Source: Eledone cirrhosa (taxonomy: Eukaryota). From it: a DNA stretch of 64,000 nt. Of this stretch, positions 1 through 64,000 are shown piece after piece; position 1 is the stretch's first letter; each line of letters starts with the position of its first letter. The notes under the pieces are model-generated. The model saw only the letters and a program-made list of their open reading frames with translations, searched no databases and was not told where the DNA came from. The stretch is taken from NCBI GenBank assembly GCA_964016885.1, contig OZ024741.1:413416001-413480000 (forward strand), read 5' to 3'. The position numbers were made by a program, and so were the translations under genes.

Positions 1-383
1 CCCCCGCCCTGGGGTTGTGTACTGCTCCTAAAACAGCAGCACCCCCACCCTGGGGTTGTGTACTGCTCCTAAAACAGCAGCACCCCCGCCCTGGGGTTGT
101 GTACTGCTCCTAAAACAGCAGCACCCCCACCCTGCTGTTGTGTACTGCTCCTAAAACAGCAGTACTCCCACCCTGGGGTTGTGTACTGCTCCTAAAACAG
201 CAGCACCCCCACCCTGCTGTTGTGTACTGCTCCTAAAACAGCAGTACTCCCACCCTGGGGTTGTGTACTGTTCCTAAAACATAAACAGCCCCCCACCCTG
301 GGGTTGTGTACTGCTCCTAAAACAGCAGTACCCCCACCCTGGAGTTGTGTACTGTTCCTAAAACATAAACAGCCCCCCACCCA
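1..383. repeat. 41-bp minisatellite (ggggttgtgtactgctcctaaaacagcagcacccccaccct)
   Basis: Unit recurs at 11 and 52, about 9 copies; truncated by the window start. Confidence 0.9.
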
Positions 384-495
384 GATGTTTTAGTACATCT
401 ACCCCAGTCCATTGTTTAAATTCCACTCTCCAATATCACCACCACCCCACCCACCATATACACCACCACCACCACCACCCACCATATACTACATA

Positions 496-1198
496 TGTTA
501 CTGTTGCTGTGGTTGTTGTTATTGTTATTACTGTTGTTGTTGCTGTTTTAGTTGTTGTTGTTATTGTTATTATTGTTGTTACTGTTGTTGTAACTGTTGT
601 TTATGTTGTTGTAGTTGTTCTTGTTGTTGTTACTGTTGCTGTTTTAGTTGTAGTTGTTATTGTAGTTGTTGTTATTGTTATTACTGTTGTTGTTGTTGTT
701 GTAGTTGTTGTTGTTGTTGTTATTGTTGTTGTTATTGTTGTTGTTGCTGTTGTTTTTGTTGTTGTTGTTTTAGTTGTCGTTGTTCTTATTGTTGTTGTTA
801 CTGTTGTTGTTGTTGCTGTTTTAGTTGTCGTTGTTGTTGTTATTGTTGTTGTTACTGTTGTTGTTGTTGTTGTTGTTTTAGTTGTAGTTGTTGTTACTGT
901 TGTTGTTACTGTTGTTGTTGTTGTTACTGTTGTTGTTGTTATTGTTGTTGTTGCTGTTGTATCTACTGTTGTTGTTGTTGTTATTGTTGTTACTGTTGTT
1001 GTTGTTGTTATTGTTGTTGTAGTTGTTATTGTTGTTGTTACTGTTGTTGTTGTTGTTATTGTTGTTGTTGTTGTTATTGTTGTTGTTGCTGTAGTTGTTG
1101 TTGTTGCTGTTGTTGTTGTTGTAGTTGTTATTGTTGTTGTTATAGTTGTTGTCGTAGTTAAAGTGATTGTTATTCTGTTGTGGTTGTTGTGATTGTTG
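496..1198. repeat. Degenerate (GTT)n microsatellite
   Basis: Direct reading; it explains the poly-C/V/T/N ORFs. Confidence 0.95.
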
Positions 1199-1689
1199 CA
1201 ACTCTTGTATCTATCATAACCTCTGTAATGCTGCTTGCCTTGATAAAATGCACCCAGTACACTCTGTAAATGACATCCAACTGTAGAAACCATTTCAAAC
1301 AGTATATCAAAGAACTACATTTTCCAACGTGTCATTCTTGTTTAAAGATAATAGTGTAATTTCAGTGAGATCTGGCTATTCTATTTAGCAGATTGACTCA
1401 TCACATACAGGTTCCCTTATTGTGAACATATGATTGTTGTTGTTTAGCCCTAGGTTAGGACTGATAAACGGTGTATAATCATCATCATCCCATCATCTGT
1501 TCAGACATAATATATCTCAGACTACATTTTCTATCAGGTCCTCATTGTTAATACAACATCATCATCATAATCTATATCTGGTTGGACTGGTTATCAAAGT
1601 CTGGAACAGGACAGATTGTATAAGCACGTCTTGCTCATATGTTCCATATTTTTGCATGGTCTCTATGATTGGATACCCTTCCTAATGCC

Positions 1690-1835
1690 AACCATTTTAT
1701 AAAGTGTACTGGGTGTATTTTTATCACAAACACTGCCATTTTACAGAGTGTACTGGGTGTATTTTATCACAAACACTGCCATTTTACAGAGTGTACTGGG
1801 TGTATTTTATCACAAACACTGCTATTTTACAGAGA
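1690..1835. repeat. 43-bp tandem repeat (ttacagagtgtactgggtgtattttatcacaaacactgccatt) related to a SINE/RTE 3' tail segment
   Basis: Period 43 (1741 vs 1784). Preceded by 'ggatacccttcctaatgccaacca', which resembles the RTE/SINE tail seen elsewhere in the window. A similar unit recurs at 62420-62805. Confidence 0.7.
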
Positions 1836-1929
1836 ACACTGAGTTCATTTTACATGGAACAAGCGCTAGAGTGCTTGCCTTGTCCTCAACAAAACTAAGA
1901 GTCTCTCTACCTCACAAAAGTGTCGTCTC

Positions 1930-2250
1930 TCGTTAGTTGGTGGAACTAATTAACAAAGAGATATCATAGAGATTCTTTTGTTAGTGGTAGAACTAATTAA
2001 TAAAGGCTTCCTCGTTAGTTGGTAGAACTAATTAATAAAGACTTCCTCGTTAGTTGGTAGAACTAATTAACAAAGACACATCATAGAGGTAACCGCGTTA
2101 GTTGGTAGAACTAATTAACAAAGACACATTATAGAGGTAATCTCTTTAGTTGGTAGAACTAATTAATAAAGGCTTCCTCGTTAGTTGGTAAAACTAATTA
2201 ACAAAGACACATTATAGAGGTAACCTCATTAGTGGTAGAACTAATTAATA
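1930..2250. repeat. Minisatellite with core ttagttggtagaactaattaa
   Basis: About 8 variable-length copies. Confidence 0.85.
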
Positions 2251-2401
2251 CATGAGTTTCTAGGACAGCTTTGTGTGCACTCCAGGTGATATTTAAATTT
2301 AAATTGCTGCAGTTGGGGCCACATATGTTGCACCATATGTTGCACAATAACAGCTGCATTTATGGTGAACAACGCAGAAATATAACTTTGCAGACATCTG
2401 G

Positions 2402-5400
2402 GTGTGTGTGGGAGTGGCTGTGTTAGTGTGTGTGTGTGAGAGTGGTTGTGTTAGTGTGTGTGAGAGAGTGGCTGTGTTAGTGTGTGTGTGTGAGAGTGGC
2501 TGTGTTAGTGTGTGTGTGTGAGAGAGTGACTGTGTTAGTGTGTGTGTGTGACAGTGGCTGTGTTAGTGTGTGTGTGAGAGAGAGTGGCTGTGTTAGTGTA
2601 TGTGTGTGAGAGTGGCTGTGTTAGTGTGTGTGTGTGAGAGTGGTTGTGTTAGTGTATGTGTGAGAGAGTGGCTGTGTTAGTGTGTGTGAGAGTGGCTGTG
2701 TTAGTGTGTGTGAGAGACAGTGGCTGTGTTAGTGTATGTGTGACAGAGTGGCTGTGTTAGTGTGTGTGTGTGTGAGAGTGACTGTGTTAATGTGTGTGTG
2801 TGTGTGTGAGAGAGAGTGGCTGTGTTAGTGTATGTGTGAGAGAGTGGCTGTGTTAGTGTGTGTGTGAGAGTGGCTGTGTTAGGGTGTGTGTGTGAGAGTG
2901 GCTGTGTTAGTGTGTGTGTGAGAGAGTGGCTGTGTTAGTGTGTGTGTGTGAGAGTGGCTGTGTTAGTGTGTGTGTGTGTGTGAGAGAGAGAGTGGCTGTG
3001 TTAGTGTATGTGTGAGAGAGTGGCTGTGTTAGTGTGGGTGTGTGAGAGTGGCTGTGTTAGTGTGTGTGTGTGAGAGAGTGACTGTGTTAGTGTGTGTGTG
3101 TGAGAGTGGCTGTGTTAGTGTGTGTGTGAGAGAGTGGCTGTGTTAGTGTGTGTGTGTGAGAGTGGCTGTGTTAGTGTGTGTGTGTGTGAGAGAGAGTGGC
3201 TTTGTTAGTGTATGTGTGAGAGAGTGGCTGTGTTAGTGTGTGTGTGTGAGAGTGGCTGTGTTAGTGTGTGTGTGTGAGAGAGTGACTGTGTTAGTGTGTG
3301 TGTGTGTGACAGTGGCTGTGTTAGTGTGTGTGTGAGAGAGAGTGGCTGTGTTAGTGTATGTGTGTGAGAGTGGCTGTGTTAGTGTGTGTGAGAGAGTGGC
3401 TGTGTTAGTGTATGTGTGAGAGAGTGGCTGTGTTAGTGTATGTGTGAGAGAGTGGCTGTGTTAGTGTGTGTGTGTGTGAGAGTGACTGTGTTAATGTGTG
3501 TGTGTGTGTGAGAGAGAGAGTGGCTGTGGTAGTGTATGTGTGAGAGAGTGGCTGTGTTAGTGTGTGTGTGTGAGAGTGGCTGTGTTAGTGTATGTGTGAG
3601 AGAGTGGCTGTGTTAGTGTATGTGTGAGAGAGTGGCTGTGTTAGTGTGTGTGTGTGTGAGAGTGACTGTGTTAATGTGTGTGTGTGTGTGTGAGAGAGAG
3701 TGGCTGTGGTAGTGTATGTGTGAGAGAGTGGCTGTGTTAGTGTGTGTGTGTGAGAGTGGCTGTGTTAGTGTGTGTGAGAGAGAGTGGCTGTGTTAGTGTA
3801 TGTGTGAGAGAGTGGCTGTGTTAGTGTGTGTGTGTGTGAGAGTGACTGTGTTAATGTGTGTGTGTGTGTGTGAGAGAGAGTGGCTGTGTTAGTGTATGTG
3901 TGAGAGAGTGGCTGTGTTAGTGTGTGTGTGAGAGTGGCTGTGTTAGGGTGTGTGTGTGAGAGTGGCTGTGTTAGTGTGTGTGTGAGAGAGTGGCTGTGTT
4001 AGTGTGTGTGTGTGAGAGTGGCTGTGTTAGTGTGTGTGTGTGTGTGAGAGAGAGAGTGGCTGTGTTAGTGTATGTGTGAGAGAGTGGCTGTGTTAGTGTG
4101 GGTGTGTGAGAGTGGCTGTGTTAGTGTGTGTGTGTGAGAGAGTGACTGTGTTAGTGTGTGTGTGTGAGAGTGGCTGTGTTAGTGTGTGTGTGAGAGAGTG
4201 GCTGTGTTAGTGTGTGTGTGTGAGAGTGGCTGTGTTAGTGTGTGTGTGTGTGAGAGAGAGTGGCTTTGTTAGTGTATGTGTGAGAGAGTGGCTGTGTTAG
4301 TGTGTGTGTGTGAGAGTGGCTGTGTTAGTGTGTGTGTGTGAGAGAGTGACTGTGTTAGTGTGTGTGTGTGTGACAGTGGCTGTGTTAGTGTGTGTGTGAG
4401 AGAGAGTGGCTGTGTTAGTGTATGTGTGTGAGAGTGGCTGTGTTAGTGTGTGTGAGAGAGTGGCTGTGTTAGTGTATGTGTGAGAGAGTGGCTGTGTTAG
4501 TGTATGTGTGAGAGAGTGGCTGTGTTAGTGTGTGTGTGTGTGAGAGTGACTGTGTTAATGTGTGTGTGTGTGTGAGAGAGAGAGTGGCTGTGGTAGTGTA
4601 TGTGTGAGAGAGTGGCTGTGTTAGTGTGTGTGTGTGAGAGTGGCTGTGTTAGTGTATGTGTGAGAGAGTGGCTGTGTTAGTGTATGTGTGAGAGAGTGGC
4701 TGTGTTAGTGTGTGTGTGTGTGAGAGTGACTGTGTTAATGTGTGTGTGTGTGTGTGAGAGAGAGTGGCTGTGGTAGTGTATGTGTGAGAGAGTGGCTGTG
4801 TTAGTGTGTGTGTGTGAGAGTGGCTGTGTTAGTGTGTGTGAGAGAGAGTGGCTGTGTTAGTGTATGTGTGAGAGAGTGGCTGTGTTAGTATGTGTGAGAG
4901 AGTGGCTGTGTTAGTGTGTGTGTGTGAGAGTGGCTGTGTTAGGGTGTGTGTGTGAGAGTGGCTGTGTTAGTGTGTGTGTGTGTGTGAGAGAGTGGCTGTG
5001 TTAGTGTGTGTGTGTGAGAGTGGCTGTGTTAGTGTGTGTGTGTGTGTGTGAGAGAGAGTGGCTGTGTTAGTGTATGTGTGAGAGAGTGGCTGTGTTAGTG
5101 TGTGTGTGTGAGAGTGGCTGTGTTAGTGTGTGTGTGTGAGAGTGGTTGTGTTAGTGTGTGTGTGTGTGTGTGAGAGAGAGTGGCTGTGTTAGTGTGTGTG
5201 AGAGAGTGGCTGTGTTAGTGTATGTGTGAGAGAGTGGCTGTGTTAGTGTGTGTGTGTGTGAGAGTGACTGTGTTAATGTGTGTGTGTGTGTGAGAGAGAG
5301 AGTGGCTGTGTTAGTGTGTGTGAGAGAGTGGCTGTGTTAGTGTATGTGTGAGAGAGTGGCTGTGTTAGTGTGTGTGAGAGAGTGGCTGTGTTAGTGTGTG

Positions 5401-7497
5401 TGTGTGAGAGTGGCTGTGTTAGGGTGTGTGTGTGAGAGTGGCTGTGTTAGTGTGTGTGTGTGTGTGTGTGAGAGAGAGTGTCTGTGTTAGTGTGTGTGAG
5501 AGAGTGGCTGTGTTAGTGTGTGTGTGTGAGAGTGGCTGTGTTAGGGTGTGTGTGTGAGAGTGGCTGTGTTAGTGTGTGTGTGTGTGTGTGTGAGAGAGTG
5601 GCTGTGTTAGTGTGTGTGTGTGAGAGTGGCTGTGTTAGTGTGTGTGTGTGTGTGTGAGAGAGAGTGGCTGTGTTAGTGTATGTGTGAGAGAGTGGCTGTG
5701 TTAGTGTGTGTGTGTGAGAGTGGCTGTGTTAGTGTGTGTGTGTGAGAGTGGCTGTGTTAGTGTGTGTGTGTGTGAGAGAGAGTGGCTGTGTTAGTGTATG
5801 TGTGAGAGAGTGGCTGTGTTAGTGTGTGTGTGTGAGAGTGGCTGTGTTAGTGTGTGTGTGTGAGAGTGGCTGTGTTAGTGTGTGTGTGTGAGAGTGGCTG
5901 TGTTAGTGTGTGTGTGAGAGTGGCTGTGTTAGTGTGTGTGAGAGAGTGGCTGTGTTAGTGTGTGTGTGAGAGAGTGGCTGTGTTAGGGTGTGTGTGAGAG
6001 AGTGGCGGTGTTAGTGTGTGTGTGTGAGAGTGGCTGTGTTAGTGTGTGTGTGAGAGTGGCTGTGTTAGTGTGTGTGAGAGAGTGGCTGTGTTAGTGTGTG
6101 TGTGAGAGAGTGGCTGTGTTAGGGTGTGTGTGAGAGAGTGGCGGTGTTAGTGTGTGTGTGAGAGTGGCTATGCTAGTGTGTGTGTGTGTGAGAGTGGCTC
6201 TGTTAGTGTGTGTGTGTGTGAGAGTGGCTATGTTAGTGTGTGTGTGCGAGAGTGGCTGTGTGTGTGTGTGAGAGAGTGGCTCTGTTTGTGTGTGTGTGTG
6301 AGAGTGGCTGTGTTAGTGTGTGTGTGAGAGTGGTTGTATTAGTGTGTGTGTGTGAGAGTGGCTGTGTTAGTGTGTGTGTGAGAGAGTGGCTGTGTTAGTG
6401 TGTGTGTTTGAGAGAGTGGCTGTGTTAGTGTGTGTGTGAGAGAGTGGCTGTGTTAGTGTGTGTGTGAGAGTGGTTGTGTTAGTGTGTGTGTGAGAGTGGC
6501 TGTGTTAGTGTGTGTGTGAGAGTGGCTGTGTTAGTGTGTGTGTGTGTGTGAGTGGCTGTGTTAGTGTGTGTGTGAGAGAGTGGCTGTGTTAGTGTGTGTG
6601 TGTGTGAGAGTGGCTGTGTTAGTGTGTGTGAGAGAGTGGCTGTGTTAGTGTGTGTGTGTGTGAGTGGCTGTGTTATTGTGTGTGTGAGTGAGTGGCTGTG
6701 TTAGTGTGTGTGTGTGAGAGTGGCTGTGTTAGTGTGTGTGTGAGAGAGTGGCTGTGTTAGTGTGTGTGAGAGAGTGGCTGTGTTATTGTGTGTGTGAGAG
6801 AGTGGCTGTGTTAGTGTGTGTGTGTGTGAGTGGCTGTGTTAGTGTGTGTGTGAGAGAGTGGCTGTGTTAGTGTGTGTGTGTGTGAGAGTGGCTGTGTTAG
6901 TGTGTGTGTGAGAGAGTGGCTGTGTTAGTGTGTGTGAGAGTGGCTGTGTTATTGTGTGTGTGTGTGAGAGTGACTGTGTTAGTGTGTGTGTGTGTGAGAG
7001 TGGCTGTGTTAGTGTGTGTGAGAGAGTGGCTGTGTTAGTGTGTGTGTGAGAGTGGCTGTGTTATTGTGTGTGTGTGTGAGAGTGGCTGTGTTATTGTGTG
7101 TGAGAGAGTGGCTGTGTTAGTGTCTGTGTGTGTGAGAGAGTGACTGTGTTAGTGTCTGTGTGTGTGTGTGTGTGGCTGTGTTACTGTGTGTGTGTGAGAG
7201 AGTGGCTGTGTTAGTGTGTGTGTGTGTGAGAGAGTGGCTGTGTTAGTGTGTGTGTGTGTGAGTGGCTGTGTTAGTGTGTGTGTGTGAGAGAGTGGCTGTG
7301 TTAGTGGGTATGTGTGTGTGAGAGTGACTGTGTTAGTGTGTGTGTGTGAGAGAGAGGCTATGTTAGTGTGTGTGTGAGAGAGTGGCTGTGTTAGTGTGTG
7401 TGTATGTGAGAGTAGCTGTGTTAGTGTGTGTATGTGTGAGAGTGGCTCTGTTAGTGTGTGTGTGAGAGTGGCTGTGTTAGTGTGTGTGTGAGAGAGA
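2402..7497. repeat. Compound satellite, ~26-36 bp unit gagtggctgtgttag(tg)n(ag)n
   Basis: About 5.1 kb continuous array. Rare variants such as ggctttgtt recur at 3201 and 4265. Confidence 0.95.
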
Positions 7498-8319
7498 GAA
7501 TGTGTGTGTGTGTGTATATTTATGTGTGTGTGTGCAAATATCTGTGTATGTATGCAAGTGAATGTGTATATATACTAGTGTGTATGCCTATGTAAAATGT
7601 GCATGTTTGTGTGTGTATGTGTGACTGCTCATGCATGCGTGAGTGTGTGTATATGGGTGTGTATGTAGGTATGTATGTGTACATGTATAAATGTGGCTGT
7701 GTATGTGTAAATGTGTGTGTGTGTGTATGTGTGTACATGTGCGGAGAGCAGAGGTAAGATGCATTGACATGGTCAAAGGGTCAAGTTTTGAAATCTTGGG
7801 GTTTCTGGTTTCTTACATAGGACCCAGCTCACCCTATATCAACTGGTCCCTTGTTCTGTTCTATGTTCAGAAATGAAAAGGTTTATTGTGTGCAATTCTA
7901 GCAACTTTGCTGTCAGTCCTCAAATTGCTACAAAAGGCACAAAAGTCACCCAATACTTCAGAAAGAATGGGAAAAACTAAGTTAAACCAAGGATGTTTGT
8001 CTTAAAATGGTAATATTTTAATATTTTAACCATTCCACTACAATAGTTTTAATTCTGAAAATAATTATTTTTAAATTGTAGGGATTTAGTAAAATATCTA
8101 ATGGGACATAACTTAACAAATAGTTTTATTCTTTTACATTGAAGTAGGGATTATTTTAGGTGGTTTCCTATAAAAAATGTTAAACTCTAAGATCCACAAT
8201 ATTTAATATTAAACCCAATGTTGGTGTTTTTGTTTTTAAGGTTAGGTAGCCATAAATTCTTTGTTTTTAAATTATGAGTGAAAGTGACATCGAAACAAGT
8301 ATCCTCCACCTCCAACTAA

Positions 8320-8690
8320 CTGACCCTCCACCCCTGGGTCCTGGGCAAAATAACTTACCCTCCACCCCTGGGTCCTGGCCAACTTAACTTACCCTCCACC
8401 CCTGGGTCCCGGCTGACAGGATGGAAAATACATTACCCCAGAGGATCACGAGGGAGACATGCTGGAACAGCCACTCCACCTTGTGGGGCTCACACCTGCA
8501 GCCAGCCAACTCTGCTCCAATAGCAGTGAGTAGGGATGTGGTCTGGGGGCCAAGAACGCCAGGGGTCTCCACTGCTAGAGGCCCTACCACAAACCTATCA
8601 GAGAGCAGCCGGTACGTGGACAATTTGCCCTCTTCAGCTTGGCGGGCAGCAGTGGGTAGTGAAGCGCACCAGGTTGCCACTTGAGTTGGT
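8320..8690 (-). mobile_element. 3' remnant of a CRE-clade (restriction-like endonuclease) non-LTR retrotransposon
   Basis: ORF 8384..8680 reads AARQAEEGKLSTY...PLAVETPGVLGP...WLFQHVSLVILWGN, matching the remembered CRE C-terminal pattern AE..K..KY..P.AVET.G.WG..LFQR.S..V.RGN. Short tandem tail at 8320-8410. Confidence 0.7.
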
Positions 8691-9309
8691 GTTGCACATG
8701 TTGTTCTGATGTAGTGTGGTCACCTTATATACAGTTTCACATTAAATTGTATAATGTTTACATTAAAAAGAGAATAACTAATTTTTTTAATGAAAGTTAT
8801 GGGAAGGATGGAGGGTGTGGCAAACTCTATGCTCCTGCTCCAGTCTAGGCAGTATATCTCAACTGCACCATTTGGACAAAACGGCAAAGGCATTGGCATG
8901 GAGATTAGCCAGTAATACCAATTGCATCAGCCACACCACCCCTTGATATGTTTAATTGGATAGTTTTCAAACATTCAGTTATCAGATAAGACTAACTGAT
9001 GTGAAACATTCTGTCCAGACAATTCTTACGTGACAATTATAATTATACAAGAACCACGTCATCCACTATTGATATATTTCAATGTCTGTTCAAATATTTC
9101 ATGAATAATTAAACATCCCGTATCAGTCATACCATTGTAGGACTTAAAACAGACATTTATAAACTTTTAGTTTACTTCTACCACACTTTAGAATTAATAA
9201 AAGTATTTTGTCACAACTTTTACCTAAATTTTAAATATAGGTAATTGATATTACTGAGAAACTTTATATAGTTCTTTCTTTATTCAACATATACATATAT
9301 CTTTATTCC

Positions 9310-9512
9310 ATATATCTATATATCTACACAGTCTCTATATCTATATATCTACACACAGTCTATATATCTATATATCTACACACAGTCTATATATCTATAT
9401 ATCTACACACAGTCTCTATATCTATATATCTACACACAGTCTCTATATCTATATATCTACACACAGTCTATATATCTATATATCTACACACAGTCTATAT
9501 ATCTATATATCC
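9310..9512. repeat. 27-bp minisatellite (tatatatctatatatctacacacagtc)
   Basis: Period 27 (9360 vs 9387). Confidence 0.9.
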
Positions 9513-9576
9513 AGTCAACATCTACACACTGTATCTATATATCACATCTACACACTGGTGTGTGATTTGTCATATG

Positions 9577-9998
9577 CTGTAGTGTGGTGTGGCGTGTGGT
9601 GTGCTGTGGTGTGGTGTGGCGTGTGGTGTGCTGTGGTGTGGTGTAGTGTGGCGTGTGGTGTGGTGTGGCGTGTGGTGTGCTGTGGTGTGGTGTGGTGTAG
9701 TGTGGTGTGGTGTAGTGTGGTGTGTGGTGTGGTGTGGCGTGTGGTGTGGTGTGGCGTGTGGTGTGCTGTGGTGTGGTGTAGTGTGGCGTGTGGTGTGGTG
9801 TGGCGTGTGGTGTGCTGTGGTGTGGTGTGATGTAGTGTGGTGTGGTGTAGTGTGGTGTGTGGTGGCGTGTGGTGTGGTGTGGCGTGTGGTGTGCTGTGGT
9901 GTGGTGTAGTGTGGCGTGTGGTGTGGTGTGGCGTGTGGTGTGCTGTGGTGTGGTGTGGTGTAGTGTGGTGTGGTGTAGTGTGGTGTGTGCTGTGCTGT
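9577..9998. repeat. (GTGTG)n pentanucleotide microsatellite
   Basis: Direct reading. Confidence 0.95.
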
Positions 9999-10937
9999 GA
10001 TGTAGTAATTTTGAGACAAAGAACATGTATAAACTATAAACCTATCTAAGAATGAATAAAGTTACCCAACACCACCACCACCACCTCCAATAAACGCGTG
10101 TGTGTGTATTTATATATATATATATATATGTGTGTATGTATATATATATATACACACACACACACTTACATATATATGTATATATATGTATGTATGTATA
10201 TACATACATACACACATACACACACACACATATAAATGTGTGTGTGTGTATGTGTGTGTATATATACACACACACATATATATATGTATGTATACATACA
10301 CACTACCAACTGTATATTTCTTCAAGAATGGCCACATTTTCTTTTAAAAAAAATGTCAGCAATTTTTTGTCATGACTTTCTAAATAATTTTCTGTTTTTC
10401 CCCAAAAATTTCATGTCAAACTTGAGATTGTTTACAGTAAAATATGGAAGTTGATTCCAATTACAGCTTTTGTGGTTTTGTCTGTTTTAGTGCTTTTTCT
10501 TTCTTTTTGACATGTGTTTTTGTCTCCAGTAGAAAAATGATGAATATCTTTAATCTTTGAGTGTTTTATGTTAGTCCCCCCCCCCCCCGCTTGTTTTCTT
10601 GCCCCCACCCCTACACACTTGTTGTTGTTTTTTGTTCGTCATATTGTTTTCTGTTGTTTTTTCCCTCTCTTCTCTCTGTCATCCTCTACATGTTGTTGTC
10701 AGTTTTTTGGTGGGTTTTAAATTATTTTTTTTAATTATTTTTACGACAACAACAACAAGGAATATATCTCGCCCCACCCCATCACTCTGTCCCTCGCATC
10801 CTCCACCTGCCTCCCCACCACTCTGTCCCCCACATTCATCCCCACCCCACCCACCCCCTATCACTCTGCCCCACATTCATCCCCACCCCTCTCTTATCCT
10901 CACTCTGCTGAGACATAAGATGTGATGGTGGATTTGC

Positions 10938-11041
10938 TATAATATAATCTCTCCAGTGTGTGTCCCTTATCTTACTCTATCTGCTTCTCTCTGCTGTGGA
11001 GGAGGTGGAGGACAGAAACTAGTTTCAAAGTTGAAGCTACT

Positions 11042-11073
<32 letters not shown>

Positions 11074-11203
11074 AAGAAGGTGGGAGGAGAAGAAGAAAGA
11101 CATACACACACCATAAAACATACACTTCTCTTTTTCTTCTTTCATTTGAACAACAAACTCTCTTTTCACTTCCCATTTGAAGTTTGTCTCTCATTCTACA
11201 CAG
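10938..11203 (+). promoter_or_regulatory. Candidate TATA-like box, short non-coding exon and 5'-UTR intron (GT 11042 to AG 11203) of the double-CRD gene
   Basis: 'tataatataa' at 10938; donor-like 'gtaaga' at 11042; pyrimidine-rich acceptor 'tttgtctctcattctacacag' ending 11203, 92 nt before the ATG. Confidence 0.45.
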
Positions 11204-11295
11204 ATCACCACTGGAATATATTGTTGCAAATATATTGGGAGAGAGACAACTACTACTACTACTGCTATAGTGGATGTTTTAATCTAGTGTTTACG

Positions 11296-12267
11296 ATGTT
11301 GACAAAGAATTATTTAATCTACCTTCTGTTGGCCACTTTGTTGCTCCTGGCCGTAATCCAGCCAGGAAATGCCCGGAGAAGGAAGAAAAAGCAAAGGAAA
11401 AAGAAACAAAAAAACCGAGCTGTGACTTACAACACCTCAACATGTGCCCCTATAATGCTGCCAATGTGTCGTAACTTGATCCCTTATTCGGTTACACAAA
11501 TTACAATGAAGAAAGAGGGTGCACTGATGACCCAAGGTCAGTTGTCATCGTTATTGGAACCATTATGGGCATATATGGATACAGAATGTTCTCCACAGTT
11601 CAGAGAGTTGGCTTGTGGTTATTATCTTCCAAAATGCAATGCTACAAGTGGTGCACCAATGAAACCATGCAGATCCGTATGCAGAGCTGCTAAAACTGGA
11701 TGTGGAAGTATTTTCAGTGCTCACAATATAAATTGGCCAAATGAATTGAAGTGCAGTAGCTTTCCAACTAAAAATTGTGTAAGTCCTTCAAATTTAACCC
11801 ATATTACACCAGTGGAGCAAACTGGGACCAGGTGTATTCTGAACACTATTCCAATGTGTGCCAATCTCACTCCAAAAACGAAGAATAAGAAATATGTTCT
11901 TGGAGTCTTACCCAATATGTTTTTACAGAACTCTCCAGAGAGAATTTTCAAAGAGATGAATAATTTCAAGGACCTCATTGCAACAAATTGTTCCCCAAAT
12001 CTTGCTTTCTTCATCTGTGGTGTTTATTTACCATTCTGTACTGACAACGAAGGTGCCGATAGTTTCCGTGTACCATGCCGGGAAGTGTGTGAAGAAGTTT
12101 ACAACGCATGCAGAGATGATTTGGTCCGAATCTCTGGAGTTGACTGGCCAAGTAAGTTTCAGTGTCATCGCTACCCTTCCAAGGAATCCACTAACAACCG
12201 GCTGCAATGTCTACAGCCAACTGAAATGGATATTATACGAAAAGGAACACTCCCTCCTTTAAATTAA
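11296..12267 (+). CDS. Secreted protein with two tandem Frizzled-type cysteine-rich domains (323 aa), sFRP/corin-CRD-like
   Basis: First ATG of ORF 11080..12267 is at 11296. Hydrophobic signal peptide MLTKNYLIYLLLATLLLLAVIQPGNA, then RRRKKKQRKKKQKNR, then two domains with 10 Cys each in Fz spacing (C.P...C..Y.P.C, PCR..C, WP...C..[FY]P). Stop TAA ends at 12267. Confidence 0.88.
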   Translation: MLTKNYLIYLLLATLLLLAVIQPGNARRRKKKQRKKKQKNRAVTYNTSTCAPIMLPMCRNLIPYSVTQITMKKEGALMTQGQLSSLLEPLWAYMDTECSPQFRELACGYYLPKCNATSGAPMKPCRSVCRAAKTGCGSIFSAHNINWPNELKCSSFPTKNCVSPSNLTHITPVEQTGTRCILNTIPMCANLTPKTKNKKYVLGVLPNMFLQNSPERIFKEMNNFKDLIATNCSPNLAFFICGVYLPFCTDNEGADSFRVPCREVCEEVYNACRDDLVRISGVDWPSKFQCHRYPSKESTNNRLQCLQPTEMDIIRKGTLPPLN

Positions 12268-12989
12268 CCGTGGATGTCTTAACACTAAAATAAGCAATTG
12301 GATATGTATTTTGTAGACATCAGACACTAAGCTGTCATTTTTATCCCATTTATGTTCATGCTGTTAGAATCTGCACAAATGCAAACATATACATTCATAG
12401 ATACACACACACACACACACACACATGCACATGCACTCATATATTTGAAGGCACGTGGGCATGTTTGTGTGTATATATATAAATATACACACACACACAT
12501 GCACACATACATATATTTGAAAGCATGTGTGTCTATATATATGTGAGTGCGTGTGTGTGTCGAAATTAATATAATACTTAACAATCGTTATATCACTTTT
12601 CTATATTAACACAAAAACTAGTCCACTCAGAGTTGAATTTTTTAAAATATATTTGCTTTAAAATTAATTTAGAAGAAAATATTTTTTGACAAATTACAGC
12701 AACAATGACAAGAAGAAATATATAAAGTATATGTATATTTTTCTTAAAATGTTTTATTATAAAAAAATATTGAAAGAATACTTTTAACTTTTATCCTTAA
12801 AAGGGACCAAAAAGAAGGAAACATTCACCACTCTCAGTATGAAACCTAAAAACTTATATTCTTAAATTTTTGAAGAACAATGCCTTATGTTGTTTAGTTA
12901 TTTCATAAATTTACTACATTCCCCCCTGTTCCTGTGCTCTCGAATTCAAATCCCAGGTGGACAAGACAGAGAATTAGCAACATAAATAG

Positions 12990-13037
<48 letters not shown>

Positions 13038-13257
13038 GTATATATATATATAAGTTGACGGGACTAGCGTAAGGTTTCGCTGCTAGTTGCATCCCATATA
13101 TATATATACACACACATACATATATAATATATACATGCACATACATACATACATATATGTGTATGTATGTTCGCACGCTTTGTAACATGAACATTGATAC
13201 AAAAATAAAATTAACAATTATATTGCTATCTGAGCAGTTATAAGTTCTTACTTATTA

Positions 13258-14225
13258 AATATACCTGTAGGTTGTTATATATTGATATACCTGTAGGTTG
13301 TTATATATTGATATACATGTAGGTTGTTACATATTGATATACATGTTGGTTGTTACATATTGATATACCTGTAGGTTGTTATATATTGATATACATGTTG
13401 GTTGTTACATATTGATATACCTGTAGGTTGTTATATATTGATATACATGTTGGTTGTTACATATTGATATACCTGTAGGTTGTTATATATTGATATACAT
13501 GTAGGTTGTTACATATTGATATACATGTTGGTTGTTACATATTGATATACCTGTAGGTTGTTACATATTGATATACATGTTGGTTGTTACATATTGATAT
13601 ACCTGTAGGTTGTTATATATTGATATACCTGTAGGTTGTTATATATTGATATACATGTTGGTTGTTACATATTGATATACCTGTAGGTTGTTATATATTG
13701 ATATACATGTTGGTTGTTACATATTGATATACCTGTAGGTTGTTATATATTGATATACCTGTAGGTTGTTATATATTGATATACCTGTTGGTTGTTATAT
13801 ATTGATATACCTGTAGGTTGTTATATATTGATATACCTGTAGGTTGTTATATATTGATATACCTGTAGGTTGTTATATATTGATATACATGTTGGTTGTT
13901 ATATATTGATATACCTGTAGGTTGTTATATATTGATATACCTGTAGGTTGTTATATATTGATATACATGTTGGTTGTTATATATTGATATACCTGTAGGT
14001 TGTTATATATTGATATACATGTAGGTTGTTACATATTGATATACATGTTGGTTGTTACATATTGATATACCTGTAGGTTGTTACATATTGATATACATGT
14101 TGGTTGTTACATATTGATATACCTGTAGGTTGTTACATATTGATATACCTGTAGGTTGTTATATATTGATATACATGTAGGTTGTTATATATTGATATAC
14201 CTGTAGGTTGTTACATATTGATATA
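13258..14225. repeat. 26-bp minisatellite (atattgatatacctgtaggttgttat)
   Basis: Period 26 (13261 vs 13287), about 37 copies. Confidence 0.95.
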
Positions 14226-14375
14226 TAAATATATGATTGGTGATCATTAACCACCCAGGGGTGACTGGTGATCTAACAACATCAGAACCCCACCCCATAT
14301 GTCATAAAAAACATCTGAGAAACCTGCTATGAGAAACAACCTTGTAGGAAGTCTATTAAACCTACATAGGTGTAT

Positions 14376-14377
<2 letters not shown>

Positions 14378-14454
<77 letters not shown>

Positions 14455-14632
14455 TCTCTATCTCTCTCTCTCTCTCATCTCACTCTCTCTCTCACTCTCT
14501 ATCTTTCTCTCATCTCTATCTCTCTCATTCTCTCTATCACTCTCTCATCTTTCTCTTTCTCATCTTTCTCCCTCTCACTCTATCTTTCTATCTCTCTATC
14601 TATCTCCCTTCCTCATCTCTCTCACTCTCCCC
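14378..14632. repeat. (CT)n microsatellite, degenerate
   Basis: Direct reading. Confidence 0.9.
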
Positions 14633-14740
14633 CTCGTTATCATTACATCTTGTGATTCTTAACATCCTGTAACTGGTTTCTTCCTTCCAATCTTAATAGT
14701 ATCTTTACTAGTGAATAGATCATTGTGAGCATTTGCAGTA

Positions 14741-14917
14741 TTAATCCCTTAGCATTTAAACCAGCTGTATCCGGCCAGAATTCACTCACCTCTTTCTGTT
14801 CAAACCAGCCGGCCGTAACTGGCCACTCATACTGACATTAAGGTATTGTTCTCAAAACTATTGTTCTCAAAACTATGAAAATATAATAGTAGAGTAATGT
14901 AAATGCTAAAGGGTTAA
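14741..14917. mobile_element. Small MITE with TTAA-CCCT...AGGG-TTAA ends (piggyBac-like)
   Basis: ttaatcccttagcattta ... taaatgctaaagggttaa are inverted ends. A related copy lies at ~56659-56880. Confidence 0.65.
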
Positions 14918-15029
14918 AGGCTTTAATATTTAATGTGATGCAGTTATAGTGATATTTTGTACTATCCAAGTATATCTGGTTACTGTGATTTCATGTGTTT
15001 TGTTAATTCAAATATTTATAGTACCTTTA

Positions 15030-18000
15030 CATGGCCTAGTGGTAAGGGTGTTGGACTTACAATCATAATGTTATGGGTTCCATTGCTGGGCGGTGTTGTG
15101 TGTTGTGTTCTTGAGCAAAATACTTTATTTTACGTTGCTTCAGTATACTCAGCTGAAAATGAGTACCAGCAATAGGTGGGGGGTTTAACCCTGTGATTGA
15201 CTGGTGTCCTGTCCAGGGGTAGTCCAGCAATAGGTGAGGGTTTAACCCTGTGATGGACTGGTGTCCTGTCCAGGGGGAGTCCAGCAATAGGTGGGGGTTT
15301 AACCCTGCAATGGACTGGTGTCCTGTCCGGGGGTAGTCCAGCAATAGGTGAGGGTTTAACCCTGTGATGGACTGGTGTCCTGTTCAGGGGGAGTCCAGCA
15401 ATAGGTGGGGGTTTAACCCTGTGATGAACTGGTGTCCTGTTCAGGGGGAGTCCAGCAATAGGTGAGGGTTTAACCCTGTGATGGACTGGTGTCCTGTCCA
15501 GGGGGAGTCCAGCAATAGGTGGGGGTTTAACCCTGCAATGGACTGGTGTCCTGTCCAGGGGTAGTCCAGCAATAGGTGGGGGTTTAACCCTGTGATTGAC
15601 TGGTGTCCTGTCCAGGGGTAGTCCAGCAATAGGTGGGGGTTTAACCCTGTGATGGACTGGTGTCCTGTCCAGGGGGAGTCCAGCAATAGGTGGGGGTTTA
15701 ACCCTGCAATGGACTGGTGTCCTGTCCAGGGGGAGTCCAGCAATAGGTGGGGGTTTAATCCTGTGATGGGCTGGTGTCCTGTCCGGGGGTAGTCCAGCAA
15801 TAGGTGGGGGTTTAACCCTGTGATGGACTGGTGTCCTGTTCAGGGGGAGTCCAGCAATAGGTGGGGGTTTAACCCTGTGATGGATGGACTGGTGTCCTGT
15901 TCAGGGGGAGTCCAGCAATAGGTGGGGGTTTAACCCTGTGATGAACTGGTGTCCTGTTCAGGGGGAGTCCAGCAATAGGTGGGGGTTTAATCCTGTGATG
16001 GACTGGTGTCCTGTCCAGGGGTAGTCCAGCAATAGGTGGGGGTTTAACCCTGCAATGGACTGGTGTCCTGTCCAGGAGGAGTCCAGCAATAGGTGGGGGG
16101 TTTAACCCTGTGATTGACTGGTGTCCTGTCCAGGGGTAGTCCAGCAATAGGTGAGGGTTTAACCCTGTGATGGACTGGTGTCCTGTCCAGGGGGAGTCCA
16201 GCAATAGGTGGGGGTTTAACCCTGCAATGGACTGGTGTCCTGTCCGGGGGTAGTCCAGCAATAGGTGAGGGTTTAACCCTGTGATGGACTGGTGTCCTGT
16301 TCAGGGGGAGTCCAGCAATAGGTGGGGGTTTAACCCTGTGATGAACTGGTGTCCTGTTCAGGGGGAGTCCAGCAATAGGTGAGGGTTTAACCCTGTGATG
16401 GACTGGTGTCCTGTCCAGGGGGAGTCCAGCAATAGGTGGGGGTTTAACCCTGCAATGGACTGGTGTCCTGTCCAGGGGTAGTCCAGCAATAGGTGGGGGT
16501 TTAACCCTGTGATTGACTGGTGTCCTGTCCAGGGGTAGTCCAGCAATAGGTGGGGGTTTAACCCTGTGATGGACTGGTGTCCTGTCCAGGGGGAGTCCAG
16601 CAATAGGTGGGGGTTTAACCCTGCAATGGACTGGTGTCCTGTCCAGGAGGAGTCCAGCAATAGGTGGGGGTTTAATCCTGTGATGGGCTGGTGTCCTGTC
16701 CGGGGGTAGTCCAGCAATAGGTGGGGGTTTAACCCTGTGATGGACTGGTGTCCTGTTCAGGGGGAGTCCAGCAATAGGTGGGGGTTTAACCCTGTGATGG
16801 ATGGACTGGTGTCCTGTTCAGGGGGAGTCCAGCAATAGGTGGGGGTTTAACCCTGTGATGAACTGGTGTCCTGTTCAGGGGGAGTCCAGCAATAGGTGGG
16901 GGTTTAATCCTGTGATGGACTGGTGTCCTGTCCAGGGGTAGTCCAGCAATAGGTGGGGGTTTAACCCTGCAATGGACTGGTGTCCTGTCCAGGGGTAGTC
17001 CAGCAATAGGTGGGGGTTTAACCCTGTGATTGACTGGTGTCCTGTCCAGGGGTAGTCCAGCAATAGGTGGGGGTTTAACCCTGTGATGGACTGGTGTCCT
17101 GTCCAGGGGGAGTCCAGCAATAGGTGGGGGTTTAACCCTGCAATGGACTGGTGTCCTGTCCAGGAGGAGTCCAGCAATAGGTGGGGGTTTAATCCTGTGA
17201 TGGGCTGGTGTCCTGTCCGGGGGTAGTCCAACAATAGGTGGGGGTTTAACCCTGTGATGGACTGGTGTCCTGTTCAGGGGGAGTCCAGCAATAGGTGGGG
17301 GTTTAACCCTGTGATGGATGGACTGGTGTCCTGTTCAGGGGGAGTCCAGCAATAGGTGGGGGTTTAACCCTGTGATGAACTGGTGTCCTGTTCAGGGGGA
17401 GTCCAGCAATAGGTGGGGGTTTAATCCTGTGATGGACTGGTGTCCTGTCCAGGGGTAGTCCAGCAATAGGTGGGGGTTTAACCCTGCAATGGACTGGTGT
17501 CCTGTCCAGGAGGAGTCCAGCAATAGGCGGGGGTTTAATCCTGTGATGGGCTGGTGTCCTGTCCAGGAGGAGTCCAGCAATAGGCGGGGGTTTAATCCTG
17601 TGATGGGCTGGTGTCCTGTCCGGGGTAGTCCAGCAATAGGTGGGGGTTTAATCCTGTGATGGGCTGGTGTCCTGTCCAGGGGTAGTCCAGCAATAGGTGG
17701 GGGTTTAACCCTGTGATGGACTGGTGTCCTGTCCAGGGGGAGTCCAGCAATAGGTGGGGGTTTAACCCTGCGATGGACTGGTGTCCTGTCCAGGGGGAGT
17801 CCAGCAATAGGTGGGGGTTTAATCCTGCGATGGGCTGGTGTCCTGTCCGGGGGTAGTCCAGCAATAGGTGGGGGTTTAACCCTGTGATGGGCTGGTGTCC
17901 TGTCCGGGGGTAGTCCAGCAATAGGTGGGGGTTTAACCCTGTGATGGACTGGTGTCCTGTTCAGGGGAAGTCCAGCAATAGGTGGGGGTTTAACCCTGCG

Positions 18001-18122
18001 ATGGACTGGTGTCCTGTCCAGGAGGAGTCTTGTATTCTCAGTGGCTTCATGCCATGAAACTAGGATAAGCACCGGCCTGATGAGCCTTAAATGGCTTAAG
18101 ATAGACTTTAGACTTTAGATCT
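15030..18122 (+). mobile_element. tRNA-headed SINE split by an internal tandem expansion
   Basis: A-box 'tggcctagtgg' at ~15032, degenerate B-box, and core 'cttgagcaaaatactttattttacgttgcttcagtatactcagctg' shared with other SINEs here. The SINE-like 3' part 'gcttcatgccatgaaactaggataagcaccggcctgatgagcc...agactttagacttt' resumes after the array. Confidence 0.7.
15167..18028. repeat. 57-bp minisatellite (~50 copies) with a 517-bp higher-order period
   Basis: Unit ccagcaataggtgggggtttaaccctgtgatggactggtgtcctgtccagggggagt. Equivalent ORF ends at 16358/16875/17392 are spaced 517 bp. Confidence 0.95.
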
Positions 18123-18437
18123 TTACTAGTGGACAGATTGTCATAAAAATTTACAGTAGGAGAGTAAAAACTAGAATTGTTAATGTGATGGAGTTATAGC
18201 ATGTGTTGTTAATGTGGTACCATGTGGTGCAGGATGAGAAGAGTTAATACCAATATCATTTTACATTAGTTTTTCCATGGTAACATGGGTTTGATGGGTT
18301 GTTGTAAACTAAGTCAGTACATAATTGAAGCTACAGCCCTCTCAAAGAAAACTAGGGAGTCCATATCTCAATTATGTTCTGGTTTTGGTATGGTTTCTAC
18401 AGCTTAATGCCCTTCTATATTCAAACCACTTTAAAGA

Positions 18438-18493
<56 letters not shown>

Positions 18494-19008
18494 GTAGAAA
18501 TCCATGGATGAAAGATCAAGGAAAACAGTGCTTGATCTGTTGGAAGAGAGCTTTATTTAATATAAACAAAGTTCCATACACTTAACATGTATGGGCTGCC
18601 ATTAGTAGCACATACATGTGAAGTGTATAATATATATATATATATATATGAAACGACCCCTAGTTCTATGATACCAAACTGTTTATTTTAAAAGGTTTAT
18701 GTTCATCTAAAATACCTCCTTCTAAGTAGGAACCTTTGTTAAGTTATGTTCCAAATACCAGCTTAATAATGAGAAAGTTAGTGGATTTCTTAAACAAACA
18801 ATTACATTATAAAATGACTTAATGTGATTACTATATAGTTGATAGATGTCTGAGAAACATATGTTGGTTATATTATTAAATCTTTCCTAGTAAGAACCTT
18901 CATTAAGTTATGTTCCAAACACCAGCTTAACAATGAGAAAGTTAGATATAATATTAAATCTTTCCTAGTAAGAACCTTTGTTGAGTTATGTTCCTAACAC
19001 CAACTTAA

Positions 19009-19563
19009 GAGCAGAGTCTTCAGACAGACATTCCTGAAGCAACCATCTTCAATTGATTTGTCTAGATCCCTAGAAATGACCAGTCAAGTTCATGGATGTT
19101 ATCACAGGCAGTGTCTTTCATTAGAAATATGATAATGAAAGTGTTAACTTATGTAATATTGTTGTATGTGTTGTAACAAGGTTTTATTTCAGAGGTAAAC
19201 TCTCACACACAGATCTACTTTCAGAAAGCTACCCAACATATGATTTATATATTTCATCATCTCATTCTACACTTCATTTAGCCTTTAAACTAATTTTGTA
19301 TCCCTGACTAGTAACACTGTAATTAGAACCATATTCTACACAAACTGCAATGTTTAGGTGCCAGAATCTCTGTTTATTTGAAATTAGATAATTTCTCCTT
19401 TATTATCAACCTAACTAATACTTCCATCACCTCTTCTATCATCATCATTCTTCATTTAAAATGAAAACCTAGATAAGTTACAATTTCACCCCCCTCCATA
19501 ACCATCTTAACAAATATCAGACAATTTAACAGCAATAAAACTGTGGTTTTGTTGTTGAGAAAT
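19009..19563 (+). repeat. 555-bp segment, inverted copy of 61781-62335
   Basis: Both ends and the internal stretches compared by eye are exact reverse complements. Confidence 0.93.
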
Positions 19564-19714
19564 ATCTCAGCTAAATTCTTCTGTTGTTTTACTGGTTTCA
19601 GTCATTAGACTATGGCCATGCTGGGCACCACATTCTGTTATGTCTTTTACTGATATCAGCCATTAGACTATGGCCATGCTGGGGCACTCACTACCTTGAT
19701 TTGGTCAGTCATAT

Positions 19715-20095
19715 CGACTCCTTGGAGTAATATTACTTGATAGGGTGCGTAACTTGGGGATGAGAGAGCTACTCCAGGTAGAGCCGCTACTTCTCCGAAT
19801 TGAGAGACCAGAGCTCCGATACTATTGACCTGTGGCTAGAAAGTCTCAGGAAAGAATCACTGGACAGATTTTACAGGCAAAACCAACCAGCAGGAGACCC
19901 AGGGGTAGACCCTGAGCAAGATGGTAGGATAACATTCATGAGCTTGGCTGGTCTCACTTGGGGATCCAGCTGGATCAGTTGGAGATGGTTGCTTCTGACA
20001 GCCCCTGCTGGGGCAGTGTTTCAGGGCTCTGCTGCAGCAGGTCCTCTCAGGAATAAGTGGGTGAAGAAGAAGGGGGAGGAGGAGGAGGAGGTGGA
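19715..20095 (+). mobile_element. Decayed 3' end of an RTE-clade LINE (third family)
   Basis: 'gtagagccgctacttctccgaattgagaga' (VEPLLLRIER) and 'ggagacccaggggtagaccc' (RPRGRP) motifs, followed by a (GAA/GGA) tail. Confidence 0.6.
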
Positions 20096-20199
20096 GAAGA
20101 AAAAGAAATCAAACACAATACTTATTTTCTTGTCTGTTATTTATCTTTTTTTTTGTCAAACTGCCAAGTTATGAGACATAAACACAGACTTAAAGACAT

Positions 20200-20856
20200 G
20201 GACACACACACACATACACATCCCCCTCCACACACACACTCACATATACACATCCACCCCTCCACACACACACTCACACATACACATCCACCCCTCCACA
20301 CACACACACATCCCCCTCCACACACACACACACACACATACCCCCCCCCCCCCTCCACACACACACATCCACCCCTCCACACACACACACACATACACAT
20401 CCACCCCTCCCCTCCACACACACACACACACACACACACACATCCCCCCTCCCCCCACCCCACCCCACACACACACACATATTTCATCCTCCTCCTCATC
20501 ATAACATCTGCTTTCCCTGGCTGCAGAAGACCCCAAAAGACATAAACAGAGATGGTGGATGCTGATTAAACTACAACTGACAAAGAAGCTGACAGTGAGA
20601 AACAGATGTTATACCAGGGAGGACCAGTCTAGTGGTGGTGGTGGTGGTGGTGTGGTTGTGGTGAAATGGTGATGATGGTGCTGGTGGTGGTGGTAGTGGT
20701 GGTGTTGGTGATGATGATGGTGGTGTAGTGGTGGTGGTGGTAGTGGTGATGGTGATGGTGGTGTTGGTGATAGTGGTGGTAGTGGTGGTGGTGGTGGTGG
20801 TGATGGTAATGGTGCTGGTGTAGTGGTGGTGTTGGTGATGATAGTGGTGGTGGTAC
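20200..20856. repeat. CA/C-rich low-complexity tract and degenerate (GGT)n
   Basis: Direct reading. Confidence 0.85.
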
Positions 20857-21399
20857 CTTGATGTAACATTTTGTTACACTATGAACCAAATAGATTCTTT
20901 GACTTAATTAACCAACACAATAAGAGAGAGGTGGCAAGCCTGCTGCCTTTGTTTTTTACTCTTCTTTATATATTTCCTCATTTTATTGAGGAAGATCAGA
21001 CATAACAGTTTGAAATGATAATGATGTTAACAGGTTTTAGTGATCTGCTGAGTGGAAACTACTGGAAACTAATCTAGTCAATAGTCTATTTACTTTGGTT
21101 TTTGTCTTCTCAATTTGTAAATTAAATTTTATTGTTTCCTGGGAAAGATTTTATTGAATTTTTATATATTAATTGACAGAAACGTGCTGACGGATTTCCT
21201 TGTAATATATTGCTGTTACTCTACAAATATGTTTTGCTTTTTATTTTATTAGTTTTGTTTGTTTTTTGGAAAGCCACCACAATGCAGATAATTCTAATAA
21301 TATTTGAATAAGCTACATAAAATATCCTTGGAGATGAAATAAAGTAGACATCTGCCACAACAGAACAACACATCAGCTGGTTACACTGGTCAACACATG

Positions 21400-24300
21400 G
21401 TTAAAAAACATAGACAGTATCTTTCATTAGAAATATGGTAATGAAAGGGTTAAAAAACATAGACAGTATCTTTCATTAGAAATATGGTAATGAAAGGGTT
21501 GAACAACATAGACAGTGTCTTACATTAGAAATATGGTAATGGAAGGGTTAAACAACATAGACAGTGTCTTACATTAGAAATATGGTAATGAAAGGGTTAA
21601 ACAACATAGACAGTGTCTTTCATTAGAAATATGGTAATGAAAGACTTAAATAAAATAAACAGTGTATTTCATTAGAAATATGGTAATGAAAGGGTTAAAC
21701 AATATAGACAGTGTCTTTCATTAGAAATATGGTAATGAAAGGGTTAAACAACATAGACAGTGTCTTTCATTAGAAATATGTTAATGGAAGGGTTAAACAA
21801 AATAGACTGTGTCTTTCATTAGAAATATGGTAATGGAAGGGTTAAACAAAATAGACTGTGTCTTTCATTAGAAATATGGTAATCAAAGGGTTAAACAACA
21901 TAGACAGTGTCTTTCATTAGAAATATGATAATGAAAGGGTTAAACAACATAGACAGTGTCTTTCATTAGAAATATGGTAATGGAAGGGTTAAACAAAATA
22001 GACTGTGTCTTTCATTAGAAATATGGTAATGGAAGGGTTAAACAACATAGACAGTGTCTTACATAAGTAATATGGTAATGAAAGGGTTAAACAACATAGA
22101 CAGTGTCTTACATTAGAAATATGGTAATGAAAGGGTTAAACAACATAGACAGTGTCTTTCATTAGAAATATGGTAATGAAAGACTTAAATAACATAAACA
22201 GTGTATTTCATTAGAAATATGGTAATGAAAGGGTTAAACAATATAGACAGTGTCTTTCATTAGAAATATGGTAATGAAAGGGTTAAACAACATAGACAGT
22301 GTCTTTCATTAGAAATATGGTAATGGAAGGGTTAAACAAAATAGACTGTGTCTTTCATTAGAAATATGGTAATGGAAGGGTTAAACAAAATAGACTGTGT
22401 CTTTCATTAGAAATATGGTAATCAAAGGGTTAAACAACATAGACAGTGTCTTTCATTAGAAATATGATAATGAAAGGGTTAAACAACATAGACAGTGTCT
22501 TTCATTAGAAATATGGTAATGGAAGGGTTAAACAAAATAGACTGTGTCTTTCATTAGAAATATGGTAATGGAAGGGTTAAACAACATAGACAGTGTCTTA
22601 CATAAGTAATATGGTAATGAAAGGGTTAAACAACATAGACAGTGTCTTACATTAGAAATATGGTAATGAAAGGGTTAAACAACATAGACAGTGTCTTTCA
22701 TTAGAAATATGGTAATGGAAGGGTTAAACAAAATAGACTGTGTCTTTCATTAGAAATATGGTAATCAAAGGGTTAAACAACATAGACAGTGTCTTTCATT
22801 AGAAATATGGTAATGGAAGGGTTAAACAACATAGACAGTGTCTTTCGTTAGAAATATGGTAATGAAAGGGTTAAACAACATAGACAGTGTCTTTCATTAG
22901 AAATATGGTAATCAAAGGGTTAAACAACATAGACAGTGTCTTTCATTAGATATATGGTAATCAAGGGGTTAAATAACATAGTCAGTGTCTTTCATTAGAA
23001 ATATGATAATGAATGGGTTAAACAACATAGACAGTGTCTTACATTAGAAATATGGTAATCAAAGGGTTAAACAACATAGACAGTGTCTTTCATTAGATAT
23101 ATGGTAATCAAGGGGTTAAATAACATAGTCAGTGTCTTTCATTAGAAATATGATAATGAAAGGGTTAAACAACATAGACAGTGTCTTACATTAGAAATAT
23201 GGTAATGGATGGGTTAAACAAAATAGACTGTGTCTTTCATTAGAAATATGGTAATCAAAGGGTTAAACAACATAGACAGTGTCTTTCATTAGATATATGG
23301 TAATCAAGGGGTTAAATAACATAGTCAGTGTCTTTCATTAGAAATATGATAATGAAAGGGTTAAACAACATAGACAGTGTCTTACATTAGAAATATGGTA
23401 ATGGAAGGGTTAAACAAAATAGACTGTGTCTTTCATTAGAAATATGGTAATCAAAGGGTTAAACAACATAGACAGTGCCTTTCGTTAGAAATATGGTAAT
23501 GAAAGGGTTAAACAAGATAGACTGTGTCTTTCATTAGATATATGGTAATCAAGGGGTTAAATAACATAGTCAGTGTCTTTCATTAGAAATATTGTGATGA
23601 AAGGGTTAAACAACATAGACAGTGTCTTTCTTTAGAAATATGGTAATGAAAGGGTTATACAACATAGAGAGTGTCTTTCATTAGAAATATAGTAATGAAA
23701 GGGTTAAACAACATAGACAGTGTCTTTCATTAGAAATATGGTAATGGAAGGGTTAAACAAAATAGACTGTGTCTTTCATTAGAAATATGGTAATCAAAGG
23801 GTTAAACAACATAGACAGTGTCTTTCTTTAGAAATATGGTAATGAAAGGGTTATACAACATAGAGAGTGTCTTTCATTAGAAATATAGTAATGAAAGGGT
23901 TAAACAACATAGACAGTGTCTTTCATTAGAAATATGGTAATGGAAGGGTTAAACAAAATAGACTGTGTTTTTCGTTAGAAATATGGTAATGAAAGGATTA
24001 AACAACATAGACAGTGTCTTTCATTAGAAATATGGTAATGAAAGGGTTATACAACATAGAGAGTGTTTTACATTAGAAATATGGTAATGAAAGGGTTAAA
24101 AACATAGACAGTGTCTTTAATTAGAAATATGGTAATGAAAGGGTTAAACAACATAGACAGTGTCTTCCATTAGAAATATGGTAATGAAAGGGTTAAACAA
24201 CATAGACAGTGTCTTACATTAGAACTAAGGTAATGAAACGATTAAACAGCATAGACAGTTCTTTCATTAGAAATATTGTAATGAAAGGGTTAAACAACAT

Positions 24301-26620
24301 AGACAGTATCTTTCATTAGAAATATGGTAATGAAAGGGTTAAACAGCATAGACAGTGTCTTTTATTAGAAATATGGTAATGGAAGGTTTCATGACATAGA
24401 CAGTGTCTTTAGAAATATGGTAATGAAAGTTTTAAACAACATAGACAGTGTCTTACATTAGAAATATGGCAGTGAAAGGGTTAAACAACATAGACAGTGT
24501 CTTACATTAGAAATATGGTAATGAAAGGGTTAAACAACATAGACAGTATCTTTCATTAGAAATATGGTAATGAAAGGGTTAAACAATATAGACAGTTCTT
24601 TCATTAAAAATATGGTAATGAAAGGGTTAAACAACAGACAGTGTCTTACATTAGAAATATGGTAATGAAAGAGTTAAACAACATAGATAGTGTCTTACAT
24701 AAGAAATATGGTAATGGAAGGGTTCATGACATAGACAGTGTCTTTAGAAAAATGGTAATGAAATGGGTAAACAACATAGACAGTGTCTTACATTAGAAAT
24801 ATGGCAATGAAATGGTTAAACAGCATAGACAGTGTCTTTTATTAGAAATATGGTAATGAACGTGTTAAACAACATAGACAGTGTCTTTCATTAAAAATAT
24901 CGTAATGAAAGGGTTAAACAACATAGACAGTGTCTTACATCAGAAATATGGTAATCGAAGGGTTAAACAAAATAGACAGTGTCTTACATTAGAAATATGG
25001 TAATGAAAGGGTTAAACAACATAGACAGTGTCTTACATTAGAACTAAGGTAATGAAACGATTAAACAGCATAGACAGTGTCTTACATTAGAAATATGGTA
25101 ATGAAAGGGTTTAACAACATAGAAAGTGTCTTAAATTAGAAATATGGTAATGAAAGTGTTAAACAACGTAGACAGTGTCTTACATTAGAAATATGGTAAT
25201 GAAAGGGTTAAACAATATAGACAGTGTCTTACATTAGAAATATGGTAATGGAAGGGTTATACAACATAGACAGTGTCTTACATTAGAAATATGGTAATGA
25301 AAGGGTTAAACAACATAGACAGTTCTTTCATTAGAAATATTGTAATGAAAGGGTTAAACAACATAGACAGTATCTTTCATTAGAAATATGGTAATGAAAG
25401 GGTTAAACAATATAGACAGTTCTTTCATTAAAAATATGGTAATGAAAGGGTTAAACAACAGACAGTGTCTTACATTAGAAATATGGTAATGAAAGGGTTA
25501 AACAACATAGATAGTGTCTTACATAAGAAATATGGTAATGGAAGGGTTAATGACATAGACAGTGTCTTTAGAAAAATGGTAATGAAATGGGTAAACAACA
25601 TAGACAGTGTCTTACATTAGAAATATGGTAATGAAATGGTTAAACAGCATAGACAGTGTCTTTTATTAGAAATATGGTAATGAACGTGTTAAACAACATA
25701 GACAGTGTCTTTCATTAAAAATATCGTAATGAAAGGGTTAAACAACATAGACAGTGTCTTACATTAGAAATATGGTAATCGAAGGGTTAAACAAAATAGA
25801 CAGTGTCTTACATTAGAAATATGGTAATGAAAGGGTTAAACAACATAGACAGTGTCTTACATTAGAACTAAGGTAATGAAACGATTAAACAGCATAGACA
25901 GTGTCTTACATTAGAAATATGGTAATGAAAGGGTTTAACAACATAGAAAGTGTCTTAAATTAGAAATATGGTAATGAAAGTGTTAAACAACGTAGACAGT
26001 GTCTTACATTAGAAATATGGTAATGAAAGGGTTAAACAATATAGACAGTGTCTTACATTAGAAATATGGTAATGAAAGGGTTAAACAACATAGACAGTGT
26101 CTTACATTACAAATATGGTAATGAAAGGGTTAAACAACATAGACAGTGTCTTACATTAGAAATATGGTAATGAAAGGGTTATACAACATAGACAGTGTCT
26201 TACATTAGAAATATGGTAATGAAAGGGTTAAACAACATAGACAGTGTCTTACATTAGAAATATGGTAATGAAAGGTTTAAACAACATAGAGAGTGTCCTA
26301 CCTTAGAAATACGGTAATGAAAGGGTTAAAGACATAGACAGTGTCTTTTATTAGAAATATTGTAAAGAAAGGGTTAACCAACATAGATAGTGTCTTACAT
26401 TAGAAATATGGTATTGAAAGGGTTAAACAACATAAACAGTGTCTTACATTAGAAATATGGTAATGAAAGGGTTAAACAACATAGACAGTGTCTTACATTA
26501 GAAATATGGTAATGAAAGTGTTAAACAACATAGACAGTGTCTTACATTAGAAATATGGTATTGAAATTGTTAAACAACATAGACAGTGTCTTACATTAGA
26601 AATATGGTAATGGAAGGGTT
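21400..26620. repeat. 49-bp satellite, array 1 (~106 copies)
   Basis: Unit acatagacagtgtctttcattagaaatatggtaatgaaagggttaaaca. The variant 'agacttaaat' recurs about 539 bp (11 units) apart. Confidence 0.95.
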
Positions 26621-26835
26621 ACACTGGTCAAGACAGGTTTAAACATCACAGCAAAGCTCATCTGGCTGCTAGTGACCGTTTTGTAGAAACTTTGACGGTT
26701 AAGCTAGACATATAAACATCATTTAGTTTAATCTATTTCATACAAACAACACCCCTAAACTGCTTCTATAAAAGAAAACTTCCAATTTTAAAGTGCTCCT
26801 ATTTATATTAAAACCTTCCAACATATAAACAGTGG

Positions 26836-27469
26836 TGTGCTCATATGCAGAGATGTTATAAAATAGCTTATAAAGGAGGATGAAGACCCTTAAAGATGGG
26901 AAGCCACTAGCGGTTATCTTCGACATGTGGGGTTTGTTAACTAGCTGGTGGGACATGTGGGGTTTGTTGTCTAGCTGGTATCTGGTGGGACATGTGGCGT
27001 TTGTTGTCTAGCTGGTATCCGGTGGGACATGTGGGGTTTGTTGTCTAGCTGGTATCCGGTAGGACATATGGAGTTTGTTGTCTAGCTGGTATCCGGTGGG
27101 ACATGTGGGGTTTGTTGTCTAGCTTGTATCCGGTGGGACATGTGGAGTTTGTTGTCTAGCTGGTATCCGGTGGGACATCTTGGGTTTGTTGTCTAGCTGG
27201 TATCTGGTGGGACATGTGGGGTTTGTTCTCTAGCTGGTATCTGGTGGGACATGTGGGGTTTGTTGTCGAGCTTGTATATGGTGGGACATGTGGGGTTTGT
27301 TGTCTAGCTGGTATCTGGTGGGACATTTGGTTTTTTTTACCTAGCTGGTATCTGGGACATGTGGTGTTTGTTATCTTCTAGCAGCCAATGGCAACTTGTT
27401 TTTCCATCTTTTAGAGTCTTCACCCTATTTTATAAACTATTTTATTACATCTCCACACATGAGAACACA
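26836..27469. mobile_element. Foldback/MITE-like element with ~70-bp imperfect inverted arms enclosing a 37-bp minisatellite
   Basis: Left arm tgtgctcatatgcagagatgttataaaatagcttataaaggaggatgaagacccttaaagatgggaa matches the reverse complement at ~27400-27469. Internal unit ggtgggacatgtggggtttgttgtctagctggtatcc. Confidence 0.65.
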
Positions 27470-27744
27470 ATTCTTTATATTAATTTTATCCCTTTGGCAC
27501 TTCGTAAAAGTCTGAGAGATTGGCTTCGTATACACAATGTTTTTTTCCAACATAATTTGATATAAGAATCGTTTGTTGAGTCAAGTTACAAATATCATCT
27601 TAGTAATAAAATATTTCATAATTTTAGTAATTCCCTTAAAACTCTTAATTAATTTATTCAAATACAGTTTATTTTATTGGGAAAACTGTCTAGAAATGGA
27701 TAAAATATTTAATAATTTAGTTATTAAACATATTATATTTAGCC

Positions 27745-30700
27745 TGTATGTATCTGGTTTACAATAGGCCACTGTATATCTGGTTTACAATAGGCCACTG
27801 TATATCTGGTTTACAATAGGTATACTGTATACATCTGTTTTACAATAGGTCACTGTATATCTAGTTTACAATAGGCCACTGTATGTATCTGGTTTACAAT
27901 AGGCCACTGTATATCAGGTTTACAAAAAGCCACTGTATATATCTGGTTTACAATAGGCCACTGTATATCTAGTTTACAATAGGCCACTGTATATCTGCTT
28001 TAGAATAGGTATACTGTATACATCTGGTTTACAATAGGCCACTGTATATCTGGTTTACAATAAGCCACTGTATACATCTGGTTTACAATAGGTATACTGT
28101 ATACATCTGGTTTACAATAGGCCACTGTATATCTGGTTTACAATAGGCCACTGTATATCTGGTTTACAATAGGCCACTGTACACATCTGGTTTATAATAG
28201 GTATACTGTATATATCTGGTTTACAATAGGCCACTGTATATCTGGTTTACAATAGGCCACTTTCTGTATCTGGTTTACAATAGGCCACTGTACACATCTG
28301 GTTTATAATAGGTATACTGTATATATCTGGTTTACAATAGGCCACTGTATATCTGGTTTACAATAGGCCACTGAATATCTGGTTAAAAAGGCCACTGTAC
28401 ATCTGGTTTACGATAGGTATACTGTATATCTGGTTTACAATAGGCCACTGTATATCTGGTTTACAATAGGCCACTGTATATCTGGTTTACAATAGGTATA
28501 CTGTATACATCTGGTTTACAATAGGCCACTGTATATCTGGTTTACAATAGGCCACTGTATACATCTGGTTTAGAATAGGTATACTGTATGTATCTGGTTT
28601 ACAATAGGCCACTGTATACATCTGGTTTAGAATAGGCCACTGTATATCTGGTTTACAATAGGCCACTGTATATCTGGTTTACAATAGGTATACTGTATAC
28701 ATCTGTTTTACAATAGGTCACTGTATATCTAGTTTACAATAGGCCACTGTATGTATCTGGTTTACAATAGGCCACTGTATATCAGGTTTACAAAAAGCCA
28801 CTGTATATATCTGGTTTACAATAGGTCACTGTATATCTAGTTTACAATAGGCCACTGTATGTATCTGGTTTACAATAGGCCACTGTATATCAGGTTTACA
28901 AAAAGCCACTGTATATATCTGGTTTACAATAGGCCACTGTATATCTAGTTTACAATAGGCCACTGTATATCTGCTTTAGAATAGGTATACTGTATACATC
29001 TGGTTTACAATAGGCCACTGTATATCTGGTTTACAATAGGCCACTTTATGTATCTGGTTTACAATAGGCCACTGTACACATCTGGTTTATAATAGGTATA
29101 CTGTATATATCTGGTTTACAATAGGCCACTGTATATCTGGTTTACAATAGGCCACTGAATATCTGGTTTACAATAGGTATACTGTATATCTGGTTTACAA
29201 TAGGCCACTGTATATCTGGTTTACAATAGGCCACTGTATATCTGGTTTAGAATAGGTATACTGTATGTATCTGGTTTACAATAGGCCACTGTATACATCT
29301 GGTTTACAATAGGCCACTGTATATCTGGTTTACAATAGGCCACTATATAAATCTGGTTTAGAATACTGTAGCGTAAAAGTTGGTGTTCATCAGGGCTCCG
29401 TTCTTAGCCCCCTACTATTTGTTATTGCTCTTCAGGCTATAACAGAGGAGTTCAAGACCGGCTGCCCATGGGAACTCCTATATGCAGATGATCTAACGCT
29501 CATAGTTGAATCAATGGCTGAACTAGAGAAGAAATTCCAAACATGGAAGCATGGCCTAGAATCAAAAGGCCTTAAAGTTAACTTGTCAAAGACTAAAGTT
29601 CTAGTTTGTAGGAAGGAAAATAGGGCACCGGTCCCATCTGGGAAATGGCCAACCTCAGTGTGTAGGAAAGGAGTAGGCAGAAACTCCATTTTATGTCCCA
29701 AATGCAAAGTATGGGTGCATAAAAGATGTAGTGGGATCACAGGTAAGCTAACTAAGAATATAGATTTTATATGTGGCCGGTGCTCTGGTGCAATAAGTAG
29801 CAGCAAGTGCCCACAGAATACTAGCTCATTCCATTGCACAGATGGTTCTATAGAAATAGTGGACACCTTCCATTACCTGGGTGACAAAATCAGCAGTGGT
29901 GGAGGGTGCTCTGAAAGTACAGTAGCTAGAGTCAGAACGGGATGGAAAAAGTTCAGAGAGCTTATGCCGCTAAAGGTTTCTCTCTAAAAATGAAAGGCAG
30001 GCTGTATGAAGCCTGCATACGAACAGCAATGTTGCATGGCAGTGAGACTTGGGCATTGTGTGCAGAGGATATACGCAAACTGGAGAAAAACGAAGCTTGC
30101 ATGCTCCGCTGGATGTGTAATAGTAATATACGTGAACGCCAAAGCATAAACGAACTAAGGGAGAAATTAGGAATAAGAGGGATCAGATGTTGTTTACTCG
30201 AGAGAAGACTACGTTGGTATGGTCATGTGATGCGCATGAAAGACGACAGCTGTATAAAAAAGTGTAGGGCGATAAAAATAGACGTTAGCCACGGAGTAGG
30301 CAGACCCAGAAAAACCTGGGATGACTTGATAAATTCCGACCTCACACACTTACACCTCTCCAAGACAATGTCACTGAACCGAGATCTTTGGCGCTACACA
30401 GTTATACAGAAGACCCGCCTTGCCTAAGTACAAAGTGAAAACCTACAGTCAGTAGGCACCTCTAACAAAAACACACCCCCGTCCCACTACCCCCACCCCA
30501 TCCACACCACCCCCTTGAATGTGCAGTTATGTTGGTACCACAACATCCAGTCCAAAAAAAATGAGGTTGTGTAGGTTGAATGACAAAAAAACACACAGTC
30601 CACGCTGTAATGTGGCCGTGTAGGTAACACGGTAAAAACCGCCCAGTCCACACTGTAAAAGTGGTTGGTGTTAGGAAGGGCATCCAGCCGTAGAAAACCC

Positions 30701-31228
30701 GCCAGACAGTCCTATACGAGCAGGACAACAAATCTTGCCTCAAGTGGCAAACGTCCCGTCCAAACCCATGCAAGCGTGGAAAAGGAAGTTAAACGATAAT
30801 GATGATGATGAAGATGATACTGTATGTATCTGGTTTACAATAAACCACTGTATGTAAGAATAGGCCACTGTATATCTGGTTTACAATAGGTATACTGTAT
30901 ACATCTGGTTTACAATAGGCCATTGTATATCTGGTTTACAATAGGCAACTGTATGTATCTGGTTTACAATAGGCCACTGTATGTATATGGTTTAGAATAG
31001 GCAACTGTATATCTGGTTTACAATAGGCCACTGCATATATCTGGTTTACAATAGGCCACTGAATATCTGGGTTACAATAGGCCAATGCATGTATCTGGTT
31101 TACAATAGGCCACTGCATATATCTGGTTTACAATAGGACACTGTATGTATCTGGTTTACAATAGGCCATTGCATGCATCTGGTTTAGTATAGGCCACTGT
31201 ATGTATTTGGTTTAGAATAGGCCACTGT
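27745..31228. repeat. 26-31 bp satellite (ctggtttacaataggccactgtatat), interrupted by an RTE insertion
   Basis: The array continues on both sides of 29371-30816. Confidence 0.93.
29371..30816 (+). mobile_element. 5'-truncated RTE-clade LINE with a PHD-like finger, frameshifted
   Basis: VGVHQGSVLSPLLF, LLYADDL, Cys/His finger, MLHGSETW, RLRWYGHV, GRPRKTW, (GAT)n tail. Target-site duplication atactgta at 29363-29370 and 30817-30824. Confidence 0.92.
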
Positions 31229-31364
31229 GTCTCTGTATGTTGTGAGAGATGACTAAAAGAGTTGGTGTTAGGAAAGGCCTCTAGCTATAAAACATTGTCC
31301 CAGAAAAAGATTCTATGATAAGTATGAAGCTTATCACAGATCTAATCCATTATTTAGCAAAAAA

Positions 31365-31725
31365 AACCTTTGATACTAAACTGACTGAAACCACCCCTGG
31401 TTCTGTGATGCAAGATTTTATTTTGAAGTATTTATATTTACCTACAAACCTTCCATCATAATTTTACCTAAGAAGTTTTGTTAAGTTATGTTCCAGATAC
31501 CAAACCATATGAAACCCTACCTGGTTCTCAATACAAAACTGTCTATTTATTTTAAAACTTTCCATCATACTGATATGTAAGAACCCTTTGTTAAGTTATG
31601 TTCCAGATACCAGCTTAAAATGAGAAAGTAGGTGATATTACTTGTAAATTCTTGATTACTTTCAAATTTATTTGAAAAACATAGACAATGTCTTACATTA
31701 GAAATATGGTAATTAAAGGGTTAAA
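31365..31725. mobile_element. piggyBac-like MITE (TTAACCCTTT...AAAGGGTTAA family) whose terminus runs into the 49-bp satellite
   Basis: Body motifs 'gttaagttatgttccagataccagctt' recur at 18740, 18900, 47890 and inverted at 56400-57110. The inverted copy starts 'ttaatcctttcattaccatgtttctaat' at ~56876. Confidence 0.6.
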
Positions 31726-34555
31726 CAACATAGACAGTGTCTTTCATTAGAAATATGGTAATGAAAGGGTTAAACAACATAGACAGTGTCTTTCATTAGA
31801 AATATGGTAATGAAAGGGTTAAACAACATAGACAGTGTCTTTCATTAGAAATATGGTAATGAAAGGGTTAAACAACATAGACAGTGTCTTTCATTAGAAA
31901 TATGGTAATGAAAGGGTTAAACAACATAGACAGTGTCTTTCATTAGAAATATAGTAATGAAAGGGTTAAACAACATAGACAGTGACTTACATTAGAAATA
32001 TGGTAATGAAAGGATTAAACAACATAGACAGTGTCTTTCATTAGAAATATGGTAATGAAAGGGTTAAACAACATAGACAGTGTCTTTCATTAGAAATATG
32101 GTAATGAAAGGGTTAAACAACATAGACAGTGTCTTTCATTAGAAATATGGTAATGAAAGGGTTAAACAACATAGACAGTGTCTTTCATTAGAAATATGGT
32201 AATGAAAGGGTTAAACAACATAGACAGTGTCTTTCATTAGAAATATAGTAATGAAAGGGTTAAACAACATAGACAGTGTCTTTCATTAGAAATATGGTAA
32301 TGAAAGGGTTAAACAACATAGACAGTGTCTTACATTAGAAATATGGTAATGAAAGGGTTAAACAACATAGACAGTGTCTTTCATTAGAAATATGGTAATG
32401 AAAGGGTTAAACAACATAGACAGTGTCTTTCATTAGAAATATGGTAATGAAAGGGTTAAACAACATAGACAGTGTCTTTCATTAGAAATATGGTAATGAA
32501 AGGGTTAAACAACATAGACAGTGTCTTTCATTAGAAATATGGTAATGAAAGGGTTAAACAACATAGACAGTGTCTTTCATTAGAAATATAGTAATGAAAG
32601 GGTTAAACAACATAGACAGTGACTTACATTAGAAATATGGTAATGAAAGGATTAAACAACATAGACAGTGTCTTTCATTAGAAATATGGTAATGAAAGGG
32701 TTAAACAACATAGACAGTGTCTTTCATTAGAAATATGGTAATGAAAGGGTTAAACAACATAGACAGTGTCTTTCATTAGAAATATGGTAATGAAAGGGTT
32801 AAACAACATAGACAGTGTCTTTCATTAGAAATATGGTAATGAAAGGGTTAAACAACATAGACAGTGTCTTTCATTAGAAATATAGTAATGAAAGGGTTAA
32901 ACAACATAGACAGTGTCTTTCATTAGAAATATGGTAATGAAAGGGTTAAACAACATAGACAGTGTCTTACATTAGAAATATGGTAATGAAAGGGTTAAAC
33001 AACATAGACAGTGTCTTTCATTAGAAATATGGTAATGAAAGGGTTAAACAACATAGACAGTGTCTTTCATTAGAAATATGGTAATGAAAGGGTTAAACAA
33101 CATAGACAGTGTCTTTCATTAGAAATATGGTAATGAAAGGGTTAAACAACATAGACAGTGTCTTACATTAGAAATATGGTAATGAAAGGGTTAAACAACA
33201 TAGACAGTGTCTTACATTAGAAATATGGTAATGAAAGGGTTAAACAACATAGACAGTGTCTTACATTAGAAATATGGTAATGAAAGGGTTAAACAACATA
33301 GACAGTGTCTTACATTAGAAATATGGTAATGAAAGGGTTAAACAACATAGACAGTGTCTTTCATTAGAAATATGGTAATGAAAGGGTTAAACAACATAGA
33401 CAGTGTCTTTCATTAGAAATATGGTAATGAAAGGGTTAAACAACATAGACAGTGTCTTTCATTAGAAATATGGTAATGAAAGGGTTAAACAACATAGACA
33501 GTGTCTTACATTAGAAATACAGTAATGAAACGGTTAAACAACATAGACAGTGTCTTACATTAGAAATACGGTAATGAAAGGATTAAACAACATAGACAGT
33601 GTCTTCATTATCATTTCATCATTTCATTTTACGTCCACTTTTCCCTGCTTGCAAGGGTGGGACGAGAACTGATTCTGGCTTGATTTCTACAGCTGGATGC
33701 CCTTCCTAACACCAACCTCATTTACAGTGAGTGCTGGGGGCTTTTGTGTCGTGGCACCTCCACGCCCACTTTGCAGTGGAATGATAGGGACCCCAGTCCC
33801 TATCATCTCATTTCTACAGCTGAGTAAACTGGAGCAATGTGAAATAAAATGTCTTGCTCAAGGAAACAACTCATCACCCGGTCTGAGAATTGAACTCACA
33901 ACGTTTCGATTGCAAGGCCAATGCTCTAACCACTAGTCCAATGCTCTAACCACAAGGCCAATGCTCTAACCCCAGTCCCTATTATCTCATTTCTACAGCT
34001 GAGTAAACTGGAGCAATGTGAAATAAAGTGTCTTGCTCAAGGAAACAACTCATCACCTGGTCTGAGAATTGAACTCACAACCTTTCGATTGCAAGGCCAA
34101 TGCTCTAACCACTAAGCCATGTGCCTCCATGTCTTACATTAGAAATATGGTAATGAAAGGGTTAAACAACATAGACAGTGTCTTACATTAGAAATATGGT
34201 AATGAAAGGGTTAAAGACATAGACAGTGTCTTACATTAGAAATATGGTAATGAAAGGGTTAAACAACATAGACAGTGTCTTTCATTAGAAATATGGTTAT
34301 GAAAGTGTTAAACAACATAGACAGTGTCTTACATTAGAAATATGGTAATGAAAGGATTAAACAACATAGACAGTGTCTTTCATTAGAAATATGGTTATGA
34401 AAGTGTTAAACAACATAGACAGTGTCTTACATTAGAAATATGGTAATGAAAGGGTTAAAGACATAGACAGTGTCTTACATTAGAAATATGGTAATTAAAG
34501 GGTTAAACAACATAGACTATAACTTTAATTAGAAATATAGTAATGAAAGAGTTAA
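31680..34555. repeat. 49-bp satellite, array 2 (more homogeneous), interrupted by a SINE
   Basis: Same unit as array 1; period 49 (31741 vs 31790). Confidence 0.95.
33606..34129 (-). mobile_element. tRNA-headed SINE with RTE-derived 3' tail and partly duplicated head
   Basis: Minus strand: ggaggcacatggcttagtggttagagc (A-box), gagttcaattc (B-box), core, 'ggtgttaggaagggcatccagc' tail and (ATG)n-like end. Confidence 0.85.
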
Positions 34556-36004
34556 AAGCATCCAGCCGTAGAAAACCTGCCAGAGACACTTCCGTACAAG
34601 CGAGCGAGACATGGTCTCCCGATCAATCATGCATCAAATGGAACAAAACCATCTAACCCATGCTAGCATGGAAGATGGACGTTAAACGATGGCAGCCATG
34701 ACGATGGTGATGACGACGAATAGATAGAGAGATAGATAGATATAACAAATATTTTTATCGTTCTACATGTCTGAATACAAGAAATGTAAATCTGAGTTTT
34801 TTGAATATTAATAATATTTGATTCGTTTGCAATTATGCAAACAGCCTCTTTAAGCATTGTGAGTAGAATGACTCCATCATTGTTACTCTTGTGTTGGCAT
34901 ATAAACAGAACAGCAGACACTAATGTTTCTGGGTGATTACCCTTCATCAGTACTATATACTTCTTATCTGCCAACTGTCAGAGCTAATAAAAATAAATGA
35001 TATTTTCTGGAATATACAGTGACTGATTGGCCTGATATGCATATTAGCAGACTGGCTGTATGTATATATATATATATATATCTCAGCTGCGATTGTCTGT
35101 TTCTTTCTTACTGCTTCCCCCCTCTCTCTGTATCTCTCTCCTCTTTTTACCCCCTCTGCCAGTCACACTCTCTCTCGGCTGTTCTCTTCCTCACACTTCC
35201 ACTCATTCACTCTCTGCTTCTCCCTCTCTCTCACTTCCTCCCGTTTGACCTGTGTGAAATCCTTTTCTCGATCACATCTCACCCATGTCGGATGGTCTGT
35301 ATCTCTCGCCCATGAATTCACCAAGCTTAAGCTTACAGATTTCATGTGCTTGTCTCTTCCTATCTTTCCGTTGCCATACTATCATTGTTTGTTTACATGT
35401 CTCGCTCGTTTCACCCTATTTTACTTGTCCCACTAACTTTATTTGTTATTGCTCGCACCAACTAGAGGTATATGATTTTTAAAGCGATGAAATACCAATG
35501 AAAGTTGGAAGATCACTGATGAAGGACTAATTTTATTCATATATATATATATATATGAATATATATACTGAGCCATCGCATTCTGTTTATCAATTCTTAA
35601 CATCCGGTAGGAATCTAAAACAGAAAATATCTGAAAACAAGTTTGTTAATTTAAATGATTATAGTATATTTTCTAGTGGACAGATCATTATTAAAATAAA
35701 GCAAATAATTTCCATTAAAGTTTATCAAAGTTTAATATTTAATGAGGTGTAATCTCACGTTGTTTTGTACTTTTCCATAATGTCTTGTATAAAGTGGTTT
35801 CTTAATTTATAAGTTTATAGTATTTTTACTAGTAGACAGATTATTGTAATTTTTTGTATTAGAGTAAAACAAAGACTTTAATATTTAATGTGGTGCGGTG
35901 ATAGTGTTATTTAGTATTTTTCCAGAATGTCTAACTAAAGTGGATCCATGTGGTATAGGACGTTAAGAAGTACTTTCAATTGATTTTTTATGACATTATT
36001 ACAG

Positions 36005-36190
36005 GGTTGATTGGCAGTATCGGTAGAGGTTTCGGACGCCATGCTTTGCAGCATAGAGTTACGGTCATTTATGATCTGAGTTCAAATCCCACCGAAGTTA
36101 ACTTTGCCTTTCATCCTTACAGGGTTGATAAAATGAAGTACCAGTAATGTACTGGCTAATTGCTGGCCTTGTGCCAAAATAGAAACAATT
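36005..36190 (+). mobile_element. SINE family 2 (Nin/Deu-like core gttaactttgcctttcatcc...ggtcgataaaataaagtaccag)
   Basis: B-box-like 'gagttcaaatccc'. Further copies at ~47110-47420, 53559-53740 and 58355-58540 (-). The family name is from memory. Confidence 0.75.
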
Positions 36191-36677
36191 ATTACAGTCA
36201 TTGTCAGTATCGATAGAGGGTCGGACGCCATGCTGTTCTGTTTCTATATTGGACAAGTTTTAGTTCAGAGGTTGAGACCAGAGATCACCATCGCTTTTTG
36301 TCTGTCTCATTGACAAACCTCCTCGCATTATAATATAACATGAAACATGCACCCAGTACACTCTGTAAAATAAAAGGGCTGGAACCACAGTAAAATGCAC
36401 CCAGTACACTCTGTAAATTAGTAGGGCTGGTCCCACGATATATTACATAGATGATGGTTATAGAGTGTATATATACAGTAATATAGTGTATATACTGTAA
36501 TATATAGCTGAGTTCTTCACTGAACTCGGCTAATTGGCAGATATTGCTGATATGACAATCTGTTTGAACTTTTGTGAAAGAATTTAATATGTGTGTTTTG
36601 TTTGTATTTGTACAATATGTGTGGCTTTGGGTGTGTGTGTATATATATATATATATATGTATAAAGATAGATAGATG

Positions 36678-36714
<37 letters not shown>

Positions 36715-36760
36715 GGGGGAGATGCTTTTAATCCTTCTGAGAAAGCTTTGTCTGTAAACA

Positions 36761-36791
<31 letters not shown>

Positions 36792-37221
36792 GTATTATAT
36801 TATATACACACATACACGTGTATGTTTGCTATTACTATCAATGTATTAGTCAACTGGCTGACATGTCATATATAAATATAAACACATATGTGTGTGTACA
36901 TATATGAACTCACTCACATACACATGTGTATGTGTGTCTTATTAGTCAACTGGCATGTACATCATATATATATATATACACACATACACATGTGTATGTG
37001 TGTGTGTGTGTATATGTGTGAGTATACATATATTTACACACACACACACGTGTGTATGTGTGTATGTATATATATATATATGTGAGTATACATATATATA
37101 CACACACACACACGTATGTATGTGTGTGTGTATATATATGTGAGTATACGTATATATACACACACACACATATGTATGTATGTGTGTATATATATATATG
37201 TGAGTATGCATATATATACAC

Positions 37222-37454
37222 CCCCTCCCACTGTAAAGTGGATATGTAGGGACCACGGCAAAAAAGCACCCAGCACTCCCTATATATGAAGTTGGTGTTA
37301 GGAAGGGCATCCAGCTGTAGAAATCAAGCCAGAATCAGTTCCTGTATGAGCAAGACAAGATCAGCCGACCGGACACTGCCCACGACAGGACAACCCGTCT
37401 AACCCATGCTAGCGTGGAAGAATGGACGTAAAACGGTGATGATGATGATGATGA
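37222..37454 (+). mobile_element. 3' half of the RTE-tailed SINE
   Basis: Matches the reverse complement of 54303-54530; ends in (GAT)n. Confidence 0.8.
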
Positions 37455-37883
37455 CACACACACACGTGTGTATGTATGTATATATATATATATGTGAGTA
37501 TACATATATATACACACATACACGTGTATATGTGTGTTATTAGTGTATGAGTCAATGACACATTCCCCAGAAACTGTTTACAAGAAAAGGAAACACAATT
37601 TTTTTTTCATTTGTTTTTTATTATTATAATTTTCTTTGCTGTTTATTTGTTTTCAACTTTTTCTGCTGAAGTTGCACAAAATATTTCACAAAAGTTTCTT
37701 TAAAATTTAGATTTTTACTGGAAACAACTGCAAAAATGATGCAAATATATATATATAAGTTATTTCGGGTTCATTCGGAGGTAACCACAGTAAGGTACTC
37801 AATACATAGCAGAGTATAAAAGTTTTAATATAGAAGAGCTTCTACAGGACTAGAACTGTTTCATTCGTGAGAAATCATCAGGA

Positions 37884-37934
37884 AGCTTCCTGATGATTTC
37901 TCACGAATGAAACAGTTCTAGACCTGTAGAAGCT
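37884..37934 (+). ncRNA. Type I hammerhead ribozyme motif (Penelope-like), mirrored on the - strand at 37837-37887
   Basis: agcttc-CTGATGA-t.ttc(tcac)gaa.t-GAAA-cag(ttctagac)ctg-TA-gaagct: stems I, II and III pair and the core is intact. Confidence 0.72.
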
Positions 37935-37939
37935 CTTCT

Positions 37940-38622
37940 CATCATCATCATCATCATCAACGTTTAACGTCTGTGTTCCACGCTTGCATGGGTTTGGACG
38001 GGGGTAGTCCCACTTGAGGCAAGAGTGATTGTCTTGCTCGCATAGGACTGTCTGGCAGGTTTTCTACAGTTGGATGCCCTTCCTAACACCAACCACATTT
38101 ACAGTGTGGGTCTGGGAGGTTTTTACCGTGTTGCCTACACGGCCACATTACAGCGTGGACTGTGTGTTTTTTGTCGTGACACCTACACGATCTCATTTGT
38201 TTCGGCCTCGATGGCGCGGCACCAACATAACTTTACATAGAACGGGGTGGTGTGGATGGGGTGGGGGTGGTGGTGGTGGGACGGGGTGTATTTTGTTAGA
38301 GATGCCTACTGGCTGGAGTAGGTTTTACTATATATTTAGGTAAGGCGGGTCTTCTCTGTTACTGAGTACCGCCAAAGGTCTTGGTCCAGTGACATTGTCT
38401 TGGAGAGGTGTAAGTGTGTGATGTCGGAGTTTATCAGCTCGTCCCAGGTTTTTCTAGGTTTGCCTATTCCATGACTACCGTCTATCTTTATTGCCCTGCA
38501 CTTTGTTATACAGCTATCGACTTTCATGCGCATCACGTGTCCATACCAACGTAGCCTTCTCTCGAGTAAACAACATCTGATCCCTCTTATCTCTAATTTT
38601 TTCCTTAGTTCGTTTATGCTTT
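37940..38622 (-). mobile_element. 5'-truncated RTE LINE copy
   Basis: Near-identical to 44211-44900 and 58590-59270; (CAT)n tail on +; ORF 38336..38536. Confidence 0.92.
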
Positions 38623-38703
38623 ATATATATGTATATATATATATATAGGAACAATTAAGACCCCGACGGCTGAGCTCAAGCCGTTTCGACGGCTAATTCT
38701 TCG

Positions 38704-38769
<66 letters not shown>

Positions 38770-38954
38770 TACACAATATATATATATTTATTACACAATA
38801 ATCAAAACTATCATTTGTTCAAATGATTTGAACATAGTTTTGATTATTATGTAATTTATATTCCTGCTCTGTAAAACATCTGATGTATTTACATTGAGCT
38901 TTTTTTCTTACTGGTAATAAGGTAGTAATGAGTTACTGACCTTTCCTGTTTATA

Positions 38955-39348
38955 CGAGGGCAATCCCAAAAGTAAGGTCTCCTTCCGATTTTGCAACTTT
39001 TCCGTTAAAATCCTGTGGATGGTGCTTCGGCAAACCTCAGGAACCAAAATGCAGAGAGCATCCAGAGTGATCCGCCGATCTTTACACATGTTTTCCTCGG
39101 AAGGAGACCTTACTTTTGGGATTGCCCTCGTATATAATAACTGCACGAAATTCGCACTTGGCGATAGCGTTCAACAGGAGCTCCATTCTCAACGGCTGCC
39201 AAACCAAGATTGAGCATCCCAGCGAAGGGCACGCATGCTTGTTTGAGAATGAAGGAAACACCAATCACAACAGTGTTGCCAACAGCTGTACGAACAGTTT
39301 CTCTGTGTCCCCATCGCTTTGGAGACCTTACTTTTGTGTTTACCCTCG
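38955..39348 (-). mobile_element. Nested mariner remnants: 176-bp MITE (38955-39130) next to the 5' end of a related mariner (39131-39348)
   Basis: TA-flanked inverted repeats cgagggcaatcccaaaagtaaggtctccttccga (34 bp). A third TIR variant at 39321-39348. Peptides AKCEFRAVI and DRRITLDAL...STIHRILTEKL are mariner transposase-like. Confidence 0.82.
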
Positions 39349-39409
39349 TAGTTGTATATAGTGTATATATAACTATAAATAATATTATTATTATTACATA
39401 TATATATAT

Positions 39410-39448
<39 letters not shown>

Positions 39449-39610
39449 GTATGAACAGTGCAACATACATATATATACACTCACATACATAAATATATAG
39501 AAATACATCATCATTTAACATATATATATATATATATATATACATATACAGTTAAATGATGATGTATTTCTATATATTTATGTATGTGAGTGTATATATA
39601 TATATATATG

Positions 39611-42600
39611 TCAGGTCACCAGTTGGTGCTACTGGTAACATGTATCCCAGTACAACCTGTCTCATGGTCGGGTCGTTGGCGACTAAACTGGCAACCCCAC
39701 CAAGATTTCTTGGTGAGGAGGGTGACTTTGGACATTCTGCAGGACTAAAAACAAAACCTGTCAAAGGGCAAAGGAACTCCTGGGAGCTCTTAAGAACTCT
39801 TGGAGTCAATGGCCATCCAAAACCAGCACGGTCCGCCGAAAGGCGCTGCAGTGCCGGAAAAGTCAACTTCCTGCTACTAGTATGCTGGTAAGCTAGTACA
39901 ACGTATCTCCAGACGGATAGAGTGGGTCCGTAGCTTTGGTTAGCGACTACTCTAGTGCTTGCAACACGAACAATTAGGGCGAGGGTATAAATGCCAGGTT
40001 GGTATCTGGCGCCGGGTAACCCACCACACGGAGGAGGAAGCACCTTCTTCAATACTTGGCTGTCAAATTCTTTCACATGTGTGTAGTAGTGGCGCCCACA
40101 CACATTATTAGCTATTTGAAAAGATGATGGATTTCGCAACTAACTGCACCAGGGTTCCTGTTCCTCAGGGAACCACACTATATGGTATACCTGTTGATAT
40201 AGGTCCAGCCCCTGCTTTCCAGGGTCTTGTTTCTGATCATAATGCACCTACAAAGGCATCGAATGATGATGAATCCTCAAATCTCAAGGGACGGGGTTCA
40301 TCTAATGGAGAAGAAACAGGTCCTAACCAAACAACAAGCAAATCTCGCCTGGCTAGCTGTAAAAAGCAAATAATAGTTAGCTCCTTGAACACCAGAACCC
40401 TCCTTCCAATAGGTAGACTCCAGGAGCTGGCAGAGAATGCCAAACTTCAGAACATTGACATCCTTGCGGTCCAAGAACACCGCTTTTTCCACCCAAAGGA
40501 TGATCTCAAGTATCACACCCTAGGATCCTACCCACTTGTCACCTCTTCAGCCACCAAGAACCCTGTCAATGCCTCCGTCGGAGGAGTCGGCTGCCTTCTC
40601 TCATCTAAAGCCAGCAATAATCTTCTGGGGATTGAAACAATCTCTCCCAGAATCTTGGTGCTTACACTAGAGGGCAATCCTAGAAGCACTGCGATATGTG
40701 TATACAGTCCTCATAACGCCTCTCCTGAGGATGAGGTAAGAGAATTCTACATGACCCTTCGCACAGTTGTTGAGCAAGTACCCTTACACAACTTTCTTAT
40801 CATCGCTGGAGACCTCAACGCTCAACTTGGCCCGGATGAAGTAAAGTTCACATACAATAGGGTTACTAACCGAAACGGGGAATATCTGAAGGACTTCATG
40901 GAAGAATTCAGTCTATTCAGCTCAAACAACAGCTTCATGAAGACCAGAGGCCGGCTTTGGACCTTCGAATATCCAAACCAAAAACGAGCTCAGATTGACT
41001 ATTTGATATTTTGCAAGAAATGGAGAAACTCAATCAAAGATTCTAGATCTTATTCCTCCTTTAGCTCTGTCGGCTCAGATCATCGAGTCATCTTGGCAAC
41101 AATCAAACTTAGTCTCAGGATATCCAAGAGGGCCGAACCTCATCCCATGAAAAGAATAGACTGGAAAGCCATTTCTTCCAACAAACAACTATCCAATAGC
41201 TTCACGCTTCAAGTCTATAACAGATTTCAATCTCTCTCAACTTCTGACATCAATGACAATAATATTGAGGATGTGTATGATTGTCTTAAGCAATCAACAG
41301 AGGAAGTTGCACTTGCTACCCTACCTAAAAAGAAAAGCCAAAGCCAAATGAAACCTAGTGCCCCAGAGAAGGTAGTTGAGGCAAGGGCCCATCTTAGGTC
41401 AATATCCCAATCTCACCATCAATCACCATCTCAAGGGAAAAAGATACAGCTTATCATGGCCAAAAAATCACTAGACGACGCTTATCTTAATGCTGAAGCC
41501 GACTATATCTCAGGTAGGATTGATCAGCTATCGCAACATCACATCAGCAAACACCATCATCTTGCTTGGAAGGTTGTCAAAGATCTTTCAGGCAAAAACT
41601 CAAACTCTGCAGTTAGAATCAAAGGAGGCTCTGCCAAAAAACGTCTTGAAAATTGGTCTGCTCATTTTAAAAACCTTCTAGGGAAAAAGGCCAGACTCCC
41701 TGATAACTATCAACTGCTATCCGTTCAGGTTTCAGAGCCTTTAGGAATCAACACCTCTCCTTTCACCATGCCTGAGCTCAAAGAAGCCATCAAACAGCTC
41801 AAAGCCTCAAAAGCCTTTGGGCCGGATAATATACCTACCCTGATTTGGAAGGATGAGCATTTCCACATCCTTTTGCTCAACCTATGTAACCATACTTTCG
41901 AGACCAATAAACCACCTAGCGTCTGGCATGCAGCTCAAATTATCCCCATGCCCCAAAAAGGAGATCTTTCTTTAGCCACCAACTATAGAGGAATTTCTCT
42001 CATGGCAATTGCTGCAAAAATATACAACAAGCTTCTCCTTAACCGCTTAATTCCATTTCTTGAGCCAATCCTTCGTAACAACCAGAATGGATTTAGGAGA
42101 GGTAGATCAACACTTAGCCAGATTCTCTGCCTTCGCCGATTTATAGAGGAGTCCCAAAACCGCAATCTAGACCTTGCACTCATCTTTGTTGATTTTTCAA
42201 AAGCCTTCGACTCAGTTGACAGGTCGGGGATGTTTGAAATTCTACAACTTTATGGGATTCCTGATAAAATCATCGCGGCCATACGTGTAATGTATACAGA
42301 TACCAAATCAACTGTCCTGACCCCAGATGGGGAAACACCACCTTTCTCAATCCTCGCTGGAATTTTACAGGGCGATACCCTTGCTCCGTATCTATTTATC
42401 ATTGTTGTGGATTATGTTTTGTGCATGTCTGTAGATAGGATTCAGGATAGGGGATACCAACTACAGCCTAGGAGAAGCTCACGCTACCCAGCAAAATACT
42501 TGACCGACACCGACTTTGCTGACGACATCGCATTGATCAGTCGGTCACTGGAAAATGCTGAGTGTCTTTTGAAGTCATTAGAGCAAGCGTCCAACTGTGT

Positions 42601-43270
42601 TGGACTGTACCTCAACGAATCCAAGACTGAGTATGTGAACAGATGCGCAAACAGCCCAAACTACCCCATCAGAACCCTTAATGGTACCACCCTTAAGCAG
42701 GTGGAAGATTACAAGTATCTTGGCTCATATATCTCCAAAAAAGATTTTCTAACCAGGAAGGGTATGGCATGGTCAGCGTGCAATGACATGCACGCCATAT
42801 GGACATCTCAACTTACCAACAAGCTAAAACTGGAAATATTCCAAGCAACCATTAAGCCCATATTACTTTATGGATCCGAAACTTGGACACTAACATCACA
42901 ACTTGAGAGGAGATTGGATGGCACATGTACCCGCCTCTTAATGAGAGTGCAAAACCTATCCTGGAAACGACATCCCACCTTGTCTAAAATCTATGGCAAA
43001 CTCCCTCGAGCCTCTGCCCTTCTAAAATCCCGGAGAGCTCAACTTGCTGGCCACTGTCACCGTGCCAGCAATGAAATCATATCCGCTCTCTTGCTCTGGA
43101 ACCCTGACTCTAGCCTGACTAGGAGTAGGAAGCTGTCATTCCCTGACGTTATCTCTAGGGATACGGGAATCAGTAGACGGGACCTGGGGGCAGCGATGGG
43201 GGACAGGGAATTCTGGGGCAGGAGAGTGAGATCTATCATCTCGACAGTAGTCGACGAATGATGATGATGA
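39611..43270 (+). mobile_element. Full-length RTE-clade LINE
   Basis: About 510-bp 5' UTR, single APE-RT ORF, (ATG)n tail, flanked on both sides by tatatatatatg (possible TSD). Confidence 0.92.
40124..43261 (+). CDS. APE endonuclease + reverse transcriptase, 1045 aa, uninterrupted
   Basis: APE motifs LNTRTL, VQEHR, GDLNA, QIDY, SDH; RT motifs NYRGISL, QNGFRRGRST, FVDFSKAFDSV, GILQGDTLAP, FADD, YKYLGS, LLYGSETW. Confidence 0.93.
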   Translation: MMDFATNCTRVPVPQGTTLYGIPVDIGPAPAFQGLVSDHNAPTKASNDDESSNLKGRGSSNGEETGPNQTTSKSRLASCKKQIIVSSLNTRTLLPIGRLQELAENAKLQNIDILAVQEHRFFHPKDDLKYHTLGSYPLVTSSATKNPVNASVGGVGCLLSSKASNNLLGIETISPRILVLTLEGNPRSTAICVYSPHNASPEDEVREFYMTLRTVVEQVPLHNFLIIAGDLNAQLGPDEVKFTYNRVTNRNGEYLKDFMEEFSLFSSNNSFMKTRGRLWTFEYPNQKRAQIDYLIFCKKWRNSIKDSRSYSSFSSVGSDHRVILATIKLSLRISKRAEPHPMKRIDWKAISSNKQLSNSFTLQVYNRFQSLSTSDINDNNIEDVYDCLKQSTEEVALATLPKKKSQSQMKPSAPEKVVEARAHLRSISQSHHQSPSQGKKIQLIMAKKSLDDAYLNAEADYISGRIDQLSQHHISKHHHLAWKVVKDLSGKNSNSAVRIKGGSAKKRLENWSAHFKNLLGKKARLPDNYQLLSVQVSEPLGINTSPFTMPELKEAIKQLKASKAFGPDNIPTLIWKDEHFHILLLNLCNHTFETNKPPSVWHAAQIIPMPQKGDLSLATNYRGISLMAIAAKIYNKLLLNRLIPFLEPILRNNQNGFRRGRSTLSQILCLRRFIEESQNRNLDLALIFVDFSKAFDSVDRSGMFEILQLYGIPDKIIAAIRVMYTDTKSTVLTPDGETPPFSILAGILQGDTLAPYLFIIVVDYVLCMSVDRIQDRGYQLQPRRSSRYPAKYLTDTDFADDIALISRSLENAECLLKSLEQASNCVGLYLNESKTEYVNRCANSPNYPIRTLNGTTLKQVEDYKYLGSYISKKDFLTRKGMAWSACNDMHAIWTSQLTNKLKLEIFQATIKPILLYGSETWTLTSQLERRLDGTCTRLLMRVQNLSWKRHPTLSKIYGKLPRASALLKSRRAQLAGHCHRASNEIISALLLWNPDSSLTRSRKLSFPDVISRDTGISRRDLGAAMGDREFWGRRVRSIISTVVDE

Positions 43271-43288
43271 TATATATATATGTTGTAC

Positions 43289-44164
43289 TCATCATCATCG
43301 TCATCATCGTTTAACGTCCATCTTCCATGCTTGCATGGGTTTGGATGGGAATTGTACCACTTGAGGCAAGATTGGTTGTCTCGCTCGTATAGGACGGTCT
43401 GGCGGGTTTTCTACGGCTGGATGCCCTTCCTAACACCAACCACGTTTACAGCGTGGACTGTGTGTTTTTTTGTCGTGACATCTACATGACCTCATTTGTT
43501 TCAGACTGGATGTTGTGGTACCAACATAACTTTACATTTAAGGGGGTGGTGTGGATGGGGTGGTGTTTTTGTTAGAGGTGCCTACTGACTGTAGGTTTTC
43601 GCTTTGTACTTAGGCAAGGTGGGTCTTCTGTATTACTGTGTAGCGCCAAAGATCTCGGTCTAGTGACATTGTCTTGGAGAGGTCAGAATTTATCAAGTCG
43701 TCCCAAGTTTTTCTGGGTCTGCCTACTCCGTGGCTACCGTCTATTTTATACAGCTGTCTATTTTATACACAGCTGTCGTCTTTCATGCGCATCACGTGAC
43801 CGTACCAACGTAGTCTTCTCTCGAGTAAACAACATCTGATCCCTCTTATTCCTAATTTCTCCATTAGTTCGTTTATGCTTTGCCGTTCACATATATTATG
43901 TATATCCAACGGAGCATGCAAGCTTCATTTCTCTCCAGTCGGCGTATATCCTCTGCACCCATACTTTCCATGTGGGACATAAAATGGAGTTTCAGATGGA
44001 ACCGGTGTCCTATTTTCCCCTCCTACAAACTAGACAGCTGAGTATACTGGAGCGATGTGAAATAAAGTGCCTTGCTCAAGCAAACAACACATCACCCGCT
44101 CTGAGATTGAACTCACAACCTTTTGATTGCAAGGCCAATGCTCTAACCACTGAGCCATGTGCCT

Positions 44165-44168
<4 letters not shown>
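43289..44168 (-). mobile_element. Chimeric element: SINE tRNA head/core fused to an internally deleted RTE body and tail
   Basis: 44030-44168 matches the SINE head. 43289-44030 matches discontinuous pieces of the RTE copy at 29580-30816. Confidence 0.75.
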
Positions 44169-44210
<42 letters not shown>

Positions 44211-44212
<2 letters not shown>

Positions 44213-45345
44213 TCATCATCATCATCATCATCAACGTTTAACGTCCGTGTTCCACGCTTGCATGGGTTTGGACGGGGGTAGTCCCACTTGAGGCAAGAGT
44301 GATTGTCTTGCTCGCATAGGACTGTCTGGCAGGTTTTCTACAGTTGGATGCCCTTCCTAACACCAACCACATTTACAGTGTGGGTCTGGGAGGTTTTTAC
44401 CGTGTTGCCTACACGGCCACATTACAGCGTGGACTGTGTGTTTTTTTGTCGTGACACCTACACGATCTCATTTGTTTCGGCCTCGATGGCGCGGCACCAA
44501 CATAACTTTACATAGAACGGGGTGGTGTGGATGGGGTAGGGGTGGGGGTGGTGGGACGGGGTGTATTTTGTTAGGGATGCCTACTGGCTGGAGTAGGTTT
44601 TACTATATATTTAGGTAAGGCAGGTCTTCTCTGTTACTGAGTACCGCCAAAGGTCTCGGTCCAGTGACATTGTCTTGGAGAGGTGTAAGTGTGTGATGTC
44701 GGAGTTTATCAGCTCGTCCCAAGTTTTTCTAGGTCTGCCTATTCCGTGACTACCGTCTATCTTTATTGCCCTGCACTTTGTTATACAGCTATCGACTTTC
44801 ATGCGCATCACGTGTCCATACCAACGTAGCCTTCTCTCGAGTAAACAACATCTGATCCCTCTTATCTCTAATTTTTTCCTTAGTTCGTTTATGCTTTGCC
44901 GTTCACGTATATTACTGTTACACATCCAGCGGAGCATGCAAGCTTCGTTCCTCTCTAGTCTGCGTATATCCTCTGCACACAATGCCCAGGTCTCACTGCC
45001 ATGCAGCATTGCTGTTCGTATGCAGGCATCGTACAACCTGCCTTTCATTTTTAGTGAGAACCCTTTAGCAGCTAATAGTGGTATAAGCTCTCTGAACTTT
45101 TTCCAACCAGTTCTGACTCTAGCTACAGTACTTTCAGAGCACCCTCCCCCACTGCTGATTTTATCGCCCAGGTAACGGAAGCTGTCCACTATTTCTATAG
45201 AACCCTCTGCGCAATTGAAAGAGCTAGTAGCTTGTGGGCACTTGCTGCTACTTATTGCACCAGAGCACCGGCCACATGTAAAATCTATGTTCTTAGTTAG
45301 CTTACCTGTGATCCCACTACATCTTTTATGCACCCATACTTTGCA
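44211..45345 (-). mobile_element. 5'-truncated RTE LINE copy in (TA)n
   Basis: ORF 44611..45333; near-identical to 58590-59720. Confidence 0.93.
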
Positions 45346-45601
45346 TATATATATATATATATATATATATTTTTAGAAACACACAGATACATGCGGACAC
45401 ACACATATATACATGAATGCATCCGCACCCAACTGTGAGTTAAGGGTGCCAACTTCACCGATGTTGCTCAATGAATGACTGGGACAGACCAATTCAGTTT
45501 GAACTAGACTGAACCAGTATCAGAGTTAAAAATACATTATGAAGAGAGAAGAAACATTTAGATATAATTAGTAATAAAATGTATCATACCTAAACTGTTC
45601 C

Positions 45602-45656
<55 letters not shown>

Positions 45657-45836
45657 AGACCCCGACAGCTGAGCTCAAGCCGTTTCAACGGCTAATTCTG
45701 GTCCAGAATTAGCCGTCGAAACGGCTTGAGCTCAGCTGTCGGGGTCTTACTGGTTCCTATTACCCACTCTACTACCTCAAGTATTGAGTACTTTGGTGCG
45801 TTATGGTCCACCTGGTTCCTTACCACATTTCCTTCG

Positions 45837-45896
<60 letters not shown>

Positions 45897-46176
45897 TCTT
45901 TATTCTGTCTCGTTCACGATTTCACCGGATTTAAATTCATAGAAATTTGGGACTTGACTCCTTCTTCCTCACTTTTCGTTGCTTCACCATTTTTGTTTGT
46001 TTACACTCATGTCCCCTTTATTTACGTGTCCCAACGACTTTTTTTAGCCGTTGCTCGCACCAACCGGAGGTATATGGTCTTTAAAGCGATGAAATACCAA
46101 TGATGGTTGGAAGATCACTGATGAAGGGCTAACTTTATTCATATGTAACCCATTAGCAACCCCGCAGCACGTTTAT

Positions 46177-46213
<37 letters not shown>

Positions 46214-46717
46214 TTTACATATATATATACATACACATACATATACGTGTTTTGCAACTGGTCACTTTGTGGCTCAATGAAAAATTAATAAATTAAACAA
46301 TCAGAGCTATATATCATAAAACATGTCTATAGAATCACAAGATAAAATATAAACTATTTTCTCTCCCAATTAGCATAATTAACTATATAAGAAATCGAAT
46401 AGACCAGGCTATACGAATGAGGCTTCTATGAAGGAATCTCCGACAAATAACCGAAAGTAGCGCCTCGCGTCGGCCATAGCGGAATTTTTATCGAATATTT
46501 CGACAGCGTAATCGCCTAGATACAGTCAACTAAACAGAATTAGGTTTAAAATAAACTAGGAGAAAATAGAATACATTTAAATACCTCTACCATGGTTTTG
46601 TCCGTGTTAAGCCTCATTCGTATAGCCTGGTCTATTCGATTTCTTATATAGTTAATTATGCTAATTGGGAGAGGAAATAGTTTATATTTTATCTTGTGAT
46701 TCTATAGACAAGTTTTA

Positions 46718-46763
<46 letters not shown>

Positions 46764-48190
46764 TCATTTGGCAGCAGTAGTGGTGGTTGTAATGGTGGTG
46801 GCAGTAGTGGTGGTGGTTGTGGTAGTGGTGATGGTGGTGGCAGTGGTATTGACAATAAGGAAGATGATTTCAGTATTTTATATACATCTTACATCTTCAC
46901 CAATATTTACAAGTTCTCCAACTTTCCACAGTGTAATTCTTCTCTTATTCACAATGAAAGACTTAGTTAAAACGAATGTAAGCTAGTTGTAAAGTCATTG
47001 GCTTTGCTACCATTAACTTGCTCAACCAAATCTTGGTATCAAAACTGTTTTTTCATCATCCTGACCAGGTCATAAGAATTAAGTTAGTAATATAATTACA
47101 TCCTTTCACTCTTTCATCCTTACAGGGTCGATAAAATAAAGTACCAGTAATACACTGGCATAATTGCTGGCCTTGTGCCAAAAGTAGAAATAATTATTAT
47201 TCCACTGGATTGGCAGTATTGGTAGAGCGTCGGACAACATGCTTTGTGGCATTTAGTTACGACCCTTTACATTCTAAGTTCAAATCTTGCCGGGGTTAAC
47301 TTTGCCTTTCATCCTTACAGGGTCGATGAAATAAAGTACCAGTAATGCACTGGGGTTGATTTAATTAACTTTTCCCTCCCCTAAAATTGCTGGCTTTATA
47401 CCTAAAGTAGAAACAATTATTATTCCAAGTTTTAATGCAGGATATATATTATAAATGGACTTTAATAACTATTAATTGTTTTTCTTGAAACATTCAAATA
47501 AACTCCTATTTTAAAAGGAATCCTTTCTATAATCCTTCTTTGGAAAAGAAATAGGATTTTTAATTTACACCCAGTTTGGGGTAAGAGAAAGTAGATTGAC
47601 TCCTATATTTAACTGGTACTTTATTTCATCAATCCCAGAAAAATGAAAGCCAAAGGTGGCCTCATTAAACAACAACAATAATTTCTAACATTAGAACCAG
47701 ATCTTCAAATAACAAAATAGTAAAGGACACATCAGATAATGTACTCTTAGATACCACTAAACTGGTGAGATGGTCATGACTGGAATGTCGCTAATGTTTG
47801 CTGGATTAGAATTGACATGATACAAAAATGTTTGTTTTAAAGTGTATATATTTCTATAAACTATTCCAAAATAATTTTATGTAAGAACCTTTGTTAAGTT
47901 ATATTTCAAACACCAGATAAATTATAATAAACTTAGTTATATTACTAAATCCCTCCAAATTCTTTATTATTTTCAAAAAGTTGGAGAAATACTTTAATTT
48001 TTATAAACAGACACAAAAGAAATCACATCATTGAAAGGAAACAGACTCGATGGAACATGAGACCATACTTAAGTGAAACACTGGCTTGGGAGACCAGTGG
48101 CTCTGCTTCTGGTCAGACTTGGTCTATATAGACCCATCCAACCCTTGTTAGCAGGGAAAGCAGGCATTAAAATGACAATGATGATAATGA

Positions 48191-48231
<41 letters not shown>

Positions 48232-48290
48232 TTCAAAATATTAATAAATGAAAAATATTCTCATAATCAAAATATATATTTTATTATACA

Positions 48291-51200
48291 CTAGCATTAA
48301 AGCCTGGCGTTGCTCGGGGTCAGTAAGTTACCAAAGTTAGGTTGCACCACCCATTTTATGGCAGCACTTTTTTGTCTGCCAGGCACTGGTTGAATGAATT
48401 GCAAACCTGCACTGCCGAAGCAGGAGCTGCGCCAGCAGTGACAATTGTAGTTTCGCCTATTGATATTATCTCTGTGTAAAGAAGTGTTCAAATTTATTGT
48501 TTCACAGAACTTGCGCAACATACGCGTAGATGATGCCAGCCGAACAACAGAGCTGCGATAGAGTTGTTCTGCATGACATGTTTTAACGGGGGAGGGGGTG
48601 GATTGAGGGAACCGCAAACAGGGCCTGAAAACATTGTCAAATTATGACAACCAAAAAAGAGGAAGAGGGGTATGGTTGGTGCATCATGTACGTTGGACGT
48701 AGAAGATGAGCCTGCTGCTGTGTCGACGGAGGGAGGGAAATAGAGCTGAGCGGAGGCCAGGTGTTGGTGAAGTGTGAAGTAATTGCAGGGAACCACCTAA
48801 AAATGTAAATCCCGTTATTAAAGCATTGTTCACCCTTTGAGAGTCGTACGGAGCTGAAATACTAACCTGTCCACGGTCCTCCGAGGCCCACCAAACGGGG
48901 GTTGGTGAAGAGCAACAGCTGATATTTGGGTAGGGTCGGAGTTGCAATGAAGCTTTGTAACGCCGCGAGAATCAGCCTTTGTACGGCAGATGGTGGGGAG
49001 TGTCCAGTGCACTGCAGTGAAGGTTAACCTACTTAGAAAGTACTCACGAAAAGGCAAAAAATAAAAAAATAAAAAAGTTATAAAATTAGAAATGGAGGTA
49101 ATCCTATAAAACCTCCTTGTACACAATGTTTTTTTGTTTTTCCTTGCGGAACGAACGCAAAATTATCACTCTTGCTGCCGACACGCGAGCAGCCAACATA
49201 AAGCTGACCATGAGAGAAACACGGCTCCCCCAAATGTATTCCCGTGACAGACAGTGTTTGCCCCTGCGCTTTGTTAATTGACATTGCGAAGCATGGCCTG
49301 ACCGGGAACTGGGACCTCCGAAATGTGAAAGGTAGGTCTGCTCCTGATGGGAAAAGATGCATCCTCGGTATGAGCACAACCTTGCCCCGACCGCACCCTG
49401 TAATTATCATGGCCTCAATCAGATTGGAAGCTAAGGACTTAACGACCAAATGTGTGCCATTGCATTGTTTCGGCGGAACCAAATTTCGAATGAGCATTAT
49501 AGGGGCACCAACTTTAAGTTTCAAAATGTGTGGGGGTAATCCGGGGGCTCAAAGGAATTTAGTACCTCTATTGGATAGTTGATGACGTCCTCGGGGTCAG
49601 GAGTTCTATCGATAGACTTATATACGTAGCCATCCCCAGGAATGAGTTTTAGCATTTGATTATTAATTTGGTGACAAAAGTTTTCCCAGACCCCCCCAGG
49701 AGCGTCCAGGAAAAAAATCCCCCCCAGCTTTGCCCTGGACAGAATTAACAACGGAGTTGTAAGCGAATTTCTGTTCTGGAAGGAGCTTTGGCTCATTCTC
49801 TGCTATGTACTGGGCAAGCTCGTCAACATTATAAGATGTCTCACGCAGCAAATCCGAAGACAGAGTGTTTGCGCCTTCCCGGTTTGTTGAAGGTAGGCCA
49901 TACACCGCCAACACAATACCTCCCATATCGAGAACAGTATCTTCGATTTCAAGCAGCGCCCTGTTGTAAATGAGGTCACTGTACCCGACCTTCATCAATG
50001 GGTTTAGCAACTGAGCATGACGCAGGAAATCTTCAGACATGTAATCTTTGTAGCTAAGCCATAAAGAGGCCGGACCACCCAAGTCACACCATAGGAGTAG
50101 AATAGCGAAAAGCGATCTTAGTCTTTTAGGAGATTTCAACAAAACGCCCTCTGCCATAGTGGCGCCCCATTGTGAATCATCCTCCAAAAGGCCACGCCTA
50201 AAGCAGGCTTCCCGGAAAGTATCACATAATTCACCGTCAACAGTTCTTATGTCTCAAAAGCTTTGTGGACCAAAACCCTCATGAAGGAGAATGCGCAGGT
50301 GAAAACACTCATGCTGGTTGGGAGGTACAGTGTACACTCTTCCTAGACAACTGTCAAACTTGACACCAGGATGTCCTTCAACATCCTGACCTGACTTCCT
50401 ATGCACCCAAGTGTTGTTTGACCACACGTAGTAGGACGGGACCTGAGGATATGAAAGTGTTTTTGCAAATGTGTCAAGTTGGCAAAGCGTAAAAAAAAAG
50501 TCAAAGTTGTTTCTTTGGGATTGGCCGCCAAATAAATGAACAGCAGTCTGTTGAGTAAAGTAAGCCCGTTGGTTGTTTTCCAAATGAACCGCTAGTTGTA
50601 TGATGGCGGGGTGCTTTTGGTGAAGTGGAAACCCGAATATCCGCCAAAAAGCTTCACCACTGCTGATATATCGACCTGCCAAGTACTCCGAGACCTCGTC
50701 CCTGCTATTGTCGTTTTGATGGCCGAACATGGCAGCGTTGGAACCCTTGTTAACATATTTACATATGAACTTTATCGACTTCACTGAATGACAGAACTCC
50801 ACATTTATATGAGCTTTGAAAGTTTTCATCAGAAATGGACAGTACGGGACCACCCACCTATTATCAACTTGATGACCTCGTAACATCATAGTGAATCCAC
50901 CGTTCTCAGGCCGCCTTTGACTGTACAGTGGGTATCCGTCGCCGCCAGTCTGGGTCTCCTCAACAAACCTCTTTGGGTATCGTTTAGTGCACACATGGTC
51001 CTTTGTGGCTTGAAGAGAACTCTTGAAAACCGGGACCGCACGGACCATGCACCATGTGTGTCTTCACAATCTCGTACAGCTGCCGGTCAACAACGGGGTC
51101 TGGTATTTCCACTGCAATGACGTCATCTATAACTGTAGGGTCTATTTTGGTGACCAACCAAACCAAAATGTGCGCGTGTGGCAACCCTCTCTTCTGCCAC

Positions 51201-54197
51201 TCAACAGTATACATGTGGGACTTAACAGGCCTGAAAACCTTCCCTTTTCTTATTAGATCAATTAGCTTAGCCAGCTTCTGCCTGAAAACCCTGGCAATAA
51301 TATCATGCTGATGGCAGTACTGCTGCCCTGGGATAAGTTCCCGCGTAACCTCAACCCACTTGGGGTTACACGTAAACGTCATAGCATCCTGTGTTCGCTC
51401 ATGCATGTACCGTGGCTCCCCCGTATATGTTGAGGGGAGAATGCACATTTTGCCGATGTTCCGGGGGTCAGTGTCATTCCTGATGCCGTCACACAAATGG
51501 ATGTAGCAGTCTGAGCGCAGCTGCTTCTGATTCAATTTTATGAAGCACAGTCTCTCCGACTCCATCTTTGCAGCCATGTCAACTACAAACTGGTGAAACA
51601 GTTCCCGTGACCTGTGCAGGGTGCTGAAATCGTTAGGCCTCGTCATGAAGCAGTATGAGTATAAAGCCATGCATGAAACAGTTTTAGATGTCGCAGCAGT
51701 GGGCTCGTTTGGTTTGCCCTGAGGAATGCCGGAATGGTACCTGTCTTCTCCGTATGCAAAAAGAAGGGGATACTGCAGGGCATCATATGAACGATGCGTC
51801 TCATTAATACGTCGAAGACCACTGTCACGACTTTGAAGAACTATGTCTCGCTTATTGTGCTGTTCACCATGGATAACTACGGTCACTTCATTGCACGAAG
51901 GAGCGTTATAATGGCGTGCGTACTCCCCAGAAGGTCTTTTGTCAGCATCGATGACAATGGTGAAGTTTGGTGAAGGATTTGTTTCCAATGCGTATTTGAA
52001 ACTGCGAATATAACTGTTGTGCTCATGAAGCATGTTTTGAAGACCGAGCAGTATGTCCCTTTCAAAAGTGTCAGCGTCAGTGTTTGCAGGTGTTGGAATA
52101 ACGCCGAACCGCGCATCAACTTGCCTACTGTAGTTAGAAATGAAGTAAATTTGAAGGAACGAAAGCTTGCAATTTTGTAGTGGCTGGAGCGACCCAATAA
52201 GATGGTACACCTGCCCCTGGACCTTGAAAGTAGGCACCCAACCACTTTCTCTGACAACGTTAGCCCCGAAAGAAGTCATTTGAAATGCACAATTGTACTT
52301 CCTGATGAGTTGAAGGAGTTTGGATGACCTTGAGGTAGAACCAGTAAGTAGTTCCTTCAAAGCTCTAGTGGTTCCCCAAGAGGGGGCAAGCTGACCTTAC
52401 CGTTTAAGCAGCACATTGCAGGTGGCTCCCCAGCCCACTTTTTAGCATTGCAGAATTTGCAATTGAAGCGCATTTCCCCTATATTTATGTCGGCACAAAT
52501 CGAGTAGTTAACGTTGGGCTCATACTTGAAAGCCCGTAGGTGCCAGTATGGGCTGTTGGGGCTCGTCACACCGCGGGCAGCTTCTTGTCGTCGACTGTTC
52601 CGCTCCAGCGTAGAATGTTGCTCCTGTGGGTCGTGGGAAGCTCTCGCAGCAGTAGCAGAAGCCACCCTTGCAATCCTAATGGAGTGCCCGTTTGCATCTT
52701 CAGAAGCCATGGAAGCAGTCATAGCGGCAGCGTTCCTAGCAAGGCGATTCGTCCGCCGTTACAAACCTTCCAAAGCCCTGGAAGCAGCAGTAGCCGCAGC
52801 GTTTCTAGTCAGTTGAGCCACCCTTTGTTCCGGGCCCTCTGAAGCCCTGGAAGCAGCAGTAGCAGCAGCGTTTCTATTCAGGCGAGTCGACCTTTGTTCC
52901 GGGCCCTCTGAAGCCCTGGAAGTAGCAGTAGAAGCGTTTTTTTTGGAATGACGTATCGCCCGCTCTGAATCGCACATCGCAGTACGTCTCGAGGCGTCGT
53001 GTGAAGCCATCTTGGCTAGGCGTGCAGTGCGTTGTTGAAAACTTTCAGCAGCTCTGCATTCCGCTGAACGTAAGGTGCTCTGTGAAAGTCTTAAAGCAGT
53101 TTCCTCGGGGGACTCGTTTGCTGTAATCGCCCTCTGCGCCGCCGCTGACGCGGTATGGCGACCGAGGCGACTTCTCTTTTTAGGTGGCATTTTATGTGAA
53201 AAAGAAAGGGTGAAAGTTACTTCTACAGCAAAATTGCCTTTGAAAGAATAAGGCTGAAAACTGTCTGCGTCCCGCAGGGGGGAAAATGGGAGAACGAACG
53301 GCAAATAAATAACTTACAGTTGGTTGGAAGCGCGCTTCTGTCAGCAATTTGAAGTTGTTTGGCTAAAAATCCCTATGTAGTTTTTTTTTTTACTCAATAA
53401 ACGTGTAAATATGTTATACACAAAATGTAATTGCGTGTGAGTTGAATGATAGATGTTTTAAAAAAAGATTTTAAGCGTATATAAGAGATTGTTGAATAAA
53501 TTTATCTGTTGCTTTTGAATAATTGTATTTGGTATAAAATGTAAGCGTTATGTATTTTGGATTGGCAGTATCGGTAGAGGGTCGGACGCCATGCATTCCA
53601 GCATAGTTACGTCCCTTTACCATCTGAGTTCAAATCCCGCCGAGGTTGACTTTGCCTTTCATCCTTACGGGGTCAATAAAATAAAGTACCAGTAATACAC
53701 TGGGTAATTTGCTGGCCTTGTGCCTAAAGTAGAAACAGTTATGTATTTAACGTTTGTCTCTGTCTCTCACTCTCTAGCTCACTCCTTTATTTTTTTCTCT
53801 CTTTCTAAAGGAAATTATTAAGAAGTGGGTTTATAAGTGTCATGTATTTAACGTTTGTCTCTGGCTCACTCCTTTATTTTTCTCTCTCTCTCTCTCTAAA
53901 GGAAATTAGTAAGAAGTGGGTGGGTTGCAGCATGTATTTTTTTTTTTTTTCGATTTTTAAGGGGAGTTAGGCAGAGTAAATCAGAAGGTATTATAGGGGT
54001 AAAGCGTCATGTGTTTAGTTTTATCGATTATTTCCGTAATTGTGGGTGAGTGTGAATGAAATAAATAGTCGTTGACTTAAGTTAGATCATTTACAACATT
54101 TTTACAGACTTTGAGTCGAAACGGTTTGAAATTGTGCAAATGTATAAACATGGAACATGCACACACACAACAACAACAACAATCTACCTTTTATAGA
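48291..54197 (-). mobile_element. Helitron, decayed autonomous type
   Basis: 3' end on - reads cccgagcaacgccagg(hairpin)...gCTAG|T at 48291. Probable 5' end A|TCTATAAAAGG at 54197 is less certain. RepHel coding fragments lie inside. Confidence 0.85.
49104..53190 (-). pseudogene. Helitron RepHel (HUH Rep + Pif1-like helicase), broken by stops, frameshifts and deletions
   Basis: MPPKKR start at 53190; [97 protein letters not shown] are spread over different frames. Confidence 0.93.
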
Positions 54198-54302
54198 TAA
54201 TGATATTTCAAAGGTACAATGGTGTTTAAGTACGTTTTCATCAGGCAAAATGTAAGATTTGATATGCGACATACCGCTACGGTTTTGATTATTCAATGCC
54301 AG

Positions 54303-54697
54303 TCATCATCATCATCATCATTTAACGTCCGTTCTTCCACGCTAGCATGGGTTAGACGGGTTGTCCTGTTGTGGGCAGTGTCCAGTCGGCTGACCTTGTC
54401 TTGCTCATACGGGAACTGATTCTGGCTTGATTTCTACAGCTGGATGCCCTTCCTAACACCAACCTCATTTACAGTGAGTGCTGGGTGCTTTTTTGCTATG
54501 GCACCTCCACGACCACTTTACAGTGGAATGATAGGGACCCCAGTCCTATCATCTCATTTCTACAGCTGAGTAAACTGGAGCAATGTGAAATAAAGTGTCT
54601 TGCTCAAGGAAACAATACATCACCCGGTCTGAGAATTGATCTCACAACCTTTCGATTGCAAGGCCAATGCTCTAACCACTAAGCCATGTGCCTCCAG
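54303..54697 (-). mobile_element. Complete tRNA-headed, RTE-tailed SINE; an oppositely oriented 3' half lies at ~54935-55161 (+)
   Basis: Same structure as 33606-34129. Confidence 0.87.
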
Positions 54698-54706
54698 TAT
54701 TGGTGT

Positions 54707-54739
<33 letters not shown>

Positions 54740-55555
54740 ATGTATATGCTTCAGCTTCAGCTTGTACCCATGGGGAGTCGGGTCTTCTGTATTACTGCGT
54801 GACACCAGAGGTCACGGTCGTGTGTCATCGCCTTTGAGAGGTGCAATATATATATATATTGCATGGGTACAAGCCAAAGCTGAAGCATATAGACAGTATG
54901 CCTCCCCCCCCACTCACTACTCCCTCACCCCCACCCTCCACTGCAAAGTGGCCGTGGAGGTGTCACGGAAGAAAAGCACCCAGCACTCACTGTAAATGAG
55001 GTTATTGTTAGGAAGGGCATCCAGCTGTAGAAATCAAGCCAGGATCAGTACCCGTATGAGCAAGACATGGTCAGCCGACTGGACACTGCCCACATCAGGA
55101 CAACCCGTCTAACCTATGCTAGCGTGGAAGAACGGACATAAAACGGTGAGGATGATGATGATATTACTTGATGCATGTTTTTAGTCTTTATCATATTGAA
55201 ACTATTATAACTGTAGCCACAATAGAACATCCCTTTCATCTGGTTAATGTTGCTCCTGTATTTGTAGATATTAAAGTGTAATGTTTGCTCCAGTTGTTAT
55301 CATTACAATCTGATGGAGAAGATAACGTTTGTGATAGACAAACATTGAATCTTTAATGTTTTGAAGTAGCAGATCTTTGATGCTTCAGAAAATATTGTAT
55401 CTGTTTACATTTCTATCTAAATATATTTTAAATTATCACAGGAAACTCTATGTTCTGCAACTTTTAACAAAGCAATTAAATATTTGTGGGTCATAGAAAT
55501 CAAAACCATTTTATTATCTAACCCAACAGTCATACCCAGCTATGCCCAGGTTTAT

Positions 55556-56240
55556 TCATCATCATCATCGTCTTTATGTCCGTTTTTCCGCACTTGCACA
55601 GGGTTGGACAGGTCTATTTCAGCACAGCATCTCTGCACATGCTGCATTCGTTCGTCATCTTCTCTAGGAGTCTCAGTGATCTGAGGTCAGCTCTCACCAC
55701 CTCTGTCCAGGTCTTTCTTGGTCGTCCTCAATTGCGACTTCCTTCCACTGGGATTTCCTGGCACTTCTTCACCCATCGATCATAATTTATATACATCACA
55801 TGTTCATACCAGTGCAGTCTTCTCTCCTGCACACCACTTTGGATTCATTTGAAACCCAGCTTCTCCATCAGTTCATCCAAGCAATGCCTTGCTCTCACAT
55901 TTATATTGCACATCCAACGAAGCATGGTTGCTTCATTTCTCTCCAGTCTATGCATGTCCTCTGCAGTCATCACCCATGTTTCACTACCATTCAATATCAC
56001 ACTTCGCTCACAGGTATCATACAGTCATCCTTTTGTATGCAGATAGAAACCTTTTGTTATCAACAGTGGGAGAAGCTTTCTAAACTTCTTCCATCCTTAT
56101 TCTAGCTATTATACTCCAGAGCACCCTCCACCATTAGGTCACCTGTATAGCAGATGCTATCAACCACTTCTATGGATCCTTCATGTGATTGGAAATGTTT
56201 TATATCACTGATGCTCTTTCCCATCGATTACCCCTGTGCA
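55556..56240 (-). mobile_element. Decayed RTE LINE 3' portion (divergent family)
   Basis: (CAT)n tail. Minus-strand motifs resemble LERNEA.MLRWMC and GRPRKTW of the other RTE copies. Confidence 0.75.
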
Positions 56241-58226
56241 AAATAAATATAATCACATGAATTCAGTGTATTTATGGAATCTCGTGCCCATACTAGAAAT
56301 TAACCAAATATTTTATGAAAAGGAACTGTTTGTTGGATTTTTCAGATAATTTAAAAAATATTTAAGAATTTGGTGGGATTTGATAATATAACTAACTTCT
56401 AACTTTTTCATTATTAAGCTGGCATTTGGTGAAAATAGCTTAACAAAGGTTCCTACATAGAATTGATGGAAGAAACAAAATTTGTTTTCGCTCTAACATG
56501 GTGGATACCTAAATATATTCTTGAGTGAATAATAATAATATCATAATAATATCAATATTCGGTTCATTTGTAAGCAAATAGTCTCATAACGACATGTTTT
56601 CTAGATGACTCATGTCATCTTTTTGTTCCAGCTGTTATTTTAGATAAATGTAATTACTTTAACCCTTTAATGTTCAAACCGGCCAAAACCGTCCAGAATG
56701 CTCTCACCTCTTTCTGTTCAAACTGGCTGTAACTGGCCACTCATACTGATATTAAGGTATTGTTCTCAAAATAAATACTTTCAAAATCTCGTAGATTCGA
56801 TATTATGTGAGATAAAGCATTTACCATGAAAATATAATAGTATATATAGAGTAACATAGTATATATAGAGAAAGGTTAATCCTTTCATTACCATGTTTCT
56901 AATAAAAACATTGGCTATGATTTTAAAATCATTTTGAAAATAATAAAAAAAACTCTCAATATTAAGCTGGTTTTTGGAGTATAACTTAACAAATTTTCTT
57001 ACATAAAATTATAATGGAAGGTTTATAGATAAATACAAACCATTTAAAATAAACAGCTTTGTATCATAGAGCCAGGGGGTCGTTTAAGGCATTTTGGTAT
57101 CTCAGGGATTGAAAATGGTTGACTAACTTGAAAATCAAAATTCAATGTCTTTCACTCAATGTGAAGCAGAACTATGATGAAAGTTGTTCCAACCATGACC
57201 ATCACCTCTCTAATACATTAACCAAAAATGTCTAGCCCTAGGTAAGCCCGGTCCAACAGAACTATGATCAATGTTGTTCCAATTATGACCATCACTTCAG
57301 TTATCTTCTTATTAGATTAACCAATAAATTCCATAAAATGTTTTTTTTTACTTGGTAGATCTGGAGGAAGGGACAGTGCCCATGGCCTTCACTGGTCCTC
57401 CAGGGCTGGAGAGATTGATATCTGGTGGGTCTGGGTAGAGGGACAGTGCCCATGGCCTTCACAGGACTTCCAAAGGTGGAGAATTTGATACTGCTGGTTT
57501 TCTATTTAAACTGTTCTAGGTTCTAGGTTCAATTATGAGCAAAGAGGAGGTTCCATATTTTGGGCAGGAAGGAGTTGAAAAAGATTTGACTGTTATTTCT
57601 AGCAGCTCGAACAGCCATATAGTCTCTCTCTCTCTCTCTCTCTGTGGAAACTACCTCGCATTTGTTGCCTATTTTCTTTTTCCTCTCACCGCCCACAATG
57701 TCTTATCATACAAATGTTAAATTTCTCACAAGCCTCTTCATTGTATTCAAGCGTATTTTACAAAGAATTAAGATGTAATTTGATTCAGGTCTCCCGTATT
57801 ACCTGTAATGCATTAGAAAAATGTTTTCTTTCATAATTGCCAGTCTTCGTAAACAGATCTAAAGTGACAAATATGTCGGTGAGGAATTCCATTATTTGGT
57901 ATAATTCTTTGAGTTAATGATTCACCTCAAAAACAGCTAAACATATACATATATATAGAGAGAGAAAGATTGATAGATGTAAGTGCTAACACACTATCTT
58001 GAAGATGATGGATGCTCTGTCAGTATCAACAATAAATTCCAATATTTGATGGAAATCTGTGTTAATGTTTCACCTCAAAAACAATCACACACACTTGCTA
58101 GTGCTAACATGCTATCTTGAAGGTGATACATCCTTTGTCAGTTTTAACAAGAAATTCCGTTAATAGAATTTTCTGTGTTAATGATTCACCTTAAATAGAA
58201 CACCAAATATATATAACATAACTATC

Positions 58227-58260
<34 letters not shown>

Positions 58261-58589
58261 TACGGTGCAAATTAATTGCTTCCATAGGTAGTATGCCAGG
58301 TGAGCACTCGATGCTCTTGAAGAGCAGAGTATCAATAGTATCATTATATTAATTGTTTCTACTATTGGCACAAGGCCAGAAAATTACTCAGTACATTACT
58401 GGTACTTTATTTTATCGACCCCGTAAGGATGAAAGGCAAAGTTAACCTCAGCGGGATTTGAACTCAGAATGGCAAGGGCCGTAACTCTATGTGTCAAAGC
58501 ATGGCGTCCGACCCTCTACCGATACTGCCAACCCACTGCCCATTAGTATCATTATATTAATATATATATATATATATATTATATATATT

Positions 58590-60141
<1,552 letters not shown>

Positions 60142-60315
60142 AAAAAGCGATGATATCGAAAATGCAACAGGAGTCTTATTTTTTAAAAAATATATATATT
60201 TATTTGGTTCCTTTACCGGTTTCGCAGTTCTTCTGCTTTTCAAAAGGTGAGTTGAGATGGAGGGTCTGTGGTTTTTCTCACATCAGAAAAACCACAGACC
60301 CTCCATCTCAACTCA

Positions 60316-60353
60316 CCTTTTGAAAAGCAGAAGAACTGCGAAACCGGTAAAGG
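60316..60353 (+). ncRNA. Minimal hammerhead ribozyme motif with U3-A8 covariant core, mirrored on the - strand at 60210-60247
   Basis: cctt-TTGAAAA-gcag(aagaa)ctgc-GAAA-ccgg-TA-aagg; palindromic stem III (accggt). Confidence 0.68.
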
Positions 60354-60483
60354 AACCAAATAAATATATATATTTTTTAAAAAATAAGACTCCTGTTGCA
60401 TTTTCGATTTCATCGCTTTTTCTTTATACTTTCACTCGTGTAGGACACCTCGGTTATTTTTCATTTTGTAAAAAAAACCTCAC

Positions 60484-60521
<38 letters not shown>

Positions 60522-60930
60522 CCGGGAGAGATGACCCCTTAGCCTTTGTCAAAGCAGAATTCTAGGAGAAGGAAAACTCTGATATAACACCTGCAACTCT
60601 GATGGTATCCAATGATGTTGACATGTTCTTCTTTTTCTTAAATATCATCTTGGTTAAGAGAGTGGGACTGGCTTTGTGCAGTGCCTTTGCTCACTTTAAA
60701 AGCTTCACGGCACAGGCATTGCTTTATATCTGGAGATCTCTCTGCACTTGTCATCACATGGTACCATGGGCCCAGCACTAAGTGCCAATAATTGTCACAA
60801 GTGTAGTGTTTATACCAGAGTTTTCAAGTCACTGGCTGGACTAAAAAGTCACATTCGTTCAGCGCATCGGTAGGAGTTCTCCTACATGGATATAAAGTAG
60901 TGGCCGTACTCGAAAACGAGTTGGCAGCTA

Positions 60931-60974
<44 letters not shown>

Positions 60975-61303
60975 AGAAGTTCTATTTAAATTGTTGGGAT
61001 ACAACAAGCAAATATTTTTATAACTGATATAAAGCACTCAACAAATTATTAGAGTAAAAATACGATATATTAACAAATGGAAACTATATTTATAAAACCA
61101 TATTTATTTCATGACTATCCGGGAGCTTCCAACAGAAATGGTCGCATTCTTTAAGGGTATGTCAATATTTATTTATAAAACTGATCTATATTATATTTTA
61201 TCTGATGAAAGCACACCATAATTTAACTTGGTGTCCTTGAAATATGTATAATGAAATAAATATGGTTTTATAAATATAGTTTCCATTTGTTAATATATCG
61301 TAT

Positions 61304-61368
<65 letters not shown>

Positions 61369-61780
61369 ATATATATATATATATTGTGTATGTGATACAG
61401 TGAAGTGCTGGTGATTTACCTACTTTCCTCATTATTGTTGAAACCATAATCGTGTCGCCTTCCCTAGTGTTGATGTCGGCCTCCCTAGTGTTGATGTCGG
61501 CCTCCCTAGTGTTGATGACAGCCTCCCTGTGTGTTGATGACATGGTTGATGATGTGTTGATAAAGTGGTTAGTGATAAAAAGGGCAATCCAGCCAAACAA
61601 AGGGTTGGAAGGACCCCTCAGTCATGTCCACCCTACACAATTTATTGAGTAATGGTACTCCTAAGATCCTTCAGAGGAACCTCGAGCATAGCTAACCAGC
61701 ACGAAACCCAGTGGTAGACCATGGGCAAGATGGTTGAATAACATTCTTGAACTCTGTTCTTTTCACTTGGGGACAGAAGA

Positions 61781-62335
61781 ATTTCTCAACAACAAAACCA
61801 CAGTTTTATTGCTGTTAAATTGTCTGATATTTGTTAAGATGGTTATGGAGGGGGGTGAAATTGTAACTTATCTAGGTTTTCATTTTAAATGAAGAATGAT
61901 GATGATAGAAGAGGTGATGGAAGTATTAGTTAGGTTGATAATAAAGGAGAAATTATCTAATTTCAAATAAACAGAGATTCTGGCACCTAAACATTGCAGT
62001 TTGTGTAGAATATGGTTCTAATTACAGTGTTACTAGTCAGGGATACAAAATTAGTTTAAAGGCTAAATGAAGTGTAGAATGAGATGATGAAATATATAAA
62101 TCATATGTTGGGTAGCTTTCTGAAAGTAGATCTGTGTGTGAGAGTTTACCTCTGAAATAAAACCTTGTTACAACACATACAACAATATTACATAAGTTAA
62201 CACTTTCATTATCATATTTCTAATGAAAGACACTGCCTGTGATAACATCCATGAACTTGACTGGTCATTTCTAGGGATCTAGACAAATCAATTGAAGATG
62301 GTTGCTTCAGGAATGTCTGTCTGAAGACTCTGCTC
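61781..62335 (-). repeat. 555-bp inverted copy of 19009-19563
   Basis: Reverse complement match read by eye. Confidence 0.93.
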
Positions 62336-63456
62336 CCACGACCCTCCTAATATTAAGTGGGCAAAGAAGTAGGTTTTTTTTTAATAAGTTACTTAAATAT
62401 GAAGCACTTTATGGAGTATACCAAGTGTGTAGCGGGTGTATTTTATACTGGCCCAACCATACCACTTTACAGAGTGTACTGGGTGTATTTTATAGTGGCC
62501 CAACACTGCCACTTTACAGAGTGTACTGTGTGTATTTTATCATAGCACCAGCACAAACTTTGCAGAGCGTACTCAGTGTATTTTATATTAGCACCAGCAC
62601 TAATATGTTAGAGAATATACTGCGTGCACTACCACTTTATAGGCTGCACTTCGTGTATTTTAGTGTTGTACCAACACCATAAATTTACAGAGTGTACTGG
62701 ATGTATTTTAGTGTTGTACCAGCACCATCAATTTACAGAGTGTACTGGGTGTATTTTATTATGACAACAACACTACCACTTTACAGAGTGTACTGGGTGC
62801 ATTTCATCGTTAGTTGACCTATCACTCTGTATGTATAGCTTTAAAATGTGACAGATACTTTAGTGTAATGGTAGTATTTCTGCCGAGCAATGATGAATGT
62901 GTGGGTGAAGTCCCGCAGGTCCTAATGTCATATTTTCCCGTTAGGGGTTGGAGCGGGGGTTATATGCCCTATTATTTAGATTATTTTTCTATGGTAAAAA
63001 TATTTGATAAAGCTTCTTTCTCGTAAATTTCAAGTTCTGCTCATCTTTTCTAAATTGCTTACTTAGGATTAAATTGCTTAATTAGGATTAAATTACATTA
63101 TGTTATCTAATTGATTTACAAACGTTTCTATAATACAGTAAGAAAATACATTTGTATATATATATATATACAAATGTATTTTCTTACTGTATTATAGAAA
63201 CGTTTGTAAATCAATTAGATAACATAATGTAATTTAATCCTAATTATTTTTATTATTTATATATATAAATATGTGTTATATATAAATAGAGGGGCGACTA
63301 GTATGCATGGGTGACTGCTGGTTTTCCACAAATAACCTTGTCTGGACTTGTGCCTCAGCGGTACAAATCCCATGGTCACAGCTGACAAGTCCGGTTGTTT
63401 GTGGAAGATCAGCAGTCACCCATGCATATTAGTCTCCTTATATATATATATTTATA

Positions 63457-63562
63457 TATGAGCTTCTACAGGACTAGAACTGTTTTATTCATGAGAAATC
63501 ATCAGGAAGCTTCCTCATGATTTCTCACGAATGAAACAGTTCTAGTCCTGTAGAAGCTCATA
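63457..63562. mobile_element. Second copy of the Penelope-like hammerhead palindrome, both cores mutated
   Basis: Same sequence as 37832-37939. The + core reads CTCATGA and the - core has AAAA in place of GAAA. Confidence 0.75.
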
Positions 63563-63639
63563 GGAAAAAATAACACAGTAGTTTTATTTTTTAAGATATA
63601 TTTATCAAACTTGGGTCAGTTTGTCTTCATGACTTGTTC

Positions 63640-64000
63640 TTTCGATCTCACTCGATAAACCCGCCATTGGCTTTGATGACGGCTTCAAGGCGGCCTCGGA
63701 ACCGGCTACAGGCCTTTGTCACTGTCCCCCGACTTAGGCTCCTAAAGGCACATATGATCCTGGCCTTCAGATCGTCTTTCGTATTGCAGCTAGATCTGTT
63801 GGCGTCTCGTTCCACTGCGCCCAACACCCTTCTAACGGAGGGCTGGGCATGCCGTGGCTGATGATGCGCAAACACGCACTGAGGCTATGCCATCTCCAGG
63901 TGTTCCTGACCAGCGAACCAGTGTGGCAGTCATTTGTGAGACGAGCTCTTCCACAACTTGTCTCACTAACAGAGCTGCAGTCCTGGATCAAGCGAAGACC
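63640..64000 (-). mobile_element. Tc1/mariner-superfamily transposase C-terminal remnant
   Basis: GAVERDANRSSCNTKDDLKARI...KACSRFRGRLEAVIKANGGFIE*; upstream part is frameshifted. Confidence 0.75.

What the first reader, a model, noticed from the sequence alone, without database searches (positions are those of the whole stretch)
11296..12267. Secreted tandem double-Frizzled-CRD protein with a polybasic N-terminus and no NTR or TM domain
Seen: signal peptide, RRRKKKQRKKKQKNR, two complete 10-Cys Fz domains, then a stop, all in one coding exon. Known: sFRPs are CRD+NTR, Frizzleds are CRD+7TM, and corin has two CRDs inside a membrane protease, so this architecture fits none of them. Inference: a bivalent Wnt or lipid-ligand binder, with the basic tract standing in for the heparan-sulfate binding of NTR. 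CRD2 keeps the LPN motif and CRD1 has lost it, which hints at divergent specificities.
Basis: partly seen in the sequence, partly recalled or inferred. Interest (0 to 1): 0.75.

Follow-up and report, generated by a model that had tools for sequence, protein, structure and literature searches.

The report
Mollusc-wide twin Frizzled-domain secreted protein
This octopod gene encodes a small protein of two Frizzled-type domains behind a positively charged stretch, with relatives in four mollusc classes for which we found no study; it is likely secreted and likely tunes Wnt developmental signals at cell surfaces.

Summary
The ORF at 11296-12267 encodes 323 aa: an N-terminal hydrophobic leader, a basic tract, two 10-Cys Fz domains and a stop. 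It has no NTR, TM or protease part. It is not an orphan. It belongs to a family with named members in 15 species of cephalopods, gastropods, bivalves and a chiton, all carrying only automatic names such as mom-5-like, corin-like or uncharacterised. New here: the two CRDs are only 26% alike, the linker is 15-19 residues in 34 of 35 members, and AlphaFold predicts one fixed unit (pTM 0.87). Lipid-groove positions stay mostly hydrophobic. Best reading (0.5): a secreted, heparan-sulfate-tethered, sFRP-like Wnt modulator; binding is untested. NTR-less secreted multi-CRD Wnt antagonists are known (sea urchin sFRP-1), so this is a new variant of a known kind.

The parts
11296..12267 (+). Complete coding sequence in one open frame, 323 aa + TAA
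   Evidence: full-length match to relatives
11296..11373 (+). Predicted signal peptide, residues 1-26 (cleavage after G-N-A inferred)
   Evidence: hydropathy; 19 of 19 full-length members examined have an N-terminal hydrophobic segment; SignalP not run
11374..11418 (+). Basic tract, residues 27-41, with several XBBXBX heparin-binding-type patterns (pattern recalled, counted); predicted disordered
   Evidence: pLDDT under 50
11443..11778 (+). CRD1, C50-C161: basic Fz domain with family marks W91, M94, D95, R103
11500..11532 (+). Remodelled CRD1 loop (residues 69-79): LPN lost, 2-residue insertion; cephalopod clade only
11779..11832 (+). Inter-CRD linker, 18 residues; 15-19 residues in 34 of 35 rows; predicted ordered
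   Evidence: block pLDDT 79-89
11833..12210 (+). CRD2, C180-C305: Fz domain with LPNMFxQ and KxQCHRYP family marks and the more canonical lipid groove
12211..12267 (+). Short C-terminal tail and stop; no TM or GPI-type hydrophobic end

Best explanation
The gene encodes a two-Frizzled-domain protein of a mollusc family that is likely secreted, likely held on heparan sulfate by its basic surface, and likely binds lipid-modified Wnt to restrict or shape its signalling, as sFRPs do. Shown: ORF, two intact Fz domains, no NTR or TM, conservation across four mollusc classes, conserved positive charge and conserved linker length. Predicted: the two CRDs pack as one rigid unit. Inferred: CRD2, with the more Frizzled-like groove, is the main palmitoleate/Wnt site; basic CRD1 and the Lys/Arg tract do the matrix-anchoring job that the NTR domain is thought to do in sFRPs (recalled), and CRD1 may also cover the lipid tail. 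Not tested: secretion, heparin binding, Wnt binding, and the sign of the effect.
For: (1) Conservation: 15 named species in four classes, and 36 proteins in the two family CRD groups, none longer than 383 aa. (2) CRD type: the family profile scores Wnt-binding CRDs highest, with FZD5 126 bits, FZD8 118-121, FZD7 104-108, sFRP3 99, Sizzled 70 and Smoothened 47 or less. The model's CRD2 aligns to the FZD4 CRD at Z 16.8, rmsd 1.8, 119 residues, against Z about 9-11 for MuSK, ROR and Smoothened. (3) Groove: FZD4 palmitoleate residues F82, L85, L132, F135, F137 (PMC5458758 passages) map to F224, L227, L276, S280, V282 in CRD2 and to L90, Y93, F140, H143, I145 in CRD1. In family CRD2 the F82 site is F/Y in 20 of 20 and the L85 site is L in 19 of 20 (read from the printed alignment). 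(4) Charge: pI 8.3-10.1 in 19 of 19 full-length members; CRD1 net charge at least +5 in 21 of 24, against 1 of 31 CRD2 and 39 of 458 other CRDs. (5) Precedent: sea urchin sFRP-1 (4 CRDs + Ig, no NTR) antagonises Wnt1/Wnt8-Fzl5/8 signalling (PMC5778778 abstract and passages). (6) Wnt ligands are present in the genome.
Against: No functional, localisation or expression data exist for any member. The CRDs are only 24-35% identical to the genome's own Frizzled CRDs. The F135 groove site is hydrophobic in only 10 of 20 CRD1 and 10 of 18 CRD2 rows, and the L85 site is a bulkier Y/F in 17 of 20 CRD1, which could narrow that groove. The most conserved non-cysteine residues are family-specific (W91, D95; G242, K287, H291), which fits a different partner as well as a domain interface. 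CRD-bearing proteins can act outside Wnt (Sizzled, corin; recalled). Related sequences share traits by descent, so the counts are not independent events.
Confidence: 0.5

Rival explanations
1. A secreted two-CRD module that binds a non-Wnt protein partner (a protease, receptor or matrix protein) through its family-specific conserved face, as Sizzled does with Tolloid proteases (recalled).
For: Residues nearly invariant in the family but rare in 478 other CRDs: W91 26/27, D95 26/27, G242 32/32, K287 32/32, H291 31/32, Q211 31/31. The two domains are predicted to form one fixed surface. Identity to Frizzleds is low.
Against: Those residues may simply form the CRD1-linker-CRD2 interface. Groove residues stay largely hydrophobic, and the closest solved CRDs are Wnt receptors.
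Confidence: 0.3
2. A secreted carrier or sensor of a free lipid or sterol, using CRD grooves without Wnt.
For: Fz CRDs bind free fatty acids across two grooves (PMC5458758, PMC6938638 passages), and a pre-paired tandem could enclose such a lipid.
Against: The sterol-binding Smoothened CRD scores far lower than Frizzleds (47 vs 126 bits). The basic tract suggests surface retention rather than transport.
Confidence: 0.1
3. A cationic structural, mucus or defence protein in which the CRDs are only a disulfide scaffold.
For: Strong conserved positive charge, with a tract whose position and sequence vary.
Against: Both CRDs and the linker length are strictly kept. There is one locus in this genome rather than an expansion (counts are lower bounds).
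Confidence: 0.07
4. An exon of a larger corin- or Frizzled-like gene, or a dead retrocopy.
For: The coding region has no intron, one relative is auto-named corin-like, and a GTAAG lies at 12152 inside CRD2.
Against: Relatives start and stop at matching places, and no family member among the best 150 of 3087 hits exceeds 383 aa. tblastn of 162 CRD-containing sequences against the window plus 10 kb flanks gave 549 hits, all at this ORF. The 145 longest of 190 other plus-strand frames gave only retroelement-type Pfam hits. It is the only family locus found in the genome and is intact at 80% identity to Argonauta.
Confidence: 0.03

Closest known systems
Sea urchin sFRP-1 (Strongylocentrotus; Khadka et al. 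2018, PMC5778778, abstract and passages read)
   Same: Signal sequence, tandem 10-Cys Fz CRDs, no NTR, no TM; a shown Wnt antagonist
   Different: It has four CRDs well conserved with one another plus an Ig domain. Here there are two CRDs 26% alike, no Ig, and a basic tract or basic CRD1. Orthology is not shown.
sFRP1/2/5 and sFRP3/4
   Same: Secreted, soluble, about 300 aa, Fz-type CRD plus a second module, basic character (NTR basicity recalled)
   Different: The second module is a CRD, not NTR. The CRDs do not group with the genome's two sFRP1/2/5-like CRDs (my label). No sFRP3/4 reference was in the tree.
Platynereis fzCRD-1 to -3 and the Aplysia CRD-only gene (Bastin et al. 2015, PMC4669655, abstract and passages read)
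   Same: Lophotrochozoan secreted CRD-only proteins proposed as Wnt modulators
   Different: Described in the passages read as CRD-only, with fzCRD-1 a single CRD of 208 aa, and as lineage-specific. This family has two CRDs and spans four mollusc classes. The accession of their Aplysia gene could not be checked because the supplement tables are images.
Frizzled 5/8 CRD and lipid-bridged Frizzled CRD dimers (PMC5458758, passages read)
   Same: Best-scoring solved sequences, same fold, hydrophobic groove sites
   Different: No 7TM. The two CRDs are on one chain. Whether their grooves lie end to end as in the dimers could not be read from the model.
Corin
   Same: Two Fz CRDs in one chain; source of one automatic name
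   Different: No TM, LDLa, SRCR or protease domain, and the CRDs are adjacent.

Membership tests
Fz CRD domain (PF01392) | Ten conserved cysteines and a Pfam score over the cut-off | tested here: met
   2 x 10 Cys; 144 bits against a cut-off of 32, two stretches
Fz CRD domain (PF01392) | Frizzled CRD fold | tested here: met
   pLDDT 90.6 model; Foldseek E 5e-9 to FZD8; Z 16.8, rmsd 1.8, 119 aligned to FZD4
Wnt-binding CRDs | Hydrophobic palmitoleate groove residues | tested here: inconclusive
   Four of five FZD4 sites are hydrophobic in each CRD of this protein; the F135 site is polar; the CRD1 L85 site is Y. Sequence mapping only.
Wnt-binding CRDs | Binds Wnt | not testable with these tools
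   Needs a binding assay with lipidated Wnt
sFRP | Signal peptide, no TM | tested here: met
   Hydropathy only
sFRP | C-terminal NTR domain after one CRD | tested here: not met
   A second Fz domain fills this place, followed by a stop 18 residues later
sFRP | CRD groups with sFRP1/2/5 | tested here: not met
   The genome's sFRP1/2/5-like pair (L006, L013; my label) forms its own 100/91 group apart from both family CRDs; the backbone is unresolved
sFRP | CRD groups with sFRP3/4 | tested here: inconclusive
   No sFRP3/4 sequence in the trees. sFRP3 scores 99 bits against 126 for FZD5. For the oyster homologue, the Atlas feature hit 'sFRP3/4 fragment' ties at 0.92 with a generic Fz cluster.
Frizzled receptors | Seven-pass membrane domain | tested here: not met
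   No TM segment, no PF01534, no such exon in 84 kb
Corin | TM anchor, LDLa repeats, SRCR and serine protease domain | tested here: not met
   exons under 51 codons or beyond the flanks were not covered
Sea urchin sFRP-1 type | Secreted tandem CRDs without NTR or TM | tested here: met
Sea urchin sFRP-1 type | Four similar CRDs plus an Ig domain | tested here: not met
   Two CRDs, 26% identical, no Ig

The most novel reading that the evidence does not exclude
Molluscs invented a single-chain, pre-paired CRD clamp: two anciently specialised Fz domains locked so that their grooves enclose the Wnt palmitoleate, like the 2:1 Frizzled-CRD dimers, and tethered to heparan sulfate. It would be an overlooked phylum-specific Wnt trap or carrier, whose first domain was remodelled in cephalopods.
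Probability: 0.2. Interest if true: 0.75.

Novelty: new variant of a known kind. Interest (0 to 1): 0.45.

Why it matters
Surveys of mollusc Wnt regulators list four Frizzleds and sFRPs, with sFRP3/4 often lost or divergent (PMC4669655). This family hides under misleading automatic names (mom-5-like, corin-like, frizzled-10-like) yet is kept in chitons, gastropods, bivalves and cephalopods. If it modulates Wnt, it is a missing part of mollusc patterning, testable in cuttlefish, oyster or snail embryos. If the CRD pair is rigid, it is a natural single-chain test of the idea that Wnt lipid is bound by two CRDs.

Tried and rejected
Expression: no RNA holder was listed. One run of unrecorded kind (X1) has a single contig over 11099-12395 with no gap or joint, at depth 659 against about 3 in X2. 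This would fit an unspliced transcript if X1 is RNA, but its kind is unknown and contigs do not show level, so it is not counted as evidence. The 5' and 3' transcript ends stay unmapped; AATAAA at 13204 and ATTAAA at 13254 are only candidates. Complex prediction with Octopus bimaculoides Wnt4 returned no answer (score 0.01, alignments not used, no lipid). The first fold from 9 sequences was poor (pLDDT 60, pTM 0.44) and was replaced by the 42-sequence fold. No solved chain aligned over both domains in the wide fold search. Origin of the CRDs: the tree backbone is unresolved; sisterhood of CRD1 and CRD2 is neither shown nor rejected (p-AU 0.24), and an sFRP3/4 origin is untested. The Atlas could not read this protein; the oyster homologue gave only generic Fz clusters. 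Ten literature searches found no paper on this family. Janda 2012 and Pei and Grishin 2012 were not held, Yan 2014 was not read, and 3 of 6 supplements of PMC4669655 are unreadable images; any of these may list a member. The scan's earlier findings returned nothing.

Full report
Observation. Window 11296-12267 (+) is one open frame of 323 codons plus TAA. It sits in repeat-rich DNA whose other coding stretches with a Pfam hit are transposon-derived. The leader is hydrophobic (19-mer 2.02 at residues 6-24, nothing else over 1.42), the basic tract is residues 27-41, and twenty cysteines form two sets of ten. Pfam gives Fz twice and nothing else over its cut-off. The signal peptide is inferred from hydropathy. 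A basic cluster right after a hydrophobic segment could in principle affect topology, but twenty conserved cysteines, five NxS/T sites and the same leader in relatives without the tract point to the secretory route (inference).

It is a whole gene. The closest relatives are full-length proteins of the same size: Argonauta hians 80%, an unnamed record 72%, Octopus sinensis 70% (8 hits among 2351 candidates), so the window is from an octopod-like cephalopod. The genome search finds one such locus (lower bounds). tblastn of 162 CRD-containing sequences against the window and 10 kb on each side gave 549 hits, all at this ORF, and the 145 longest of 190 other non-repetitive plus-strand frames carry no receptor or protease domain. 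Short or distant exons are not excluded.

It belongs to a mollusc family. A profile search gave 3087 hits, of which I saw the best 150. In a FastTree of 537 CRDs cut from these, from the other fetched proteins and from the genome's own loci, the first domains of the family form a 27-tip group (0.993) and the second domains a 32-tip group (0.999). The 36 parent proteins are at most 383 aa. Of the 35 besides this one, 15 are named directly or through a cluster member, and all 15 are molluscs: Argonauta, Octopus, Arion, Lymnaea, Biomphalaria, Aplysia, Littorina, Haliotis, Patella, Lottia, Liolophura, Argopecten, Pinctada, Mya and Crassostrea. Twenty are unnamed, so a limit to molluscs is suggested, not shown. 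Names are automatic and conflicting. The family tree has a 6-row cephalopod group (SH-aLRT 100), with the chiton next to it, and at least two gastropod lineages. In a careful 78-row tree CRD2 is solid (100/99), while the 14 CRD1 rows fall in a weaker group (81/82) that also holds 9 other rows, several long-branched. The backbone is open, and CRD1-CRD2 sisterhood is not rejected (p-AU 0.24). Subfamily labels for the genome's own Frizzleds, sFRPs and Smoothened are mine, from recalled features.

What is conserved. CRD1 and CRD2 are 26% identical to each other but 38% and 48% to their oyster counterparts, so they specialised before the classes split (inference). The linker between C10 of CRD1 and C1 of CRD2 is 15-19 residues in 34 of 35 rows that could be scored, out of 42 aligned. 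An extra linker cysteine occurs with an extra cysteine after LPNMFxQ in 8 rows, neither occurs in 27, and one never occurs alone. This suggests a staple between linker and CRD2, though the 8 rows are related gastropod-type sequences. With 42 sequences AlphaFold2 gives pLDDT 90.6 and pTM 0.87 over residues 45-312. A pTM that high over two equal domains implies a confident relative orientation (inference; PAE not seen; the 9-sequence run gave 0.44). All 19 full-length members examined are basic (pI 8.3-10.1). CRD1 has net charge of at least +5 in 21 of 24 domains, against 1 of 31 CRD2 and 39 of 458 other CRDs; domains under 100 residues were dropped (3, 1 and 20). The N-terminal basic extension is present in 14 of 20 full-length members; Patella, Aplysia, Argopecten, Pinctada, Mya and Crassostrea lack it and have basic CRD1 ends or linkers instead. 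So positive charge is the conserved trait, not the tract's place. The LPN loss in CRD1, with a 2-residue insertion, is in 6 of 6 cephalopod-group rows and 0 of 14 others.

Ligand site. The family profile ranks FZD5 and FZD8 first (118-126 bits), then FZD7, FZD10, FZD2, FZD4 and sFRP3 (96-108), Sizzled (70) and Smoothened (47 or less); fold searches agree. Mapping the FZD4 palmitoleate contacts from PMC5458758 (passages) through the genome's Fz4-like gene: CRD2 keeps F/Y at F82 (20 of 20) and L at L85 (19 of 20), read from the printed alignment because two rows in the count table were mis-split fragments. CRD1 is hydrophobic at F82 (19 of 20) and L132 (20 of 20) but has Y/F at L85 (17 of 20). 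The F135 site is hydrophobic in only about half of either domain. Family-specific near-invariant residues (W91, M94, D95, R103; N183, G203, F209, Q211, G242, K287, H291, R292) could be the domain interface or a partner site.

Mechanism. Best reading (0.5): a secreted, heparan-sulfate-tethered, sFRP-like Wnt modulator in which CRD2 is the main lipid/Wnt site, and basic CRD1 plus the tract anchor and perhaps cap it. Rivals are a non-Wnt protein partner (0.3), a free-lipid carrier (0.1), a cationic structural or defence protein (0.07) and a gene fragment (0.03). No binding, secretion or expression is shown here.

Comparison with the known. It fails the defining tests of sFRP (no NTR), Frizzled (no 7TM) and corin. 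It works most plausibly like sea urchin sFRP-1, which has four tandem CRDs, an Ig domain and no NTR and antagonises Wnt1/Wnt8-Fzl5/8 signalling. That paper also notes that novel secreted CRD proteins are not uncommon (PMC5778778, abstract and passages). CRD-only proteins are also described in Platynereis and Aplysia (PMC4669655, abstract and passages) and in ctenophores and sponges (PMC2959043, passages). In my own hits, many unrelated proteins consist of 2 to 13 Fz domains only. Passages of PMC7458405, PMC6938638 and PMC6581508 showed no mention of this family. Ten searches found no paper on it, within a library that lacks most subscription journals and with some supplements unreadable.

Verdict. 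A real, conserved gene, with no study found. The points of interest are its spread across four mollusc classes, the two anciently specialised domains in a predicted fixed unit, and the cephalopod remodelling of CRD1. New variant of a known kind; interest 0.45.

Noticed in passing
window 40112-43261 (+): 1049-aa open frame with endonuclease and reverse transcriptase domains: a long LINE-type ORF.
   Followed up: partly
window 49078-53313 (-): Broken Helitron: Rep-type and Pif1 pieces in several frames, with an STPR-repeat segment at its start.
   Followed up: partly
window 29313-30427 (+), 44611-45372 (-), 58986-60182 (-); L042:6078-6380 (+): Several copies of a LINE fragment in which a PHD-like finger follows the RT domain (the 44611 copy by likeness of translation only).
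   Followed up: no
window about 13260-14220 and 15060-18110: Long minisatellite arrays downstream of the gene; periods not measured.
   Followed up: no
L012 and L013 (G000:C23, about 44 kb apart): Two sFRP1/2/5-like CRD exons in tandem (my label; they group at 100/91). I recognised no sFRP3/4-like CRD among the 18 Fz matches.
   Followed up: partly
L007 (G000:C18): A fifth, divergent single-exon Frizzled-like ORF (613 aa) with a Thr/Pro/Glu-repeat stalk after the CRD.
   Followed up: no
G000:C906 13056-18238 (+) and 44058-51252 (-) (L030; L017, L018, L020): Wnt exons lie about 26 kb from a convergent run of three CRD exons, two nearly identical.
   Followed up: no
P0010 (Penaeus chinensis) and P0011-P0017, P0019: Proteins of 900-1800 aa made almost only of 6-13 Fz domains; large CRD-only arrays seem widespread.
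   Followed up: no
P0177 (Mya arenaria) CRD1: Cysteines 1 and 5 are lost together, as expected if they pair (pairing recalled).
   Followed up: no
P0113, P0119, P0121, P0137: Single-CRD pieces called on contigs of other species hint at an intron between the CRDs elsewhere, whereas this copy has none in its coding region; not tested on DNA.
   Followed up: no
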